The notes under the pieces were generated by a model. The model did no database searches, was not told the origin of the DNA, and saw nothing but the letters and a program-made list of their open reading frames with translations. This document shows, one piece after another, positions 1 to 64,000 of a stretch of DNA of 64,000 nucleotides (position 1 is its first letter; every line of letters starts with the position of its first letter). Position numbers and translations under genes: made by a program. Source of the DNA: an uncultured Chloroflexia bacterium (GTDB taxonomy: Bacteria > Chloroflexota > Limnocylindria > Limnocylindrales > CSP1-4); the NCBI GenBank assembly GCA_963768655.1, contig CAVYIM010000009.1, forward strand, positions 96,001 through 160,000, written 5' to 3'.

Positions 1-175
1 TGGGCAGGACAGTCTCGGCGCGATGGTCGCCGCGCGATAAGGTGCGCCATCTGGCAGAGACGACGGGATCGCGGGGGTTCGTGCCAGCCGCCGGCGGTCT
101 AGCATCGGAAGGCGTGCGCCGTTGCCATTCGCGGGCGGGAATCGGCAGGCGCTCGGCCGGTAGTCGGAGGTTCGG

Positions 176-1408
176 GTGAAGTTCGAGCTCGTTCGCGAGA
201 GGCTGCGGGCGCTGCCGCGCGAGCTGCCGGCGGCGCCAGCCATCCTGACGCCGGTCCGCATCGACTCGCCCGAGCCCCTGTTCCTGCACCGGCCCGTGGC
301 GCCGGTCAGGCAGGCGGCCGTGCTCGTGCTGCTCTTCCCTGATGAGGACGGCGAGGGGCGCGTCTTGCTGACGGCCCGCGTGCCGGAGCTGAGCTCGCAT
401 GCCGGCGAGGTCAGCTTCCCCGGCGGCTCGGCCGAGCCGGGCGACGTGGACCCCGTCGCCACGGCGCTGCGGGAGTCGGCCGAGGAGATAGCCCTCGATC
501 CGAAGGCCTGCGGCCTGCGGGTCATCGGCCCGCTCGAGCGCTTCGACATCTCCGTGTCGGGGTTCCGCGTGACGCCGGTGCTCGCGGTCGCCGACCGCCG
601 TCCGGCATGCCGCCCCAACGCGGACGAGGTCGCCCGCATCATCGAGCCGCCGGTCGAGGCTTTCCTACCTGACGCACCCGTCGAGCTCGAAGAGCGGGTC
701 ATCCGCGAGCGCTTGATCAGATATGGCGTCTACCCGGTCGAAGGCGAGCGCGTCTGGGGCGCCACCGCCCGAATGCTCGGCCAGCTCGGCGTGCTCCTGG
801 CGACAGAGCCGGCCACGATCCCGGCCGCGATCCCGGCCACGACCCCGGCGGCAGAGCCGGCCACGGCCCCGGCGACCGACAGCGGGGAGCCGGCGTCCGT
901 TCCGACCGAGGAGCCGCGAATCCGCCGCGCGACTCCCGCGGACAGGGCCGGCATCGACGCGTTTCTCGCCGCGATGGCTCCTGAGCTGGTCCGCTCGTTG
1001 CCGCCCGTGTCGGAGCTTTTCGTGGCCGAGATCGCCGGCCGCATCGTGGGCCTGGCAAGCTGGGCCCCGTGGGATCGGCCGCGCCGGGAGGACGAGCCGC
1101 GCGGTTTCGATGGGCTCAGCTTCGATGGAGATGGCCGCCCGCCCGCGGAACTGACCCTGCTCGCGGTGACCCCCAGCCTGCGCGGCCGCGGCGTAGGCCG
1201 CAGTCTGACCGATGCCATCGCCGCCGCCGCCGGCTCGGCCGGATTCCGCCGCCTGTTGGCCTGGACCCTGGCTGACACCGCGATCTCTCCGGCGTCCGTG
1301 GCGGCACGAGCCTACTTCCGCTCGAGCCGTTTCGTGGATCTGGCCGTCGACCGCTGCTACCGGGCCGGCGGGGAGGACCGCCTGATGCTCAGCCGCGCCA
1401 TCGATTGA
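176..1408 (+). CDS. Nudix CoA-pyrophosphatase (NudL-like) fused to C-terminal GNAT acetyltransferase-like domain
   Basis: AAVLVLL..LLTAR..HAGEVSFPGG and Nudix box GGSAEPGDVDPVATALRESAEE, VWGATA; Pro/Ala/Thr linker; GNAT motif A LAVTPSLRGRGVGRSL. Confidence 0.8.
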   Translation: MKFELVRERLRALPRELPAAPAILTPVRIDSPEPLFLHRPVAPVRQAAVLVLLFPDEDGEGRVLLTARVPELSSHAGEVSFPGGSAEPGDVDPVATALRESAEEIALDPKACGLRVIGPLERFDISVSGFRVTPVLAVADRRPACRPNADEVARIIEPPVEAFLPDAPVELEERVIRERLIRYGVYPVEGERVWGATARMLGQLGVLLATEPATIPAAIPATTPAAEPATAPATDSGEPASVPTEEPRIRRATPADRAGIDAFLAAMAPELVRSLPPVSELFVAEIAGRIVGLASWAPWDRPRREDEPRGFDGLSFDGDGRPPAELTLLAVTPSLRGRGVGRSLTDAIAAAAGSAGFRRLLAWTLADTAISPASVAARAYFRSSRFVDLAVDRCYRAGGEDRLMLSRAID

Positions 1409-1531
1409 ACTCGTGCCACCGAGCCGTGGGTCGGAGAAACGCGCCATGGGTGTGATGCGATAGGCTTGCGTCGCCCGCCCCAGACGGATTGGCCGCCTCC
1501 CGGAGCCGGCTACCGGACGAGGAGAACCCAA

Positions 1532-3478
1532 GTGAGGAAGCCGACAGGCTCGCAAGGGGAGCTGACGTCGACTGGACCCAGGGTGCGTGGGCGCAACTCC
1601 AAGGCGGCACTTCTTCTGGCCCTGGCTTTAGGCCTGATCGGCTGTCTGGCACTGGGAATGGCCGGGCCCGCGACGGCTGCGGCGCCGACTCCGACAGCCA
1701 GGCCGACGGAGACCGCCCGGCCGACTCCGACAGCCAGGCCGACGAAGACCGCCCGGCCGACTCCGACAGCCAAGCCGCTGCCGACCTTCGTCGCGGGCCG
1801 CCACGTGTTCGACAACGGCAAGCTGTTCAGCACTCAGTTAGGGAACGCGGCCGGCACGCTGGCCGCTCAGATCGAGAAAGCGGGCGGCGGCCGAGTGATC
1901 ATCTACACCGCGGCCAGCCCTTCGGATCTGCCGAACCCTGATGCCCTGGCCGAAGCCGACCACATCGACGGCATGCTGCTGACCGCCTCGGGCACGGGCG
2001 GGACGCTGACCCTCGGCGCCACGCTCAAAGGCAAGCTCACCTCAGCGCAGATACAGATCCTCGAGGCGCCGATCGGATCGCAGACCGTCCCGAGCTGGAT
2101 GATGAGCACCCTGGCTCGCGCCGGCGCCTTCCTGAGCGGGGCGCACGTCTTCGACGGCGCAGGGGCTCTGACCGCGGCCGGCCACAGGAAGGCCGAGGCG
2201 GCGGCCAAGACCCTCTCGACCCAGCTCAACGCGCCGGTCTACATCGACATCGCGCTCGGTGGAACCAATTCCTCCTCCACGGCCGCCTTCAACGGCGCGT
2301 CGCTTTCGGGCGGCCTGGGCAACGCTCTGGTGATCGCGCTGGCAGTCTCCGGCAACGAGATAGCGGGCTCCATCGACTCGGCTGGCAGCCTGTTCGATAC
2401 GTACCTGACGAGTGCACCATGGACCACCGACACGCTGCCGAACCAGAGCGCGGCCAACGGGGACGTCGAGACCACGCTCCTGGCGGCGATCGGGGCCGTC
2501 CGGCCGCTGCCGACCTTCGTCGCGGGCCGCCACGTGTTCGACAACGGCAAGCTGTTCAGCACTCAGTTAGGGAACGCGGCCGGCACGCTGGCCGCTCAGA
2601 TCGAGAAAGCGGGCGGCGGCCGAGTGATCATCTACACCGCGGCCAGCCCTTCGGATCTGCCGAACCCTGATGCCCTGGCCGAAGCCGACCACATCGACGG
2701 CATGCTGCTGACCGCCTCGGGCACGGGCGGGACGCTGACCCTCGGCGCCACGCTCAAAGGCAAGCTCACCTCAGCGCAGATACAGATCCTCGAGGCGCCG
2801 ATCGGATCGCAGACCGTCCCGAGCTGGATGATGAGCACCCTGGCTCGCGCCGGCGCCTTCCTGAGCGGGGCGCACGTCTTCGACGGCGCAGGGGCTCTGA
2901 CCGCGGCCGGCCACAGGAAGGCCGAGGCGGCGGCCAAGACCCTCTCGACCCAGCTCAACGCGCCGGTCTACATCGACATCGCGCTCGGTGGAACCGATTC
3001 CTCCTCCACGGCCGCCTTCAACGGCGCGTCGCTTTCGGGCGGCCTGGGCAACGCTCTGGTGATCGCGCTGGCAGTCTCCGGCAACGAGATAGCGGGCTCC
3101 ATCGACTCGGCTGGCAGCCTGTTCGATACGTACCTGACGAGTGCACCATGGACCACCGACACGCTGCCGAACCAGAGCGCGGCCAACGGGGACGTCGAGA
3201 CCACGCTCCTGGCGGCGATCGGGGCCGTCGAGGTCAATACGAGCTACACCAGCGGCCCGACTCTCAAGCAGATACTGCCCTGGCTGATCTTCGTCGTCGT
3301 GGTGCTCCTCCTCTCGATCACCGCCCCGTTTCTTTGGGGCCCGTGGCTGGTCGGCAGGCTAAGAGGCACAACGGGGCCGATCGCGGCAGACGTGTCCGGC
3401 GACGCGGTCAGCCCGGTCATCGCCGACGCGGGACCGCCCGCGGCAACGCCTGACGGCGGACCCGAAGCGCCCAAGTAA
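1532..3478 (+). CDS. Secreted, C-terminally membrane-anchored protein with repeated TPM-like domains
   Basis: Signal peptide (ALLLALALGLIGCLALG), PT-rich linker, four HVFD(N/G)xxx(L/F) units resembling TPM domain starts, C-terminal TM helix; GTG 1532 preceded by GGAGA. Confidence 0.65.
   Translation: MRKPTGSQGELTSTGPRVRGRNSKAALLLALALGLIGCLALGMAGPATAAAPTPTARPTETARPTPTARPTKTARPTPTAKPLPTFVAGRHVFDNGKLFSTQLGNAAGTLAAQIEKAGGGRVIIYTAASPSDLPNPDALAEADHIDGMLLTASGTGGTLTLGATLKGKLTSAQIQILEAPIGSQTVPSWMMSTLARAGAFLSGAHVFDGAGALTAAGHRKAEAAAKTLSTQLNAPVYIDIALGGTNSSSTAAFNGASLSGGLGNALVIALAVSGNEIAGSIDSAGSLFDTYLTSAPWTTDTLPNQSAANGDVETTLLAAIGAVRPLPTFVAGRHVFDNGKLFSTQLGNAAGTLAAQIEKAGGGRVIIYTAASPSDLPNPDALAEADHIDGMLLTASGTGGTLTLGATLKGKLTSAQIQILEAPIGSQTVPSWMMSTLARAGAFLSGAHVFDGAGALTAAGHRKAEAAAKTLSTQLNAPVYIDIALGGTDSSSTAAFNGASLSGGLGNALVIALAVSGNEIAGSIDSAGSLFDTYLTSAPWTTDTLPNQSAANGDVETTLLAAIGAVEVNTSYTSGPTLKQILPWLIFVVVVLLLSITAPFLWGPWLVGRLRGTTGPIAADVSGDAVSPVIADAGPPAATPDGGPEAPK
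1684..1773 (+). repeat. 36-nt tandem repeat (~2.5 copies) encoding PTPTARPT(E/K)TAR linker
   Basis: gccgactccgacagccaggccgacg(g/a)agaccgcccg repeated. Confidence 0.9.
1774..3229 (+). repeat. 729-nt in-frame tandem duplication (243 aa x2)
   Basis: Copies start at 1774 and 2503; the only difference I noticed is A2267 vs G2996 (N to D). Confidence 0.95.
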
Positions 3479-3568
3479 CGGTCGGGCCAGACTCGGAAGG
3501 TCCGAAGGCGCCGGCGTGCCGGGCGGAAGTGCGACGCCGCTCCCGGCCGGCGCCTGGTCTGGACGGCT

Positions 3569-4096
3569 CTACCACGGTTCCCGTTCGGGCGATTCGTGGT
3601 CGTCGGGCCGGCCGCCGGGCTCGGACACGAGTCCGCCGCCGGCCGGCCTTCGTTCGGACCTCGATCGGTCGATCGTCCGCAATTCGGCGTTCGAGCCTTC
3701 GGCCTGCTCGGGCGGCCGAGCCGGCTCGGGTCCCTCGACCGCGCCGCCCTCCAGCATCAGCACGCCGTGGTCGTCGACCGCGAACTCCACGACCAGTGCC
3801 CGCATCGGGGTCTGCTCCGTCCATGCGGCGTGGACGACATTCGGGGGCCAGACGACTGCCTCGCCGGCGGCGACACGGGCCCGCTCGTCGCCGACCTGGA
3901 CGAAACCGCCACCCTCGATGACCACGAAGTAGATCAGATGCGGATTGGCGTGTGGCGCCAGCGTCGCATTCGGCCGAAAGGCGAGCTCCGCGATCGAACC
4001 CGTCGCGTCGGAGTGGATCGATTGCCCGTCCACGCCGTGCGTTCCTGCGGGCCCTTCATGACGCCGGTGTCCGATGCCAAACCGGCGGATTTCCAC
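3569..4096 (-). CDS. Cupin domain protein
   Basis: PHANPHLIYFVVIEGGG...AGEAVVWPPNVVHAAW cupin motifs. Confidence 0.75.
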   Translation of the reverse strand: MEIRRFGIGHRRHEGPAGTHGVDGQSIHSDATGSIAELAFRPNATLAPHANPHLIYFVVIEGGGFVQVGDERARVAAGEAVVWPPNVVHAAWTEQTPMRALVVEFAVDDHGVLMLEGGAVEGPEPARPPEQAEGSNAELRTIDRSRSERRPAGGGLVSEPGGRPDDHESPEREPW

Positions 4097-4155
4097 GGTC
4101 TGTCAGGGCCGCCTCGCCGGGGCCGCGCTCGGACGCACGCGATCCGGCCGGGGCA

Positions 4156-4587
4156 CTAGCGGCGCCGGCGCTTGGACCCGGAGACGGGCCGCTTGCGGAT
4201 CGTGGCTTCCGGGTGCGCGGTCTTGGATCGCTGGAAGTAGCGCTGGCGAGCGAGCCGCTCCTCGTACGCCTGGATGAGTGGCGGGAAATGGATGAAGCGG
4301 ATCCAGACGAAGAGGATCGCGCCGCCGACCATCGTGGGCAGGACGAAGATGAAGTCGAAGTTGAAGATCGCGTACATGAGCAGCAGGCAGAACGTCCCGA
4401 TCGAAGTCCAGAGCAGCCATTCGTTCAGGTCCAGGAAGACGGCGTAGTTGCGCAGCCTTCGACCCTGGAAGTTGTAGAAGAAGATCGAGACGGCGAGCAT
4501 GGTCAGCGCAAACATCCACGTGATCGTGAAGATCGGCGCGAAGTTGCTGGGGTCGAACGCGATGAAGAGGTATTGCCACGGCGCCAT
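4156..4587 (-). CDS. Hypothetical membrane protein (3 TM, basic C-tail)
   Basis: Hydrophobic helices, coding-like GC3 bias, GGAGG upstream. Confidence 0.7.
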   Translation of the reverse strand: MAPWQYLFIAFDPSNFAPIFTITWMFALTMLAVSIFFYNFQGRRLRNYAVFLDLNEWLLWTSIGTFCLLLMYAIFNFDFIFVLPTMVGGAILFVWIRFIHFPPLIQAYEERLARQRYFQRSKTAHPEATIRKRPVSGSKRRRR

Positions 4588-4848
4588 GTTCGCGCGGACC
4601 TCCGGGCGTGATCAGTCGATGTGGTCGTGCGACCTGGATGTTCGCCGACCTGCCAGGGCCGGCTTCGAGCGGCGGTGCCGAGACAGGGCCCGGCTGCCGA
4701 CGCCGGCGACCGGGCGCCTGCGATCTCTGCGTCCGCTGAGTATGCCATGACGCGGCGTGTCTGACGTGGCCCCGCGCCGCGGGCGTCTACCGACAGGTCA
4801 CGGGCCGCGATGCGCGAACGCCAGAGTCGTTGGCGACGGGGCCGGCGC

Positions 4849-4854
4849 TATACT
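4849..4854 (+). promoter_or_regulatory. Putative -10 box (TATACT) for purH
   Basis: TATACT ~130 nt upstream of purH start. Confidence 0.4.
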
Positions 4855-4985
4855 CGGCCCAATCCGGCAACCCGGGGCCACCATGCTGCCCGGCGCGCGG
4901 CTCACAGCTTGCCCGAGCGCCTCCGAAAGCAGGGAGGCACCGCGCCCGGGAGCCCCGAATGGCCGGCAGTTGGGAGGTAGGCCTG

Positions 4986-6533
4986 GTGCGAGCCCTGCTC
5001 TCGGTGGCCAACCGCGAGGGCATCGGCCCGTTCGCCCGGGACCTCCTTTCGTTCGGTGTCGAGGTCTACGCCACTGAAGGGACACGCGAGTTCCTCGCCA
5101 ATGAGGGCGTTGCGGTGCGTTCGGTCTCCGAGCTGACCGGCGCGGAGCCGATCGCCGGCGGCCAGGTCAAGACGCTCCACCCGGCGATCTACGCCGGCAT
5201 CCTCGCCCGCCGCGACCAGCCCGCGCAACTCGCCGAGCTCGAAGCCCAGGGAATCGGTCTGATCGATCTGGTGGCCGTCAACGTCAGCCACTTCGCCCCG
5301 CAGGTCGGCACCCGCCTCGTCCCCATCGATGAAGCCATCGAGATGATCGACGTAGGCGGCGCGGCGCTCCTGGCCGCGGCGGCGCGCAACTACGCCGGCG
5401 TGGCGGCGGTCGCGAACCCGGCCCGCTACTCCGCAGTGGTCGGTGAAATCCGGCAGCGCGGCGCCGTCTCGGCCGAGCTGCGCCAAAATCTTGCCGCCGA
5501 GGCATACGGACTGGTCGCCGCGTACCACGCCGAGGTCGCGGCATACCTGTCCAACGTGTGCGGACAGACCTTCCCGAACCGGCTGGCGATGGTCCTCGAA
5601 AAGGTCGACGACCTGCGCTACGGCGAGAACCCCACCCAAACGGCGGCGTTCTACCGCGAGACCACGCATCGCGCCGGCACACTCGCCGACGCCGCTCAGA
5701 TCCAGGGTTCGCGGCCCTCCTTCAACGACCTGCTGGACCTGGACGCGGCCTACGCGTTCGCGATGGATTTCACCTCGCCGACGGCGGTCATCGTCAAGCA
5801 CACCGACCCGGTCGGCCTGGCCTCCGCGGACGAGCTGGTCGAGGCGTACCGCAACGCTCTCGAGACCGACTCGGTGTCGTGCTTCGGGGGGATCGTCGGG
5901 GTCAACCGGGACCTGGACGGCGCCACGGCGCGTGAGATCGCCGCCAACTCGTACGAGGCGGTCGTTGCTCCGTCGTTCAGCCAGGCCGCGGTCGGCATCC
6001 TCGCCCAGAAGCCGCAACTCCGGCTCCTCGCCGTGCCGGCGAGCCCCAGCGACGGCCCGCGCGACTACGGCATCGCCAACCTGGACTTCAAGCGCATCGC
6101 CGGTGGGCTGCTCGTGGAGGCGAAGGACGAGCTCGGGCTCGACAAGACGCAGCTCCACGTCGTGACGAAGCGAAGGCCCACGCTCGAAGAGCTGACCGAC
6201 CTGCTGTTCGCCTGGCGGACCGTCCGCCACGTCCGGTCGAACGCGATCGTGCTGGCGCGCAACGCCTCGACGGTTGGCATCGGGGCGGCCCAGGCGAGCC
6301 GCCAGACGGCCGTCGAGATCGCCCTGCGGCGAGCCGGCGATCGGGCCAGGATGTCGGTCATGGCCAGCGACGCCTACTTCCCGTTCCCCGACGGGATCCA
6401 GTTCGCGGCCCAGGCCGGTGTCACGGCGATCATCCAGCCCGGCGGCTCGATCCGAGACGACATGGCCATCGAGGTCGCCGACCGCCACCACATGGCGATG
6501 GTCTTCACGGGGCGGCGCCACTTCCGCCACTGA
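4986..6533 (+). CDS. purH: Bifunctional AICAR transformylase/IMP cyclohydrolase
   Basis: RALLSV, GQVKTLHP, IDVGG, LRYGENP, IVKH, ASDAYFPF, IIQPGGSIRD, TGRRHFRH; GTG at 4986 after GGGAGG. Confidence 0.97.
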   Translation: MRALLSVANREGIGPFARDLLSFGVEVYATEGTREFLANEGVAVRSVSELTGAEPIAGGQVKTLHPAIYAGILARRDQPAQLAELEAQGIGLIDLVAVNVSHFAPQVGTRLVPIDEAIEMIDVGGAALLAAAARNYAGVAAVANPARYSAVVGEIRQRGAVSAELRQNLAAEAYGLVAAYHAEVAAYLSNVCGQTFPNRLAMVLEKVDDLRYGENPTQTAAFYRETTHRAGTLADAAQIQGSRPSFNDLLDLDAAYAFAMDFTSPTAVIVKHTDPVGLASADELVEAYRNALETDSVSCFGGIVGVNRDLDGATAREIAANSYEAVVAPSFSQAAVGILAQKPQLRLLAVPASPSDGPRDYGIANLDFKRIAGGLLVEAKDELGLDKTQLHVVTKRRPTLEELTDLLFAWRTVRHVRSNAIVLARNASTVGIGAAQASRQTAVEIALRRAGDRARMSVMASDAYFPFPDGIQFAAQAGVTAIIQPGGSIRDDMAIEVADRHHMAMVFTGRRHFRH

Positions 6534-6711
6534 GCGGGCGCGGGGCCGGGGCGGAGTGTCGGCCTCCACCGCGTCGGCGTCGTGCTTCTTCTCGAGATCG
6601 AGTGATCCGGCAGGCCCGGTCATCCGAATCAGAGGGTGACAGCCGATCGGAACCTGACGGGCCGATCGGTCGGTCGGAGGAAGGGAAGCCCGGTCTTCCG
6701 GGCGGAGGGGA

Positions 6712-6769
6712 CGAAACGGGCGACAGGTCGGTGCCCAGACAGCCGACGAGGGCCCTGTCGCCCGTTTCG
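6712..6769. repeat. Intergenic 16-bp perfect inverted repeat (hairpin)
   Basis: cgaaacgggcgacagg (6712-6727) / cctgtcgcccgtttcg (6754-6769). Confidence 0.8.
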
Positions 6770-6861
6770 CATACCTGGGGCATCCACGGACTTCGGCGGC
6801 TGGTACGCTTCGGGCAAGGAGCCCCGGGCCCCGAGGCTCGATCGGCCGGGGAGGGTGCGAA

Positions 6862-7668
6862 ATGGGACGGCTCATCGCCAGGCTCGCAGCCGTGACGTTG
6901 CTGCTGGGCCTCCTGCCGCTGACCGCGGGCGCGTGCGACATCGGCTGCGCCTGCGCGTTGCCACCAACTCGCCCGCCCGGCTGGACGCCGCCCCCGGTCT
7001 CGGAACAGGATGCCGCGACCGCGACCGCCGAATTCGCGGCCGGGCCGACCGGGACGCAGCCGGGCGGGCTTGTGGCCGAACTGACCTACTCGAGCGATGG
7101 CCATCCCGTCTACACGGTGGTGAGTCCGACCGTCGACGCCGTCGTTGAGGCGCAAACGGGCCTGGTGGTTGAGTTCGTGCTGGTGGACGCGCTGCCGGAT
7201 TCGAGCGTGGCCGCAGTCTCCAGCGCCGCAGCGCAGGCTCGAGCAACGTCGTTCCTGAGCGATCGCTCGAGAGACACAGGCATCCTCGTCGCCACGGATA
7301 CGCTCCAAAGCGGAGCCACTTCCGCATATGTAGTGACGTGGGCCGACAAGAGCGGAGGCGCCGGGCAGATATCGGTCTCGGTCAACCCGTCGACGGGCAC
7401 GCCGTTCGCCTTCGTCGACCAGCGGTTCGGAGTTCAGTTCGTTCCGCCGTCCATCGGCGCGGCCGCGGCCGGGCGGCTGGCCCTTGCCGCGGCCTCGACC
7501 GCGGGCGACGTCGTCCTGTCGACGGACTTCCAGTTCGGGTTCGACAGTGCCAGCTGGTCGGTGACCCTGGGCCCGCCGGGCGCCGGTGCGAGCGCCACGC
7601 CGGATCACGGCGCCGTCGTCGATGTCGATGCCGTCACAGGCTCGGTGGCCGTCGCCAAGAGCTGGTAG
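6862..7668 (+). CDS. Hypothetical exported protein / possible lipoprotein, weakly PepSY-like C-terminus
   Basis: Signal peptide ending TAGAC, repeated V(E/N/D)xxTG motifs (VEAQTG, VNPSTG, VDAVTG). Confidence 0.6.
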   Translation: MGRLIARLAAVTLLLGLLPLTAGACDIGCACALPPTRPPGWTPPPVSEQDAATATAEFAAGPTGTQPGGLVAELTYSSDGHPVYTVVSPTVDAVVEAQTGLVVEFVLVDALPDSSVAAVSSAAAQARATSFLSDRSRDTGILVATDTLQSGATSAYVVTWADKSGGAGQISVSVNPSTGTPFAFVDQRFGVQFVPPSIGAAAAGRLALAAASTAGDVVLSTDFQFGFDSASWSVTLGPPGAGASATPDHGAVVDVDAVTGSVAVAKSW

Positions 7669-7954
7669 CGGCCCGCTCGCGCGGGCGAGCGCGCGGCGGA
7701 TCCCGGTCCTGCGCCACGCTCGCGGGCGCCCGCGGCGGACAGAAGTTTCCGGATTCCCACCACGCCGACATCCGGCAAGCCGTGACGCCGGAGATCCGGC
7801 CCGGGCGGCCGCGCGAGGCGCCGGTCACGCTCAAGCGGCGTCCTCGTCGGCTGCCATCCCGGGTTCGTGGACCGTCCGGGCGGCCGGATCCGTGCCGGAC
7901 GACTTCGTCATGTGAATCTGGAAAGAACGCCGGCTGGCCCGCGATCCGGGGGCG

Positions 7955-8665
7955 CTACGCCGGGTCGACCCAGGCGCCCGCGGCCGGGTCCCAGCGCGCC
8001 ACGGGACGCACAGCCGCGACGCCCTCGATTGATTCGCGGCGGGCGCGGGCCTGTTCGACCAATTCGGTCCAGCCGGGCGGGACCAGGTCCGGGGCGAGGT
8101 CCGACAGTGGCGCCAGCACGAAGAGGCGGCGGCCGGCTTCCGGGTGCGGGATCTCCAGCAGGCGCGTGGCCTTGGCCGGATCCGGCGAGCGGCCTTCCTC
8201 CGGCCGCTCCACCAGCACTCGCTCCTCGCCAAAGAGCAACAGATCCAGGTCCAGCTCGCGCGGGCCGTACCGATATCGATCCTGACGCCCGAAGGCGCGC
8301 TCGATCGACTTGAGGGCAAGCAGCAGGGCGATTGGGCCGGTCGGCTCGGGCCGAGGAGCCTCGGACCCGGCCGCCTCCCCCTCCGCCGCCGCGCCGCCAG
8401 TCCCCGCGCCGCCGGCTCTGGCGCGGCTGCTTCCCACGCGGCCGGGTCCTCCGCCGCCCCGGCCGGCCGGCACGTCGAGCGCGATGACCGCGTTGTGGAA
8501 CTCGGGCTGGTCGACGACCTCCACCGGTGCCGTCACGTACAGGCGCGAGACGCCGGCCAAGTAGACGCCGGGCATTGCCGCCAGGGCGTGGACGGCGGCC
8601 GTGAGCGTCGCTCGGGCATCGCCGACGTTGGCCCCGAGCCCGATGTACGCCCGAACCGCTGGCAT
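7955..8665 (-). CDS. folK: 2-amino-4-hydroxy-6-hydroxymethyldihydropteridine diphosphokinase
   Basis: YIGLGANVGD, SRLYVTAP, QPEFHNAV, IERAFGR, RYGPRELDLDLL, IPHP..RLFVLAPL; Gly/Ala-rich insert. Confidence 0.92.
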   Translation of the reverse strand: MPAVRAYIGLGANVGDARATLTAAVHALAAMPGVYLAGVSRLYVTAPVEVVDQPEFHNAVIALDVPAGRGGGGPGRVGSSRARAGGAGTGGAAAEGEAAGSEAPRPEPTGPIALLLALKSIERAFGRQDRYRYGPRELDLDLLLFGEERVLVERPEEGRSPDPAKATRLLEIPHPEAGRRLFVLAPLSDLAPDLVPPGWTELVEQARARRESIEGVAAVRPVARWDPAAGAWVDPA

Positions 8666-8759
8666 GGTCAGCCTCCGTTCCGTCGGCGGCACACGCGTCT
8701 CGCGCCGCCGCGCCGCCGCGCCACATAGCGCCGCGTAACGCCGCGGCTAGACTCCGCTG

Positions 8760-9911
8760 GTGCGCCCCGTTGTCGTGCTCATTTTCCACGCCGCGGCCCC
8801 GGACGGGGCCGGGCCGCTGGTGAGCGCGCTGGCCGAGTCGCGCCACTCTCTGGCGGAGCGCCAGAAGCTTGCCTTCCTCGCGGCCGGCGCCGACGAGGCG
8901 GAGCTCGTGACGGGGCCGCCCGACGGGTTGTCGTTTGGCGAGCGGCTCGGGGCGGCGATGCGGGCCCGGACGGGCGGCCGCGGTGGGGCGGCAGGGGGCG
9001 GCCCGGCGGAGCGCCCCAAGGGCGGCGCCATCGTCCTCGGTTCGGGCAGTATCCCGCTCGCGCGGGCGGCCGATCTGCGACGCTTCGTGGAGGTCGCCGC
9101 GGGGCCGGCCGGGCACGCCCTGGCGAACAACCGCTATTCCGCCGATGTTGTCGCGGTTTCGCGGGCGGCGGATCTGGCCGATCTGCCGCCACTCCCCGTC
9201 GACAACGCCCTTCCCCGGTGGCTGGAGGAACGGGCCGGAGTGGCCGTCTCGGATCTCCGGTCACGCTGGCGGCTGGGCGTCGACATCGACACGCCGCTCG
9301 ATCTGATCGTGCTCGGCGAGCGTGCGGCCGTCGGCCGCGCCGCCCGCGACGGCGACCGCCACGGAACGGAGCCGCTCATTGGCGAGCGGCTGGCAGCACT
9401 CTCCGAAGTTCTGGCGAATCGCCGCGCCGAGCTGCTGGTCGCCGGCCGCGTCTCCTCGGCCACTCTCCGCTGGCTGGAGAGCGGCGTCGCCTGCCGCGTC
9501 CGAGCCCTCGTCGAGGAGCGCGGTCTCCGCGCCTCGAGCCGCCTTGCCCAATCGGGCGTCACCACCGGCTCTCGACCCCCTCGCTCCGTACTCGGGGAGC
9601 TGCTCGACCGTGACGGCCCCGAAGCCCTGACCGCCCTCGTCGCCCGCCTCGCAGACGCGGCGCTGATCGACACGCGCGTCCTGCTCGCCCACCACCACGG
9701 CGTCGACGAGGGGGCGTCCTGGCCGCCGGCCGAGGATCGCTTCGCGTCTGACCTGCTGCTGCCGGCGTCGATCTCCGATCCGTGGCTTCGGGCCCTCACG
9801 GGATCGGCCGCCACCTCACCGCCCGACCACCCGATCCTGCTCGGCGGCCACACCCTGGTGAACGGCGGACTCCGCCTGCTCGCGCAGCGGGCTCGTGCGG
9901 GGGCTCGATGA
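8760..9911 (+). CDS. Conserved hypothetical protein, nucleotide-diphospho-sugar transferase-like (CofC/DUF2064-like) N-terminal half
   Basis: SFGERL, GSGSIPL, NNRYSADVV, DIDTPLDL; stop overlaps next ATG. Confidence 0.55.
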   Translation: MRPVVVLIFHAAAPDGAGPLVSALAESRHSLAERQKLAFLAAGADEAELVTGPPDGLSFGERLGAAMRARTGGRGGAAGGGPAERPKGGAIVLGSGSIPLARAADLRRFVEVAAGPAGHALANNRYSADVVAVSRAADLADLPPLPVDNALPRWLEERAGVAVSDLRSRWRLGVDIDTPLDLIVLGERAAVGRAARDGDRHGTEPLIGERLAALSEVLANRRAELLVAGRVSSATLRWLESGVACRVRALVEERGLRASSRLAQSGVTTGSRPPRSVLGELLDRDGPEALTALVARLADAALIDTRVLLAHHHGVDEGASWPPAEDRFASDLLLPASISDPWLRALTGSAATSPPDHPILLGGHTLVNGGLRLLAQRARAGAR

Positions 9912-11164
9912 CGCCCGCTCATCGGCCTCCGTCGACCGGGGGCTCCTCACCGGGCGAACCACCGTCTCCGCCCAATTCTTCCTCCGACCGTTCCGCCCGT
10001 CTTTCCGCCCTGATCCGGTCCGAGATCGAATCGTCTGCCGACGGCCGGATCACTTTCGCCCAATTCATGGAGTTCGCCCTGTACGAGCAGGACCTCGGCT
10101 ACTACCGCCAGCCCGCCGACCGCCCCACCGACGCCGGCGACTTTCTGACCGCGCCGGAGACGCACCCGATCTTCGGCTGGACCTTCGCCCGCCGGATCGA
10201 GCAGATGTGGGCCGAGCTGGGTCGACCGCGCCCGTTCGACCTGATCGAATACGGAGCGGGGTCGGGCACCTTCGGGCTCTCGATTCTCGAGGGCTTCCGC
10301 CGCCACGACTCGATCGACTCGACAGACCTGCTGGCCGCCATTCGATACGAGCCGATCGAGTCGAATCCCAACCGCCTGGGCGACCTCCACGAGAGGTTCG
10401 AAAAGACCGGCCTTGCCGGGCTGCTGGCAATCTCGAGCTCCTGGCCGCCGCCCTCCGGGCCGGCCGCCTCGAACGAGGGCGTGCCCGTCACCGGCGTCAT
10501 CCTTGCCAACGAGTTCCTCGACGCGCTGCCGGTCCACCGGTTCGTCGTCCGGGGCGGACAACTGCTCGAGCTCTTCGTCACGTGGCGGGCGGGCTTCGTC
10601 GAAGTACCGGCCGAGCCATCCACGCCCGAGCTCGCCGCCCGTCTCGCCGCCGTCGGGATCGTGCCCGACCAGCTCGCCGAGGGTCAGGTCGGCGAAGTGT
10701 GCCTCGGCCTCGCCCCGTGGCTCGACGCCGTCGCGGCCCGCCTGGCCCGCGGGTTCGTGGTCGCCATCGACTACGGTTTCGAAGCCGCCGAGCTCTACGG
10801 CCCTCGCCATCTCGCCGGAACGCTGCTCGGTTATCGCGGCCACCGAGTGCAGGAGGATCCGTTCGCCGCCGTCGGGCTGACCGACCTGACCGCCCACGTC
10901 GACTTCACCGCTCTGGCGGTCCTCGGGGAGTGGCGCGGTCTCCGTTCCGTGGCTCTGACCACCCAGTCCGAGTTCCTCGTCGCCGCGGGGCTGGAGTCGG
11001 AGCTGCAAGCGCTCCAGGCCTCGCCCGCAACCACCATTGCCGATTACCTGCGCGCCCGCTCCGGCATCGTGCGCATGCTCGATCCCCGCCACATGGGCCG
11101 CTTCCGAGTGCTCACACTGGCCCGTGACGATGCTGTAGGTCCACCCGGAGGTCAGCCCGGCTGA
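9908..11164 (+). CDS. MidA/NDUFAF7-family SAM-dependent methyltransferase
   Basis: ITFAQFMEFALY..GYY, GDFLTAPE..PIFG, IEYGAGSG, NEFLDALPV, IDYG, DLTAHVDF, MGRFRVL. Confidence 0.9.
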   Translation: MTPAHRPPSTGGSSPGEPPSPPNSSSDRSARLSALIRSEIESSADGRITFAQFMEFALYEQDLGYYRQPADRPTDAGDFLTAPETHPIFGWTFARRIEQMWAELGRPRPFDLIEYGAGSGTFGLSILEGFRRHDSIDSTDLLAAIRYEPIESNPNRLGDLHERFEKTGLAGLLAISSSWPPPSGPAASNEGVPVTGVILANEFLDALPVHRFVVRGGQLLELFVTWRAGFVEVPAEPSTPELAARLAAVGIVPDQLAEGQVGEVCLGLAPWLDAVAARLARGFVVAIDYGFEAAELYGPRHLAGTLLGYRGHRVQEDPFAAVGLTDLTAHVDFTALAVLGEWRGLRSVALTTQSEFLVAAGLESELQALQASPATTIADYLRARSGIVRMLDPRHMGRFRVLTLARDDAVGPPGGQPG

Positions 11165-11791
11165 CCCGGGACGGCCGCCGCCCGGCCCCGCTGACCGGGT
11201 ACCCGTCATGGTCCCTCGACGGACAGGCGCTCGTGGTGATCTGCGAGACGGAGACACCGGGACCGACGACCACCCTCGGAAACAAGTCCGGGACGATCGC
11301 CGGCGAGGAGGCCGTGCTGATCGAAGTTCCGTGAGCCACGACCCGGCCCGCGATAGGGCACCTCCCGTATTGCCGGGCTTCGGCAATCGCGGCAACCTAC
11401 GCGGCGGAGCAGGGGGGAACGCGACGAGGCCGTCGGGTCGGGAGCGATCGGGCCCCTCGCCGCGTCGGCTCCGCTGATATCGAACATCCGTGTGCAGCCG
11501 TCAGTCGCTACCCCACTGACGGCCTAGCCGGAGACGCGGGCGGCACGACTAGCCCCGAGCCGCCCGCGCCGGCTTTTCTGGGACTCCCTGCAATCGCCGC
11601 TGTCTCACCAGCCTCCGGCGGCCCCCGCAGGTGACGGCTGCGATTCCCGGCTCCCCCGGCCCTGCTGGTAGACTTTCAGCTGGACTGCGAGGGAACGGGC
11701 ATTGAACCCGTCCCCACGTCCGGAGATCAACGCTTATGCCCGAACGCCCCGCGGGACGCCCCCCGCGGCCGGCAGGTACGGCTGGAGATAG

Positions 11792-12148
11792 ATGACCGGC
11801 ATCTGGTACGTGCTTGGCTTGGCTGCCGCGGGGGTCGGTTTCGTATTCCTCGTCATCGGCCTGGCCTGGGTCCTTTCGCACCGCAACCGCGGTGATCGTC
11901 ACAAGGGCCTGCCGTACGAGAGCGGCATCGACACGGTCGGCGACACCTGGTCCCAATTCGGCGTTTCCTTCTACATCTACGCTCTGCTCTTCGTGGCCTT
12001 CGACGTAGAGGTCGTGTTCCTCTTCCTGTGGGCGATCGTCTTCCGAAGTCTGCTGCTGGGCGGCCTCGTGAGCATGGGCACGTTCGTGGTCGTGCTCATG
12101 CTGGGATTGGCTTACGCCTGGCGGAAGGGAGTCCTGACGTGGCGGTAG
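11792..12148 (+). CDS. nuoA: NADH-quinone oxidoreductase subunit A
   Basis: PYESG, FYIYALLFVAFDVE, YAWRKGVLTW. Confidence 0.96.
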   Translation: MTGIWYVLGLAAAGVGFVFLVIGLAWVLSHRNRGDRHKGLPYESGIDTVGDTWSQFGVSFYIYALLFVAFDVEVVFLFLWAIVFRSLLLGGLVSMGTFVVVLMLGLAYAWRKGVLTWR

Positions 12149-12981
12149 GCGATCGAGGGCCGAAGGGAGCCAGGGCGGCGGCCTCCGGCCGGCCGGCCGG
12201 AGGCGCGGCAGCGCCACGGGTTCCGGCGGCGCCCGGGGCTTCGGCCGCGACGGGGGCTTCGGCCGCGACGGGGGCTTCGGCGGTCGGGGCCGCGGCGAAC
12301 GCGCCGGCGAAGAGCCAGCTCGCGCCCCTCGCTCCGGGCGAGCTGACCGCGCCCATCGTGGTTCGCAACACTCTCTGGCGGGCGGTCAACCCGCTGGCGT
12401 ACGACGGCGGGCGTCCGGCCGAGGCTACTCACCTGCGCGAGTTCGGTCTGACCGATGCCGGTCGGCGCGACGACGCGCGCTGGGGTGCGCTGCAGATCGT
12501 GCCGACCAAAGCGGACTACATCCTCGACCTCATCCGAGCCAACAGCCTGTGGCCGCTCCTTTCGGGCCTGGCTTGCTGCGCCTTCGAGATGATGTCGGGC
12601 GCCACCAGCAAGTTCGACATGGACCGCTGGGGCATGTTCCCGTTCCGGGCCTCGCCCCGCCAGTCGGACGTGCTCATCGTCGCCGGCACGCTCACGACAA
12701 AGATGTCCGGGCCGTTGGTCCGGTTGTGGGAGCAGATGCCGGAGCCCAAGTGGTGCGTTGCCCTCGGTGACTGCACCGTCTCGGGCGGCCGCTACAAGAG
12801 AAGCTACTCGACGGTCCAGGGCATCGACCGGGTCATGCCCGTGGATGTGTACATCCCCGGCTGCCCACCTCGTCCCGAAGGCCTCATTTACGGCATGCTC
12901 CAGCTCGGGCAGCTCGTCAAGGATCAGCGCGGGCACTGGCCCGAGCGCGAGATCGGCCCCACCGTACCGGACAAGATCTGA
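12139..12981 (+). CDS. nuoB: NADH-quinone oxidoreductase subunit B with Ala-rich N-extension (start uncertain)
   Basis: LACCAFEM, ASPRQSD, QMPEPKWCVALGDC, VDVYIPGCPPRPE. Confidence 0.95.
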   Translation: MAVGDRGPKGARAAASGRPAGGAAAPRVPAAPGASAATGASAATGASAVGAAANAPAKSQLAPLAPGELTAPIVVRNTLWRAVNPLAYDGGRPAEATHLREFGLTDAGRRDDARWGALQIVPTKADYILDLIRANSLWPLLSGLACCAFEMMSGATSKFDMDRWGMFPFRASPRQSDVLIVAGTLTTKMSGPLVRLWEQMPEPKWCVALGDCTVSGGRYKRSYSTVQGIDRVMPVDVYIPGCPPRPEGLIYGMLQLGQLVKDQRGHWPEREIGPTVPDKI

Positions 12982-12984
12982 CCG

Positions 12985-13542
12985 ATGGATCGCACCCTGA
13001 AGCGCCGGCTGGAAGCGCGCCTGAGCGCGCAGATCCAGGGCCCGATTCGCCAGCGCCACGACCAGACCGAGATTCGAATCGAGGCGGGCGACGTTCCGGA
13101 CGTGCTCCGCACGCTGCACGACTCCGTCGATTTCCGCTTCGAGATCCTGGCGGACCTGGCCGGCGTCGACACGGGCCGCGGGATGCAGGTCGTGTATCAC
13201 CTCTGGAGCGAAACCAGCCCGGACTGGCTGCGCATCATCGTCGACGGAATCTCCCGCGAGGACCCGCGCTGCCCGTCGGTCACGTTCCTGTGGACCGGCG
13301 CCGAGTGGCTCGAGCGCGAGGCCTACGACATGTTCGGCATCGTGTTCGAGGGCAACCGCGACCTGCGCCGCATCTTCATGCCGCCCGACTACACGAGCTT
13401 CCCGCTCCGCAAGGATTTCCTCCTGCCCGACGACGCGGCCCGATCCCCGGGCGAGGGTGTCCGGCACATGGAGCGAACCTACGCCCCGGCCGTCCTGGCC
13501 GACGATCCGGCGGCCGGCGTCCGCCGGGCGCCGGCGAGTTGA
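12985..13542 (+). CDS. nuoC: NADH-quinone oxidoreductase subunit C
   Basis: AEWLEREAYDMFGIVFEG..DLRRI..PLRKDF. Confidence 0.95.
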   Translation: MDRTLKRRLEARLSAQIQGPIRQRHDQTEIRIEAGDVPDVLRTLHDSVDFRFEILADLAGVDTGRGMQVVYHLWSETSPDWLRIIVDGISREDPRCPSVTFLWTGAEWLEREAYDMFGIVFEGNRDLRRIFMPPDYTSFPLRKDFLLPDDAARSPGEGVRHMERTYAPAVLADDPAAGVRRAPAS

Positions 13543-13550
13543 GGACCGAG

Positions 13551-14831
13551 ATGCCGCCTCGCCCCACCCGCCCGACGCCCCGCAAGACCCCCCGCCCGGA
13601 GGATCAGCGCCCGCCCGAGCAGCACCGCTCCGAGGACGACCCGCGCATCATGCTCGACCGCGAGATCAGCGCGGACCTGTACGAGCCGATCCCGCCCTAT
13701 CCAACTCGGACAGAGCGCGAGGCCGAGTTCTACACCCGCGGCGACGGGGAGATGTTCATCAACATCGGGCCGCACCACCCGGCCACTCACGGCGTCCTCC
13801 GTCTCGTGCTGAAGCTATCGGGCGAGCAGATAGTCGACGTCGACCCGGTCCTCGGCTATCTCCACCGCGGCGTCGAGAAGATCTGCGAGAACTCGGACTA
13901 CTACCACGTCATCGATCAGGTGGACCCGCTGGAGTACGTCAGCTCCCTGTTCCAGGAGTGGGCCGCGGTCCTCTCGTTCGAGAAGCTGATGGACGTGCAG
14001 GTGCCGCGACGGGCTGAGTACATCCGAGTCCTCTCCGGCGAGTTGCTGCGCGTAGCCAGCCACACCCTCTTCATGGGCTTCCTGGCCCTGGATCTGGGCG
14101 GTCTGACGCCGATCCTGTACAGCTTCATCGAGCGCGACGAGATCGTGGAGATGCTGGCGGCTCTCACCGGCGCGCGGATGCTCTTCAACTACTTCCGCAT
14201 CGGCGGCGTGAACGGCGACCTCAACCACGAATTCATGAGCCGCCTGGGCGACTGGATGAGCCGCGCCGCGAGGCAGACCGAAGCGAATTCCGGGCTGCTG
14301 AACGAGAACGAGATTTTCGTCCGGCGGACGCGCGGCGTCGGCGTCCTGGACCGGGCTACGGCCCTCCGCTTCGGGGTCACGGGCGGGAACCTGCGCGCTG
14401 CCGGCGTACCGTTCGACGTCCGCCGTGCCCACCCGTACAGCGTCTACCCGGAGCTCGACTTCAATATCCCGACTCGCCTGGAGGGCGACTCGCTGGCTCG
14501 CTACCTGATCCGCGTGGACGAGGTTCGCGAGTCGATCAGGATCATCGACCAGTGCCTGCACAACATGCCCGACGGGCCGGTCATGGCGAAGCTGCCACGG
14601 CTGCTCCGGCCCCGGCCCGGACGTGCCTGGGGCGCGTGCGAGGGCCCTCGCGGGATGCTCGGCGTGTACACGATCAGCGACGGCTCGGACCAGCCGTTCC
14701 GCTTCCAAATCCACGATCCGAGCTTCATGAATCTGGAGACGGTGCCCACGCTGCTGCCCGGCAACCTGCTGGCCGACACGATGACCATCGTCGCCTCGCT
14801 CGACCCGGTCCTGGGTGGGATCGACAAGTGA
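13551..14831 (+). CDS. nuoD: NADH-quinone oxidoreductase subunit D
   Basis: NIGPHHPATHGVLRL, GYLHRGVEK, EGPRG, SLDPVLGGIDK; no NiFe CxxC motifs. Confidence 0.96.
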   Translation: MPPRPTRPTPRKTPRPEDQRPPEQHRSEDDPRIMLDREISADLYEPIPPYPTRTEREAEFYTRGDGEMFINIGPHHPATHGVLRLVLKLSGEQIVDVDPVLGYLHRGVEKICENSDYYHVIDQVDPLEYVSSLFQEWAAVLSFEKLMDVQVPRRAEYIRVLSGELLRVASHTLFMGFLALDLGGLTPILYSFIERDEIVEMLAALTGARMLFNYFRIGGVNGDLNHEFMSRLGDWMSRAARQTEANSGLLNENEIFVRRTRGVGVLDRATALRFGVTGGNLRAAGVPFDVRRAHPYSVYPELDFNIPTRLEGDSLARYLIRVDEVRESIRIIDQCLHNMPDGPVMAKLPRLLRPRPGRAWGACEGPRGMLGVYTISDGSDQPFRFQIHDPSFMNLETVPTLLPGNLLADTMTIVASLDPVLGGIDK

Positions 14832-14841
14832 GGGCCGTTCG

Positions 14842-16203
14842 ATGACCTTCGCCGCTCGGACCTGGGGCCGAATGTCCCTGACCGCCCGCCTGGCCGCGAT
14901 CCTCGTGCCGCTGGCCGTGCTGCTGGCCATAGCCACCGTCGTGGGCATCGTGTTCATCCTGCCGCCCACGATCGATTTCCTGGGGGCGAACCTGCCGCTG
15001 GTTCGGTTCGTCGTCGCGGTCGTCGGCATCCTCGTCCTGACCATCCCGACTGCGTTCGTGCTGATCTACATGGAGCTCAAAGTCATCGCCCGCATGAACC
15101 TGCGAGTCGGCCCCAACAGGATCGGACCGTGGGGCGCGGCAATGAGCCTTCTCCACGGTTTCAAGGTTCTCTCCAAGGAGGACTTCGCCCCCACCGGCGC
15201 CGATATCGCGGTCTTCACGCTGGCCCCGGTGGTCACCTTCCTGGCCAGCGTCATGACCCTGCTCGTCATCCCGTTCGCGCCCGGCATCTTCGGCCAGGAC
15301 CTCAACATCGGCGTGCTCTATTTCTTCGCCATGGGCGGTCTCGCCGTCCTTGGTCTGCTCATGGCGGGCTGGGCGAGCTTCAACAAGTACTCGCTGCTGG
15401 GCGGGCTCCGCTCAGCGGCGCAGATCGTCAGCTACGAGATTCCGCTGACCATCTCCGTCGTGGGCGTGGTCCTGCTCGCGGGCACGATGAGCATGAACCA
15501 CATCGTTCTGTCCCAGTCGGGCTCCGCGCTGGACTGGTTCGCCCTCAAGCAACCCCTCGCGGTGCTGATCTTCTTCATCGCCGCCACGGCCGAGGCCAAC
15601 CGCACCCCGTTCGACATGACCGAGGCCGACTCTGAGATCGTCGCCGGATTTGCCACTGAGTACTCGGGGATGCGCTTCGGCTTCTTCTTCTTCGCCGAGT
15701 ACGTGAACGTCTTCATCATCTCGGCCCTCATGGTGACGCTCTTCTTCGGTGGCTGGACGGCGCCGTTCAACTGGCCCTGGCCGTACAACCTGAACTGGCT
15801 CGACGCCTCGGGCATCGGCATCCTCTGGATCGGGATCGCGCTGGTCGTCCTGTTCGTTGCCACGGACATCCTCGGCGCGGCGATCTGGCTGATCGGGGGC
15901 CGAGAGTGGAGCAGCCCGGCGGCCTTCGGCCTCGGCTTCCTGATCGCAGGCGCCGGCATCACCGCCGCAGTCGGCCTGGCCTGCTTCGTCGCCTTCGGCT
16001 GGGTCCAGGGCATCTTCTGGTTCATGGCCAAGACCTACGTCTTCGTCTTCACCTTCGTCTGGATGCGAGGAACCCTGCCGCGCGTCCGGGTGGATCAGCT
16101 GATGGGCTTCGCCTGGAAATGGCTCCTGCCCGCCTCGCTCCTGAACCTGTTCGTGACGGCGGCCGCAATCATCATCCTCAACCAACCGGTGACCCCGCGA
16201 TGA
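14842..16203 (+). CDS. nuoH: NADH-quinone oxidoreductase subunit H (elongated)
   Basis: RVGPNRIGPWG, NKYSLLGGLRSAAQIVSYE, EANRTPFD..EADSEIVAGF.TEYSG, RGTLPRVRVDQLM. Confidence 0.95.
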   Translation: MTFAARTWGRMSLTARLAAILVPLAVLLAIATVVGIVFILPPTIDFLGANLPLVRFVVAVVGILVLTIPTAFVLIYMELKVIARMNLRVGPNRIGPWGAAMSLLHGFKVLSKEDFAPTGADIAVFTLAPVVTFLASVMTLLVIPFAPGIFGQDLNIGVLYFFAMGGLAVLGLLMAGWASFNKYSLLGGLRSAAQIVSYEIPLTISVVGVVLLAGTMSMNHIVLSQSGSALDWFALKQPLAVLIFFIAATAEANRTPFDMTEADSEIVAGFATEYSGMRFGFFFFAEYVNVFIISALMVTLFFGGWTAPFNWPWPYNLNWLDASGIGILWIGIALVVLFVATDILGAAIWLIGGREWSSPAAFGLGFLIAGAGITAAVGLACFVAFGWVQGIFWFMAKTYVFVFTFVWMRGTLPRVRVDQLMGFAWKWLLPASLLNLFVTAAAIIILNQPVTPR

Positions 16204-17015
16204 GCTTCATCCCCGGCCTCGGCATCGCGAAGGGAATGGCGCTGACGCTGCGCCGCTTCTTCGCCCCCAAGGCCACGATCCAGTACCCCGAGACGAAGCC
16301 GGACATCGCCGTCCGCTTCCGCGGCCGGCTGCAGCTCCTGTACGATGAGTTCGGCAACCTCAAGTGCGAGACGTGCTTCCAGTGCGCCCAGGCCTGCCCG
16401 GTGGAATGCATCGACATGGGCGGCCACGACACCAAGGGCCGCTTCTACACCCACTGGGGACCGGCAGAGACTTACGGCGAGCGGCGCGAGGAGTCCGCGC
16501 TGCGGCGCTCCGGCCGGCCGGTTCCGGACGAGGCATTTGTCCATTTCGAGCCGATCGATCTGGTCGCGGTCGAGGAGATACTCGCGGCCCGCGACTACGA
16601 CCCGCGCAACATGCTGCCCATCCTCGAAGAGGTCCAGGCCGCGTACGGCTACCTGCCGATCGCCGCGATCAAGCACATCAGCCACGTAACCGGCGCCGCC
16701 TACGCCCTGGTGTATGGAACGGCGACCTACTACAGCCACCTGAGCTTCGAGCGACGGGCCCGAACGGTCGCGGTCTGCCGCTGCACGAGCTGCCTGCTCG
16801 CCGGGTCGGGACGGATCGCGAACGCGATCGGCGAGGGGCTGGGGACGAAGCTCGGCGGCCGGCCGGCCGGCGGCGTGGCGCTCGAGCAGCTGGCGGCCCA
16901 TATCCCCGGCGCGGCGTCGCCGCTCGTCACGCTGGATGGCGAGCCCCAGGCGGACGTGACCGAGACGAGCGCCGCCGCGTGGAGCCTTGCCCTGGCCGGG
17001 AAGACCGTGGCATGA
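16200..17015 (+). CDS. Fusion of NuoI N-terminal half (one CxxCxxCxxxCP motif) and NuoE-like domain
   Basis: NuoI-like GMALTLRRFF..TIQYPE..RFRGR..CETCFQCAQACP, then NuoE-like MLPILEEVQAAYGYLP..VYGTATYY..VCRCTSC. Confidence 0.85.
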   Translation: MSFIPGLGIAKGMALTLRRFFAPKATIQYPETKPDIAVRFRGRLQLLYDEFGNLKCETCFQCAQACPVECIDMGGHDTKGRFYTHWGPAETYGERREESALRRSGRPVPDEAFVHFEPIDLVAVEEILAARDYDPRNMLPILEEVQAAYGYLPIAAIKHISHVTGAAYALVYGTATYYSHLSFERRARTVAVCRCTSCLLAGSGRIANAIGEGLGTKLGGRPAGGVALEQLAAHIPGAASPLVTLDGEPQADVTETSAAAWSLALAGKTVA

Positions 17016-18409
17016 CGACCGTGAACGTGCTTCCGACGCCGGACAAGTGGCCCCACCTGTTGCTGCCCGCGGCCTCGGGGAGTGGCGCGGCCGGTGGCAG
17101 TGGCGCGGCCGGTGGCAGTGGCGCGAATGGCGCCCCGAGCGCCGCCCCCACTGATCTCGACGCAGCCGTTGCCGCCGGTGCCTTCAAGGGTCTGACCGAG
17201 GCTATCAAGGACCTGACCGCCGGCGAGATCGTGGCGGCGCTGGCCAATTCCGGGCTGCGCGGCCGTGGCGGGGCCGGGTTCCCCACGAGCGAGAAGTGGC
17301 GTTCCTGCGCCCTCGCGCCGGCCGACCGCCGCTACGTCGTCGTCCACGCCTACCAGTCGGATCCCGCCGTCTTCGCCGATCGTGTCCTCCTGGAGCGCAA
17401 CCCCTACGCGGTGCTCGAGGGAGCGGCCATCGCCGCCGTCGCCGTGGGAGCCTCCGACGTAATCGTCGCGCTCCACGCGGACGCCACAGAGGCGATCGCC
17501 ACGCTGGAGACCTCGATCCGCGAAGCCGAGATCGCGGGCTATCTGGGTGACGATGTCCTGGGCAGCGGTCGCGACATCCACGTCGAGGTCAAGCCACTTC
17601 AGGGCGCCTACATGCTGGGTGAGGAGACGGTCCTTCTCAAGGGCATCGAGGGCCGGCGCGGCCAGCCCGAGCAGGAGCCTCCGTATCCCACAACCAGAGG
17701 CCTGTACGGCAAGCCCACTCTCGTCCACAACGCCCAGACCTTCGCCGTGGTCCCTGGGATCATCACCGGTGGCCCCGGCACCTACCCCGAGGCCGGACTC
17801 AAAGGCGGCGCCGGCACGGTGCTGGTCCAGATCTCAGGCTCGGTCGTCAATCCGGGCCTCGCCGAGGTCCCGCTCGGCACGACGATCGCCGACATCGTGG
17901 CCCTGGCCGGCGGCGTCCCCGCGCCCCACACGGTCAAGGCGTTCCTCGTCGGCGGCCCATCCGGCGGCATCCTCCCGGCCGGGGCAGGCAAGACCCCCTA
18001 CGAGTTCGAAGCCCTCGAAGCCGCCGGCGCCTGGATGGGCTCAGGGTCGATCGTCGTCGTCGACGAGCGCAGCTGTCTCGTCGACCTCGCCTCGGTGCTG
18101 ACCCGCTTCTGCGCCGACCAGGCCTGCGGCAAGACGATCCCCTGCCGGATCGGGCTGCGCCGCATGGCCGAGATCGGGACGCGCTTCTGCGAGGGTCAGC
18201 CCCGCGGCGACGAGGTCGAGCGCCTGAACGATCTGTCCGCAGACATCGTGGCCAGCCGCCTGTGCGACCACGAACGCCGCTCAACGCTGCCTCTTCTGAG
18301 CCTCGTCCGGTACTTCCGCGACGAGCTCGACGCTCACATCGTCCGTAGCACGTGCCCCGCCGGGATCTGCCAGCCGATGGCAGCCTCTCGGGCCGGGGCC
18401 GTCTCCTGA
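17012..18409 (+). CDS. nuoF: NuoF-like flavoprotein subunit with divergent motifs
   Basis: SGLRGRGGAGFPT.EKW, GAYMLGEETVLL..EGRRGQP, SLBB ISGSV..PG, GGPSGG, CGKTIPCRIG, C-terminal CPAGIC. Confidence 0.85.
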   Translation: MTTVNVLPTPDKWPHLLLPAASGSGAAGGSGAAGGSGANGAPSAAPTDLDAAVAAGAFKGLTEAIKDLTAGEIVAALANSGLRGRGGAGFPTSEKWRSCALAPADRRYVVVHAYQSDPAVFADRVLLERNPYAVLEGAAIAAVAVGASDVIVALHADATEAIATLETSIREAEIAGYLGDDVLGSGRDIHVEVKPLQGAYMLGEETVLLKGIEGRRGQPEQEPPYPTTRGLYGKPTLVHNAQTFAVVPGIITGGPGTYPEAGLKGGAGTVLVQISGSVVNPGLAEVPLGTTIADIVALAGGVPAPHTVKAFLVGGPSGGILPAGAGKTPYEFEALEAAGAWMGSGSIVVVDERSCLVDLASVLTRFCADQACGKTIPCRIGLRRMAEIGTRFCEGQPRGDEVERLNDLSADIVASRLCDHERRSTLPLLSLVRYFRDELDAHIVRSTCPAGICQPMAASRAGAVS

Positions 18410-18417
18410 GGCGTCCC

Positions 18418-21198
18418 ATGCGAGACACCCATCTCCGCCCCAGCCCGAGCGCCCCGCCGGCGACACCGCCGGCCGGCAAACCCGCCCTGCCCGCCCCGCC
18501 CGCGATGCCCGCCAGCAGGCTCCCGGCGAATCCGCCGATAGTCGCGCCGGGACCCCTGCCGGCCCTGCCTGCCGCCCCGTCCGTGAAGGGCCTGCGGCCC
18601 GCCGCCAACGAGGGACCGGTGTGGAATCGCAGGGCCGGACGCCCCGACAGCCGCCCGGACGCAATGGCGCCGCGCGACACGGTTACGCCACTCGACGACT
18701 CGCCTGCCGAGCGTCTGCTCACGACCCAGGCTCCGCAGCGGCCGCTGTCGACGTCCACAATCAAGCTCACGATCGACGACCGCGAGGTCACCGGGACCGA
18801 GGGGCAAACGATCCTCGAGGTCTGCCGGGCCAACGGCACCGACGTCCCCACGCTCTGCTACGAGCCCAAGCTGCCCGGCTTCGGCGCCTGCCGGATGTGC
18901 GTCGTCGAGGTCGACGGCGACGATCATCCGACGATCTCGTGCGCCCGCGAAGCGGCGGCCGGCATGGTCGTCCGAACCCAGACCGACGAGGTTCGCCGGC
19001 TGCGCCGGACCAACCTGGAGCTGATCTTCAGCGACCACAACGCCTATTGCCTGCCGCCCTGCCAGAACAAGTGCCCGAGCCACATCGACATCCCGGGCTT
19101 CCTGAAGGCCAATGCCGAGGGCAAGTTCCGCGAGTCGGCGCGCATCTTCAAGCGCACCATCCCGTTCCCTTCGATCCTGGGCCGCGTCTGCCCGGCTCCG
19201 TGCGAGGAGCACTGCCGCCGCGACGAGGTGGACGAGGCCATCGCCATCCGGGATAGCCATCGCTACGCCGGCGACATCGTGCTGGCCGCGCAGAAGGACG
19301 GCATCGAACCGCCTCTGCCGTTCGAGACACAGCCCCGGACCGGCAAGCGCGTCGCGATCGTCGGCTCCGGACCGGCCGGCATGGCGGCGGCCTACTACCT
19401 GCAGCTCTCCGGCCACGACACGACCGTCTTCGAGCGCGACCCCGAGCCCGGTGGAATGCTCCGCTACGGCATCCCGGAGTACCGCCTGCCCAAGAAGGAC
19501 GTTCTCGAGCCCGAGTACGAGGCGGTCTGGCGCCTCGGCGCGAAGCTGGAGGTCAACCAGGCCCTGGGTCGCGACTTCAGCCTGGACGACCTGCGCGCGC
19601 GGGGCTTCGACGCCACGATCGTCGCCACCGGCTGCTACGACACCAACAAGCTCGGCGTCGAGAACGAGAACGCAGTCGGGGTCATCGACGGCCTGGAGTA
19701 CCTCAAGATCGCCACTCTGGGCCTGCCGTATCCGGGCCACGCCGGCAGCCGCGTCGTCGTCATCGGCGGCGGCTTCACCGCCATGGACTGCATGCGCACC
19801 TCCGTCCGCCAGGGCGCGAAGGAGGTCACCCTCGTCTACCGCCGTGACATGAAAGACATGCCGGCCGCCAGCGAGGTCCACGAGGGGCTCGAGGAAGGGG
19901 CTCGAGCCATCTTCCAGGCCGGCCCGACGAGGGTCATCGTCAACGCCAAGAATCGCGTCACCGGCGTCGAGTTCATCCGCATGCGCCCCGGCGCGCCGGA
20001 CGCCTCCGGCCGCCGCCGCCCCGAGCCCGCGCCCGGGACCGAGTTCGTGATCAAGTGCGACCGCGTCCTGCTCGCCATCGGCCAGGGGCCCGATTTGTCG
20101 TGGATAGGGCCCGGCAACGAAGGCATCGAGGCGGCCCGGTACAGGCTCAAGGCCGACGCGGTCACGTTCGAGACGGGCCGGCCCGGCGTGTTCGGCACCG
20201 GCGACGTGCGCATCGGGGCCGCGACCGTGGTCCAGGCCATCGCCGAGGGACGGCGCTGCGCCTACGCCGTGGACGCGTTCTTGCGCGGCACGGACCTCTC
20301 CGAGCTGCGCTCACGCGAGACCCTCGCCGAGCCCGAGCTCAAGTTCCTCTCGATCACGCCCTACACCGACGAGCCCAAGGAACCCCGTCACCGTCTGGCG
20401 GCAATGCCGGCGGAGGAGCGCAACAAGAGCTACGTCGAGTACGAGATCCCCTATACCCAGACCGAGGTCATGGCCGAGTCGAGCCGCTGCCTGCAGTGCA
20501 CCTGCGAGGCCATCGGCTACTGCGACCTGCGCAACCTGGGCCTGGAGTACGGGACCACGCTCGAAACGCTGGAGCCTCGGCACAACGAAGGCGCCGGCTA
20601 TCGCAGCGTGACGGAGAACCGCTTCACCGGCGCCAACCACGACTACATCCGCGACGACAGCCACGCCTTCATCCTGCGCGAGCCGTCGCGCTGCATCGAC
20701 TGCGGCCGCTGCGCCGCGGTCTGCGCCGACGTCGTCGGCGCCGCCTGCTACGACTTCATGCGCATCGGCTTCGACACGCTCGTGACGACGCCGCTCGACA
20801 TGAGCCTCAACGACACGCCGTGCGTCTCCTGCGGTCGCTGCGCCGAGACGTGCCCTACCGGCGCGCTCATGCTCAAGCCGCGCGTCTTGGAGAAGTACGA
20901 CGTCGACGAGAGCCGCTGCATCCTGTGCGGCATCTGCGTGGATGCCTGCCCGTACGACGCGCTGCGCGGCGGGCCCGACAACGAGCTGGCCCACACCGAC
21001 CGGTCCGGGCCGATGATCGACCTGATCGGCCTGGCCGCCATGGCCGGCGAAACCGAAGTGACCTACATCCAGCGCGAACGAGACTGGCTCGCCCACGCCG
21101 TGGCCGACGGTCGACTCGCGAACCCCGGGGCGGAGCTGCCGGCGCTGCCGCCCGCGCTCGCCACTCCCGGCGACGGAAATGGAGCCGAGCGCCAGTGA
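18418..21198 (+). CDS. Multidomain oxidoreductase: NuoG-type Fe-S domains with inserted GltD/NfnB-like FAD/NAD(P)H domain and C-terminal NuoI-like half
   Basis: PTLCY..GACRMCVV..SC (2Fe-2S); PPCQNKCP/CPAPCEEHC; GSGPAG; GGMLRYGIPEYRLP; GGGFTAMD..YRR; RCLQCTC..YCDL; CIDCGRCAAVC; CVSCGRCAETCP; KYDVDESRCILCGICVDACPYDAL. Confidence 0.88.
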   Translation: MRDTHLRPSPSAPPATPPAGKPALPAPPAMPASRLPANPPIVAPGPLPALPAAPSVKGLRPAANEGPVWNRRAGRPDSRPDAMAPRDTVTPLDDSPAERLLTTQAPQRPLSTSTIKLTIDDREVTGTEGQTILEVCRANGTDVPTLCYEPKLPGFGACRMCVVEVDGDDHPTISCAREAAAGMVVRTQTDEVRRLRRTNLELIFSDHNAYCLPPCQNKCPSHIDIPGFLKANAEGKFRESARIFKRTIPFPSILGRVCPAPCEEHCRRDEVDEAIAIRDSHRYAGDIVLAAQKDGIEPPLPFETQPRTGKRVAIVGSGPAGMAAAYYLQLSGHDTTVFERDPEPGGMLRYGIPEYRLPKKDVLEPEYEAVWRLGAKLEVNQALGRDFSLDDLRARGFDATIVATGCYDTNKLGVENENAVGVIDGLEYLKIATLGLPYPGHAGSRVVVIGGGFTAMDCMRTSVRQGAKEVTLVYRRDMKDMPAASEVHEGLEEGARAIFQAGPTRVIVNAKNRVTGVEFIRMRPGAPDASGRRRPEPAPGTEFVIKCDRVLLAIGQGPDLSWIGPGNEGIEAARYRLKADAVTFETGRPGVFGTGDVRIGAATVVQAIAEGRRCAYAVDAFLRGTDLSELRSRETLAEPELKFLSITPYTDEPKEPRHRLAAMPAEERNKSYVEYEIPYTQTEVMAESSRCLQCTCEAIGYCDLRNLGLEYGTTLETLEPRHNEGAGYRSVTENRFTGANHDYIRDDSHAFILREPSRCIDCGRCAAVCADVVGAACYDFMRIGFDTLVTTPLDMSLNDTPCVSCGRCAETCPTGALMLKPRVLEKYDVDESRCILCGICVDACPYDALRGGPDNELAHTDRSGPMIDLIGLAAMAGETEVTYIQRERDWLAHAVADGRLANPGAELPALPPALATPGDGNGAERQ

Positions 21199-21223
21199 TG
21201 CATCATGAGGAGGGCAGGCAGGC

Positions 21224-21772
21224 ATGCCGATAGGTCAGACTCTCCCGTTCACGGCGGTCCGCTGGGACGACGTCCTCTTCGTCGTGCTGGCGATCATGCT
21301 CCTCGGCTCGGCCCTGCTGGTCGTGACCATGCGCGACATCATTCGCTGCGGTCTGGCGATGATCGCCTCGTTCGCCTCGCTGGCCGGCATCTACGTCCTG
21401 CTGGGCAATCCCCTCATCGCGGCCACCCAGGTCCTGGTCTACATCGGCGCGATCAGCATCCTGGTCCTGTTCGCGATCATGCTGACCGAGACCAAGAACG
21501 CCCCCACCCGGCTGGTCTTCCAGACCCAGGCCTGGGTCGGAGCCGCCGCCGCGGTGGTGATCGGCGCCATCATCTCCGGCACGGTCCTGACGACCACGTG
21601 GCCGTCCGGCGGTGCCGTGGTCTGGACCGCCACGTCGGACATCGCCACGATGCTCTTCGGCCAGTACGTTCTGCCGTTCGAGGCCGTGAGCGTGTTGCTC
21701 ACCGCCGCCGTCGTGGGTGGCGTGCTGCTGGCCAGACGCGAGCCGAACGCCGGCAAGGAGGATCGGTCGTGA
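21224..21772 (+). CDS. nuoJ: NADH-quinone oxidoreductase subunit J
   Basis: QVLVYIGAISILVLFAIML, YVLPFEAVSVLL. Confidence 0.95.
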   Translation: MPIGQTLPFTAVRWDDVLFVVLAIMLLGSALLVVTMRDIIRCGLAMIASFASLAGIYVLLGNPLIAATQVLVYIGAISILVLFAIMLTETKNAPTRLVFQTQAWVGAAAAVVIGAIISGTVLTTTWPSGGAVVWTATSDIATMLFGQYVLPFEAVSVLLTAAVVGGVLLARREPNAGKEDRS

Positions 21773-22080
21773 GCAATTCTCTCGACTCCTACCTGGTCCT
21801 GTCGGGCCTGCTCTTCGCCATCGGCACCTTCGGCTTCCTGGCCCGCCGCAACGCGATCAGCATGCTGATGTCCATCGAGCTGATGCTCAACGCGGTCAAC
21901 CTCACGATCATCGCCTTCGGGGCCTTCGAGAAGGGGCTCCACGTCCAGGCCTCGGTCATAGCCTTGATCGTCATCGCCGTGGCGGCGGCCGAAGCGACGG
22001 TCGGCCTGGCGATCGTCATCGCGATCTACCGGAACAAGAAGACGCCGCTCGTCGACGAGTACGACTCCATGAGCCAGTGA
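21769..22080 (+). CDS. nuoK: NADH-quinone oxidoreductase subunit K
   Basis: RRNAISMLMSIELMLNAVNL, AAAEATVGLAI; GTG overlaps nuoJ stop. Confidence 0.95.
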   Translation: MSNSLDSYLVLSGLLFAIGTFGFLARRNAISMLMSIELMLNAVNLTIIAFGAFEKGLHVQASVIALIVIAVAAAEATVGLAIVIAIYRNKKTPLVDEYDSMSQ

Positions 22081-22087
22081 GCCCACG

Positions 22088-24055
22088 ATGACCGCGCTCC
22101 TCCCGCTCATCCCGATCATGCCGCTCGGCGGATTCGTACTGACCGGCCTGCTCGGCCGCCGCTACCCCGAGGACGCCCACCGCATCGCCGTCTGGGCCGT
22201 CGTGGCGTCGTGGGTCGTGGCCTCGATCGTGGCCGTCATGGCCCTGCTGCATGCCTCTCCGTTCGGGACGGCGGGCGCCGGCATCACGCTCTGGACCTGG
22301 ATCCCGGCCTACGTCCCGGGCGGCTTCAACGCCAGCATGGGTCTCTTCGTCGACCCCCTGACCGCCTGCCTGCTCATCGTGGTCACGACGATCGGCATGC
22401 TGGTGCACATCTACTCGATCGGCTACATGGCCCATGACCCTGGTCGGTGGCGCTTCTTCGCCTACCTGAACCTGTTCATGTTCTCGATGCTGATGCTGGT
22501 CCTGGCCGACAACTTCCTGCTCGTCTTCGCCGGCTGGGAGCTGGTGGGCCTGTGCAGCTACCTCTTGATCGGCTTCTGGTACCCGCGCCGGTCCGCCGCC
22601 GTTGCGGCCAAGAAGGCCTTCCTGGTCAACCGCGTCGGCGACATGGGCTTCGCGCTGGGGATCATGGCCATCTGGACCCAGCTCGGCACGCTCAACATGC
22701 AGGCCGTCTTCGCCAGGTTCGGCAGCGTCCCCCACGACTGGCAGATCGCGATCGCGCTGCTCATCTTCTGCGGCGCCGTGGGCAAGAGCGCCCAGTTCCC
22801 GCTCCACGTCTGGCTGCCGGACGCGATGGAGGGCCCCACTCCGGTCTCGGCCCTGATCCATGCCGCGACGATGGTCAACGCCGGCGTCTACCTCGTCGCC
22901 CGCTGCAACCCGATCTTCGGCGCAGCCCCCGAGGTCATGGTCGTCGTCGCCGCGATCGGCATCTTCACCGCTATCCTGGCCGCCTCGATCGCCTTCACCC
23001 AGACCGACATCAAGCGCGTCCTGGCCTACTCGACGCTTTCCCAGCTCGGCTACATGTTCGCCTCCCTGGGCGTCGGGGCGTGGACTGCGGCGATCTTCCA
23101 CCTCATGAGCCACGGCTTCTTCAAGGGCCTCCTCTTCCTGGACTCGGGCTCCGTGATCCACTCCGTCGGCGGCGAGCAGGACATGCGCAAGATGGGCGGC
23201 CTGGCCCGCAAGATCCCGATCACCTACGCCACGATGCTCGTCGGCGCGGTGGCGATCTCCGGCGTTCCGCCCCTGGCCGGCTTCTTCTCGAAGGACGAGA
23301 TCCTGGGCGGGGCATTCAAGAGCGGCTTCCTGTGGGTCTGGGCCATCGGCTTCGTGGTCGCCGGCATGACCGCCTTCTACATGTTCCGGCTGATGGGCAT
23401 GACTTTCTGGGGCCCGAGCCACGTCGATCCCGAGGTCGAGCACCACGTCCACGAGTCGCCCCGGTCGATGACCGGGCCGCTCGTCGTGCTCGCCATTCCG
23501 GCCGCGCTGCTCGGCCTGGCGATCGGCTTCCCGCCGGAGACGGGCCTGCTCCACCAGTGGCTCGCGCCGGTCTTCGAGGGCACGATCGCCGCCAGCGGCC
23601 ACACGGAGGCCGCCTACAACTTCTTCGGCATCGACGGCGCGCTGGCGATCGGGACGACGGCCCTGGTCGCCGTGGCGATCGTGCTGGCGTGGCGGCTCTT
23701 CGGCGTCGAGATCCCGGCCCTGGGCCTGCGGGCCCAGCCCCGTCCCGAGCGCGTGCGCGAGATCAGCACCCGGCGCGGCCTGTCGCTCCTCTACAAAGGC
23801 TCGTTCAACAAGTGGTGGTTCGACGACCTCAACAACAAGCTCTTCGTGGAGTGGGGCGGCAAACTCGCCGCCGCCGCCTTCTGGTTCGACCGCACGATCG
23901 TCGACGGCACCGTCAACGGCATCGGCGCCGTCACCACCGCCGCCGGTCGGGGACTGCGCCGCGTCCAGACGGGCCGGGTCCAGAACTACGCGCTCGGCAT
24001 CGCCCTCGGCCTGATCGTCATGGCCGCCGGCTATCTATACCTCGCGGTCAGGTAG
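22088..24055 (+). CDS. nuoL: NADH-quinone oxidoreductase subunit L
   Basis: GKSAQFPLHVWLPDAMEGPTPVSALIHAATMV, HGFFKG, QTGRVQNY. Confidence 0.97.
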   Translation: MTALLPLIPIMPLGGFVLTGLLGRRYPEDAHRIAVWAVVASWVVASIVAVMALLHASPFGTAGAGITLWTWIPAYVPGGFNASMGLFVDPLTACLLIVVTTIGMLVHIYSIGYMAHDPGRWRFFAYLNLFMFSMLMLVLADNFLLVFAGWELVGLCSYLLIGFWYPRRSAAVAAKKAFLVNRVGDMGFALGIMAIWTQLGTLNMQAVFARFGSVPHDWQIAIALLIFCGAVGKSAQFPLHVWLPDAMEGPTPVSALIHAATMVNAGVYLVARCNPIFGAAPEVMVVVAAIGIFTAILAASIAFTQTDIKRVLAYSTLSQLGYMFASLGVGAWTAAIFHLMSHGFFKGLLFLDSGSVIHSVGGEQDMRKMGGLARKIPITYATMLVGAVAISGVPPLAGFFSKDEILGGAFKSGFLWVWAIGFVVAGMTAFYMFRLMGMTFWGPSHVDPEVEHHVHESPRSMTGPLVVLAIPAALLGLAIGFPPETGLLHQWLAPVFEGTIAASGHTEAAYNFFGIDGALAIGTTALVAVAIVLAWRLFGVEIPALGLRAQPRPERVREISTRRGLSLLYKGSFNKWWFDDLNNKLFVEWGGKLAAAAFWFDRTIVDGTVNGIGAVTTAAGRGLRRVQTGRVQNYALGIALGLIVMAAGYLYLAVR

Positions 24056-24065
24056 GAGGGGAACG

Positions 24066-25589
24066 ATGTCCGGCCTGCCGCTCCTGAGCCTGATCACCTT
24101 CCTGCCGCTCCTTGGAGCGGTGATCATCGCGGTCCTGCCCTCGCGGAACCTCGATCTCATCCGACGCGTGGCCCTCGGGACGTCGCTGCTGGCCTGGGTC
24201 CTGTCGCTGCTCCTGCTCGGCATCTTCGTCCGAGGCCAAGACGGCTTCCAGTTCAAGGAAGCTGCCGACTGGATCCCGAGCTTCGGCATCCAGTACAAGC
24301 TGGGCGTCGACGGCCTGAGCGTGCTGATGGTCGTCCTGACGACGACGCTCAGCTGGATCAGCATCCTGGCCAGCTTCGGGCCGATCAAGTTCCGGGTGAA
24401 GGAGTACATGATCTCCTTCCTGGTTCTCGAGGTCGGCATGATCGGGGTCTTCGTCGCCCTGGACCTCTTCCTCTTCTACATCTTCTGGGAGATCGTCCTG
24501 GTCCCGATGTACTTGATCATCGGCATCTGGGGCGGCGCGAACCGCATCTACGCCACGATGAAGTTCGTTCTGTACACGCTCGTCGGGTCGCTGCTGATGC
24601 TCGTCGCGATCCTGGCCACGGCCTTCACCTACCAGGCCGCGACCGGGTCCTGGGCCGGCGCATTCGACTACGAGAAGCTGCAGGCGTTCGCCGCCGCGGG
24701 CTCCTTCGGCCAGAACTTCCAGCTGCTGGCCTTCCTGGCGCTGTTCCTCGCCTTCGCCATCAAGGTCCCGATGTTCCCGTTCCACACCTGGCTGCCCGAC
24801 GCCCACACCGAGGCCCCGACCGCGGGCTCGGTCATCCTGGCGGGCGTCCTCCTCAAGCTCGGCGCGTACGGCCTGATCCGCTTCGCCGTGCCTCTCTACC
24901 CGTACGCGGCCCACACGTTCGCCTGGCCGATCATCGTCCTGAGCGTGATCGCGATCGTGTACGGCGCGATCGTCTCGATCGTCCAGCCGGACCTCAAGCG
25001 CCTGATCGCCTACAGCTCGGTCAGCCACATGGGCTTCGTGACGCTGGGCATCTTCGTCTTCACGGCCACCGCCCTCCAGGGCGCGATCCTGCAGATGATC
25101 AACCACGGCCTGATCACGGGCGGGCTCTTCCTCCTGGTCGGTGTCGTCTACGAGCGCACCCACGACCGATCCATCGCCAAGATGGGCGGCCTGGCGGCCA
25201 CGATGCCGCTGTGGTCGACGGTCTTCGGCTTCTTCATCCTGGCCTCGGCCGGGCTGCCGGGGCTGTCCGGCTTCGTCGGTGAGTTCCTGGTCTTCGTGGG
25301 GTCCTTCACCTACGCGCCCGGAATCGTCGTCGCCTCGATCATCGTCATGGTCCTGGTGGCCACGTACTTGCTGTGGATGTTCCAGCGCGTCGCCTTCGGC
25401 GCCGTGTCCGATTTCCTGGCCGGCCTGGGCGACCATCTGACGGACATGAGCCGGGTCGAGTTCGCCACTCTCGCCCCGCTGGCCGCCCTGATCGTCGTGT
25501 TCGGGCTCTTCCCGAGCCTGATCCTCGACTTCCTGAACGGTCCGGTCCAGCACTTCCTCCTGGCCGCTGGCACAGCGGTCGGCGGCTGA
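24066..25589 (+). CDS. nuoM: NADH-quinone oxidoreductase subunit M
   Basis: AIKVPMFPFHTWLPDAHTEAPT, KRLIAYSSVSHMG, GLPGLSGFVGE. Confidence 0.97.
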   Translation: MSGLPLLSLITFLPLLGAVIIAVLPSRNLDLIRRVALGTSLLAWVLSLLLLGIFVRGQDGFQFKEAADWIPSFGIQYKLGVDGLSVLMVVLTTTLSWISILASFGPIKFRVKEYMISFLVLEVGMIGVFVALDLFLFYIFWEIVLVPMYLIIGIWGGANRIYATMKFVLYTLVGSLLMLVAILATAFTYQAATGSWAGAFDYEKLQAFAAAGSFGQNFQLLAFLALFLAFAIKVPMFPFHTWLPDAHTEAPTAGSVILAGVLLKLGAYGLIRFAVPLYPYAAHTFAWPIIVLSVIAIVYGAIVSIVQPDLKRLIAYSSVSHMGFVTLGIFVFTATALQGAILQMINHGLITGGLFLLVGVVYERTHDRSIAKMGGLAATMPLWSTVFGFFILASAGLPGLSGFVGEFLVFVGSFTYAPGIVVASIIVMVLVATYLLWMFQRVAFGAVSDFLAGLGDHLTDMSRVEFATLAPLAALIVVFGLFPSLILDFLNGPVQHFLLAAGTAVGG

Positions 25590-25601
25590 GAGGAGAACGA
25601 G

Positions 25602-27062
25602 ATGAACTGGTCAGACCTGGGCTCCCTGGCGCCGGTCATCTGGGCCGTCCTCACGGCGGCGGCGGTCCTGCTCGTGGACTTCATCGCGCCCGGGCGGCGC
25701 GGCCCGGCCATCGCCGTGGCGCTCGCCGGGCTGGCCGTGGCGGCGGCCGTGGTCCTGTCGCTCGCCGGCCACACCGAGACCGCCTTCGGGGGCGCGTACG
25801 TCGTGGACGGCCTGACGGCATTCCTCGACATCCTGTTCGTGGCCATCGCGGCCCTGACGATCCTCTTCGCCAACGACTACCTGGAGCCGCGCGGCCTGCC
25901 GATTGCCGAGTTCGCTGCCGTCCTGGTCTTCGCCATCACCGGGGCGATGCTGATCGCCGGCTCCGCCGACCTGCTCCTCCTCTTCGTTGCCCTGGAGCTG
26001 ATGGTCCTGCCCGGCTACCTGCTCGCCGGCTACGCTCGGAACGACCCCTACTCGACCGAGGGCGCGATCAAATACTTCCTCCTCGGCTCCTTCTCGAGCG
26101 CGATCCTGCTCTTCGGCCTGGCCTACGTGTGGGGCATCACGGGCAGCACACGAGTGGACGTCGTGGCCGCGGCCCTGGCCCAGGCTGCGGCGACCGGCTC
26201 GATCGCCCCCGGCCTGGCCATGGGTCTGGCCTTCATGACGGCGGGCGTGGCCTTCAAGATGGCCGCGGTGCCGTTCCACTACTGGACTCCGGACGCGTAT
26301 CAAGGCTCGCCGACGCCCGTCACGGCGTACCTGTCCGTCGGTCCGAAGATAGGCGCCTTCGCCATCGCCCTGCGGCTGTTCGTGGCCGCCCTGGGCCCGC
26401 TCAAGGCCGACTGGCTGCCGATCGTGATCATCCTGGCTGCCCTGACGATGACGCTGGGCAACCTGGTGGCGATCACCCAGGACAACGTCAAGCGGATGCT
26501 GGCGTACTCCTCGATCGCCCATACCGGCTACATCCTGGTCGGGCTGGCGGCCTACGCCGGCGGCCAGCACAGCGGCATCTCGGCGATCCTCTTCTACGGC
26601 GCCGCCTACACCTTCATGAACATGGGCGCGTTCGCCGTGGTCACGGCCCTGCAGCGCCGGCCAGGAGTGACGAGCCAGATCTCCACGTTCGCCGGCCTGG
26701 GGCGGCGCGATCCGTGGCTGGGGGCGCTGATGGCCCTGTTCCTGCTGTCGCTGACGGGCATCCCGCCGCTCGCCGGCTTCTGGGCCAAGGCCTACGTAAT
26801 CGTCGCGGCGGTCCAGGCCGGCGGCTGGCTGACGGCGCTGGCGGTGCTGGCGATGCTCAACGCGGCCGCGGCGGCGTTCTACTACCTGCGCGTGGTCGTG
26901 TACATGTACATGCGCGAGCCCGCCGAGGATGCCGCGCCGCTGTCGCCGGGGCTGCTCTTCCGAGTCGGTCTGGCCGTGACCGGCATCGCCACGCTCGTCT
27001 TCGGGCTCTTCCCGGCGATCCTGACCGCCGCCAGCAGCGCCGCCGACGTGCTGAAGGGCTAG
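25602..27062 (+). CDS. nuoN: NADH-quinone oxidoreductase subunit N
   Basis: FKMAAVPFHYWTPDAYQGSPTP, KRMLAYSSIAHTG, GIPPLAGFWAK. Confidence 0.97.
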   Translation: MNWSDLGSLAPVIWAVLTAAAVLLVDFIAPGRRGPAIAVALAGLAVAAAVVLSLAGHTETAFGGAYVVDGLTAFLDILFVAIAALTILFANDYLEPRGLPIAEFAAVLVFAITGAMLIAGSADLLLLFVALELMVLPGYLLAGYARNDPYSTEGAIKYFLLGSFSSAILLFGLAYVWGITGSTRVDVVAAALAQAAATGSIAPGLAMGLAFMTAGVAFKMAAVPFHYWTPDAYQGSPTPVTAYLSVGPKIGAFAIALRLFVAALGPLKADWLPIVIILAALTMTLGNLVAITQDNVKRMLAYSSIAHTGYILVGLAAYAGGQHSGISAILFYGAAYTFMNMGAFAVVTALQRRPGVTSQISTFAGLGRRDPWLGALMALFLLSLTGIPPLAGFWAKAYVIVAAVQAGGWLTALAVLAMLNAAAAAFYYLRVVVYMYMREPAEDAAPLSPGLLFRVGLAVTGIATLVFGLFPAILTAASSAADVLKG

Positions 27063-27066
27063 CCTG

Positions 27067-27546
27067 CTAGCCCTGGCTCGGGCTCGAAGCCGGCGCCGCG
27101 GCCGAGGGCGAATCCGAAGCCGGCGCCGCGGCCGAGGACGCCCCCGAGGACGAAGCCGAGCCGCCTTCTGCCTTCTCCGCCGCCTCGTCCGCCAGAGCGT
27201 GGGCCACCGTGTCGAGCGAGAGCAGGGCGCACTTGAGGCGAGCCGGGCTGATTTCGATCCCGATCAGGTCCAGCAGGTCGTCGGGCGTCATGGCCTCGAC
27301 TTCTTCGACGGTCTTGCCCTTGATCTCGTCGGTCAGCAGCGAGGCACTGGCCTGGCTGATGGCGCAGCCACGGCCGGTGAAGGCCACGTCGCGCACGATC
27401 CCGTCCGAGATTCCGAGGAACATCGTGATCCGGTCGCCGCAGAGCGGGTTGGAGCCTTCATAGCTCGCCGTGGGTGTCTCGAGGACGCCGAAGTTGTGGG
27501 GATGCCGGTAGTGTTCGAGGATGTAGTCGCGGTACAGGTCGTCCAT
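27067..27546 (-). CDS. sufU: SufU/IscU-type Fe-S scaffold/sulfur transfer protein
   Basis: LYRDYILEHYRHPHN, NPLCGD, GCAISQASAS, RLKCALL. Confidence 0.92.
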   Translation of the reverse strand: MDDLYRDYILEHYRHPHNFGVLETPTASYEGSNPLCGDRITMFLGISDGIVRDVAFTGRGCAISQASASLLTDEIKGKTVEEVEAMTPDDLLDLIGIEISPARLKCALLSLDTVAHALADEAAEKAEGGSASSSGASSAAAPASDSPSAAAPASSPSQG

Positions 27547-27564
27547 CGGAGTCGAGGATAGGCC

Positions 27565-28842
27565 CTAGCGGTCGAAGATGCGGGCGACCTCGCGCAGGCC
27601 GACTGCCAGCGCGTCGATCTCCTCTGGGACGGTGTAGACGTTGAAGCTCGCCCGGGCCGTGGCCGCGAGGTCGAACCGTTCGTGGAGTGGCATCGTGCAG
27701 TGGTGACCGGCGCGGACGCAGATCCCGGAGCGGTCGAGTATCTGGGCCACGTCGTGGGGGTGGATGCCCGGCAGGTTGAACGACACGACCCCGCCTCGGA
27801 GCTCCGCGGCCGGGCCGTACAGCTCGATGCCGGGGACCTCGCGGCGTAGCACGTCCAGGGTGTAGCGAGCCATCTCCTGCTCGTGGACTCGCACCGCCTC
27901 CATGCCTAGGCCCATCAGATACTCCGCCGCCGCGCCCATCCCGATCTGGGCGGCGATGTCGGGCGTGCCCGCCTCGAACTTGTACGGGACCTCGTTCCAC
28001 TCGGAGCGGCGTAGATGAACCTCGCGGATCATGTCTCCGCCGGCCATGAACGGCGGCATCGCCTCGAGCAGCTCGCGGCGAGCCCACAGCGCCCCAGAGC
28101 CGGTGGGGCCGAGCATCTTGTGACCGCTGAAGACGTAGAAGTCGGCGCCGATCTCCTGCACGTCGACCGGCATGTGCGGGACCGCCTGCGCGCCGTCGAT
28201 CAGAACCAGGGCGCCGGCGGCGTGGGCCATCTCGGTCATCTCACGGACCGGATTGACGGTTCCGAGCATGTTCGAGACGTGGGTGAAGGCGACCAGCTTG
28301 GGCCGCAAGTGCAGCAGAACCTCGTAGACCTCGAGGCGCAGGACGCCGTCGTCCGTGATGGGGACGAACTCCAGGTCGCCGTCCATTTCCTGGACGACGA
28401 GCTGCCAGGGCACGAGATTGGCGTGGTGTTCCATCTCGGTCAGGACGATCGTGTCGCCGCGGCCGATGTTGTGCCGGCCCCACGAATACGCCACCAGGTT
28501 GATGGCCTCCGTCGCGTTGCGGACGAAGACGATCTCGTTGGGATTCGGGGCGTTGATGAGGCGAGCGATCTTGACTCGGGTTCCTTCGTAGGCGCCGGTG
28601 GCGCGCTCCGCCAGCTCGTAGATGCCGCGGTGGATGTTCGAGCTGTACTCCCGGTTGTAGGCGTCCACGGCTTCGATGACGGCGCGCGGCTTGAGGCTCG
28701 TGGCGGCCGAGTCGAGGTAGACGAGCGGCTTGCCGAAGCGGTTCGACGTCGACAGGATCGGGAAGTCGACGCGAAGGCGGTAGGGATCGAGGCGGGCTGG
28801 CGCCGCCTGGCTCATGGGCCCGGTTGTCGCGAGGTCGGCCAT
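27565..28842 (-). CDS. sufS: Cysteine desulfurase, SufS family
   Basis: YLDSAATS, EMEHHAN, SGHKMLGPTG, FEAGTP, VRAGHHCT. Confidence 0.96.
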   Translation of the reverse strand: MADLATTGPMSQAAPARLDPYRLRVDFPILSTSNRFGKPLVYLDSAATSLKPRAVIEAVDAYNREYSSNIHRGIYELAERATGAYEGTRVKIARLINAPNPNEIVFVRNATEAINLVAYSWGRHNIGRGDTIVLTEMEHHANLVPWQLVVQEMDGDLEFVPITDDGVLRLEVYEVLLHLRPKLVAFTHVSNMLGTVNPVREMTEMAHAAGALVLIDGAQAVPHMPVDVQEIGADFYVFSGHKMLGPTGSGALWARRELLEAMPPFMAGGDMIREVHLRRSEWNEVPYKFEAGTPDIAAQIGMGAAAEYLMGLGMEAVRVHEQEMARYTLDVLRREVPGIELYGPAAELRGGVVSFNLPGIHPHDVAQILDRSGICVRAGHHCTMPLHERFDLAATARASFNVYTVPEEIDALAVGLREVARIFDR

Positions 28843-28856
28843 TCGATCGCCCCGCC

Positions 28857-29723
28857 CTAGTGGGCGGCCCCCATCGCTGGTTCGGCGGCCTCCGGCGCCT
28901 CATCGCCGATCTCGCCCTCCAGGCCGGCCTCGGCGAGGATCGGCGCGTAGCCCTCCTCCTCCAACCGCAGCGCGAGGTCCTTGCCGCCGCTGGTGATGAT
29001 CCGGCCGGCCGCCAGAACGTGGACGGTGTCCGGCGTGATGTAGTTGAGCAGGCGCTGGTAGTGGGTGATCACCAACACGCCCATGTTCGGGTTCAGCATG
29101 GCGTTCACGCCCTCGGCCACGATGCGCAGGGCGTCGATGTCCAGGCCCGAGTCCGTTTCGTCGAGGATCGCCATCTCGGGCTCCAAGACGGCCATCTGGA
29201 GCATCTCCAGGCGCTTCTTCTCGCCGCCCGAGAAGCCCTCGTTGACGTAGCGCGCCGCGATCGACTCGTCCATCTTGAGCAGCGCCATCTTCTCGCGGAC
29301 GATCTTGCGGAACTCGCCCATCGGGATGCCGCCCCGGTAGGCGTCGGTCGGGTCGACGTTCGGGTCCGGGTTGAGGCCGGCACGGTGGGCGTTGATCGCC
29401 GACCGCAGGAAGCTCGCCACCGATAGGCCGGGGATCGCCATCGGGTACTGGAAGGCGAGGAACATGCCCAGCCGGGCGCGCTTGTCGGCGGACAGCTTGA
29501 GCAGGTCGTGGCCCTTCCAGAGCACCTCGCCCGACCGGACGATGTAGGCGGGGTGGCCCATCAGCGCATAGGCGAGCGTGGTCTTGCCCGAGCCGTTGGG
29601 ACCCATGATGGCGTGGACCTCGCCCTTGCCGACGGCCAGCTCGATCCCCTTGAGGATCTCGTGGTCCGGATTTGCGACTGGCGCGACGTGCAGGTCGTGG
29701 ATGACGAGATCTTGGTCGCTCAC
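28857..29723 (-). CDS. sufC: Fe-S cluster assembly ATPase SufC
   Basis: GPNGSGKT, FLAFQYP, NEGFSGGEKKR, LDETDSGLDIDAL, ITHYQRLL. Confidence 0.96.
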   Translation of the reverse strand: MSDQDLVIHDLHVAPVANPDHEILKGIELAVGKGEVHAIMGPNGSGKTTLAYALMGHPAYIVRSGEVLWKGHDLLKLSADKRARLGMFLAFQYPMAIPGLSVASFLRSAINAHRAGLNPDPNVDPTDAYRGGIPMGEFRKIVREKMALLKMDESIAARYVNEGFSGGEKKRLEMLQMAVLEPEMAILDETDSGLDIDALRIVAEGVNAMLNPNMGVLVITHYQRLLNYITPDTVHVLAAGRIITSGGKDLALRLEEEGYAPILAEAGLEGEIGDEAPEAAEPAMGAAH

Positions 29724-30229
29724 GTTGAGGGGTGTGCTCCTTGGGTCGGATGCGGCGCCGGCAGGCTGACTGCCGCCAGATGCGCCGACGCGGGTACCAG
29801 ATCTGCCAGGGTCATCGACTCGAGGGCGCCGGCGATGGCGTCCCGAACCCTGACCCACATGAAGTTGACGGTGCAGTAGCCGGCTCGCGCGCAGATGTTG
29901 TGGGCGGGGTCGTCGGTCACGCAGATCATCGGCGCGATCGGGCCCTCGAGAGCGCGAAGAACCTCGCCCATGCGAATCTCGCCGGGCGGGCGGGTGAGCT
30001 CGTAGCCACCGTGGGCGCCACGGGTGCTGTGCACCAGCTCGGCGTCTCGAAGGCTGATGACGAGCTGCTCCAGGTAGGCCCGCGGCAGGGCCTCCTGTTC
30101 GGCGATCTCGGTCAGGCTGGCCGGCCCAAGACCGTAGCGCTGGGCGAGCTGCGCCATGAGGCGCACGCCGTATTCGCCCTTCGTGGAGAAGGAGACGGCG
30201 CCGGTGCTGTGGTACGTCCGCGTGGCCAG
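29720..30229 (-). CDS. Rrf2-family (IscR-like) transcriptional regulator; start uncertain
   Basis: STKGEYGVR, YLEQL..LVHSTRGAHGGYEL, C-x8-C-x5-C Fe-S ligands. Confidence 0.9.
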   Translation of the reverse strand: MATRTYHSTGAVSFSTKGEYGVRLMAQLAQRYGLGPASLTEIAEQEALPRAYLEQLVISLRDAELVHSTRGAHGGYELTRPPGEIRMGEVLRALEGPIAPMICVTDDPAHNICARAGYCTVNFMWVRVRDAIAGALESMTLADLVPASAHLAAVSLPAPHPTQGAHPST

Positions 30230-30280
30230 CTTGATGCTCCCGGGCGACGCTCGGCCGGGCCGGCGGGACTCGCAGGCTAA

Positions 30281-30310
30281 TTCCGACCTAAACCGTCGGA
30301 AATGAGTATA
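30281..30310 (-). promoter_or_regulatory. Putative Rrf2 operator TTCCGAC-N7-GTCGGAA just downstream of -10 TATACT
   Basis: Perfect 7-bp inverted repeat 30281-30301; AGTATA 30305-30310 reads TATACT on minus strand. Confidence 0.7.
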
Positions 30311-30537
30311 GGAGCGCGGCCGCGGAGCGTCAACGACGGGCGGGGAGTGCCGGCGACTGTGAACGGGACGGCGACGCGAGACGGGACGGCGCAGTGGCCG
30401 GACGGCACAGTGGCCGGACGGGTCCGAGACTCGGCGAGCGGTCGAGACCCAAATGCCCCCAATCAGCCGAGCGGTCTCGGGCCCTATCCTGCAAGCGCAT
30501 GTTCCAGCTTGCAGCAGCCCATTCCGCGGGCTCGCAG

Positions 30538-31680
30538 TCAACGCGAGAAGTCGCGTTCCTCGAAATTGGTCACGGTGAGCGTCTGCTCTTGTCCCGTGTC
30601 CTGGATCTCAATGCCTCCGGTCCAGCCGGTGGCGGGCAGATCGGTTGTGGTGTCGGTGAAGTCGGTAATCTTCTGGCCATCGAGGAAGAGTATTAGCCGC
30701 GTCGTCTGCCCATCGTCGAGCGTCGCGCAGACGCCCTCGATCGTCAGGCGAGCGGGTCCCGGATTGATGGGGATCGAGCCTTCCTGGAGGCCCTTTGGGT
30801 AGAACCCCAAGGTACGCTTCTGAATGATCGCGTGTTCGTACGAAGTCACCAGGAACTCGTAGCTGACGGCTGATCTGCCGATGCCGCGCGAGCATTCGAC
30901 TCCGAATCCGTTGCCGGTGGCGGCCGTCGCCGACTCACTCGCAGTCACACTCACGGACAGTTGGGAGACTGGCTCCAAGTACGGCGAGTCGACGTAGTAG
31001 TCGTTACTGCCGTCGGTGGTTATCTCGTAACCGCCTCCACCGTACTGGATGCTCTCGCCGAACATGGGCGTGCCTGTGACCCAGCCCGCAGTCATGGAGT
31101 GGAAGTCGTCGGAGAAGACCGGGGAGCCGTCGGAAGGCACGGATGGCGAACTCGCAGCCATGCTCGTAGGTCTGGATGAGGGGCCGTTGCTCCCGAGTAT
31201 GAGCGGCTGCGACATCAGGACGGCACCGGCCACGAGGACGGGCACCAGCCCCAGGACGACGAGGCCTCGACGGTTGCGCACCGACGTCCGGGCGGGTTCA
31301 GGCGAACATGAAACTCCGGCGGGCTGCCAGGCAGGAAGAGGCGACGCGGGCAGAGTCTGGGGTGGTGGCGGATACGAAGGCCGGGCGAAGCCGGGTGGAG
31401 GCGGCCCGGACCAGTATGCGGGCGGCCAGGACGAATGGGGGGTCAACGGCCAACTGGGAGGCGGCGCCGAAGGGAAGGCAGGTGAAGTCGGCTGGCCCTG
31501 GGGTCGATAGAGGCTCTGACAGGGCGGCAGGTTCTGAGAGGGCGGGAGCGCGACGGTCGGAGGCATCCCATCCGCGGACCCGAAGCCGGGCGAAGTCGTC
31601 GCATCGGCTTTCGAGGGAGCGTCCGGGCCGGCGGTATTGTCCTGCCTCTCGTCCCTCATCGCCCGCATCCCATCCCGCAC
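30538..31680 (-). CDS. Single-pass membrane protein, Pro-rich N-terminus, extracytoplasmic beta-rich (ConA-like?) domain
   Basis: Pro-rich region, TM GLVVLGLVPVLVAGAVLM, VFSDDF..GW start and LFLDGQKI..GGI..VTNF end. Confidence 0.6.
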   Translation of the reverse strand: MRDGMRAMRDERQDNTAGPDAPSKADATTSPGFGSADGMPPTVALPPSQNLPPCQSLYRPQGQPTSPAFPSAPPPSWPLTPHSSWPPAYWSGPPPPGFARPSYPPPPQTLPASPLPAWQPAGVSCSPEPARTSVRNRRGLVVLGLVPVLVAGAVLMSQPLILGSNGPSSRPTSMAASSPSVPSDGSPVFSDDFHSMTAGWVTGTPMFGESIQYGGGGYEITTDGSNDYYVDSPYLEPVSQLSVSVTASESATAATGNGFGVECSRGIGRSAVSYEFLVTSYEHAIIQKRTLGFYPKGLQEGSIPINPGPARLTIEGVCATLDDGQTTRLILFLDGQKITDFTDTTTDLPATGWTGGIEIQDTGQEQTLTVTNFEERDFSR

Positions 31681-31944
31681 GGCATGCGGGAATCATACGC
31701 ACCCAGGCGCTGGTCTGCGGCAGCTGGGGGCATTGCAGCGAATGAGGGCCCGCTTCCCGGCAGTCATATCCCAACCCCAGTCAGTACCAGGCTATTTCCC
31801 CGTTGACCTGCCGCGGCGCGCGATGTACGGTCGGCGTCTGTGTCGAGGCGGGCAGGTTCCTGCCCTCTCGACAGGACGTCAGCTGTGGGAACGGTCGCCG
31901 GGATGGCGCGACAGCCCACTTAGGAACTCGACGGGAGGAGTCGG

Positions 31945-34900
31945 ATGAGACGTCGCGCATTCACCGTCCTGGCCATCGCGGCCCTTGTCTGTGGGGCGCT
32001 GGCCCCAACCGCAGCGGTCGCCGCAGGTTCGACGGCCGCTCGGTTCCAACGGCTCAACGTGGGCAAGATCGACCCACAGCTGCTGCCGGCGCTAATCGAC
32101 CCGAACCGCGTCATGGACGTCATGGTCCAGCTGGCCGATGAACCGGTTGCCAGCCACGTCGGCGATGCCAAAGACAACGGCACGACCGTGACCGCCTCCC
32201 AGAAGAACAGCTGGCGGACTCAGATCCAGGCCACGCAGACGCCCGTCGTCAATGCGGTCCGCAAGTTCGGCGGCGTCGTCATCAGCCAGATGCAGGATGC
32301 GTACAACGGCATCCACGTCCACGTTAAGGCCGCCGACCTCACCACCCTCGCCTCGATGTCGGGCGTCGACCGGCATCCACCTGATCCCGGTCTACAAGCC
32401 GGCCCTGACCGAGAGCGTGCCGTACGTCGGCGCGCCGCAGGCCTGGACCTCGAGCGGCTACACCGGTGCCGGCGTCAAGATCGCGATCATCGACACCGGC
32501 ATCGACTACTACCACGCCGACTTCGGCGGCTCGGGCAATCCGGCCGACTACACGTACGGCCTGGCCAACGACACGACGCTGCCCGGCCACGAATGCCGAA
32601 CGGCAAGCGTGGCGTTCCCGAGCGCCAAGATTCCGGTGGGCTACGACTTCGTCGGCGATGACTACGATGCCAGCGCCGCGGCGGGCTCCCCAGATCTACA
32701 TTCCGCATCCGGACGCCAACCCGCTCGACTGCAACAGCCACGGCACCCACACCGCCAGCACGCTCGCCGGGCATGGGCGTCCTCGAGGACGGCTCGACCT
32801 ACACCGGGCCGTACAACTCGTCGAGCTACGGATCGCACGGACTTCAAGATCGGCCCCGGCGTTGCGCCTGAAGCCCGCTCTACATCTACCGCGTCTTCGG
32901 CTGCACCGGCACGACTGACGTCGTGACCGAGGCCATCAACCAGGCCGTCAAGGACGGCGCGAACGTCATCAGCATGTCGCTCGGCTCCGACTTCGGCACC
33001 TCCGACACGCCCGATGCGATCGCCGCCGACAACGCCTCGCGCGCGGGCGTGGTGGTCGTCGCCGCCTGCGGCAACGAGGGCACCAGCGCCTACATGACGA
33101 GCACGCCGGCCTCGAGCAGCCGCGCGATCTCGGTCGCCGCGCATCGACTCCAACGCCACCTTCCCCGGCGCCACGATCGGAATCGGCGGCGGCATCGCCG
33201 CGCTCGACGCCAACAACGGGCCGCTCCCGGTAACGGGCCAGCTCGATGTCCTGATGTCGGGCGGCACCATCTCTCTCGGCTGCGACGCCTCCGACTACAC
33301 GGACTCGTCCGGCGAACTCGGTCGTGACCGGAAAGATCGTGGTCACTGTACGAGGCAGCTGCGCACGGGTCCAGCGCGCCGAGTCGGCCAACAGTACGGC
33401 GCCGCGGCCGTCATCATGGTCAACACCAGCGCCGGCCTGCCGCCCTTCGAAGGCCCGATCCCCGGGCGTGACGATCCCGTTCATCGGGGTCGAGGCCGCC
33501 GACGCCAGCGCTCTGGAGGGTGCTGACGGAACCACCGTCACCATCTCGTCCGCCGGCCTGCTGGCCAACCCCACGTACAAGGACCTGGCCAGCTTCTCGT
33601 CCTGGGGCCCGCGCTTCGGCGACAGCGCCCTCAAGCCTGACAGTCACCGCTCCCGGCGTGAGCATCGTCGCCGCAGGCATGGGCACCGGGCGACGACGTT
33701 CTCGTCGACTCGGGCACCTCCATGGCCACGCCGCACGTCGCCGGCGTCGCCGCCCTCGTCATCGCCGCGCACCCGGACTGGACGGTGAACGAGGTCAAGG
33801 CCGCGATCATGAGCACCGCGGACGACATCGTCGGCCAAGATCCTCGGCTACGACCCGCTCGGCGCCGGCTCCGGCGTGGTTCAGGCGCAGCTGGCCACGA
33901 CCACGGCCGCGATCGCTCTGACCCGCGACCAGCCTCGACAGCCTGGCGTTCGGACAACGTCGCCCTCGACGGCGCCTACTCTGCCGTCCGAGACCTTCAC
34001 GATCGACAACAAGGGCTCCAGGTCGATCACCTACAACCTGGCGGCCAGCTTCATCGGCGGCTCGGCCGGGGCGAAGGTCAAGGTCGTTCCGTCCAAGGTC
34101 ACGGTTCCGGCTCACCAGTCGCGCACGTCGCCGTGACGCTGTCCATGTCCTCCTCGGCGGTCGCGGCGCTGCCGACGGCCGACACTTCGGCGGGATGGGC
34201 CCGGCGCCGTCCTGACGGTGGAGGGCGTGGTGACGGCCACGCCGACCGCTTCCGGCACGGGCGTCTACCCGCTCCACATTCCGTTCCTGCTCGTGCCCCG
34301 CGGCGTCTCGCAGGTCGTCGCCGGGCCGCCCGTCGCCGTACAAGGTGACCGACGGCGTGGCCAACGCCAACGTCAGCTGCGGAACAAGGGCATTCACGAC
34401 GGCACTGCCGACGTCTACACGTGGGGCATCTACGACAAGGACCACACCAAGGGCATCGCCAGCATCCGGGCCGTCGGCGTGCAGTCGCTGCCGGCTGCGT
34501 CCTGCGACGTGTCGATCCCGACACGGACCGGCTGCATGGTCTTCGCCGATCAACGGCTGGCACCAGTGGTCCAACGCCGCGGCGCGCCGAGTACGACATC
34601 GCCATCGACACCAACGGCGACGGCAATGCCGGACTACTTCGTCGTCGGCGCTCGACTCGGCTACTACTCACCGGTGCGTTCGACGGCATCGAGGCCTCGT
34701 TCGTTACACCTTCGATGCCTCCGGCGCTCTCGTCGACGCCTTGTACCGCGGATGCGCCGATGAACGGCTCGGTCATCGAGCTGCCGGCCCTCGCCAGCGA
34801 CATGGGCATCACCGCCGCGGCGCCGAGCTTCACCTACTCGATCACCGGCTTGGACCTGAATCACCGGCACATCGACGCGGTGCCCGGCACCGCGAAGTTA

Positions 34901-35099
34901 CAACGCCTTCACCCCGAGCGTCTCGAACGGCCAGTTCGTCTCGCTCGCGTCGGGCGCGTCGGCCACGCTGCCGCTCAGCGTCAACCCGGCCCTCCAGGAG
35001 ACGGCCCCGGCCCTCGGCTGGATGGTCGTCAGCCTGGACAACCCGAACGGGGCCGCTCAGGCGGCGCTGATCCCGGTTGGGAAGATGCCCAAGCAGTAG
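31945..35099 (+). pseudogene. Secreted S8 (subtilisin/Vpr-like) serine protease with PA domain, broken by many frameshifts
   Basis: Signal peptide; IDTGID, HGTHTAS and [11 protein letters not shown] catalytic motifs spread over different frames; FSSWGP, KPD; ends AAGCAGTAG. Confidence 0.8.
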
Positions 35100-35120
35100 C
35101 CCGAACCCGCACCAATGAGC

Positions 35121-35152
35121 AGCGGCCCGCCCGGTTCTCCGGGCGGGCCGCT
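35121..35152 (+). terminator. Hairpin terminator after S8 gene
   Basis: agcggcccgcccgg-ttct-ccgggcgggccgct. Confidence 0.7.
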
Positions 35153-35357
35153 TCCGTGTCCGCCCTGATTCGCGGGCGAGTCTGCACTCGCCGCTCAGGC
35201 CCCGGACCGAACCCGGAACCGGCCGGCGGGGTCTAACTGGTGACGTTGCACGCCCGCGATGCGCGCACCAGTGCGCTTCTCGAAACCGCCCGTCCTACTA
35301 CGGCCGAAGCATTAACATGAGCGGGCAATTCCAGGCTGGCTTTCGGAGATCAACGGC

Positions 35358-37139
35358 GTGTCGTACGACGTCATCGGCAAGATGGGGCGAGTCACTGCGG
35401 ACATCACTCCGGGGCATCTCGGAGAGGTGATGATCGAGGTGCGGGCGGGGACGGAGAGGTTTCTCGCTCGCGCATCCGATCCTGAGGCGACGATCAAGAA
35501 ATACACTCAGGTTCTGGTGGTCGGCAGTCTGAGCGGCCGGACAGTTGAGGTGGAACCGACCGATACACGTGAGGCTTCCGCGATGACTGATTCTCAGACG
35601 ACTCTGCTCGTTGTCGGAGTCGCCGCGCTCATTGTCGTGCTCGTGCTCGTCATCCTGCTCAGGTCCTCCTGGCGGATCGCGGAGCCGGACGAGGCCCTGA
35701 TCATCTCCGGCATCGCGCACGGAAAGTCGCCGGCGAACGTGGCCGGCGAGAGCATGCGGTTCAAGATCATGACCGGCGGCGGAACGATCGTCATGCCCGG
35801 CCTGTCCAAGGTCCGCGCTCTCTCTCTGATGGCTCACGAGAGCGAGATCTCCGTCCCGTGCGTCAGCCAGCAGAAGATCCGCCTGGACCTGCGTGGCGTC
35901 ATCGTCTACAAGGTCGGCGACGACTACCGCTCGATCGCCAACGCCGCCCGCCGCTTCCTGGATCGCCCGGCAGCGGAGCTCGAGTCCAAGGTCCAGAACG
36001 TCTTCGTCGGCCATCTGCGCGCCATCGCCGGCTCGATGACCGTCGAGGAGATGATCAGCGACCAGGACAAGTTCGCCCAGCAGGTCCGCGATCGCTGCAC
36101 GAGCGAGATGGAGTCGTTCGGCCTCGTCATCGACAGCTTCCAGATCCAGGCCATCACCAGCCCCAGCAACTACATCGAGAACCTGGCCGTGCCGCACCAG
36201 GCTGAGGTCGAGCAGAACGCCCGCATCGCGCGCGCCCAGGCCGACCAGGCCGCCGTCGCCCAGGAGCAGACCGCCCAGGCGCAGATCGCCGAGTCGATCC
36301 GGGGCACCGAGATCAAGAAGGCCGGCTTCCAGGCCGAGATCGACCGCGCCCAGAAGCAGGCCGCCCAGCAGGGCCCACTCGCCGAGGCCCAGGCGCGCCA
36401 GGCTGTCGTCGAGCAGGAAACCCGCGTCGCCGAGCTGCAGGCGCAGCAGAAGGAGCAGCAGCTCCAGGTAGACGTCCGCAAGCCGGCCGACGCCGAGGCC
36501 TACCGCCAGACCACACTCGCCACGGCAGGACGCGACGTCCGCATCCGCCAGGCGGAGGCCGCCGCCCAGGAAGTCCGTCTCGCCGCCGAGGCCCAGGCTG
36601 CCGCGGTGAAGGTCCAGGCCGAGGCCCAGGCCAACGCCACGCGACTCAATGGCCAGGCCGACGGCGACGCCATCAAGGCCCGCGGCCTCGCCGAGGCGGA
36701 CGCGATCAGGGCTCGCACCCAGGCCGAGGCGGCCGGCATCGAGAGCCGCGCCGCGGCCCTGAGCCAGAACCAGGAAGCGGTCATCGCCCAGCAGATCGCC
36801 CAGACCATGCCCGACATCGTTCGCGCGGCGGCTTCGCCGTTCGAGCACGTCGGACAGTTCACGGTCCTCAACGGCGCCCAGGGCGTGACGGCCGCGCTGG
36901 CGGAGGTCATCCAGCAGGCCGGGGCGCTTGCGGCCGTGGCCCGCAAGACGCTCACCCCGGCTCTCATTGCCGCTGGTGACCAGAACGGCCCCGACGGCAA
37001 CGGCTCGAAGGCGACCGCCGGCCCGAAGCCGGCCGCGGCTGCCAAGGCTGTGGCGCCAGTGGCCGCAAAACCGGCTCCGGCCCCCAAGCAGGACGCCGCT
37101 CCTGCGGCGAGCCCAAAGCCCGCCGGCCAGGCCAAGTAG
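35358..37139 (+). CDS. Flotillin/SPFH protein, in frame with N-terminal NfeD-like OB domain (internal ATG 35583)
   Basis: GKMGRVT..GEVMIEVRAG..VLVV..VEV (NfeD C-like); TM; PDEALIISG, GHLRAIAGSMTVEE, EAEA-rich coiled coil. Confidence 0.88.
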   Translation: MSYDVIGKMGRVTADITPGHLGEVMIEVRAGTERFLARASDPEATIKKYTQVLVVGSLSGRTVEVEPTDTREASAMTDSQTTLLVVGVAALIVVLVLVILLRSSWRIAEPDEALIISGIAHGKSPANVAGESMRFKIMTGGGTIVMPGLSKVRALSLMAHESEISVPCVSQQKIRLDLRGVIVYKVGDDYRSIANAARRFLDRPAAELESKVQNVFVGHLRAIAGSMTVEEMISDQDKFAQQVRDRCTSEMESFGLVIDSFQIQAITSPSNYIENLAVPHQAEVEQNARIARAQADQAAVAQEQTAQAQIAESIRGTEIKKAGFQAEIDRAQKQAAQQGPLAEAQARQAVVEQETRVAELQAQQKEQQLQVDVRKPADAEAYRQTTLATAGRDVRIRQAEAAAQEVRLAAEAQAAAVKVQAEAQANATRLNGQADGDAIKARGLAEADAIRARTQAEAAGIESRAAALSQNQEAVIAQQIAQTMPDIVRAAASPFEHVGQFTVLNGAQGVTAALAEVIQQAGALAAVARKTLTPALIAAGDQNGPDGNGSKATAGPKPAAAAKAVAPVAAKPAPAPKQDAAPAASPKPAGQAK

Positions 37140-37164
37140 AACTGGAAGGCGCCGCTGGCGCGCC

Positions 37165-38280
37165 ATGAGTGAAACCGGAAACCGATCGGACCCGGCGTCT
37201 CCCGCCGGGTCCGGTGAATCCTGGGCGGCCGATCCCGCCCAGGCGCAGAAGATCGAGCGGACCGTCGCCGAGTACGTCGAGACCGTGGCGTCGCTGGATC
37301 CGGGCGGCCAGAAGTTCCTGCGGGCGGTTGCTTCGATCGATCGACTAGGCCAGCGCGAGTTCAGCGCGGCCGCGGCCATGAGCGACCGGATGCTGCAGAG
37401 GCGCCTCGACTCGGCGCGCGGGCTGCTCGCAGCCAGGGCTCCGCTGGCCCACCAGCTGGCCGAGCTGCGCAAGCTCGTCGACGAGCTGAGTCCAGCCCGG
37501 CTGGAGGATGGACACCGGCGATCTCGAGGACCGTTCGGGCTGGGGTCGCCGCGCGACGAGACGGACGACCTGGCCGACTACTTCGAGCACTTTGCGCGTT
37601 CCCAGGACCGCGTCGAGGCGATCCTGCAGACCCTCGCCGAGGGGCGCCTCGCGCTCGAGCGGGACAACGCGCTGCTTGGCCAGGAGCGGCTCTCGCTGGC
37701 TACCGTGATGGAATCGCTCCGCGAGAATGCCTATCTGACCGGCCGGCTCGACGAGGCGCTTACGGCCCAGATCGAGGCCATCGCCCGGACAGACCCCGAG
37801 CGAGCCGACCGCCTGCGCGCCGACCTCCTGCATGCGATCCGGCGGCGCCGCCAGGAGATCCTGACCCAGCTCGCGGTCACGACCCAGGGATATGCCTCGC
37901 TTCGGATCGTCGAGGACGGCAACGAGGGAATGGTTCGGGCTCTCGCAACGGCGACGACCACCACGGCTGCCGCGCTGCGCACGGCGGTGATGGTGGCCCA
38001 GGCCGTCGCCGGCCAGCGCATGGCCGCGCAGCAGATGGAGGCCGCCGCCGCGGCCGCCGGCGACCTTGCCGACGACTCCAGCGCCCTCCTGGAGCGACAG
38101 TCGGCCACCGTGAGAGACGGATTGGACCGGGCGGGAGAGCATGTGGCGATGCTCCGACGGGCCTGGGGCGAGGTCTTCGCGGCGCTCGATCGCGTCGACG
38201 CCGAGAAGGAGCAAGCTCTGCGGGCGATCGCCTCGGCAAGCCGGTCTGGGGGTCAGTCAGGGTCGGCGGCCGGGGACTGA
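37165..38280 (+). CDS. Toxic anion resistance protein (TelA/KlaB-like)
   Basis: LAELRKLVDELSP, YFEHFARSQDRVEAILQTL..LERDN, QLAVTTQGY, ALRTAVMVAQA. Confidence 0.75.
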   Translation: MSETGNRSDPASPAGSGESWAADPAQAQKIERTVAEYVETVASLDPGGQKFLRAVASIDRLGQREFSAAAAMSDRMLQRRLDSARGLLAARAPLAHQLAELRKLVDELSPARLEDGHRRSRGPFGLGSPRDETDDLADYFEHFARSQDRVEAILQTLAEGRLALERDNALLGQERLSLATVMESLRENAYLTGRLDEALTAQIEAIARTDPERADRLRADLLHAIRRRRQEILTQLAVTTQGYASLRIVEDGNEGMVRALATATTTTAAALRTAVMVAQAVAGQRMAAQQMEAAAAAAGDLADDSSALLERQSATVRDGLDRAGEHVAMLRRAWGEVFAALDRVDAEKEQALRAIASASRSGGQSGSAAGD

Positions 38281-38329
38281 GAGGGGCGGCCGTCGCTGCT
38301 CGTGCCGGATCGCCGCCCCGGCCCGGCCG

Positions 38330-39154
38330 CTACTGCGCCAGGCGCGGGTACAGTCGAGCGGCGATCGCGATCAGGACGATGGTCGATCCGATCAGCACCG
38401 CGAAGTCCAGGGCGAGCGGGAAGGTTTCGACTGCGCCCTGGACCATCAACGCCCGCAGTGCGTCGACCTGGTAGGTGAGCGGGTTGACCTGGGCGACCAC
38501 CTTGAGCCAGCCGGGCATCATGGCGATCGGGTAGATCGCGCTGCTGGCGAAGAAGAGGGGCATCGTCAGGACCTGGCCGATCCCCATGAAACGTTCCCGG
38601 GTCCGGACCAGGCAGGCGATCACGAGCGAGAACGTCGCGAAGGCGGCCGAGCCGACGACCACGACGAGGGCGACCCCGATCAACGACACCGGATCCAGCC
38701 GCAGATGCACGCCGATGAGCAATGCGACGATGTAGACCATCGCGGCCTGCACGAGCGCGCGAAGCCCGCCCGCAATCGCCTTCCCGGTGACCAGGGCGCT
38801 TCGCGCCGCTGGGCTCACCAGGTACTTGTGCAGGACGCCGAGGTCGCGCTCCCAGATGACGGCGATGCCGAAGAAGATGGCCGAGAAGAGGGCGCTCTGG
38901 GCCAGGATGCCGGGCGCCAGGAAATCCTCGTAGCCGAGGTTCCCCGTCGAGATCGCCCGAGTCTGGGCCATCACCTGTCCGAAGACGAGGAGCCACAGGA
39001 TCGGCTGGACGGCCCTCGTCAGCAGCTCGGTCGGGTCGTGGCGGAGCTTGCGCAGCTCGCCTTCGGCGATCGTCCAGGCGTCCAGGACGAACCGGATGGC
39101 GGCGGGCGGCTCAGCCCAGACGGCGGGCCGTACGACGCGTTCGAGCGACGTCAC
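38330..39154 (-). CDS. ABC-2 type permease (DrrB-like)
   Basis: FLAPGILAQS, WERDLG, MPLFFAS..YP..MPGWL..NPLTYQVDALR. Confidence 0.92.
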   Translation of the reverse strand: MTSLERVVRPAVWAEPPAAIRFVLDAWTIAEGELRKLRHDPTELLTRAVQPILWLLVFGQVMAQTRAISTGNLGYEDFLAPGILAQSALFSAIFFGIAVIWERDLGVLHKYLVSPAARSALVTGKAIAGGLRALVQAAMVYIVALLIGVHLRLDPVSLIGVALVVVVGSAAFATFSLVIACLVRTRERFMGIGQVLTMPLFFASSAIYPIAMMPGWLKVVAQVNPLTYQVDALRALMVQGAVETFPLALDFAVLIGSTIVLIAIAARLYPRLAQ

Positions 39155-39920
39155 GGTATTGACCTCCTTGCTCGCCGGTCTCGCTCAGTCCCGAGCCGGT
39201 GAAGTAAGTGAATGCGTCATCGAGGTCCTTGCCCGGCCCCGCCTGTCTGGAGAGCTCCGCCGGCGTCCCGAGGGCCACGAGCTTGCCCAGGTGCATGAAC
39301 CCGACTCGCCCGCACAGCTCGGCGGCCTCGTCCATGTAGTGCGTGGTCAGCAGGATGGTCGTTCCCTCCGCCTGACGGAGCTCCCGGATGTGGCCCCACA
39401 CGGCCCGCCGGGCGTTCGGATCCAGGCCGACGGTCGGCTCGTCGAGGAAGAGGACCTCAGGTCGGTGAAGCATCGCCTGGGCGATCTCCAGGCGGCGGAT
39501 CATCCCGCCGGAGAAGGTTCGAACGAGCCGGTCGGCTGATGCCTCCAGACCCATGAACTCGAGCGCCTCGTCGATTCGCGCGCGTCGCTGATCGCCCGGA
39601 AGGTGGTAGAGCCGGGCGCTCGACATCAGGTTCTCGCGCGCCGACAGGGCCCCATCGGAAGAGAGCAGCTGCGGTACGTAGCCGATCGAGCGCCGCACCA
39701 GGCGCGGGTCGCGCCGGATGTCGTGGCCCGCGACCGTGGCATCGCCTGCGCTCGGCGGTAGAAGCGTGATCAGCATCTTGATCGTCGTGGTCTTGCCCGC
39801 TCCGTTGGGCCCGAGCAGGCCGAAGACCTCGCCGGGCTGGACGTCCAGGTTCAGGGCATCCACCGCGGTCAGGGTGTCGAAGCGCCGGGTCAACTCGCGG
39901 GTCGAAATCGCTGGGGGCAT
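39111..39920 (-). CDS. ABC ATP-binding protein (DrrA-like)
   Basis: GPNGAGKT, FSGGMIRR, LFLDEPT, TTHYM. Confidence 0.93.
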   Translation of the reverse strand: MPPAISTRELTRRFDTLTAVDALNLDVQPGEVFGLLGPNGAGKTTTIKMLITLLPPSAGDATVAGHDIRRDPRLVRRSIGYVPQLLSSDGALSARENLMSSARLYHLPGDQRRARIDEALEFMGLEASADRLVRTFSGGMIRRLEIAQAMLHRPEVLFLDEPTVGLDPNARRAVWGHIRELRQAEGTTILLTTHYMDEAAELCGRVGFMHLGKLVALGTPAELSRQAGPGKDLDDAFTYFTGSGLSETGEQGGQYRDVARTRRTARRLG

Positions 39921-39981
39921 CGATCTCCTGCTGGCCGTCTGGGGTCCTCGAGTGCCGGCCGGACAGCGGCGGACCCAGAAC

Positions 39982-39998
39982 AGTTATCTTCGTTAACT
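39982..39998. promoter_or_regulatory. Putative MarR operator AGTTA-N7-TAACT between divergent genes
   Basis: AT-rich inverted repeat in a GC-rich background. Confidence 0.5.
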
Positions 39999-39999
39999 A

Positions 40000-40473
40000 A
40001 TGTACCATGAGTCCGTGACAGAGACGACCGCCGACCAGGTTGCTATCGCGATCCTCGAGACGATCCCGCCGTCCATGCGCGCGATTCGCGAGCAGATGCG
40101 GTCCGGCCGCGCCGCCGGCATGTCCGTGGCGCAGTTCCGGCTGCTGATCTACGTCCGGCGCCATCCCGGCACGAGCCTTTCGGCGCTGGCCGAGCACCTG
40201 GGAGCGAGCCTCCCGGCGGCCTCGCAGCTCGTCGAGCGGCTCGTCCGGTCGGGCCTGCTGACCAGGGCGCAGCACGCCGAGGAACGTCGACGCGTGGAGC
40301 TTCGTCTCACGGAGGCGGGCGCCGCGGCTCTCGCGGACTGCGACGCCCGCACGCGGACCTGGCTGTGCGGGCGGCTTTCCGGTCTGGACGACCGCGATCT
40401 CGCGCGGCTTGCCGGCGCCCTCGGGGAGCTCCGCGAGCTGCTCGCCGCGGCGGTGCGTGACGCCACCGAGTGA
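40000..40473 (+). CDS. MarR-family regulator (start possibly GTG 40015)
   Basis: LSALAEHLG..ASQLVERLVRSGLLTR..ERRRVELRLTEAG. Confidence 0.9.
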   Translation: MYHESVTETTADQVAIAILETIPPSMRAIREQMRSGRAAGMSVAQFRLLIYVRRHPGTSLSALAEHLGASLPAASQLVERLVRSGLLTRAQHAEERRRVELRLTEAGAAALADCDARTRTWLCGRLSGLDDRDLARLAGALGELRELLAAAVRDATE

Positions 40474-40552
40474 TAGTACGACGCTATTGACAGACACCCG
40501 CAGAAGCTAGACACTACCACCCGCGAGTTACAGCATAAAGGTGGTGTCTACC

Positions 40553-42135
40553 ATGACTGAGTCCACGCCCCGACGCTTCAGCCGGATCTCCGACCGCTGG
40601 CTGGCCCTCGGTGCCCTGACGCTCGCCCTGATGACTATCGGGCTGGACGCCACGGTGCTCAATCTGGCCCTGCCGACGCTCTCGAAGTCGCTCGGCGCCT
40701 CGGAGTCGCAGCTCCAATGGTTCGTCACCGCCTACACCCTTGCTCTCGCCGCGGCAATGCTGCCCGCCGGGCTGCTGGGCGATCGCTACGGCCGCAAGAC
40801 GGTCCTCGTCGGGGCGCTGGTCGTCTTCGGCATCATGTCGGTGGCGTGCGCCTACTCGCCCAACGCGAATGCGTTCATCGCCGCCCGCACCGTGCTGGGC
40901 GTCGCCGGGGCCGCGCTCACGGTCATGTCGCTCTCCGTAGTGACGGTCCTCTTCTCGGAGGCCGAACGGCCGCGGGCGATGGGCATCTGGGCTGCCGGCA
41001 ACTTCCTTGCCCTGCCGCTCGGCCCGATCGTCGGCGGTTACGTGCTGTCTCACTTCTGGTGGGGCTGGGTCTTCCTGATGAACGTGCCGGTGGTGCTGAT
41101 CGGCCTGGCTGTCGCTGTCGCGTTCGTGCCCCAGTCCCGCAGCGAGCGGCGGCCCAGCATCGACATCCTGGGCGTGGTGCTGTCGAGTGCGGGACTGGCC
41201 TTGCTGATGTACGGCCTGGTCGAGGCCGGCGACAACGGCTGGGGCTCGGCGAGCGCCACTGTCCCGTCGATCGCAGCCGTGGCGACGCTGACGGCCTTCG
41301 TCCTGTGGGAGGCCTGGTTGACCGCCCGGCCACACGGCGAGCCGCTGGTCGATCTGGGGCTCTTTCGTTCGCGCAGCTTCAGCGTGGGCGTCGTCCTCAC
41401 GGCGGCCGGCATCTTCGGGATGTATGGCGTCTTGTTCATGTTGCCTCAGTACCTGCAGGCGATTATGGGCGTCGACGCCCAGGGCGCGGGCCTGCGCTTC
41501 CTGCCAGCGATCCTGGATTGGTCGTCGGGGCGATTCCGGCGGATCGAGTCGCGGCCCGGCTCGGCTCGAAGATCACCGTCGCGCTCGGGCTGGCGATACT
41601 GGCGGGCGGAATGCTCGCCGGGAGCGCCATGACCGCGACCACCGGCGACGGCTACATCGCGGCCTTCACCTTCGTCGTGGGCGTCGGCTCCGGCCTTGGA
41701 CTCGCCACCGCGGCGTCGGCCGCGGTCGCGGAGCTGTCCGCGGAGCGGAGCGGCGTCGGCGCGGCGCTGGTCCAGGCGATCGTCAAGCTCGGACCGGCTT
41801 TCGGGGCCACGATCCTCGGCAGCGTTCTCAACTCCACGTACCAGGGCCACGTGTCGGCGTCGGGTCTGCCTGCCACCGCGGCCGCTACGGTCCAGAAGAG
41901 CGTGTTCGGCGGCCTGGCCGTGGCCGCGCAGCTCGGCTCGCCGGCGCTCGCCGACTCGGTTCGGGCCGCCTTCGTGGCCGGGATGGACGACGCGTCCCGT
42001 GTGGCCGCGGTGATCGCCGTCGCGGCGATGGTCGGAGCGCTGGTCCTGCTGCCCCGGCGGTCCCCGGCCGTGGCCTCCGACAGCGCCGTTTCGGCTGGCG
42101 CGGCAGCGACTGGAGGCGCCACAATGGCGCCATGA
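40553..42135 (+). CDS. DHA2-family MFS efflux transporter (single frameshift near 41515)
   Basis: LDATVLNLALP, GDRYGRK, WGWVFLMNVP; continues in another frame to FVAGM.. Confidence 0.85.
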
Positions 42136-42734
42136 GCGAGTCGCCGACGATCGACAAACCCGGGTTGCGCGAACGCAAGAAAGCCAGGACGCGAGCCGCG
42201 ATCCAGGAGCACGCCCTGCGGCTCTTCCGCGAGCAGGGCTACGACGCCACCACGGTCGAGCAGATCGCCGAGGCGGCGGAAGTCTCGCCCAGCACCTTCT
42301 TCCGCTACTTCCCCACGAAGGAAGACGTCGTCGCCTACGACGCCCTGGACCCCGTGGTCATGGCGGCCTGGCGGGCTCAGCCACTCGACGTCGGGCCGAT
42401 CCGAGCCTTTCGCAACTCGCTGGTCGAGGTGTTCCGGGCCATGACCTCCGACCAGATCGCCGAATTGATGGACAGGGGCCGCCTTCTCTTCTCCCTGCCC
42501 GAGCTGCGGCAAGTGGCGATCAACGAGCTCATTCGCTCCGGCGAGATGGTCACCGACGAACTGGCCGCCCGGCTGGGCCGGCCGGCGGACGACTTCGAGC
42601 TGCGGATCTTCTCCGGCGCCGTCATGGGCGCCCTGACGGCCGCGCTGATCCCCATGCTGGACGACGCATCAATCGACATGATGGCCCAGCTCGATCGAGC
42701 CTTCGAGTTTCTCGAAAAGGGCATGCCGCTCTAG
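42132..42734 (+). CDS. TetR-family regulator
   Basis: GLRERKKARTR..GYDATTVEQIAEAAEVSPSTFFRYFPTKED. Confidence 0.93.
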   Translation: MSESPTIDKPGLRERKKARTRAAIQEHALRLFREQGYDATTVEQIAEAAEVSPSTFFRYFPTKEDVVAYDALDPVVMAAWRAQPLDVGPIRAFRNSLVEVFRAMTSDQIAELMDRGRLLFSLPELRQVAINELIRSGEMVTDELAARLGRPADDFELRIFSGAVMGALTAALIPMLDDASIDMMAQLDRAFEFLEKGMPL

Positions 42735-42809
42735 TCCTTCCGGCTGGGCCGGGCGGGTCAAGTCTGCCCGACGCGAACCCGACGCCTACAGCGACCGATT
42801 CGCAACAGG

Positions 42810-44004
42810 ATGGGCTGCACGACCATGGTTCGACTCGCGGGCGCACCGGCGTCGCGCGGCGGCGCTGCCGCGCCGGCCGCCGCCCCGACCCGAGACCGAA
42901 GGGGCCGTCACGATACTCCCGCCTTCCCGCCGTCGCCGCGCACCCAGGAGCCGGCGCCACGGCCCGCGCCGGCCGTGCCCCGCCTCGATCCGATCCTCGA
43001 CGAGCCGCCGGACGGCGAGCGCCACTTCCGGATCCTGATCGAGCAGGCCGCCGATGGGATTCTCGTCACGGACGGCGCGGGGCGGATCACCCTGGCCAAC
43101 TCCGCGGCATGCGAGATGAGCGGCTACGGCCCCGATGAGATCATCGGCCTGGACCTGCTGGACACGTACCTGCCCGAGGAGCGAGAGGCGGGTCGCCGGC
43201 GCCAGGCCCGGATGCCGGCGGGAACGGCTCTTCGATTCGAGCGCCTCCTCCGCCGCAAGAGCGGCTCGAGATCACGATCGACGTCAGCGTGGCCTGGCTT
43301 CCGAATGGCGAGTGCCAGTCGATCATGCGCGACATCTCGGCCCGCAAGCAAGCCGAAGACGAGCTGCGCCGGCTGGCCGGGGATCTCGAATGCCGGGTGG
43401 AGGAGCGTGACCGCGAGTTCGAGCACGCCAACGCCGAGCTGGAGGCGGCCAACGCGGAGCTGGCTGCGGCGAATCGCGAGCTGCAGAGCATGCTGCGTGA
43501 GCAGGAGCGGCTGCAGGCCGAGCTGGCTTACCGGGCGATGCACGACCCGCTGACCGGCCTGGCCAACCGCATCATGTTCGGAGAGCGTCTCGACCACGCC
43601 ATCCGAGTCGGCGAGCGCGGCGTGGCCGTGGTCTGGATCGACCTGGACCACTTCAAGGAGGTCAATGACATATTCGGCCACGACGTGGGCGACGAGATGC
43701 TGGTGGCGGTAGCGGATCGGCTCCGCGATGTGGTCCGCGAAACGGACGACATCGCCCGCATGGGCGGTGACGAATTCGCCGTCATTCTGCCAAACGTCAT
43801 CGAGACGGAAGCGCAAATGGTCGCCGAGCGAATCCTCGTCGCTCTCTCCGACAGGGACGCATTTCGACTTCAGATGGGCGCCAGCGTCGGCATCGCCTGG
43901 CAGCGCCCGGCAGGCGGCGACGTGGTGACTCTGGTGCGACGTGCCGACGAGGCGATGTATCGCGCCAAGACCGCCGGCGGGGCGGCATGGCGGTCACGTA
44001 CTGA
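42810..44004 (+). CDS. PAS-coiled coil-GGDEF diguanylate cyclase (frameshifts near 43266 and probably 43982)
   Basis: PAS LIEQAADGILVTD..N..CEMSGY; HDPLTGLANR, DLDHFKEVND, ARMGGDEF, ADEAMYRAK. Confidence 0.8.
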
Positions 44005-44133
44005 GACAGTAGACAAAGCGCGTGCGATGCGTGTACCCTCCGGCCAACGGGCCAATAGGCCCCGGAATCCAGCGGCTGCCACGATCGCTCCTCTCAACGG
44101 TTCTCGGCGAGACAGACGTGTCGCTGAGGCCGC

Positions 44134-44481
44134 ATGAGCAAGGAGCGTTCTTTGTACGCATCGGACAAGACCCTGGTTTGCCAGGACTGCAACCAGGAGT
44201 TCGTCTTCAGCGCGAGCGAGCAGGCCTTCTTCGCTGAGCGACAGTTCAGCGAGCCGCGCCGCTGCCCCTCGTGCCGTGCCGCCCGCAAGGCCCAGCGCGG
44301 TGATTTCGGTGGCGGTTCCCACATGGGTGGTGGCGGCAGCCGCGGTGGCTACTCCTCCGGCCCGCGTGAGATGTTCTCGGCGACGTGCTCGAGCTGCGGC
44401 CGCGAGGCCCAGGTCCCGTTCCGGCCGAGTGGCGCCAAGCCTGTCTACTGCAGCGACTGCTTCACTGCCCGTCGCGGGTAG
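44134..44481 (+). CDS. Zinc-ribbon / CxxC-x17-CxxC domain protein
   Basis: DKTLVCQDC..FVF..EQ.FF..PRRCPSC; REMFSATCSSCG..VPF.P..KPVYCSDCF. Confidence 0.9.
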   Translation: MSKERSLYASDKTLVCQDCNQEFVFSASEQAFFAERQFSEPRRCPSCRAARKAQRGDFGGGSHMGGGGSRGGYSSGPREMFSATCSSCGREAQVPFRPSGAKPVYCSDCFTARRG

Positions 44482-44510
44482 TACCCGGCCGAAAGGCCAC
44501 AGCGCAAAAC

Positions 44511-44540
44511 GAGAGCCCGGCGATTTCGCCGGGCTCTTTC
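44511..44540 (+). terminator. Rho-independent terminator
   Basis: gagagcccggcga-tt-tcgccgggctct followed by ttc. Confidence 0.75.
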
Positions 44541-44645
44541 AATTCGCCCGATCATGCGCCACGGCCCGTTGATCCGGCATCTTTCGGCGAGCCAGTGTTC
44601 GATGGCGGCCCGCGCCGTTCGGCAGGCACCGCGCACCTTCGGCGG

Positions 44646-45977
44646 CTATTTCGCCAGCAAGGTCTGCACCAGCTGCGCCGACACGGTCTGGGTTTGCGTC
44701 CATTCGTCGTTGGTGAGGATCACGATCGTGATGCCGTAGTCCGGCAGGTACCACATCGCCGACCAGAAGCCGTCGAGATGGCCGCGGTGACCCCAGGCCA
44801 TCTGTTTGTCGATGGTGGTTCGCTCGAAGCCGTAGCCGTATGGGTATTTGGTGTACGGCAGCGTCGGCGACACGTCGGTCATCGAAGCCAGCTCCGCCTC
44901 GTCCAGCACACCGCCGCCGTAGAGAGCGGAGGCCCAGCGCGCCAGGTCGGAAGCGGTCGAGACGAACCCGCCCGAGGTCCACGCCACGGTCGCCTCGGAG
45001 TTGTAGGGCAGCATGCTCTGGCCGACCGACACGTCCCGTGGCCTGCTCGCCGTGTTCATATAGCCCTGGGCGAAGTTCGTGGTGGCGACCTTCTCCTCGG
45101 GCTGGAACCAGGTGTTCTTCATGCCCAGAGGATCGAGGAATTGCGAACGAACGAGCGAGGCGATGGTCTTGCCGGTTGCCTTCTCGATCACGACCCCCAG
45201 CAGGATGTAGTTGGTGTTGGAGTACTCGTAGCCGCGCCCCGGCGAGAAGTACGGCTTGCCGATGCGGGCGAGCACCTCGTTCACCGTCCACATCTGGCTC
45301 GGGTTCGCAAGGATGGCGTCGGCCATGCCCGGCGAGGTGAAGACGTCGTGGATGCCGCTGCGATGATCGAGCAGCTCGCTCAACGTGATGTGACTGGCGT
45401 TGGGGAACGTCGGCACGTACTTGGAGAGCGGGTCGTTGAGGCTGATGGTGCCCTGCTCGGCGAGCCGCAGCGCCAGGGCCGCCACGAAGGTCTTGCTGAT
45501 GCTGCCAACCGAGAAGAGGGTGTTGGCCGTGACCGGCGTCTTGCTCGCCAGGATGGCCGAGCCGGACTGGCCGGTCCACATCGATCCATCCGGGAAGACC
45601 ACGGCGGCGGAAATGCCGGCGAGCCTTCCGCCGGCCCGAGCGGCGTTGAGGGCCGTTTGCAGATTGGCCGCCATCGTGGGGTTGAGGACCGCGGCCGGCG
45701 CGGCGGCGGGTGGATCCGGCTGAGACACCGGAACGGGGTAAATAGCCTCGACGGGTGGTGCTGGTGTGCCGCTGGATACCGGTGTGCCTGCTGGTTCAGG
45801 ACTTCCGGCTGGCCCTGCTGTGCCCGTGGGCGTGATCGCGAGGCCGGGCGTCGTGGTCCCGGAGCGAGGCGGAGTTGGTGTGGCGCCGCCACACGCTGCG
45901 ACGGCCATGACGATGGCCATCGCCAACGCCAACGCTCGCCCGGTGGCGCCTAAGGCTGGGCTCGAATGGTCGGACAC
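44646..45977 (-). CDS. Serine hydrolase lipoprotein (beta-lactamase/D-Ala-D-Ala carboxypeptidase family); start uncertain
   Basis: Lipobox VAAC, SISK, LLDHRSG, YSNTNY, HRG. Confidence 0.88.
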   Translation of the reverse strand: MSDHSSPALGATGRALALAMAIVMAVAACGGATPTPPRSGTTTPGLAITPTGTAGPAGSPEPAGTPVSSGTPAPPVEAIYPVPVSQPDPPAAAPAAVLNPTMAANLQTALNAARAGGRLAGISAAVVFPDGSMWTGQSGSAILASKTPVTANTLFSVGSISKTFVAALALRLAEQGTISLNDPLSKYVPTFPNASHITLSELLDHRSGIHDVFTSPGMADAILANPSQMWTVNEVLARIGKPYFSPGRGYEYSNTNYILLGVVIEKATGKTIASLVRSQFLDPLGMKNTWFQPEEKVATTNFAQGYMNTASRPRDVSVGQSMLPYNSEATVAWTSGGFVSTASDLARWASALYGGGVLDEAELASMTDVSPTLPYTKYPYGYGFERTTIDKQMAWGHRGHLDGFWSAMWYLPDYGITIVILTNDEWTQTQTVSAQLVQTLLAK

Positions 45978-46138
45978 GCCGCCATCATGCAACAGCCGGG
46001 CGGGTGTTGTCCGGCGCACGCACGGATCGCCGACGCCGGCCACGGGCGGCGGCTCCGGCCAGTGCGGCCGGAGTCGTGCTCGAGTATGTCCGGGCCGCGG
46101 CGCGGCCGCGGCCTACCGGGCCCGCAACCTGCGCTCGG

Positions 46139-46852
46139 TCAGCGACGCCCGCCGCCGAAGATGCGGAGCAGCATCAGGAAGATGTTGACGAACTCGATGT
46201 AGAGAAGGATGGCGCCGAGCACGGATGCCTTTTCCATGGAGCCGGTACGTGCCGCGAACTCGCCCCTGGAGATCCGCTGCGTCGTCCAGGCCGCCAGCGC
46301 CGTGAAGATCACCACACCCACGACTGAGAGCACCAGGTCCAGCGTCGAGCTCTGGACGAGGAACCCGTTGATCAGGAACGCGAAGAAGAGGCCCCAGGCG
46401 CCCATGAACAGGTAGGCGCCCATGCTCGCCAGCGAGCGCTTGGTCACGATGCCGTAGAGGGCGGCTCCGCCGAACGCGGCCGAGGCTGAGACGAACGCCT
46501 GGACAACTGACATCGGGTTGCCGTTGGCGGTGGCGTAGTACCACACCCAGACACCGATCGTCAGGCCCATCAGGGCCGCATAGACGAAGAAGAGGGCCAG
46601 GGCCACGCCAGCGTTGAGGCGGCGGATGCCCCACTGGATCCCGAGACCCAGGCCGAGCTGGGCGATGAAGAGAGGAATAAGCCAATCGGCGACCGATTCG
46701 GTGAGGCTCAGATTGCTCTGGACAATCCAGGCGATCATGCCGCTCAGCAGGACGCCCAGGAACATCCACAGAAATGCGTCGATGAGGAACCGGTTGGCGA
46801 GTTGAGCTGTCGGGCGAACGCCCAGCCGCTCCGGCGAGTAGTCGTTGTACAC
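46139..46852 (-). CDS. Bax inhibitor-1/YccA family membrane protein
   Basis: FFVYAALMGLT, YGIVTKRSL, LYIEFVNIFLMLLRI; GTG after GGAGG. Confidence 0.9.
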   Translation of the reverse strand: MYNDYSPERLGVRPTAQLANRFLIDAFLWMFLGVLLSGMIAWIVQSNLSLTESVADWLIPLFIAQLGLGLGIQWGIRRLNAGVALALFFVYAALMGLTIGVWVWYYATANGNPMSVVQAFVSASAAFGGAALYGIVTKRSLASMGAYLFMGAWGLFFAFLINGFLVQSSTLDLVLSVVGVVIFTALAAWTTQRISRGEFAARTGSMEKASVLGAILLYIEFVNIFLMLLRIFGGGRR

Positions 46853-47032
46853 CGATCTCCTCCGATATGAGGCTTGACCGAGGCTGGCACCGAGTGGCCC
46901 GTCGCCCTCAGACACGCGACCCGAAGGTCGCGTGCTGGCTCGATCCTACGCCACCCGGACGAACTCGGGGCGCGCATCACGCCGAGGCCCGAGGCCCCCG
47001 GGCCCGCCGGCCGCCGGGGCCGGGGCGGCGTC

Positions 47033-47674
47033 TCAGCGGTCCCGGTGCGTCCTCGAGGGCGTGGCGGAGTGAGACTCGCCCTGCTCGGCGGCTCGGGCCA
47101 GGATCCAGAGGAGGTCGGCGAGGCGATTCAGATACGGCACGAGTTGGTCGCCGGCGACCGGCTCCACCTTGCGGACCGCGACGGCTCGCCGCTCCGCCCG
47201 GCGCACGATCGTCCGCGCCAGCTCGAGCGAGGCCGAGAGCCGCGTCTCGCCCGGCACGACGAACTCCTTCGGGAGTCTGACGTGCTCCTCGGTTTCGTCG
47301 AGCAGCGCATCGAGGCCGCTCACCATCTGCGCGGTCACTCGCGTCTCACCGGGGCGCTGACGATCCGCCGCGCCGGGGGCCGTCGCTAGCTCGGCGCCCG
47401 CGACGAAGAGCTCGCGCTGAACGCGCAGGAGAACATCGGGCAGCCCGGCGATGACGCGCGGCAACGTTCCGAGCTCGGCCTTGACCGCCAGCTCAGCGCG
47501 AGCGAGGCCGAGCGCGGCGATCGCCTCGTCGATGGCCCCGAAGGCTTCCGTGCGGGGGTCGTCCTTGGAGATGCGGTCGCCGCCGAAGAGGAGTCCGGTC
47601 GTGCCGTCGTCGCCGCGCCCTGTCGCCACGGCCGACTTGCGCCGGCTGTTGCCGCGTCCGCCGTTCTCGCTCAT
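47033..47674 (-). CDS. pduO: PduO-type corrinoid adenosyltransferase
   Basis: TGRGDDGTTGL, AFGAIDE, ARTIVRRAER, YLNRLADLLW. Confidence 0.9.
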   Translation of the reverse strand: MSENGGRGNSRRKSAVATGRGDDGTTGLLFGGDRISKDDPRTEAFGAIDEAIAALGLARAELAVKAELGTLPRVIAGLPDVLLRVQRELFVAGAELATAPGAADRQRPGETRVTAQMVSGLDALLDETEEHVRLPKEFVVPGETRLSASLELARTIVRRAERRAVAVRKVEPVAGDQLVPYLNRLADLLWILARAAEQGESHSATPSRTHRDR

Positions 47675-47698
47675 GGCCTCCCCTCGATCGCTAGAGGC

Positions 47699-48064
47699 TC
47701 ACCACATCAAGCCGGCGTCGCGGGGATCCCACCGCTCGGCCAGCAGCGTGACTTTGACCGGATGCTCGAGCACCGACTCCGCCTGGTCCCTGATCTGCTG
47801 GACCATCGAGCCGGCATATGGGCAGAAGGGTGTCGTCAGGATCATCTTGATCTCGGACGCCTCGCTGCCAATGATGATCTGCTTGATGAGGGCCAGCTCG
47901 ACGACGTCCATCCCCAGTTCGGGGTCGACGACGGCCCGGAGGGCATCCAGGAGGGCCAGCTCGGTAGCCCGGCGGGTCAAGTCGAAGACGGGCTCGGCCT
48001 CTGCAGGCGAGGGCGCGGTGGTGTCGGCGGCAGGGGCCTCGACGGCCCGCATGGGTTCGCTCAT
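47699..48064 (-). CDS. DUF59/SufT metal-sulfur cluster assembly factor
   Basis: VDPELGMDVVELALI, LTTPFCP, W-DP. Confidence 0.9.
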   Translation of the reverse strand: MSEPMRAVEAPAADTTAPSPAEAEPVFDLTRRATELALLDALRAVVDPELGMDVVELALIKQIIIGSEASEIKMILTTPFCPYAGSMVQQIRDQAESVLEHPVKVTLLAERWDPRDAGLMW

Positions 48065-48074
48065 GGCGTTCTAT

Positions 48075-48095
48075 ATCCTAGCAGTTTCGTCGGAA
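48075..48095 (-). promoter_or_regulatory. Second putative Rrf2 operator upstream of DUF59 gene
   Basis: Minus strand TTCCGAC-N7-CTAGGAT, same half-site and spacing as 30281-30301. Confidence 0.55.
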
Positions 48096-48222
48096 TAGTG
48101 GAATCTGGGGAGCGCACGTCTCCCCGATCGAATCTGTGTCTGCATGTGGGCGGAACCGCCGCCGATCGCAAGGATGTACCGATCCCTGTCCCGACTGCCC
48201 ACCAGGCGGGCCGGCTATGTGG

Positions 48223-48573
48223 CTACGCGGAGGCCTTCGCCCCTCGAGCGGCTCCGGGCTTGCCGGCGACCACGATGCCGGGGAGGCGCAGATCCTCGGG
48301 CAGGAGCGCCGCATCTTCGGCCGTCAGGCCCGGGCCGGCAAGTGACCCGTCGCGCCCGAAGAACTCGCGGTAGCGCTCGCGGTGCTCGGCGGCGTAGCGA
48401 TAGGCATGGGCGATGCCGACGATGCGCAGCTCGGGATGCTCGGCCAGCAGGCGGGCCGGGTCGTAGCCGGAACGGCGCAGCTCCAGAAGCTGGCGGACGG
48501 TCAGGCGCGTGCCGTAGCAGAACGGCTCGCCGCGCATGACGAGCGGATCGACCATCACCCACTTGATCGTCAC
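48223..48573 (-). CDS. DUF433 domain protein
   Basis: VDPLVMRGEPFCYGTRLTV..LL..G..LLAEHPEL. Confidence 0.75.
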   Translation of the reverse strand: MTIKWVMVDPLVMRGEPFCYGTRLTVRQLLELRRSGYDPARLLAEHPELRIVGIAHAYRYAAEHRERYREFFGRDGSLAGPGLTAEDAALLPEDLRLPGIVVAGKPGAARGAKASA

Positions 48574-48637
48574 GGCTGCCTCCGGTCCGTGGTCCGCCCC
48601 GGGTTCGTCGCGCCCGCCGGGGCCCGATGTGCGGCGC

Positions 48638-49261
48638 TCATACGCCGCGATAGAGCCATTTGAGCAAGGCGTTGCGCTTGTGCCCATCGCCGCCGAGGCG
48701 GCCGTTCTTGCGAAGGACCCCGACGGCGGCATCGAGAGCCCGACTCATCGCCGCGGCCTCGTCGCCGCCGAGCCGGGACGCCGCAGTTTCGCGAATGCCT
48801 TCGCACAGGGCGACGATGTCCCAGAGCGACACTCCGCGGCGGCGGAAGATGGGGCCGATCCACTCGGCGTACTCGGCCATCGGACGCGGGTCATCGGCGG
48901 CTACGCTCGTGGCCAGCCGATCGATCAGCACTTCGGCGTCGTGGAGCAGCTGGCGCAGGCCGGCGTCGTCGAAGCGGAGCTGGAGCTCGGGATCGGCTGC
49001 GACGGCGGTCACGAGGGCATCGGCGGCGATTGTCGCCCTGTCGCGGCGCAGGGCCGCTGCCGCGGACGGGAAGCCGGCCGTCATGTCGATGGGCGGCTTG
49101 CCGAGGTTCGGGTGCCGGTGCGGAGGTTCGGGCGCGGCCACGGCCATCTGCTTGGCGGACCTGGCCGACCGAGCCGGTTTCGCGGGGCTGGCGGGCTTCG
49201 CGGGCTTCGAAACGGCGCGGGAAGCGCGCTTGGGCGTCGGAGGGATGCCGGTTTCTGTCAC
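48638..49261 (-). CDS. Hypothetical all-helical protein, globin-like sensor fold suspected
   Basis: LLHDAEVLIDRLATSVAADDP..AEYAEW..FRRRGV. Confidence 0.5.
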   Translation of the reverse strand: MTETGIPPTPKRASRAVSKPAKPASPAKPARSARSAKQMAVAAPEPPHRHPNLGKPPIDMTAGFPSAAAALRRDRATIAADALVTAVAADPELQLRFDDAGLRQLLHDAEVLIDRLATSVAADDPRPMAEYAEWIGPIFRRRGVSLWDIVALCEGIRETAASRLGGDEAAAMSRALDAAVGVLRKNGRLGGDGHKRNALLKWLYRGV

Positions 49262-49346
49262 GGTCCGAAGTCTAGCCTGGACCGACCGGCGGCGCAGCGA
49301 CGCAGGGGTCCCTCTCGGCTGCCGGCCACGCCCCAGGCCGCCGACC

Positions 49347-50243
49347 TCAGTACTGGAGCCACTCCGCGGAGCGGTTGGGAAACGCCTGGCTCGGGTTGCC
49401 GCATGAGGCGAAAGCCTCAACCGTGAACCGCTGAAGATGGTCGTACTCGGCGACGAAGATCGGCAGCATGTCCTGGCTCAACGTGTCGGGTTCGTAGTCC
49501 GGGTTGCGCTGGAACGTCCACGCCAGGCCGTAGTGGCCACCGACCTGGAGCGCCGCATTCATGATCCTGACGGCAGCCGAACCGGACCCGCCTCCCGACA
49601 CCGGCCCGATGGCCAGGTCGAGGCCAGTCTCGGTCGGCGTGATCCAGCCCCCGACAGGCCGCCCGTCCAGAGTCTGCGCAGCCGGATCCATCGACGAGGT
49701 GACCCACGGGCCGGGTTCCATGCTCTGGAGGCTGACCGGCGGCATTGGGCCGCCCGGTTGTGGCGGCATGCCGAGTTCGGCGTCGATCCACCCGGGCAGT
49801 TCGGCGTAGACGGCCAGCTGGTCGATGCCGGTGCTTCCGGCGGCGCCGGCCGGCCACAGGTCGAGCTTGTGCCAGCTGAACGTGACGTCGGCGGCGACGG
49901 TCTGCGCGTCCGGCGCGGCGGTGCACGTGACCGACAGCGTCAGATCCGGAATTCGGGCCTGCGTCGGATCGGCCCAGGAGAAGGCGGCCAGCGGCACCAG
50001 GAAGCTCAAGACGAGGACGACGCTGATCGCCACTCCCAGCCACCGGCCGATCGGCCGCGTCGTGCCCATCAGGATGACGGCCGCCAGGGCGGCACTCGCG
50101 CCCAACCCGAGACCCACGCCGGCAACGGCGGCGCGGCCGGGCGTCCAGCCCAGGACGAGGGCGATCAAGTCGCCGGCCTCCAGTGCGGCGACCACGGCCA
50201 GCCAGAACCGCAGCGTGCTCTGGCGGTGAGCTTCGGCCGTCAT
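49347..50243 (-). CDS. Membrane protein with extracytoplasmic domain paralogous to the upstream gene
   Basis: 3 TM, then DPTQ..DL..C..W..LDL.P ... Y.HL.RF.V.A.ASC. Confidence 0.7.
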   Translation of the reverse strand: MTAEAHRQSTLRFWLAVVAALEAGDLIALVLGWTPGRAAVAGVGLGLGASAALAAVILMGTTRPIGRWLGVAISVVLVLSFLVPLAAFSWADPTQARIPDLTLSVTCTAAPDAQTVAADVTFSWHKLDLWPAGAAGSTGIDQLAVYAELPGWIDAELGMPPQPGGPMPPVSLQSMEPGPWVTSSMDPAAQTLDGRPVGGWITPTETGLDLAIGPVSGGGSGSAAVRIMNAALQVGGHYGLAWTFQRNPDYEPDTLSQDMLPIFVAEYDHLQRFTVEAFASCGNPSQAFPNRSAEWLQY

Positions 50244-51604
50244 TGGGAGGCCCACGGGTAGGGCAGCTGCATCCGGACACCGGACCCGGTCCGGTCGCAG
50301 CTCGCCAGCGCCTGCACCACGAACCTGTCGAGGTGCGCGTAACGGACGATGACCAGTGGATCGACCGGCGCCGGCGGTGTCGGCTCGGGCTGGGCCGACG
50401 CGTTCAGCCACTGGACGTGCTGAACGATCTCGTACGTCCAGCCGGCGTGGAGGCTGCCCGGCGTGAATTCGATCGCGTCGGACGTCGGGACGTAGGGGTC
50501 GATGCGGATGAGGCTTTCCGTCGGCGCGTTCACTACAAGCCCATCAACCGAGCCGTTTGGGCTGGAGATCTGCGGGTCGCCGGAGATCATGTAGAGCGGG
50601 ACCTTCGACGGTATCGAGATCCACGCGGTGCGCAAGTCCGCCGAGTTCCGTCCTCCCGACGAAGCAATTCCGGACTCGAAGCCGTCGGGCCAGCTCTCGG
50701 GTGTGCCGCCGTGTGCGATCCCGTACGGGAACAGGTCGAGCCGGCTCCAGTGCACCACCGTGTGCACGTCGACGTCCGTGACCCCGCCGCCGGCGTCGCG
50801 TGTGCAGACGGCCGACACCTGCAGGTCCAAGTCGGAGGCCGTCACCTGCGTCGGATCGGGCACCGCGCCGGCGGCGTACGGGAGGCCGTATCCCGCCGCG
50901 ACGGCGACGACCAGGGCAACTGCCAGGATCCGCCCGATCGGCCGGCTGTGCGAGAACCACTCCGCCATTTCCGCCCCGATCGCGGGGCGGAGCATCCACA
51001 GGCCGATGATGCCCAGTATCGGGATGGTGGTTGTCCCCGAGGGGGCCGCGAACACGGACTCGGCGCCCTGCACGAGAACCGCGGCGAGCATGAACTGGGC
51101 GTACCGCAGGGCCCAGCGTTGTCCTCGCGCGAATGCCCGGAAAGCCAGCACGTCGAGCGCCAGGGCGAGCGCGGCAGCCGCGACGAATACCGCCGCCCGA
51201 ACCGGGGTCAGCCCGGTCACGCCGATCCAGATCAGGATCACCTCGCTCATTGCCCCAGTGGCCAGCAGCAGCCGCAGCCGGCGGTAGCCCGGCAGCTTGC
51301 CCGGCGGCGAAGCGGCGGCCGGCAGCAGGACGCCGATCGTCGTGGCGTACAGGCGGGAGTGATAGGCGCCGGTCATCTCGTGTCCGAGCCTGCCGGCCTC
51401 CCCGAACGATCGGATTGCCGTCTCGACCGCGTCGGCAGCCGAAGCTCCCGCGACCAGCGCGTCCCGCCAGCGCTGCCAGAGGTGGCCGTACAACTCCTCG
51501 GCTATGTCCTCCCGGTCGGCGGCGGGCACACTGGAGCCGGCCAGGATTGCCTGGACGTGGGCGCGCAGCCGCGGCCCGGGGTCCGGGACCGCCGTCTCGC
51601 TCAT
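50240..51604 (-). CDS. Permease-prefix/HAAS domain membrane protein
   Basis: REDIAEELYGHL..AIRSFGEAGRLG N-terminal domain, several TM helices, extracytoplasmic domain. Confidence 0.75.
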   Translation of the reverse strand: MSETAVPDPGPRLRAHVQAILAGSSVPAADREDIAEELYGHLWQRWRDALVAGASAADAVETAIRSFGEAGRLGHEMTGAYHSRLYATTIGVLLPAAASPPGKLPGYRRLRLLLATGAMSEVILIWIGVTGLTPVRAAVFVAAAALALALDVLAFRAFARGQRWALRYAQFMLAAVLVQGAESVFAAPSGTTTIPILGIIGLWMLRPAIGAEMAEWFSHSRPIGRILAVALVVAVAAGYGLPYAAGAVPDPTQVTASDLDLQVSAVCTRDAGGGVTDVDVHTVVHWSRLDLFPYGIAHGGTPESWPDGFESGIASSGGRNSADLRTAWISIPSKVPLYMISGDPQISSPNGSVDGLVVNAPTESLIRIDPYVPTSDAIEFTPGSLHAGWTYEIVQHVQWLNASAQPEPTPPAPVDPLVIVRYAHLDRFVVQALASCDRTGSGVRMQLPYPWASQ

Positions 51605-51942
51605 GATCCGAGCACCGCGTCGGCGGCGGACTTGAAGCGTAGCCAGTCCTCGCGGCCGGCGGCCAGGGCGTCCTCGCCCTGCCGGGTCAGCCGGTAGTAG
51701 CGCCGCCGAGGCGCGCTGCCCGCCATCTCCACCCAGTGGCCGCCGATGAGCCCGTCGCGCTCGAGTCGCCGGAGGGAGGGATAGACCGTCCCCTCCGGCA
51801 GATCGATCGCCCCCTCGGTCGACCGGCGCAGCTCGGCCACGATCTCGTACCCGTACATCTCCCGCCGCCCCAGCAGCCCCAGGATGAGCAGCCCGAACTC
51901 CCCTCTCGAGAGTTGCGGGCCGCCTACTTGCTGCCCGCTCAT
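51601..51942 (-). CDS. PadR-family regulator
   Basis: MYGYEI, EGTVYPSLRRLERDGLI, RRRYYRLT..G. Confidence 0.92.
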   Translation of the reverse strand: MSGQQVGGPQLSRGEFGLLILGLLGRREMYGYEIVAELRRSTEGAIDLPEGTVYPSLRRLERDGLIGGHWVEMAGSAPRRRYYRLTRQGEDALAAGREDWLRFKSAADAVLGS

Positions 51943-52286
51943 GGCCGTGCGCCGTGGAAGCGCGCGGTCGCCGGCGTGGGGCTGGGTGCGTGGGCCGCGG
52001 TCCTCGCCGCGTTTCGCTCGCCGGCGGGAGTCAGGACGTAGTAGCGCCGGCGCGGGGTGCCCTCGCCGATCTCGACCCAATGGGCCACGGTCAGCCCGTG
52101 TCGCTCGAGCCGCCGAAGCGCCGGGTAGACGGACCCCTCGGCCAGCTCGATGCCGCCCTCCCCATCGCCCGGTGCCCGCAGCTGGGCAGCCAGCGTCGTC
52201 GCGATCTCGTAGCCGTGCATCTCGCGTCGGGCCAGGAGTCCGAGCACGAGCGCCCGCAGGTCTGCCTGCGAAATCGAAGCGGCCAT
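51939..52286 (-). CDS. PadR-family regulator (tandem paralog)
   Basis: MHGYEI, EGSVYPALRRLERHGL, RRRYYVLTPAG. Confidence 0.9.
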   Translation of the reverse strand: MAASISQADLRALVLGLLARREMHGYEIATTLAAQLRAPGDGEGGIELAEGSVYPALRRLERHGLTVAHWVEIGEGTPRRRYYVLTPAGERNAARTAAHAPSPTPATARFHGARP

Positions 52287-52327
52287 CGGATCCCTCTCTG
52301 CCCGGCCTCTCTCGTCGCGACCGTCAC

Positions 52328-52365
52328 TACCTAGAGACTCTAGGTATTCACCACTCGGACGTCAA
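52328..52365 (-). promoter_or_regulatory. Sigma70-type promoter (TTGACG-17-TAGAGT) overlapped by palindrome TACCTAGAG-A-CTCTAGGTA, likely PadR operator
   Basis: Perfect 9-bp inverted repeat 52328-52346; cgtcaa at 52360-52365. Confidence 0.75.
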
Positions 52366-52401
52366 GAGGGGCTGTTCGGAGAGATGCGGCGGAGCGTTGC
52401 C

Positions 52402-53400
52402 TCAGGTGCGCGCCAGCCGCGCCCTAGCGCCCTCGATCGAAACAGCGTCGATCCAGCGTTCCCGGGCGGCCCGCATGGCAATCGTGCGAGGGCCGGGCCT
52501 GCCGTTGCCGATCCCTCGGCCGTCCACCGAGACAACCGGTATTACGCCCCCGATGCTGGCGCAGATGGCCATCTCGTCGGCCGCGAACACGTCCTCGAGC
52601 CGAAGATCGCGCTCGACCATGGCCAGCCCGACCGCGTCGCCATGCTCCACCAGCCATGCTCGCGTCGTGCCCGCCAGCAGCCCGGTGCCGAGCCGGGGAG
52701 TGGCGCAGGTGTCGCCCTCGATCAGCAAGACATTAGAGGTCGTGGCTTCGGTGATTCGCCCGTCCGTCGTCAGGAAGATCGCGTCGTCCGCGCCGGCGCG
52801 CTCGGCCTCGATGCGCGCGTAGACCAGCTCCGCACGCGACGTCGTCTTGATTCCGGAGATCGGCGAATCGGCGTCACGGTGGACGCAACTGGTGATGAAC
52901 CGCTCGCCCTGCTCCAGGGCCCGCGCCGCGGGTGGAGCGTATGGCCAGGCCTGGATGGCCACGGTTGCTCGGAGGCCCGCCTGGGGCAGGACAGCGCGGG
53001 TGGGATCGAAGCCCCGGCTGACGGTGATTCGGACCACCGCATCGCCCGGAGGGTCGGCACGGTCCGCGGAAGCGGCCCCGTCCCGCGCCTCCGCCCCGTC
53101 CCGCGCCTCCGCCCGGTCCGCCGATCCACTGCCGTCCAGGCCTTCGGCCGCCAGCAGCTCCGCGACGCCCGCAGCCACGGTGTCGTCGCCAAACGGCAGC
53201 TCGAAGGCCAGCGCGGCCATGCTGTCGTGCAGCCGCGCCAGATGCCCGGCCAGCTCGATGGCCACGCCGCGGCGGGCTCGCAGTGCCTCGAAGACACCGT
53301 CGCCGAGCTGGAAGCCACGATCGTATACGGAGATGTGGGCCGCGTCGGAAGCCACCAGCCTGCCGTCGAGCCAGACGTTCGATGCGGCGGGTCGACTCAC
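52402..53400 (-). CDS. Aminotransferase class IV (PabC/IlvE/D-amino acid family)
   Basis: DRGFQLGDGVFE, HLARL..S, RITVSRG, IKT, EATTSN, LAGTTR. Confidence 0.9.
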   Translation of the reverse strand: MSRPAASNVWLDGRLVASDAAHISVYDRGFQLGDGVFEALRARRGVAIELAGHLARLHDSMAALAFELPFGDDTVAAGVAELLAAEGLDGSGSADRAEARDGAEARDGAASADRADPPGDAVVRITVSRGFDPTRAVLPQAGLRATVAIQAWPYAPPAARALEQGERFITSCVHRDADSPISGIKTTSRAELVYARIEAERAGADDAIFLTTDGRITEATTSNVLLIEGDTCATPRLGTGLLAGTTRAWLVEHGDAVGLAMVERDLRLEDVFAADEMAICASIGGVIPVVSVDGRGIGNGRPGPRTIAMRAARERWIDAVSIEGARARLART

Positions 53401-53812
53401 GTAATCCTCCGAAACGGTCCGTCGATTAGGCGGGGCGCCCGGCCGAGGGGGAAGCTGGGCGCCCCATGAAGGCGGATGGCGGCGCTGGTAGTGAGGTTCG
53501 GGAGACCTCGCCATTCCGCTCGGCTCGACCGTGAGGCCGGCCGGCGACACACCGTCCCGGGCATGATAGATGCGCACCGCCAATCGAGCGCAGAGAGTCC
53601 GCGGCACGGTGCCGAAAGGGGGCGGCCCCGCGGGAGGGGGCCGCAGGGCCGCCGAGGAATTCTGTCTTTGCCGCCGTGCGCCGACAGTCGCCGCCGGGCG
53701 CCGGCTGCGTCCAGAGCTTACGCCACGAAACGAACGGGCGCACCCTCAATCTGGAGGAAGGCGGCGATGCGAGGAGGACGACATCGCCGCCCCGGAGAAC
53801 AGCGGGTGGTTG

Positions 53813-56179
53813 TCAGGCGCCCGTGGCGCCGGCCTCGCCGAATCCGCTTCCGCCGGCGCCGGCACCCAGGAGCTGCTCCGGCTCACCCTCGATGGTGATC
53901 CGGGGGATCCAGCGCAGGAAGCTCGGCATCCACCAGTTCCACTCGCCCAGCAGCTTCATGAGCGATGGCAGCAGCAGGCTGCGGACGACTGTGGCGTCGA
54001 CCAGGATCGCCACCGCCAGCCCGACGCCCAGCTCCTGGATGATCGCCAGCTGGATCGTGAAGAACGCACCGAAGACGCAGACCATGATCGCGGCGGCGCT
54101 GGTGACGGTGCCGGCGGTGATCGTGATCCCCTTGACGACCGCGTCGGTGGACGCGAGGCCGCGGTCGCGAGCCTCCTTGACGCGGGTCAGAATGAAGACG
54201 TGGTAGTCCATCGAGAGACCGAACAGGATGGTGAAGACCATGGCCGGGGCCCAGGCCTCGATCACGTTCGGCCGGATGTCGGTCACGTCTTTGAACCAGC
54301 CCTCCTGGAACAGCAGGACGAGGACGCCGAAGGCGGCGCCGGCGGAGAGCAGGTTGAGGATGATCGCCTTGAGGGGGATGACGATGGAGTGGAAGGCCAC
54401 CAGCAGGAGCAGGAAGCTCATGCCCAGGACGAAGCCGATCACCAGTGGCATCTGGCTGCCGTACCAGTCCGCGTAATCCATGGTGTACGTGGCCTCGCCC
54501 GACACGTAGACCCGTGTGCCGGGCACCGAGCCGAAGTAGCTCGGCACGACGGACGCCCGGAAGCTGCGGGCGAGATCCCAGTTGGCCAGATCGTTCGGCC
54601 CGCCGGGGATCGCCGCGGAGACGTCCGCCACGGTGCCGTCGCCGGAGTACGCGACGGCGGTAGTCGCGGCGTTGACGCCCGCGAACGAGCCGCCCTTCAT
54701 CGCCGTCTCGAAGGTCCGGATGGCCGTCGCGGTCCGGGGCTGCGTGGCGTCGGTGACGATGACCTCGATGGTCAGATCGCGGCCGGCCGGCCACTTGGTG
54801 GTGATGAGCTCCCAGGCGCGAACGCCCTCGACGCTCTGAGGCAGAGTCGAGACGTCGCTCGTCGTGGAGCCGAGCTGGAGCTTCGAGACGGGGGCGGCGA
54901 CGAGGATGAGGATCGAAGTCGCCGCGACGGCCGCGATGACGGGGTGATTCGTGGCGGCCCGGACGATGCTTCCCCATATCCCTCGACCCTCGCCGCGGTC
55001 GCGGGACAGGTACGGAATGCCGAAGCGCATGACCTTGCGGTCGAGGATGGAGAGCGAGGCCGGCAGGAAGGTGAGACTGCCGACGACCGAGATGAGGACG
55101 ACGGCAATGGCGCCGATCGCGATCGACTTGAAGAGGCTGTCGTCGATCAGCAGCAGGGCGCCGAGCGAGATCGTCACCGCCAGGCCGCTGAAGAAGACGG
55201 CTCGACCGGCCGTGGAGCTGGCGACCTCGATGGCGCCGAGCTTGTCGCGCCCGGCGGCGCGCTCGGTCCGGAACCTCGATATGACGAAGAGCGAGTAATC
55301 CACGGCCACCGCGAGCCCGATCAGGACCACGATCTGGACCACGTACTGGCTGATCGGCGCGAAGGCCTGGCTGTAGAGGTCGACCAGGCCCATCGCGCCG
55401 ACGATCGCACTGAGTGCCAGCACGATGGGGACGAAGGCGGCGACCGCCGACCGCGACGCGATCAGCAGGATCAGGAAGGTGACGATCAGGGTCGGCAGGA
55501 GCAGTCCGTCGAGCGAGCTGTTGATGTACACGCCGAAGTCGGCGTTGATCAGCCGGTTGTTGAAGGCGTAGATGGTCAGGTCCGGGTAGTCCGTCTTGAA
55601 CTGCTCGGCCAGCGGCTTGATCGCGTTCGCCTTGGTCGTGGCTTCGGCGTCGTCACCGGAGACCCTGGCTGTGACGATGGCCGTCGTGCCGTCCGCCGAC
55701 AGTACGCTCGGGGCCTGGCTGGGGGCGGCTGCGGCGAGGGCGTACGGATCGACGACGGCCGGCAGCTGGCTGCTCGGATCCTTGTAGAAGACCGGTGTGG
55801 GCGTCCCGTCGATCGTGACCGTCAGGCTTGTCAGGCGGCTCGTCATGTCGGCGATCGCCTGGCGGTTGGCCGGCGTGTCCAGCTTGCCGGACGGGTTCTC
55901 GACGAGCAGATAGAACGATTCGGTCGTGACGGCGCTCTTCGTGCCCGCGTCGTCGAAGACGTTCCAGCCCGTCTGCGAGTCGCCGATCGTCTTGCCCTTG
56001 TCCATGATCGACTGCGACCGCGCTCCGCCCAGGGCGATGCTGGCGGCCATGAGGCCGATCGTCAGGACGAACCACCCGGCCAGAACGGGCCAGCGATGGC
56101 GGGCGCTCCAGACCGCGACCCTGACCGTCCAGGGCTCGCGGCGAGATACGGGCGCGCCGCTGGCGGGATCCATTGCCAC
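53813..56179 (-). CDS. MMPL-family (RND) membrane protein
   Basis: GLAVAVDYSLF..RF, GRAVFFSG, FGLSMDYHVF, AILVDAT.VR.LL.P. Confidence 0.92.
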   Translation of the reverse strand: MAMDPASGAPVSRREPWTVRVAVWSARHRWPVLAGWFVLTIGLMAASIALGGARSQSIMDKGKTIGDSQTGWNVFDDAGTKSAVTTESFYLLVENPSGKLDTPANRQAIADMTSRLTSLTVTIDGTPTPVFYKDPSSQLPAVVDPYALAAAAPSQAPSVLSADGTTAIVTARVSGDDAEATTKANAIKPLAEQFKTDYPDLTIYAFNNRLINADFGVYINSSLDGLLLPTLIVTFLILLIASRSAVAAFVPIVLALSAIVGAMGLVDLYSQAFAPISQYVVQIVVLIGLAVAVDYSLFVISRFRTERAAGRDKLGAIEVASSTAGRAVFFSGLAVTISLGALLLIDDSLFKSIAIGAIAVVLISVVGSLTFLPASLSILDRKVMRFGIPYLSRDRGEGRGIWGSIVRAATNHPVIAAVAATSILILVAAPVSKLQLGSTTSDVSTLPQSVEGVRAWELITTKWPAGRDLTIEVIVTDATQPRTATAIRTFETAMKGGSFAGVNAATTAVAYSGDGTVADVSAAIPGGPNDLANWDLARSFRASVVPSYFGSVPGTRVYVSGEATYTMDYADWYGSQMPLVIGFVLGMSFLLLLVAFHSIVIPLKAIILNLLSAGAAFGVLVLLFQEGWFKDVTDIRPNVIEAWAPAMVFTILFGLSMDYHVFILTRVKEARDRGLASTDAVVKGITITAGTVTSAAAIMVCVFGAFFTIQLAIIQELGVGLAVAILVDATVVRSLLLPSLMKLLGEWNWWMPSFLRWIPRITIEGEPEQLLGAGAGGSGFGEAGATGA

Positions 56180-56245
56180 TTGCTGCTCCTCCTCCGGCGG
56201 CGCCCCAACTCGACGCCGCCGACGATGGTAACCGGGGCGGGGCGA

Positions 56246-57013
56246 TCAGGCCGTGGCGGCGACGGCCGGCGCGGCGGCCGAGGTGGCCATCACCGGCGTC
56301 GCGGCGATAGCGCCGCGCAGGCCCTGGTCGCGGATGCGCCCGTCGCGCATCCGGATGACCCGGTCGCAGGCCTCGCCCACCTCGGCATCGTGGGTGACGA
56401 GCACGATCGTCTGGCCGTGCTCGCGGTTGAACTCACGCAGCAGAGCCAGGACCTCGGCGCTCCGCTCGGAATCGAGGTTGCCGGTCGGCTCGTCCGCCAG
56501 GATGATCTCGGGCTTGTTGACGAGCGCGCGGGCGACGGCGACGCGCTGCTGCTCGCCACCCGACAGCTCGGACGGCTTGTGACCGGCCCGATCCTGCAGG
56601 CCGACGAGGGACAGCGCCTCGAGGCCTGCCTGCTTCGCCTGGTTGCCGCGGACGCCGGCGTAGTCGCACGCGAGCATCACGTTCTCGAGAGCCGTCAGCG
56701 TCGGTACCAGGTTGAAGTCCTGGAAGACGAAGCCCATCCGGCGGGCCCGGATCCGCGTGCGAGCGTTATCCGAGAGAGCGGCCACGTCCTCGCCGGCGAG
56801 GTGAAGCTCGGGGGCCGGGCCGTGGTTGGGATCCGGGGCGTGGAGCAGGCCCAGGATGTGCATCAGGGTGCTCTTGCCCGATCCGGAGGGCCCCATGATC
56901 GCCACCATCTCGCCCCGCTCGATCGAGATCTCGACGCCCTTGAGGGCTTCGACGGTGTTCCGGCGGCTCAGCCGGTAGGTCTTGCGGAGGTTGCGTCCTT
57001 CGAGGATTGCCAT
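56246..57013 (-). CDS. ABC ATP-binding protein (LolD/MacB-like)
   Basis: GPSGSGKS, LSGGEQQR, ADEPTGNLD, VTHD. Confidence 0.95.
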   Translation of the reverse strand: MAILEGRNLRKTYRLSRRNTVEALKGVEISIERGEMVAIMGPSGSGKSTLMHILGLLHAPDPNHGPAPELHLAGEDVAALSDNARTRIRARRMGFVFQDFNLVPTLTALENVMLACDYAGVRGNQAKQAGLEALSLVGLQDRAGHKPSELSGGEQQRVAVARALVNKPEIILADEPTGNLDSERSAEVLALLREFNREHGQTIVLVTHDAEVGEACDRVIRMRDGRIRDQGLRGAIAATPVMATSAAAPAVAATA

Positions 57014-57098
57014 CGTGTTGTCTCCTGCGCGGGCCGCTCGAGGCGCCCGCGATCCGGCTGGATTGGCGGTTCCGTGGAGTTACCTGGCGCCCGACCTG

Positions 57099-58268
57099 CT
57101 ACTCGTAGCGGAGGGCGGTCACCGGGTCGAGGCGGGAGGCGTGCCAGGCCGGAATGAAGCCGGCGGCCGCGCCCAGGATCGTGGCGAAGGCGACGGACGA
57201 GAAGGCCGTGCCGAACGTCAGGTCGAAGAGGATCGTGGCCGAGTCGCGGCCGGCGTCGTTCCCGAGCGTCGTGATGACGTAGCCCAGGCCCAGCCCGAGC
57301 AGTCCGCCTATCAGGCCGATGAGGGCCGACTCGATCACGATCTCCCGGCGAATGCGCCAGCGGGACGCGCCGATGGCCCGCTTGATGCCGATCTCGCGGG
57401 TCCGCTCGGCGACGGACATGGCCATCGTGTTGATGACCGAGAGCCCGCCGACGAGGAGGCTGATCAGGCCGATGCCGATCAGAATCGCGTTCAGCATGGA
57501 AGTCGCGGCTCCGATCTGCTGGTCGAAGTCCTTGCCGGTCATCGGTGTGACCCCGGAGATCGAGGCGTTGATCTCGTCGGCGATCTGCTGCGGGTCGACT
57601 CCGGGCTTCGGGTAGACCACGAGGCTGGTCGCGAGCTCGCCGGCGTCGAGCTTGTCCGCGACCAGAGCCGGCAGAGTCTTGATGAAGAGCTCCTGGGCGG
57701 CGGCCATCGGGACCATGGCCGAGTTGTCCGGGGCGGTGAGCGTGGGCTCGAGGATCCCGACGACTTTGAACTGGACGTCGCGGAGCGTGACGGAGTCGCC
57801 CACTTTGGCGTTGAACTGGCGGGCGAGATCCGAACCGAGGACGACGACGTCGCTGCCTTCGTCCTGCGGGGTCAGGGCCCGGCCCGTGGCGTAGTTGAGC
57901 TGGAACGTCTCGCGGCCCTTGTCGGCGCCGGCGACCGCGCCGTCGATCATCGGCGGCGTGCCCATCGAGACGCCGCTCTGGTCGTCGCTGAGCAGGATCT
58001 CGACGCCAGGAACGACCACGTCGACTCCACCCAGCGCGGCGACCTGGTCGGCCATCCTGGTGGAGAGGACTCCGCCAAGGCCCATGTAGCCGCCCTTGGC
58101 GCTGATGACAACCTTGTCCTTGTAGTAAGTGCTTCCGCCTTTGACGAGGGCGTCGATCTTGTTGGCCATCGAGCCGAAGACGACCAGGGCCATGATGCCG
58201 ATCATGATCCCGGTGATGGTCAGAGCGGAGCGGAGCTTGCGGCGACCGAGGTCGCGCACGAGTCGCAT
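57099..58268 (-). CDS. ABC permease, MacB/FtsX family
   Basis: RSALTITGIMIGI, ERTREIGIKRAIGA, PAWHASRLDPV.ALRYE. Confidence 0.93.
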   Translation of the reverse strand: MRLVRDLGRRKLRSALTITGIMIGIMALVVFGSMANKIDALVKGGSTYYKDKVVISAKGGYMGLGGVLSTRMADQVAALGGVDVVVPGVEILLSDDQSGVSMGTPPMIDGAVAGADKGRETFQLNYATGRALTPQDEGSDVVVLGSDLARQFNAKVGDSVTLRDVQFKVVGILEPTLTAPDNSAMVPMAAAQELFIKTLPALVADKLDAGELATSLVVYPKPGVDPQQIADEINASISGVTPMTGKDFDQQIGAATSMLNAILIGIGLISLLVGGLSVINTMAMSVAERTREIGIKRAIGASRWRIRREIVIESALIGLIGGLLGLGLGYVITTLGNDAGRDSATILFDLTFGTAFSSVAFATILGAAAGFIPAWHASRLDPVTALRYE

Positions 58269-58501
58269 CGTTGGTTCTCCTTCGCTGGTGGCCGTCGCGC
58301 CATTGGCTGCTGGTTTCGAGGGGCGCCGCGCCGGCGTGTATCTCGTCGTGCCCAAAGCTACGGGCGGAGCCGTGTTGCGCCGTCGTCCGAGATGCGGAAA
58401 CACCGGTCGTCCAGGCGGGTGAACCTCGTCTCATCCCTGGGTATGACAGACCGATGCCGGGGGATGAGCGGCCCGTCGACCCGCGGCGCCGGGTGGCGGG
58501 G

Positions 58502-59158
58502 TCAGACCAGGCCCGTCTCGTAGGCGAGGATCACCGCCTGGACCCGGTCGCGGATCTCGAGCTTGGCCAGGACCCGGGAGACGTGCGTCTTCACCGTCGT
58601 CTCCGAGACCACCAGCTTCTCCGCGATCTCGGCGTTGGAGAGGCCGCGGGCGACGAGCTTCAGTACCTCGAGCTCACGCTCGGTCAGCTCCGAGAGCGCC
58701 GGGATCGAATTCTCTCGGGCGGGAGGGAGGCGGCTGGCGACATGGTCCAGGAGGCGGCGCGTGACCGACGGCGCGAGCAGGGCTTCGCCGGCCGCCACGA
58801 TTCGGATCGCGTCCACGAGATCCTCAGGCGGCGCGTCTTTGAGCAGGAAGCCACTGGCGCCCGCCCGGAGCGCCTCCACCACGTACTCGTCCAGGCCGAA
58901 CGTGGTCAGGATCAGCACCTTCTTGGGGTTCTCGACCCCGGGCCCGGCCAGGGCGCGAGTGGCCTGGATGCCGTCGATGCCGGGCATTCGGATGTCCATC
59001 AGCACGACGTCCGGGTCGAGCCTGCGGGCCGCCTCGACGGCGCTGGCACCGTCGCCGGCCTCGCCCACGATCATGAGATCCGGCTCGGCCGACAGGATCA
59101 TCCGGAACCCGGTCCGCAGCAGCGGCTGATCGTCGACCAGCAGGACCCGGATCGTCAC
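58502..59158 (-). CDS. NarL/LuxR-family response regulator
   Basis: VDDQ, MDIRMP, GFLLKD, LTERE..GLSNAEIA..TVKTH. Confidence 0.96.
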   Translation of the reverse strand: MTIRVLLVDDQPLLRTGFRMILSAEPDLMIVGEAGDGASAVEAARRLDPDVVLMDIRMPGIDGIQATRALAGPGVENPKKVLILTTFGLDEYVVEALRAGASGFLLKDAPPEDLVDAIRIVAAGEALLAPSVTRRLLDHVASRLPPARENSIPALSELTERELEVLKLVARGLSNAEIAEKLVVSETTVKTHVSRVLAKLEIRDRVQAVILAYETGLV

Positions 59159-60588
59159 GGCTCACTCCTCCCCGTCTTGGATGGGCTCGATCGGTTGGTG
59201 GACGGACTCTGTCGCTGAGTGGGTCGTGGCGTCGGATGGGGCGGGACCACGCGCCCGATCAGCGGCGGCACGACGCGCGGCTGCACGAGCGGCTCGGGCT
59301 CCCTGACATGCGCCGGCGGCTTGTAACCCGCCCAGCGGCCGCGCGGCTCGGCCGCCGCCCCGTCGGCCAGGGCGGATCCATGGTCCCGCCCCAGTGAGGC
59401 ACACGGTTCCGGCTCGAGCGGGAAGCGGGCATGGACGCGGTATCCGCCGGGAAAGACGGGCCCCGTCTCCAGCTCACCGTTGTAGAGCGCCACTCGCTCG
59501 CGCATCCCGATCAGGCCGTGTCCGCCTTCTGTCGCTTTCGCGAGCAGGGGCGCGGCCGCTCCCCGCCCGTCGTCGGTGACCTCGATGTCCAGAGCCTCGG
59601 CCTCGTGGTGGACCGTGACGCGGGCCGTGGCCTTGCCGGCGTGTTTCACCGCGTTCGTGAGGGCTTCCTGGACGATCCGGTAGGCGGCCAGGTCCATTCC
59701 CGCCGGCAGCGGCCGGTCCATCCCTTCGACCGTCAGCTCTACCGGCAGGCCGGCCTCCCTGACCTGGGCGACGAGCCGATCGAGATCGGCGAGACCCGGC
59801 TGCGGGCCGACACCGGCCTCGTCGGCACGCAGGACCTCGAGCATGCGCCGCATCTCGTCCAGCGCGGTCCGGCCGGCCTGCTCGACAGCCTGGAGGGCGT
59901 CTCGGGCCTGGGCCGGGTCCTTCTCGATGACGCGTCGGGCGCCGGCGGCCTGGACGACCATGACGCTGACGTGGTGGGCGACCACGTCGTGCAGCTCGCG
60001 AGCGATTCGGGCGCGCTCCTCGGCCACGGCCTGCGTGGCCCTCTCCTCGCGCTCGTGCTCCAGCTGGACGGCCCGCTCCTCGAGCTGAGCCGTGTAGGCG
60101 CGTCGCACTCGGAGGTTGTCGCCGATGACCCAGGCCAGGCCGCAGGCCAGATATGACTCGACCAGGGCGCTGGGCCAGTCCGACACCGAACCGAACCTGG
60201 CGTAGCCGCCGAAGCTGATCGCCACGCCGACGGCCGTAACGATCGCCGCGATCGTGGTTCGCCGCCGCGGCACGTTTGCGGCGACCGTGTAGAAAGCGAT
60301 CAGGACGCCCAGCGGGGCGGGCGACGAAGGGTAGGCGAGCAGGCTGTAGAGAATGGTAGACGACCCGGTGACATACAGGGTCCGTGTGGGGTTCCGGCGG
60401 CGCCACGCGACCGGCAGCGTCTGCAGCACGAGCAGCGGCGCACTTACGATGTCCAAGCGGTTGAAGTCTCGCCAGATCGTGAGCAAGGACACGGCTGCCA
60501 GGATGACGCCCATGGCCAAGTCCGCGTAGTCCTGGTTCCAGCGGAGACGCCCCAGGTGGCGCGTCGGGATGGCGATCGTTCGTTGCAT
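59155..60588 (-). CDS. Sensor histidine kinase (HisKA_3)
   Basis: TM region, ERARIARELHDVVAH, YRIVQEALTN, DDGRG, GHGLIGMRER. Confidence 0.95.
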   Translation of the reverse strand: MQRTIAIPTRHLGRLRWNQDYADLAMGVILAAVSLLTIWRDFNRLDIVSAPLLVLQTLPVAWRRRNPTRTLYVTGSSTILYSLLAYPSSPAPLGVLIAFYTVAANVPRRRTTIAAIVTAVGVAISFGGYARFGSVSDWPSALVESYLACGLAWVIGDNLRVRRAYTAQLEERAVQLEHEREERATQAVAEERARIARELHDVVAHHVSVMVVQAAGARRVIEKDPAQARDALQAVEQAGRTALDEMRRMLEVLRADEAGVGPQPGLADLDRLVAQVREAGLPVELTVEGMDRPLPAGMDLAAYRIVQEALTNAVKHAGKATARVTVHHEAEALDIEVTDDGRGAAAPLLAKATEGGHGLIGMRERVALYNGELETGPVFPGGYRVHARFPLEPEPCASLGRDHGSALADGAAAEPRGRWAGYKPPAHVREPEPLVQPRVVPPLIGRVVPPHPTPRPTQRQSPSTNRSSPSKTGRSEP

Positions 60589-60699
60589 GGTCGCAAGTTA
60601 CGCTTCGCCGGCCGCCGCCGCATCAGCCCAGCGCACGACGGCGGATGCGCCCTGCGGCGGAGCCGGCCGGTGGCTCCGCGGGCTTACCGAGCCTGGCCG

Positions 60700-60999
60700 C
60701 TACCGCGCGTCGGGTCGACGAACGTAGGTCACCGTCAGCCTGGCGGTCGGGCGTCTTAGTAGCAGATAGGCCCACAGGAACGCCCCGATCACGAACAAGA
60801 GCAGGAGCGTTGCGACCAACCCCATCGCCAGCGGCCAGTCGCCCTCGACGTAGTGCTGGCCGGCGGGCTCATAGCCCTGGGCAAGGAGCAGAACGGCGTC
60901 GCTGTGGAACGCCTCGATCAGGTCCTCGTACCTGCCGCCTTCGTATGTCCGGATGAAGATCGGGCTGCTCGCGACATCGGGCCATGTGCCGGCGATCAC
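60700..60999 (-). CDS. Small hypothetical membrane protein
   Basis: One long hydrophobic segment, GGAG upstream. Confidence 0.55.
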   Translation of the reverse strand: MIAGTWPDVASSPIFIRTYEGGRYEDLIEAFHSDAVLLLAQGYEPAGQHYVEGDWPLAMGLVATLLLLFVIGAFLWAYLLLRRPTARLTVTYVRRPDAR

Positions 61000-61118
61000 G
61001 TTCGCTCCTCCCCAGCTCGCTCCGACGGAGCCAGCCTTGATGGTACGCGCCCGATCTCACCCGATGCCGGGCCGCGAGCGCGGAACGGCGTGGGGCCGGC
61101 CGCGGAACGGCGTGGGGC

Positions 61119-62816
61119 CTAGAGCAGCTCCCCGTTGGACCAGCCCGTCGCTTCGCCCTCGCGCGGACGGGGCTCCTCGCCGGGGGCGTATTCGAAGCTG
61201 GGCTCGCGCGGCGCCCGGGGCTCGGAGGCGGCGCCAGTGGTCTCCGGCACGGGGGCCCCCTGCGCGTCCCCGGCCACCGCGTCCCCCGGCGTCCGGCTCT
61301 CCGAGCCCGGCTCCAGCCCGGGCAGAGGCTGGCCGGCCTTTCCTTCGATCGGTCCGACCCCGTAGGGCACCCACTTGGACGGATCCTGCAGCCGGTGCGC
61401 GGCCTCGATGCCGCGGCGATGCGTCTGCTCGAAGCCGGCCGGCTCGATCCAGAGACGCTCGCCCTGGAGCAGCCCGGAGACGCCGACCTGGCCCGGTTCG
61501 GGGCGGGGGTGCTGACAATACTTGCAGGTGGCCGAGTCGTGCGGCGTGTACTGCGTGGGCTCCTCGTAGGTCGTGATGTAGCCCTCGTAGTTGCGCAGGA
61601 TCACCTTGTGATCGGAGTAGCTGATCAGGTAGTTGGGCATGACCGGGATCTTCCCGCCGCCGCCGGGCGCGTCGATCATGTATGTCGGGACGGCGTATCC
61701 GGAGGTGTGGCCGCGCAGGCCCTCCATGATCTCGATGCCCTTGCCGACCGGCGTGCGGAAGTGGCCGGAGCCCTCGACCAGGTCGCACTGGTAGAGGTAG
61801 TAGGGCCGGATGCGGTTCTCGACGAGCTTGTGGACGAGGGCTCGCTGGATGTGCAGGCAGTCGTTGACGCCGGCCAGCAGGACCGACTGGTTGCCCAGGG
61901 GGATGCCGGCTCGAGTCAGCTTGTCGCAGGCGCGCGCGACTTCGGGCGTCAGCTCGTTCGGATGGTTGAAGTGGAGGTTCATCCAGAGCGGGTGGTACTT
62001 CGCCAGCATTTCGCATAGCTCGTCGTCGATGCGCTGCGGCAAGAAGACCGGCACGCGGGAGCCGATCCGGACGATCTCGATGTGGGGGATGTCGCGCAGC
62101 CCGCGGAGGATCGACTCGAGAAGCTTGGGGGCGAGAGTGAGGCCGTCGCCGCCGGAGATGAGCACGTCGCGGACCTGCGGTGTGCGGCGCAGGTAATCCA
62201 GTTGGGCCTCGACGTCGTGGCGGCTGAAGTTCTGCGTGGCGTCGCCCACGATGCGCGACCGCGTGCAGTATCGACAGTAGCTGGCGCACTGGGTGGTGAC
62301 CAACATCAGGACCCGGTCCGGGTATCGGTGGACCAGCCCTGGAACAGGGGAGTGGCGGTCCTCGGCCAGCGAGTCTTCCATCATCGAGGTGAAGGCTTCG
62401 TGCTCGCAGTCGGTCGGGATGACCTGGCGGCGGATCGGGTCGTTGGGGTCGTCGGGGTCGATCAGGCTCAGGAAGTAGGGCGTGACGTCGACCCGGAACT
62501 TGTCCGGAGAGGAGAGCCCGGCGCGCTCGTCGTCGGTGAGGTTGAGGACGCGGCCGATCTCGTCGAGCGTGTTCACGCGGTTGCTGAGCTGCCAGCGCCA
62601 GTCGTTCCAGCGCTCGTCGGGCACGTCCGCCCACATCGGCGCGCGGCGGCTGACGGCAGGCTTGCCGTCGGGGCCGAGGGCGCGGGCGGGGTCGCGCAGG
62701 TTTACGAACGGGGTTTCGTCGCGGGGGGCCAGATCGTGGCTCGGCGCCCGATCCCGGCGCGCGGCGGCAGCGTGAGTCGTCGCGAGATCGCGACCTCCGT
62801 CCGTGGGACCGACCAT
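61119..62816 (-). CDS. kamA: Lysine 2,3-aminomutase (KamA family radical SAM/PLP enzyme)
   Basis: WNDWRWQ, HRYPDRVL, CASYCRYCTR, SGGD, NQSVLL.GVND, PYYLYQCD, PGGGGKIP, LRNYEG. Confidence 0.92.
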   Translation of the reverse strand: MVGPTDGGRDLATTHAAAARRDRAPSHDLAPRDETPFVNLRDPARALGPDGKPAVSRRAPMWADVPDERWNDWRWQLSNRVNTLDEIGRVLNLTDDERAGLSSPDKFRVDVTPYFLSLIDPDDPNDPIRRQVIPTDCEHEAFTSMMEDSLAEDRHSPVPGLVHRYPDRVLMLVTTQCASYCRYCTRSRIVGDATQNFSRHDVEAQLDYLRRTPQVRDVLISGGDGLTLAPKLLESILRGLRDIPHIEIVRIGSRVPVFLPQRIDDELCEMLAKYHPLWMNLHFNHPNELTPEVARACDKLTRAGIPLGNQSVLLAGVNDCLHIQRALVHKLVENRIRPYYLYQCDLVEGSGHFRTPVGKGIEIMEGLRGHTSGYAVPTYMIDAPGGGGKIPVMPNYLISYSDHKVILRNYEGYITTYEEPTQYTPHDSATCKYCQHPRPEPGQVGVSGLLQGERLWIEPAGFEQTHRRGIEAAHRLQDPSKWVPYGVGPIEGKAGQPLPGLEPGSESRTPGDAVAGDAQGAPVPETTGAASEPRAPREPSFEYAPGEEPRPREGEATGWSNGELL

Positions 62817-63137
62817 GACGCGCCTCCGCTCTGCCGCCGTCCCTGTCCGGGGTCGACCGGTCGGCTCAACGCATAAACCCTATGCACCATGAATGCTAGC
62901 GGATGATACATCGCCGCCGCGGTGATGGCTTCGAATGTCGTCTGGCGGGTCGGGCTTGGTCCGGATGGACAGCGGCCGGCGTCGGCCGGCGGACACGAAC
63001 GTCGGTTCAGCGGACACGTACGCGGCGTGGCGACGGCGCATAATCCGCCTCGGGCCCCAGGGAGCAGGCCAAAGTCTGGCCGGGGTCAGCAGGGGGGTGG
63101 GCCGAAGGCCCGCCACCGCCGGGAGAGAGGTGGGTAC

Positions 63138-64000
63138 ATGCAAACCGGTCTGATCCGGCGAGTCAGCTTGCTGGTCGCCGTGGGCGCGCTGGTCGCCCTC
63201 GTCTGGCCGGCGGCGGCTCCGGCCGTCGCCGCGGACACGAACGTGGCCCCGACGGTCACCGCCTTCGTGTCCAATCCCAATCCCGTAGAGCCGCAAACGG
63301 TGTACGCCTACGCGATCTTCACAGACCCGGAGTCCGCAACCGAGACGTACAACTGCACGATCGACTACGGAGACGGCTCGCTGTTCGTGACGGGCGTCGT
63401 GTCGGACCTGACCTGCACGGGCCCGGCGCACCAGTACACGGTCTCGGGTTCATACGTGGTGATGGTCTTCGTCACGGATAGTGGCGGGGCCTCCGGCATG
63501 GGCATGGCCGGTCTGACGTACACGAACTGGGCCCCGTCGGTTGTCGGGCTCGGCCTGGTGGGTGACGTGGAAGTCGGCCGGACCTCGCACGCGGTAGCCG
63601 CCGTCATCGACCCGGGCGCCGCCTTCGAGACCTACACTTGCACCTCGATCGACTACGGCGACGGCACGCCGCCGCAGCCCGGCACCTGGGTCCCGACCGG
63701 CTGGAGCGACGGGTTGCCCCGCTGCGTCTTCCCCGATCACGTCTATTCGGCAACTGGCACCTACACGCTCAGGGCGGTCGTCACCGACAGTGGCGGCGCC
63801 AGCGGCTCGGCGATCTTCAACGAAACCATCGTCCCGGAGGTCACGCCGCTGGTCATCGCGCCCCCGGACCAGATCGTCCACAGCGCCCAGGACGCCTTCT
63901 ACGTGGGCTGGCACGATTACAACCTCGGGTCCTTCACCGATCCTGGCGGCGCCGCGGCCGGTCCATGGACGTGGACCGCGTACTGGGGCGACGGCAACGT
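63138..64000 (+). CDS. Secreted PKD-like repeat protein (partial, runs off window)
   Basis: Signal peptide MQTGLIRRVSLLVAVGAL..AVAA; repeats FTDP..TIDYGDGS..H.Y..G.Y.V.V.VTD; GAGG upstream. Confidence 0.8.
   Translation, partial: MQTGLIRRVSLLVAVGALVALVWPAAAPAVAADTNVAPTVTAFVSNPNPVEPQTVYAYAIFTDPESATETYNCTIDYGDGSLFVTGVVSDLTCTGPAHQYTVSGSYVVMVFVTDSGGASGMGMAGLTYTNWAPSVVGLGLVGDVEVGRTSHAVAAVIDPGAAFETYTCTSIDYGDGTPPQPGTWVPTGWSDGLPRCVFPDHVYSATGTYTLRAVVTDSGGASGSAIFNETIVPEVTPLVIAPPDQIVHSAQDAFYVGWHDYNLGSFTDPGGAAAGPWTWTAYWGDGN

Follow-up and report, generated by a model that had tools for sequence, protein, structure and literature searches.

A candidate NADPH-fed complex I in Chloroflexota, with a trimmed Nfn/Stn-type trimer located inside nuoI

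The heads of complex I accept NADH, ferredoxin, flavodoxin or F420H2. The closest described systems to the locus reported here are StnABC and NfnABC, electron-bifurcating transhydrogenases of the Bfu family (PDB 8OH5, 9BOV and 9N5U; PMC10482914, PMC11829005, PMC12018979). The NADPH:viologen activity of Stn has been located in StnC, and the four-Cys [2Fe-2S] cluster of BfuC/StnA is needed for bifurcation (PMC10482914); A4/A5 form a dead-end branch in NfnA (PMC11829005), and the motifs HxxxCxxxCxxxCP and CxxCxCxxxxC have been named for a subunit whose NuoG-type domain is interrupted by GltD (PMC7483475). PMC9304861 treats BfuB with clusters B2-B5 as the defining bifurcating core and predicts that Geobacter, Deferribacteres, Planctomycetes and Nitrospirae have Nuo-Bfu, a complex I carrying a BfuABC head. 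GltD-type FAD/NADPH domains homologous to the one described below also occur in SfrAB (the Geobacter NADPH oxidoreductase, compared here by description), NfnB/NfnL and GltD, but as separate subunits of soluble enzymes, neither inserted in NuoG nor fused to NuoI. A GltD-bearing Mrp/Mbx-type ion pump resembles our locus in that a GltD-type NAD(P)H site is attached to a complex-I-like pump where NuoI would sit; for that pump NAD(P)+ reduction from ferredoxin is proposed, and neither a NuoE/F/G module nor a split NuoI is described.

The window analysed, a 64,000-nucleotide stretch of DNA from an uncultured Chloroflexia bacterium, contains the genome's only nuo operon, and a trimmed NfnABC/StnABC trimer is located inside its nuoI (Table 1). 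As in the canonical 14-subunit complex I (NuoA-N/Nqo1-14), NuoA, B, C, D, H and J-N are intact: the full membrane-arm set (NuoA, H, J, K, L, M, N) is present, and NuoB/C/D have the N2 and quinone-site residues with NiFe ligands absent, as judged by a motif check. The locus differs from the canonical enzyme in its extra FAD/NADPH module and in NuoI, whose sequence is complete but lies in two pieces on two fusion proteins. A tblastn search of the 88.6%-complete genome found no second copy of nuoA-D, nuoH, nuoJ-N or either NuoI half. The nuoB and nuoD frames are counted from the first GTG, and their true starts are probably downstream. A promoter and terminator scan gave nothing exceeding shuffled sequence.

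Table 1. Features of the nuo operon, in window coordinates.
Feature	Position	Strand	Basis
nuoA	11792..12148	+	Pfam Oxidored_q4
nuoB (N2 subunit)	12028..12981	+	Family profile matches; tandem-Cys motif intact
nuoC	12985..13542	+	Family profile matches
nuoD	13290..14831	+	Family profile matches; quinone-site His loop present, CxxC NiFe motif absent
nuoH	14815..16203	+	Family profile matches
P0002, NuoI N-half + NuoE/StnA/NfnC-like fusion gene	16200..17015	+	TIGR01971 positions 1-66; solved relatives
P0003, NuoF/StnB/NfnB-like, core only	17012..18409	+	Pfam, solved relatives, residue counts
P0001, NuoG/StnC/NfnA-like + inserted GltD module + C-terminal NuoI half	18418..21198	+	Profiles, solved relatives
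P0001 2Fe-2S domain (A1/N1b; C147, C158, C161, C175)	18757..18984	+	Pfam Fer2_4; Cys 114/114
P0001 interrupted His-cluster motif, first half HxxxCxxxCxxxCP (aa 207-220)	19036..19077	+	Motif
P0001 GltD/NfnL-like module (aa 211-625)	19048..20292	+	Two 4Fe-4S sites, FAD site, NADPH site (GGGFTA...YRR)
P0001 interrupted motif, second half CxxCxCxxxxxC (aa 691-702)	20488..20523	+	Motif
P0001 2x[4Fe-4S] ferredoxin domain, A2 + A4 equivalents	20671..20868	+	Pfam Fer4_Nqo3; 8 Cys 114/114
P0001 NuoI C-half (aa ~822-863)	20881..21006	+	TIGR01971 positions 71-112; NuoI chains in PDB; intact-NuoI pairwise
nuoJ	21224..21772	+	Pfam
nuoK	21769..22080	+	Pfam
nuoL, antiporter motifs intact	22088..24055	+	Pfam, motif check
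nuoM, antiporter motifs intact	24066..25589	+	Pfam, motif check
nuoN, antiporter motifs intact	25602..27062	+	Pfam, motif check

P0001 is an open reading frame of 926 residues by translation. The original prediction placed a GltD-like module within a NuoG subunit, and all the motifs it named are found in the translation: FSDH (residues 204-207), PPCQNKCP (213-220), CPAPCEEHC (258-266), the FAD motif GSGPAG (316-321) and the nucleotide-site motifs GGGFTAMD (450-457) and YRR (474-476), with RCLQCTCEAIGYCDL at 690-704. The module does interrupt the His-cluster motif, and the proposed absence of a molybdopterin fold or H-cluster after it agrees with the 25 Pfam families listed, which include neither. 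Proteins of this type carry the database names formate dehydrogenase or glutamate synthase; identity as a formate dehydrogenase or [FeFe]-hydrogenase subunit is ruled out, as P0001 has no molybdopterin fold or H-cluster. Pfam assigned Fer2_4 (114-189), Fer4_20 (211-289), Pyr_redox_2 (311-611) and Fer4_Nqo3 (752-817), the last domain having complete A2- and A4-equivalent motifs; NADH-G_4Fe-4S_3 matched residues 196-212 over the first 17 of its 40 profile positions only, below cut-off. Residues 1-112 form a Pro/Ala-rich leader that is not conserved.

The top solved relatives of P0001 were NfnA of Caldicellulosiruptor (9BOV_A, 542 bits) and Thermococcus (9N5U_A, 485), with Sporomusa StnC (8OH5_C, 466 bits) also among the best, and the 12 at E<1e-20 were Nfn/Stn, GltD and dihydropyrimidine dehydrogenase chains. 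The predicted kinship with StnC is upheld, and every close relative with a solved structure is an NADPH enzyme. StnABC/NfnABC gave the best sequence and fold matches for the G- and F-like proteins and the second best, behind HydC, for the E-like one; shared with them are the E-, F-, G-like gene order, the GltD insertion in the His-cluster motif, the FAD/NADPH motifs (GxGxxA, YRR) and the equivalent of StnC R239. This residue (R356), the cluster ligands, H207 and YRR are invariant in all 114 proteins compared, and C215 is kept in 113. By alignment the A7 ligands are C219, C258, C262 and H281. The last occupies the position of StnC K170, an A7/C7 ligand described as strictly conserved (PMC10482914), whereas here it is His in 114/114. 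The canonical GGGNTA/GGGDTA position is F or Y in 114/114, which could alter the nucleotide site. All 41 GltD domains of the module clustered together in a tree (100/99), which does not name the donor because its outgroups were four in-genome paralogues only, with StnC, NfnA and SfrB left out.

The key feature of the locus, absent from the original prediction, is that NuoI is split, its N-half being fused to the NuoE-like P0002 and its C-half forming the tail of P0001. Alignment of P0001 to 9BOV_A and 8OH5_C stops near their residue ~700 of ~1175; the FdhF-like domain and cluster A5/C1 are absent, and the NuoI half, present instead, begins at the place of the A5 motif in 9BOV_A with polyferredoxin-like spacing (FwdF match). 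The TIGR01971 matches on the two genes are complementary and non-overlapping, as were pairwise alignments to five intact NuoI proteins; with one of these five, the best alignment of the P0001 tail was to the first motif. A single-chain NuoI with two ferredoxin motifs is absent, each of two genes 4.4 kb apart carrying one motif, and the N-half frames have one motif in 110/110. A generic ferredoxin as the origin of the P0001 tail was rejected: polyferredoxins lead in summed score, yet among non-repetitive families NuoI ranks first, and the similarity extends past the ferredoxin motif. Chance, assembly error or frameshift fusion is excluded for P0001 because the best 80 genome loci all carry the same single frame, and the whole layout is conserved in these 80. 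A complex prediction for the two halves (P0001 residues 746-885 with P0002 residues 1-105) scored 0.11 against a mark of 0.32; it used its own alignments, ligands were absent and controls were not folded, and it is not used as evidence. The AlphaFold model of P0001 (mean pLDDT 65) has confident regions in the 2Fe-2S and GltD domains alone, and since the Fe-S tail falls below pLDDT 50 it yields no FAD-to-N2 or FAD-to-NuoI-cluster distance.

P0002 comprises the NuoI N-half (residues ~1-78, one CxxCxxCxxxCP motif) and a NuoE/StnA/NfnC-like domain (~120-258), with HydC/StnA/NfnC and NuoI as solved relatives. This domain lacks the second pair of 2Fe-2S cysteines, and only 1/110 relatives has four Cys. 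P0003 spans only residues ~114-527 of StnB/NfnB, without the N-terminal thioredoxin domain or the C-terminal 2x[4Fe-4S] domain (clusters B2-B5); a C-terminal ferredoxin motif occurs in 0/102 F-like proteins. It scored 343 bits against TIGR01959 (cut-off 559), and the E-, F- and G-like proteins all fall under NCBIfam cut-offs and are nearer to Bfu subunits. Compared with StnABC/NfnABC, then, the B2-B5 domains and intact C1 ligands are absent, E is fused to a NuoI half, and the genes lie within a complex I operon. Stn-type bifurcation is impossible because the P0003 end domains and the NuoE-like 2Fe-2S ligands are missing, and the suggestion of Stn-like function is not supported. A soluble bifurcating Stn is ruled out by the absence of clusters B2-B5 and C1 and by the eroded NADH site. 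Nuo-Bfu likewise has a Bfu-type trimer in place of NuoEFG in mid-operon, with menaquinone as predicted acceptor, but the available part of its description (PMC9304861) has it retaining the bifurcating BfuBC core, incomplete here, with predicted use of NADH and ferredoxin, and mentions neither a GltD domain nor a split nuoI.

P0003 retains the FMN loop and three of four N3/B1 cysteines, with a partly eroded NADH site. An unlikely but serious contender is a dual-input complex I, in which NADPH would enter at the GltD FAD, while a still functional FMN in F would take in NADH (FMN-B1-A1-A2), both feeding A4 and NuoI, the head also acting as a non-bifurcating NADPH-to-NAD+ transhydrogenase. The F-like set keeps the RGRGG loop, PP, K76 (102/102), N92 (101/102), E97 and D186 (102/102), GEE with E185 (101/102) and K/R202 (91/102); three N3 cysteines are present in 102/102 and four in 15/102, and a Glu after the last Cys, found in 87/102 that lack the second Cys, could substitute for it. 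A1 is invariant, and this F is the sole NuoF-family protein in 4/5 genomes tested. Yet of the NADH contacts of Aquifex NuoF (PMC9299107), F79 is kept in 0/102, E95 in 8/102 and G394 in 18/102. The neighbouring D94 and the Cys of ICGEE are never kept (0/102). Canonical NuoF/HydB proteins of this genome set keep these residues in 5/5 (F79 4/5; G394 1/5). F also diverges faster than G (42-44% versus about 60% identity, family f4), and the transhydrogenase gene PntB is universal in the class.

Taken together, these data lean towards a proton-pumping complex I that has, inserted in frame into nuoI, a trimmed NfnABC/StnABC-type trimer as its input arm. An NADPH-oxidising flavoprotein module has probably replaced the pump's usual NADH intake, so that it would run mainly on NADPH. 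Of the originally predicted NADPH-head wiring, the tie to the pumping core gains genetic support, and is stronger than first argued because P0001 carries half of NuoI; NADPH specificity, the direction of flow and residual NADH activity we infer. The two NuoI halves would refold as a single 2x[4Fe-4S] ferredoxin, each cluster drawing three of its Cys ligands from one chain and the fourth from its partner, and tie the head to NuoBCD. NADPH would be oxidised at the GltD FAD, with electrons passing FAD-A7-A6-A3(His)-A2-A4 and then via the NuoI clusters and N2 to menaquinone, coupled to proton pumping. They probably leave G through A4 instead of the His cluster N5, which would turn the dead-end branch of Stn/Nfn into an exit. 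The E- and F-like subunits would serve mainly as a scaffold linking the halves and would oxidise NADH weakly or not at all, and catabolic NADH would enter the pump via the membrane transhydrogenase PntAB or be oxidised by NDH-2 where present. PntAB is also a common anabolic enzyme.

The layout was found in all five families of the window's class and in 42/355 sampled Chloroflexota genomes outside it, Ktedonobacteria included. In the class, the split-NuoI complex I is the sole complex I found in most genomes checked, whereas in Ktedonobacteria the four-gene cassette is additional to a canonical one. Outside the class the cassette stands alone without membrane genes in 11/12 loci examined, and an intact nuoI lies elsewhere in 5/5 carriers tested. 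Together with the solubility of the nearest solved relatives, the stand-alone cassettes are what favours a soluble NADPH oxidoreductase (acting on ferredoxin, flavodoxin or another acceptor) merely co-transcribed with, or loosely docked on, the nuo core. We regard this as very improbable: the cassette always retains a nuoB copy and both NuoI halves, and two-operon genomes are complementary subunit by subunit. In these (families f3 and f5), a second operon, C-H-J-K-L-M-N, complements the cassette B-D-[I-N/E]-F-[G/GltD/I-C]; it is without B, D or I in 5/5 genomes, and nuoA was detected in 4/5. A soluble enzyme would moreover leave the core without N6 clusters, because the window's genome has no other NuoI.

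PntB was present in 46/46 genomes of the class, in 4/42 carriers outside it and in 93/355 of all out-of-class genomes, a contrast that depends on a few related lineages. In Ktedonobacteria-type genomes it is rare (families f25, 1/28; f29, 2/11; f10, 0/5). Where canonical complex I is present and PntB rare, the Ktedonobacteria-type cassette could replace PntAB as an NADPH source. Reverse flow as the main direction, quinol and proton motive force driving NADP+ reduction for anabolic NADPH, draws on this and on the reversible FAD site of Stn/Nfn (PMC10482914), but is improbable given that the class mostly has no other complex I and that other NADPH sources are near universal there (G6PD 60/61; PntB 60/61 in this further count). 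Returning to NADPH oxidation, a broader and more tentative reading of the same genomes, which we hold a little short of evenly balanced, is that of a dedicated NADPH:menaquinone pump. The transhydrogenase operon would have been inserted into nuoI, its dead-end Fe-S branch becoming the main wire; the whole class would respire via NADPH, passing NADH through PntAB first, and cultured Ktedonobacteria would exchange this head, with its own NuoB, for the NADH head on a membrane arm common to both. An NDH-2 probe detected 29/61 class genomes above cut-off but is insensitive, detecting 3/14 control genomes. The window's genome encodes menB and a cytochrome bd oxidase; heme-copper oxidase and futalosine-pathway MqnA were not found in the 88.6%-complete assembly.

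The literature searched gave no published description of the GltD-NuoG/split-NuoI layout and no complete proton pump with an NADPH head built in; the available parts of PMC5736913 and PMC4453560 hold nothing on the layout. If the NADPH-fed pump is real, metabolic models would change for an abundant soil and freshwater Chloroflexota group, the A4 branch, called non-functional in Stn/Nfn structures, would gain a function, and NuoI would be shown to tolerate splitting between two chains. Such a pump would also be a means of avoiding the energy shortfall that arises when NADH is coupled to menaquinone. Published potentials are -280 mV for NADH, -370 mV for NADPH and -74 mV for menaquinone. An electron pair passed to menaquinone would, by calculation, yield about 0.41 eV from NADH and 0.59 eV from NADPH, with four protons costing about 0.60 eV at an assumed 150 mV. 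Cultured Ktedonobacteria homologues render the idea testable, and in engineered cells a proton pump that burns NADPH would help with cofactor balancing.

Sequencing runs matched the locus at small shares only (at most 0.16 of words). As DNA carry-over is uncontrolled, contigs from RNA libraries are not treated as showing expression or habitat; in three such libraries, 27-30 of 30 bins are covered by contigs of relatives, and the I-N/E and G/I-C junctions are spanned by single contigs.

The region window:18418–21198 is a genuine, uninterrupted open reading frame of 926 aa (P0001), and all of the motifs on which the original prediction of a GltD-like module within NuoG was based were located in its translation. 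Pfam, NCBIfam and PDB searches concur on the order of the five segments tabulated below, from the 2Fe-2S to the 2x[4Fe-4S] domain. A PDB search placed P0001 closest to Caldicellulosiruptor NfnA (9BOV_A, 542 bits), followed by Thermococcus NfnA (9N5U_A, 485) and Sporomusa StnC (8OH5_C, 466). The same three structures topped a fold search with the P0001 AlphaFold model, in which the reliable parts are the 2Fe-2S and GltD domains only.

Features of P0001 and of neighbouring genes
Feature	Position	Evidence
P0001 2Fe-2S domain	aa 114-189	Pfam, NCBIfam and PDB searches concordant
P0001 His-cluster motif, first half	between 2Fe-2S domain and GltD module	
P0001 GltD module	aa 211-625	Pfam, NCBIfam and PDB searches concordant
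P0001 His-cluster motif, second half	aa 691-702	
P0001 2x[4Fe-4S] domain	aa 752-817	
P0001 NuoI C-half	aa 822-863	TIGR01971 positions 71-112
P0002 gene (NuoE-like)	window:16200-17015	TIGR01971 positions 1-66 at 5' end
SAM-dependent methyltransferase	window:9782-11164 (+)	PF02636
Fe-S assembly genes	window:27067-30541 (-)	
Subtilisin-like protease	window:31945-35236 (+)	S8, by eye

The operon runs nuoA-B-C-D-H, three head genes (encoding P0002, P0003 and P0001, here E, F and G), then nuoJ-K-L-M-N, and no separate nuoI gene was found within it. Instead, the NuoI model TIGR01971 (121 positions) matched in two pieces, at the start of P0002 and the end of P0001, which in pairwise comparisons with five intact NuoI proteins aligned to the N-half in 5/5 and the C-half in 4/5, respectively. 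Each piece carries one CxxCxxCxxxCP motif. In 2x[4Fe-4S] ferredoxins, the cysteines that bind each cluster are divided three to one between the two motifs, and the two NuoI clusters would accordingly each require both chains. A tblastn search of the window's genome (88.6% complete) returned no further nuo core or NuoI half. Since the NuoI half of P0001 starts where 9BOV_A has its A5 cluster motif, the simplest history would be that an operon of the nfnCBA/stnABC type was inserted into nuoI in frame and that the FdhF-like domain was lost.

A genome scan confirmed at least 727 relatives. The best 80 of these (73–93% identity), labelled Limnocylindrales/Limnocylindria or Chloroflexota apart from two stray labels, all encode G-N, GltD, G-C and NuoI-C in a single ORF; among the 74 reaching the upstream gene, NuoI-N and E form one ORF in 71 and two in 3. 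P0002 was matched in 285/301 genomes of the class sample, a tally that takes in seven unpublished genomes. Within the class, the one-operon form was seen in 19/19 operon loci examined from families f1, f2 (genomes of 1.0–1.4 Mb) and f4, of which one is truncated where its contig stops and another carries a frameshift. Families f3 and f5 carry a cassette, B-D-[I-N/E]-F-[G/GltD/I-C], with C-H-J-K-L-M-N on a second operon in 5/5 genomes; nuoA was detected in four of these, and B, D and I were absent from the second operon in all five. We consider it highly probable that the head is part of complex I at all, and a detached soluble enzyme very improbable. Genome G022 has a canonical nuoA-N operon, a split-NuoI cassette and a third operon, A-C-H-J-K-L-M-N (contigs C21 and C25; L126, L127, L171), and genome G086 an extra solitary NuoI-N/E gene with no other nuo genes nearby (L113:7703–8584).

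Beyond the class, the C-terminal junction was matched nearly full length in 42/355 genomes of the phylum sample, versus 46/46 class genomes; by family, carriers comprised f10 (5/5), f25 (26/28), f29 (9/11) and a single genome in each of f47 and f20. Among the 12 of these loci inspected, 11 are four-gene cassettes, nuoB'-[I-N/E]-F-[G/GltD/I-C], with membrane genes absent, and one is an A-B-C-D-H operon. An intact nuoI lies elsewhere in the genome of 5/5 carriers tested, all from outside f10, and a canonical operon with ordinary NuoF/G/I was found in the four examined (one truncated at the edge of the region analysed). The 41 module GltD domains form a single clade relative to in-genome paralogues (support 100/99). 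One motif plus a long tail appeared in 44 of the 150 top matches of a representative search, listed without taxonomy. The G/GltD/NuoI-C gene is tandemly duplicated in two f25 genomes (L159:6806–11847 and G328:C38).

Among 114 G proteins that passed the coverage filter, all cluster cysteines (C215 in 113), H207, GGG, YRR and R356, the equivalent of StnC R239, are invariant. H281, aligned to StnC Lys170, a ligand of the FAD-proximal cluster, is His in 114/114. The GGGNTA Asn of five aligned solved relatives is Phe/Tyr in all 114 (F453 in P0001, window:19774–19776). In glutathione reductase an aromatic residue at the equivalent position shields the flavin; the substitution here may be an oxygen adaptation.

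The F subunit was compared across 102 proteins (72 of the best 80 loci, 3 further f1, 12 f4, 3 f3 and 12 out-of-class; the set excludes f5 and three f2 proteins that failed the filter). P0003 covers the StnB/NfnB core only, and the C-terminal ferredoxin motif was found in 0/102. Of the NADH contacts mapped by motif from the Aquifex residues given in PMC9299107, K76 (102/102), E185 (101), K/R202 (91) and D103 (78) are kept, F71 is present in 44 with Tyr in 33 more, F79 (0) is lost, and E95 (8) and G394 (18) mostly so. No protein has Asp at D94, where 88 carry Tyr. Fifteen keep the second cysteine of N3, and in the remaining 87 the last Cys is followed by Glu. By its residues the NADH site is eroded rather than erased, and we regard dual NADH/NADPH input as a possible but less likely reading. 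The window's own F is more eroded than most, because H112 (window:17345–17347) replaces an Asn found in 101/102 relatives and canonical NuoF. The full set of four 2Fe-2S cysteines is present in the E domain of 1/110 proteins and in none of the other 109; in Stn, removal of the StnA 2Fe-2S cluster abolished bifurcation while NADPH:viologen activity was retained (PMC10482914). The core and membrane subunits retain their key motifs.

The exception, L174 (8303–12914), is a divergent copy inside an A-B-C-D-H operon with all four E-domain cysteines, in which Tyr already replaces Asp in the F motif; it is a candidate early state of the design. A HydABC-like [FeFe]-hydrogenase (L081:7209–~11500, G000:C4), which served as in-genome control, has canonical FMN/NADH motifs in a B subunit that stops without a C-terminal ferredoxin domain. 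It is possibly non-bifurcating and NADH-linked, an NADH sink without oxygen.

In Stn/Nfn enzymes, electrons follow FAD-A7-A6-A3-A2-A1-B1-FMN, with A4/A5 a dead-end branch leaving A2 (PMC10482914 and PMC11829005). In G the 2x[4Fe-4S] domain has each of its two motifs complete and A4 is therefore retained; the NuoI motif follows it by 21 residues, a spacing matched in the polyferredoxin FwdF. We propose that electrons would pass from NADPH through FAD, A7, A6, A3 and A2 to A4, and thence via N6a/N6b and N2 to quinone, with proton pumping by NuoH–N coupled to this NADPH-fed chain. E and F would bring together the two halves of NuoI, of which E carries the N-half and G the C-half, and would be needed for this because StnA contacts StnB and StnB contacts StnC in Stn (PMC10482914); such a joining role would explain their persistence despite cofactor loss. 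The likely acceptor is menaquinone, since the window's genome carries menB and cytochrome bd oxidase. G011, an f2 genome of 1.2 Mb, has a heme-copper oxidase, and menB, MqnA and cytochrome bd were all without match in it.

PntB, of the membrane transhydrogenase PntAB, was found in 60/61 class genomes, the sole miss being G022 (91% complete), which has a canonical NADH complex I; G6PD was likewise found in 60/61. In the phylum sample, all 46 class genomes had PntB, as did 4 of the 42 carriers outside the class and 93 of the 355 genomes sampled there overall. This pattern, drawn from related genomes and few independent events, fits an NADPH head that would need NADH conversion where it is the sole head. 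On the residue counts and the PntB distribution, we lean modestly towards mainly NADPH-driven forward flow through the head; mainly reverse flow seems improbable.

The original prediction had also suggested a Stn-like complex, a family assignment that does not hold, as four defining features of Stn/Nfn-Bfu were tested and absent; the predicted likeness is to StnC's NADPH end, here wired to a complex I core. That core conforms to canonical complex I, whereas NuoI and the head do not. Among the nearest published ideas are Nuo-Bfu, a predicted NADH/ferredoxin-confurcating head within a nuo operon (PMC9304861), and mbx-like operons in which a GltD-related protein replaces NuoI (PMC4758237). Full-text searches (titles and abstract openings; subscription journals outside their scope) found no account, for Chloroflexota, of a nuoI in two parts or of a complex I head that includes GltD. 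The variant is real and conserved, seemingly unpublished, and accessible to testing in cultured organisms; named homologues of a cassette protein occur in cultured Thermogemmatispora, Ktedonobacter, Dictyobacter, Ktedonospora and Tengunoibacter.

Immediately upstream of nuoA lies a methyltransferase of a family that we take to be MidA/NDUFAF7, complex I assembly factors. Convergent with the nuoN end are genes for an Rrf2 regulator, a SufC-like ABC ATPase, a SufS-like desulfurase and SufU, so that Fe-S assembly genes adjoin those of a very cluster-rich complex. Farther along, the protease gene is seemingly fragmented into many short overlapping frames, which appears to reflect assembly errors or a pseudogene.
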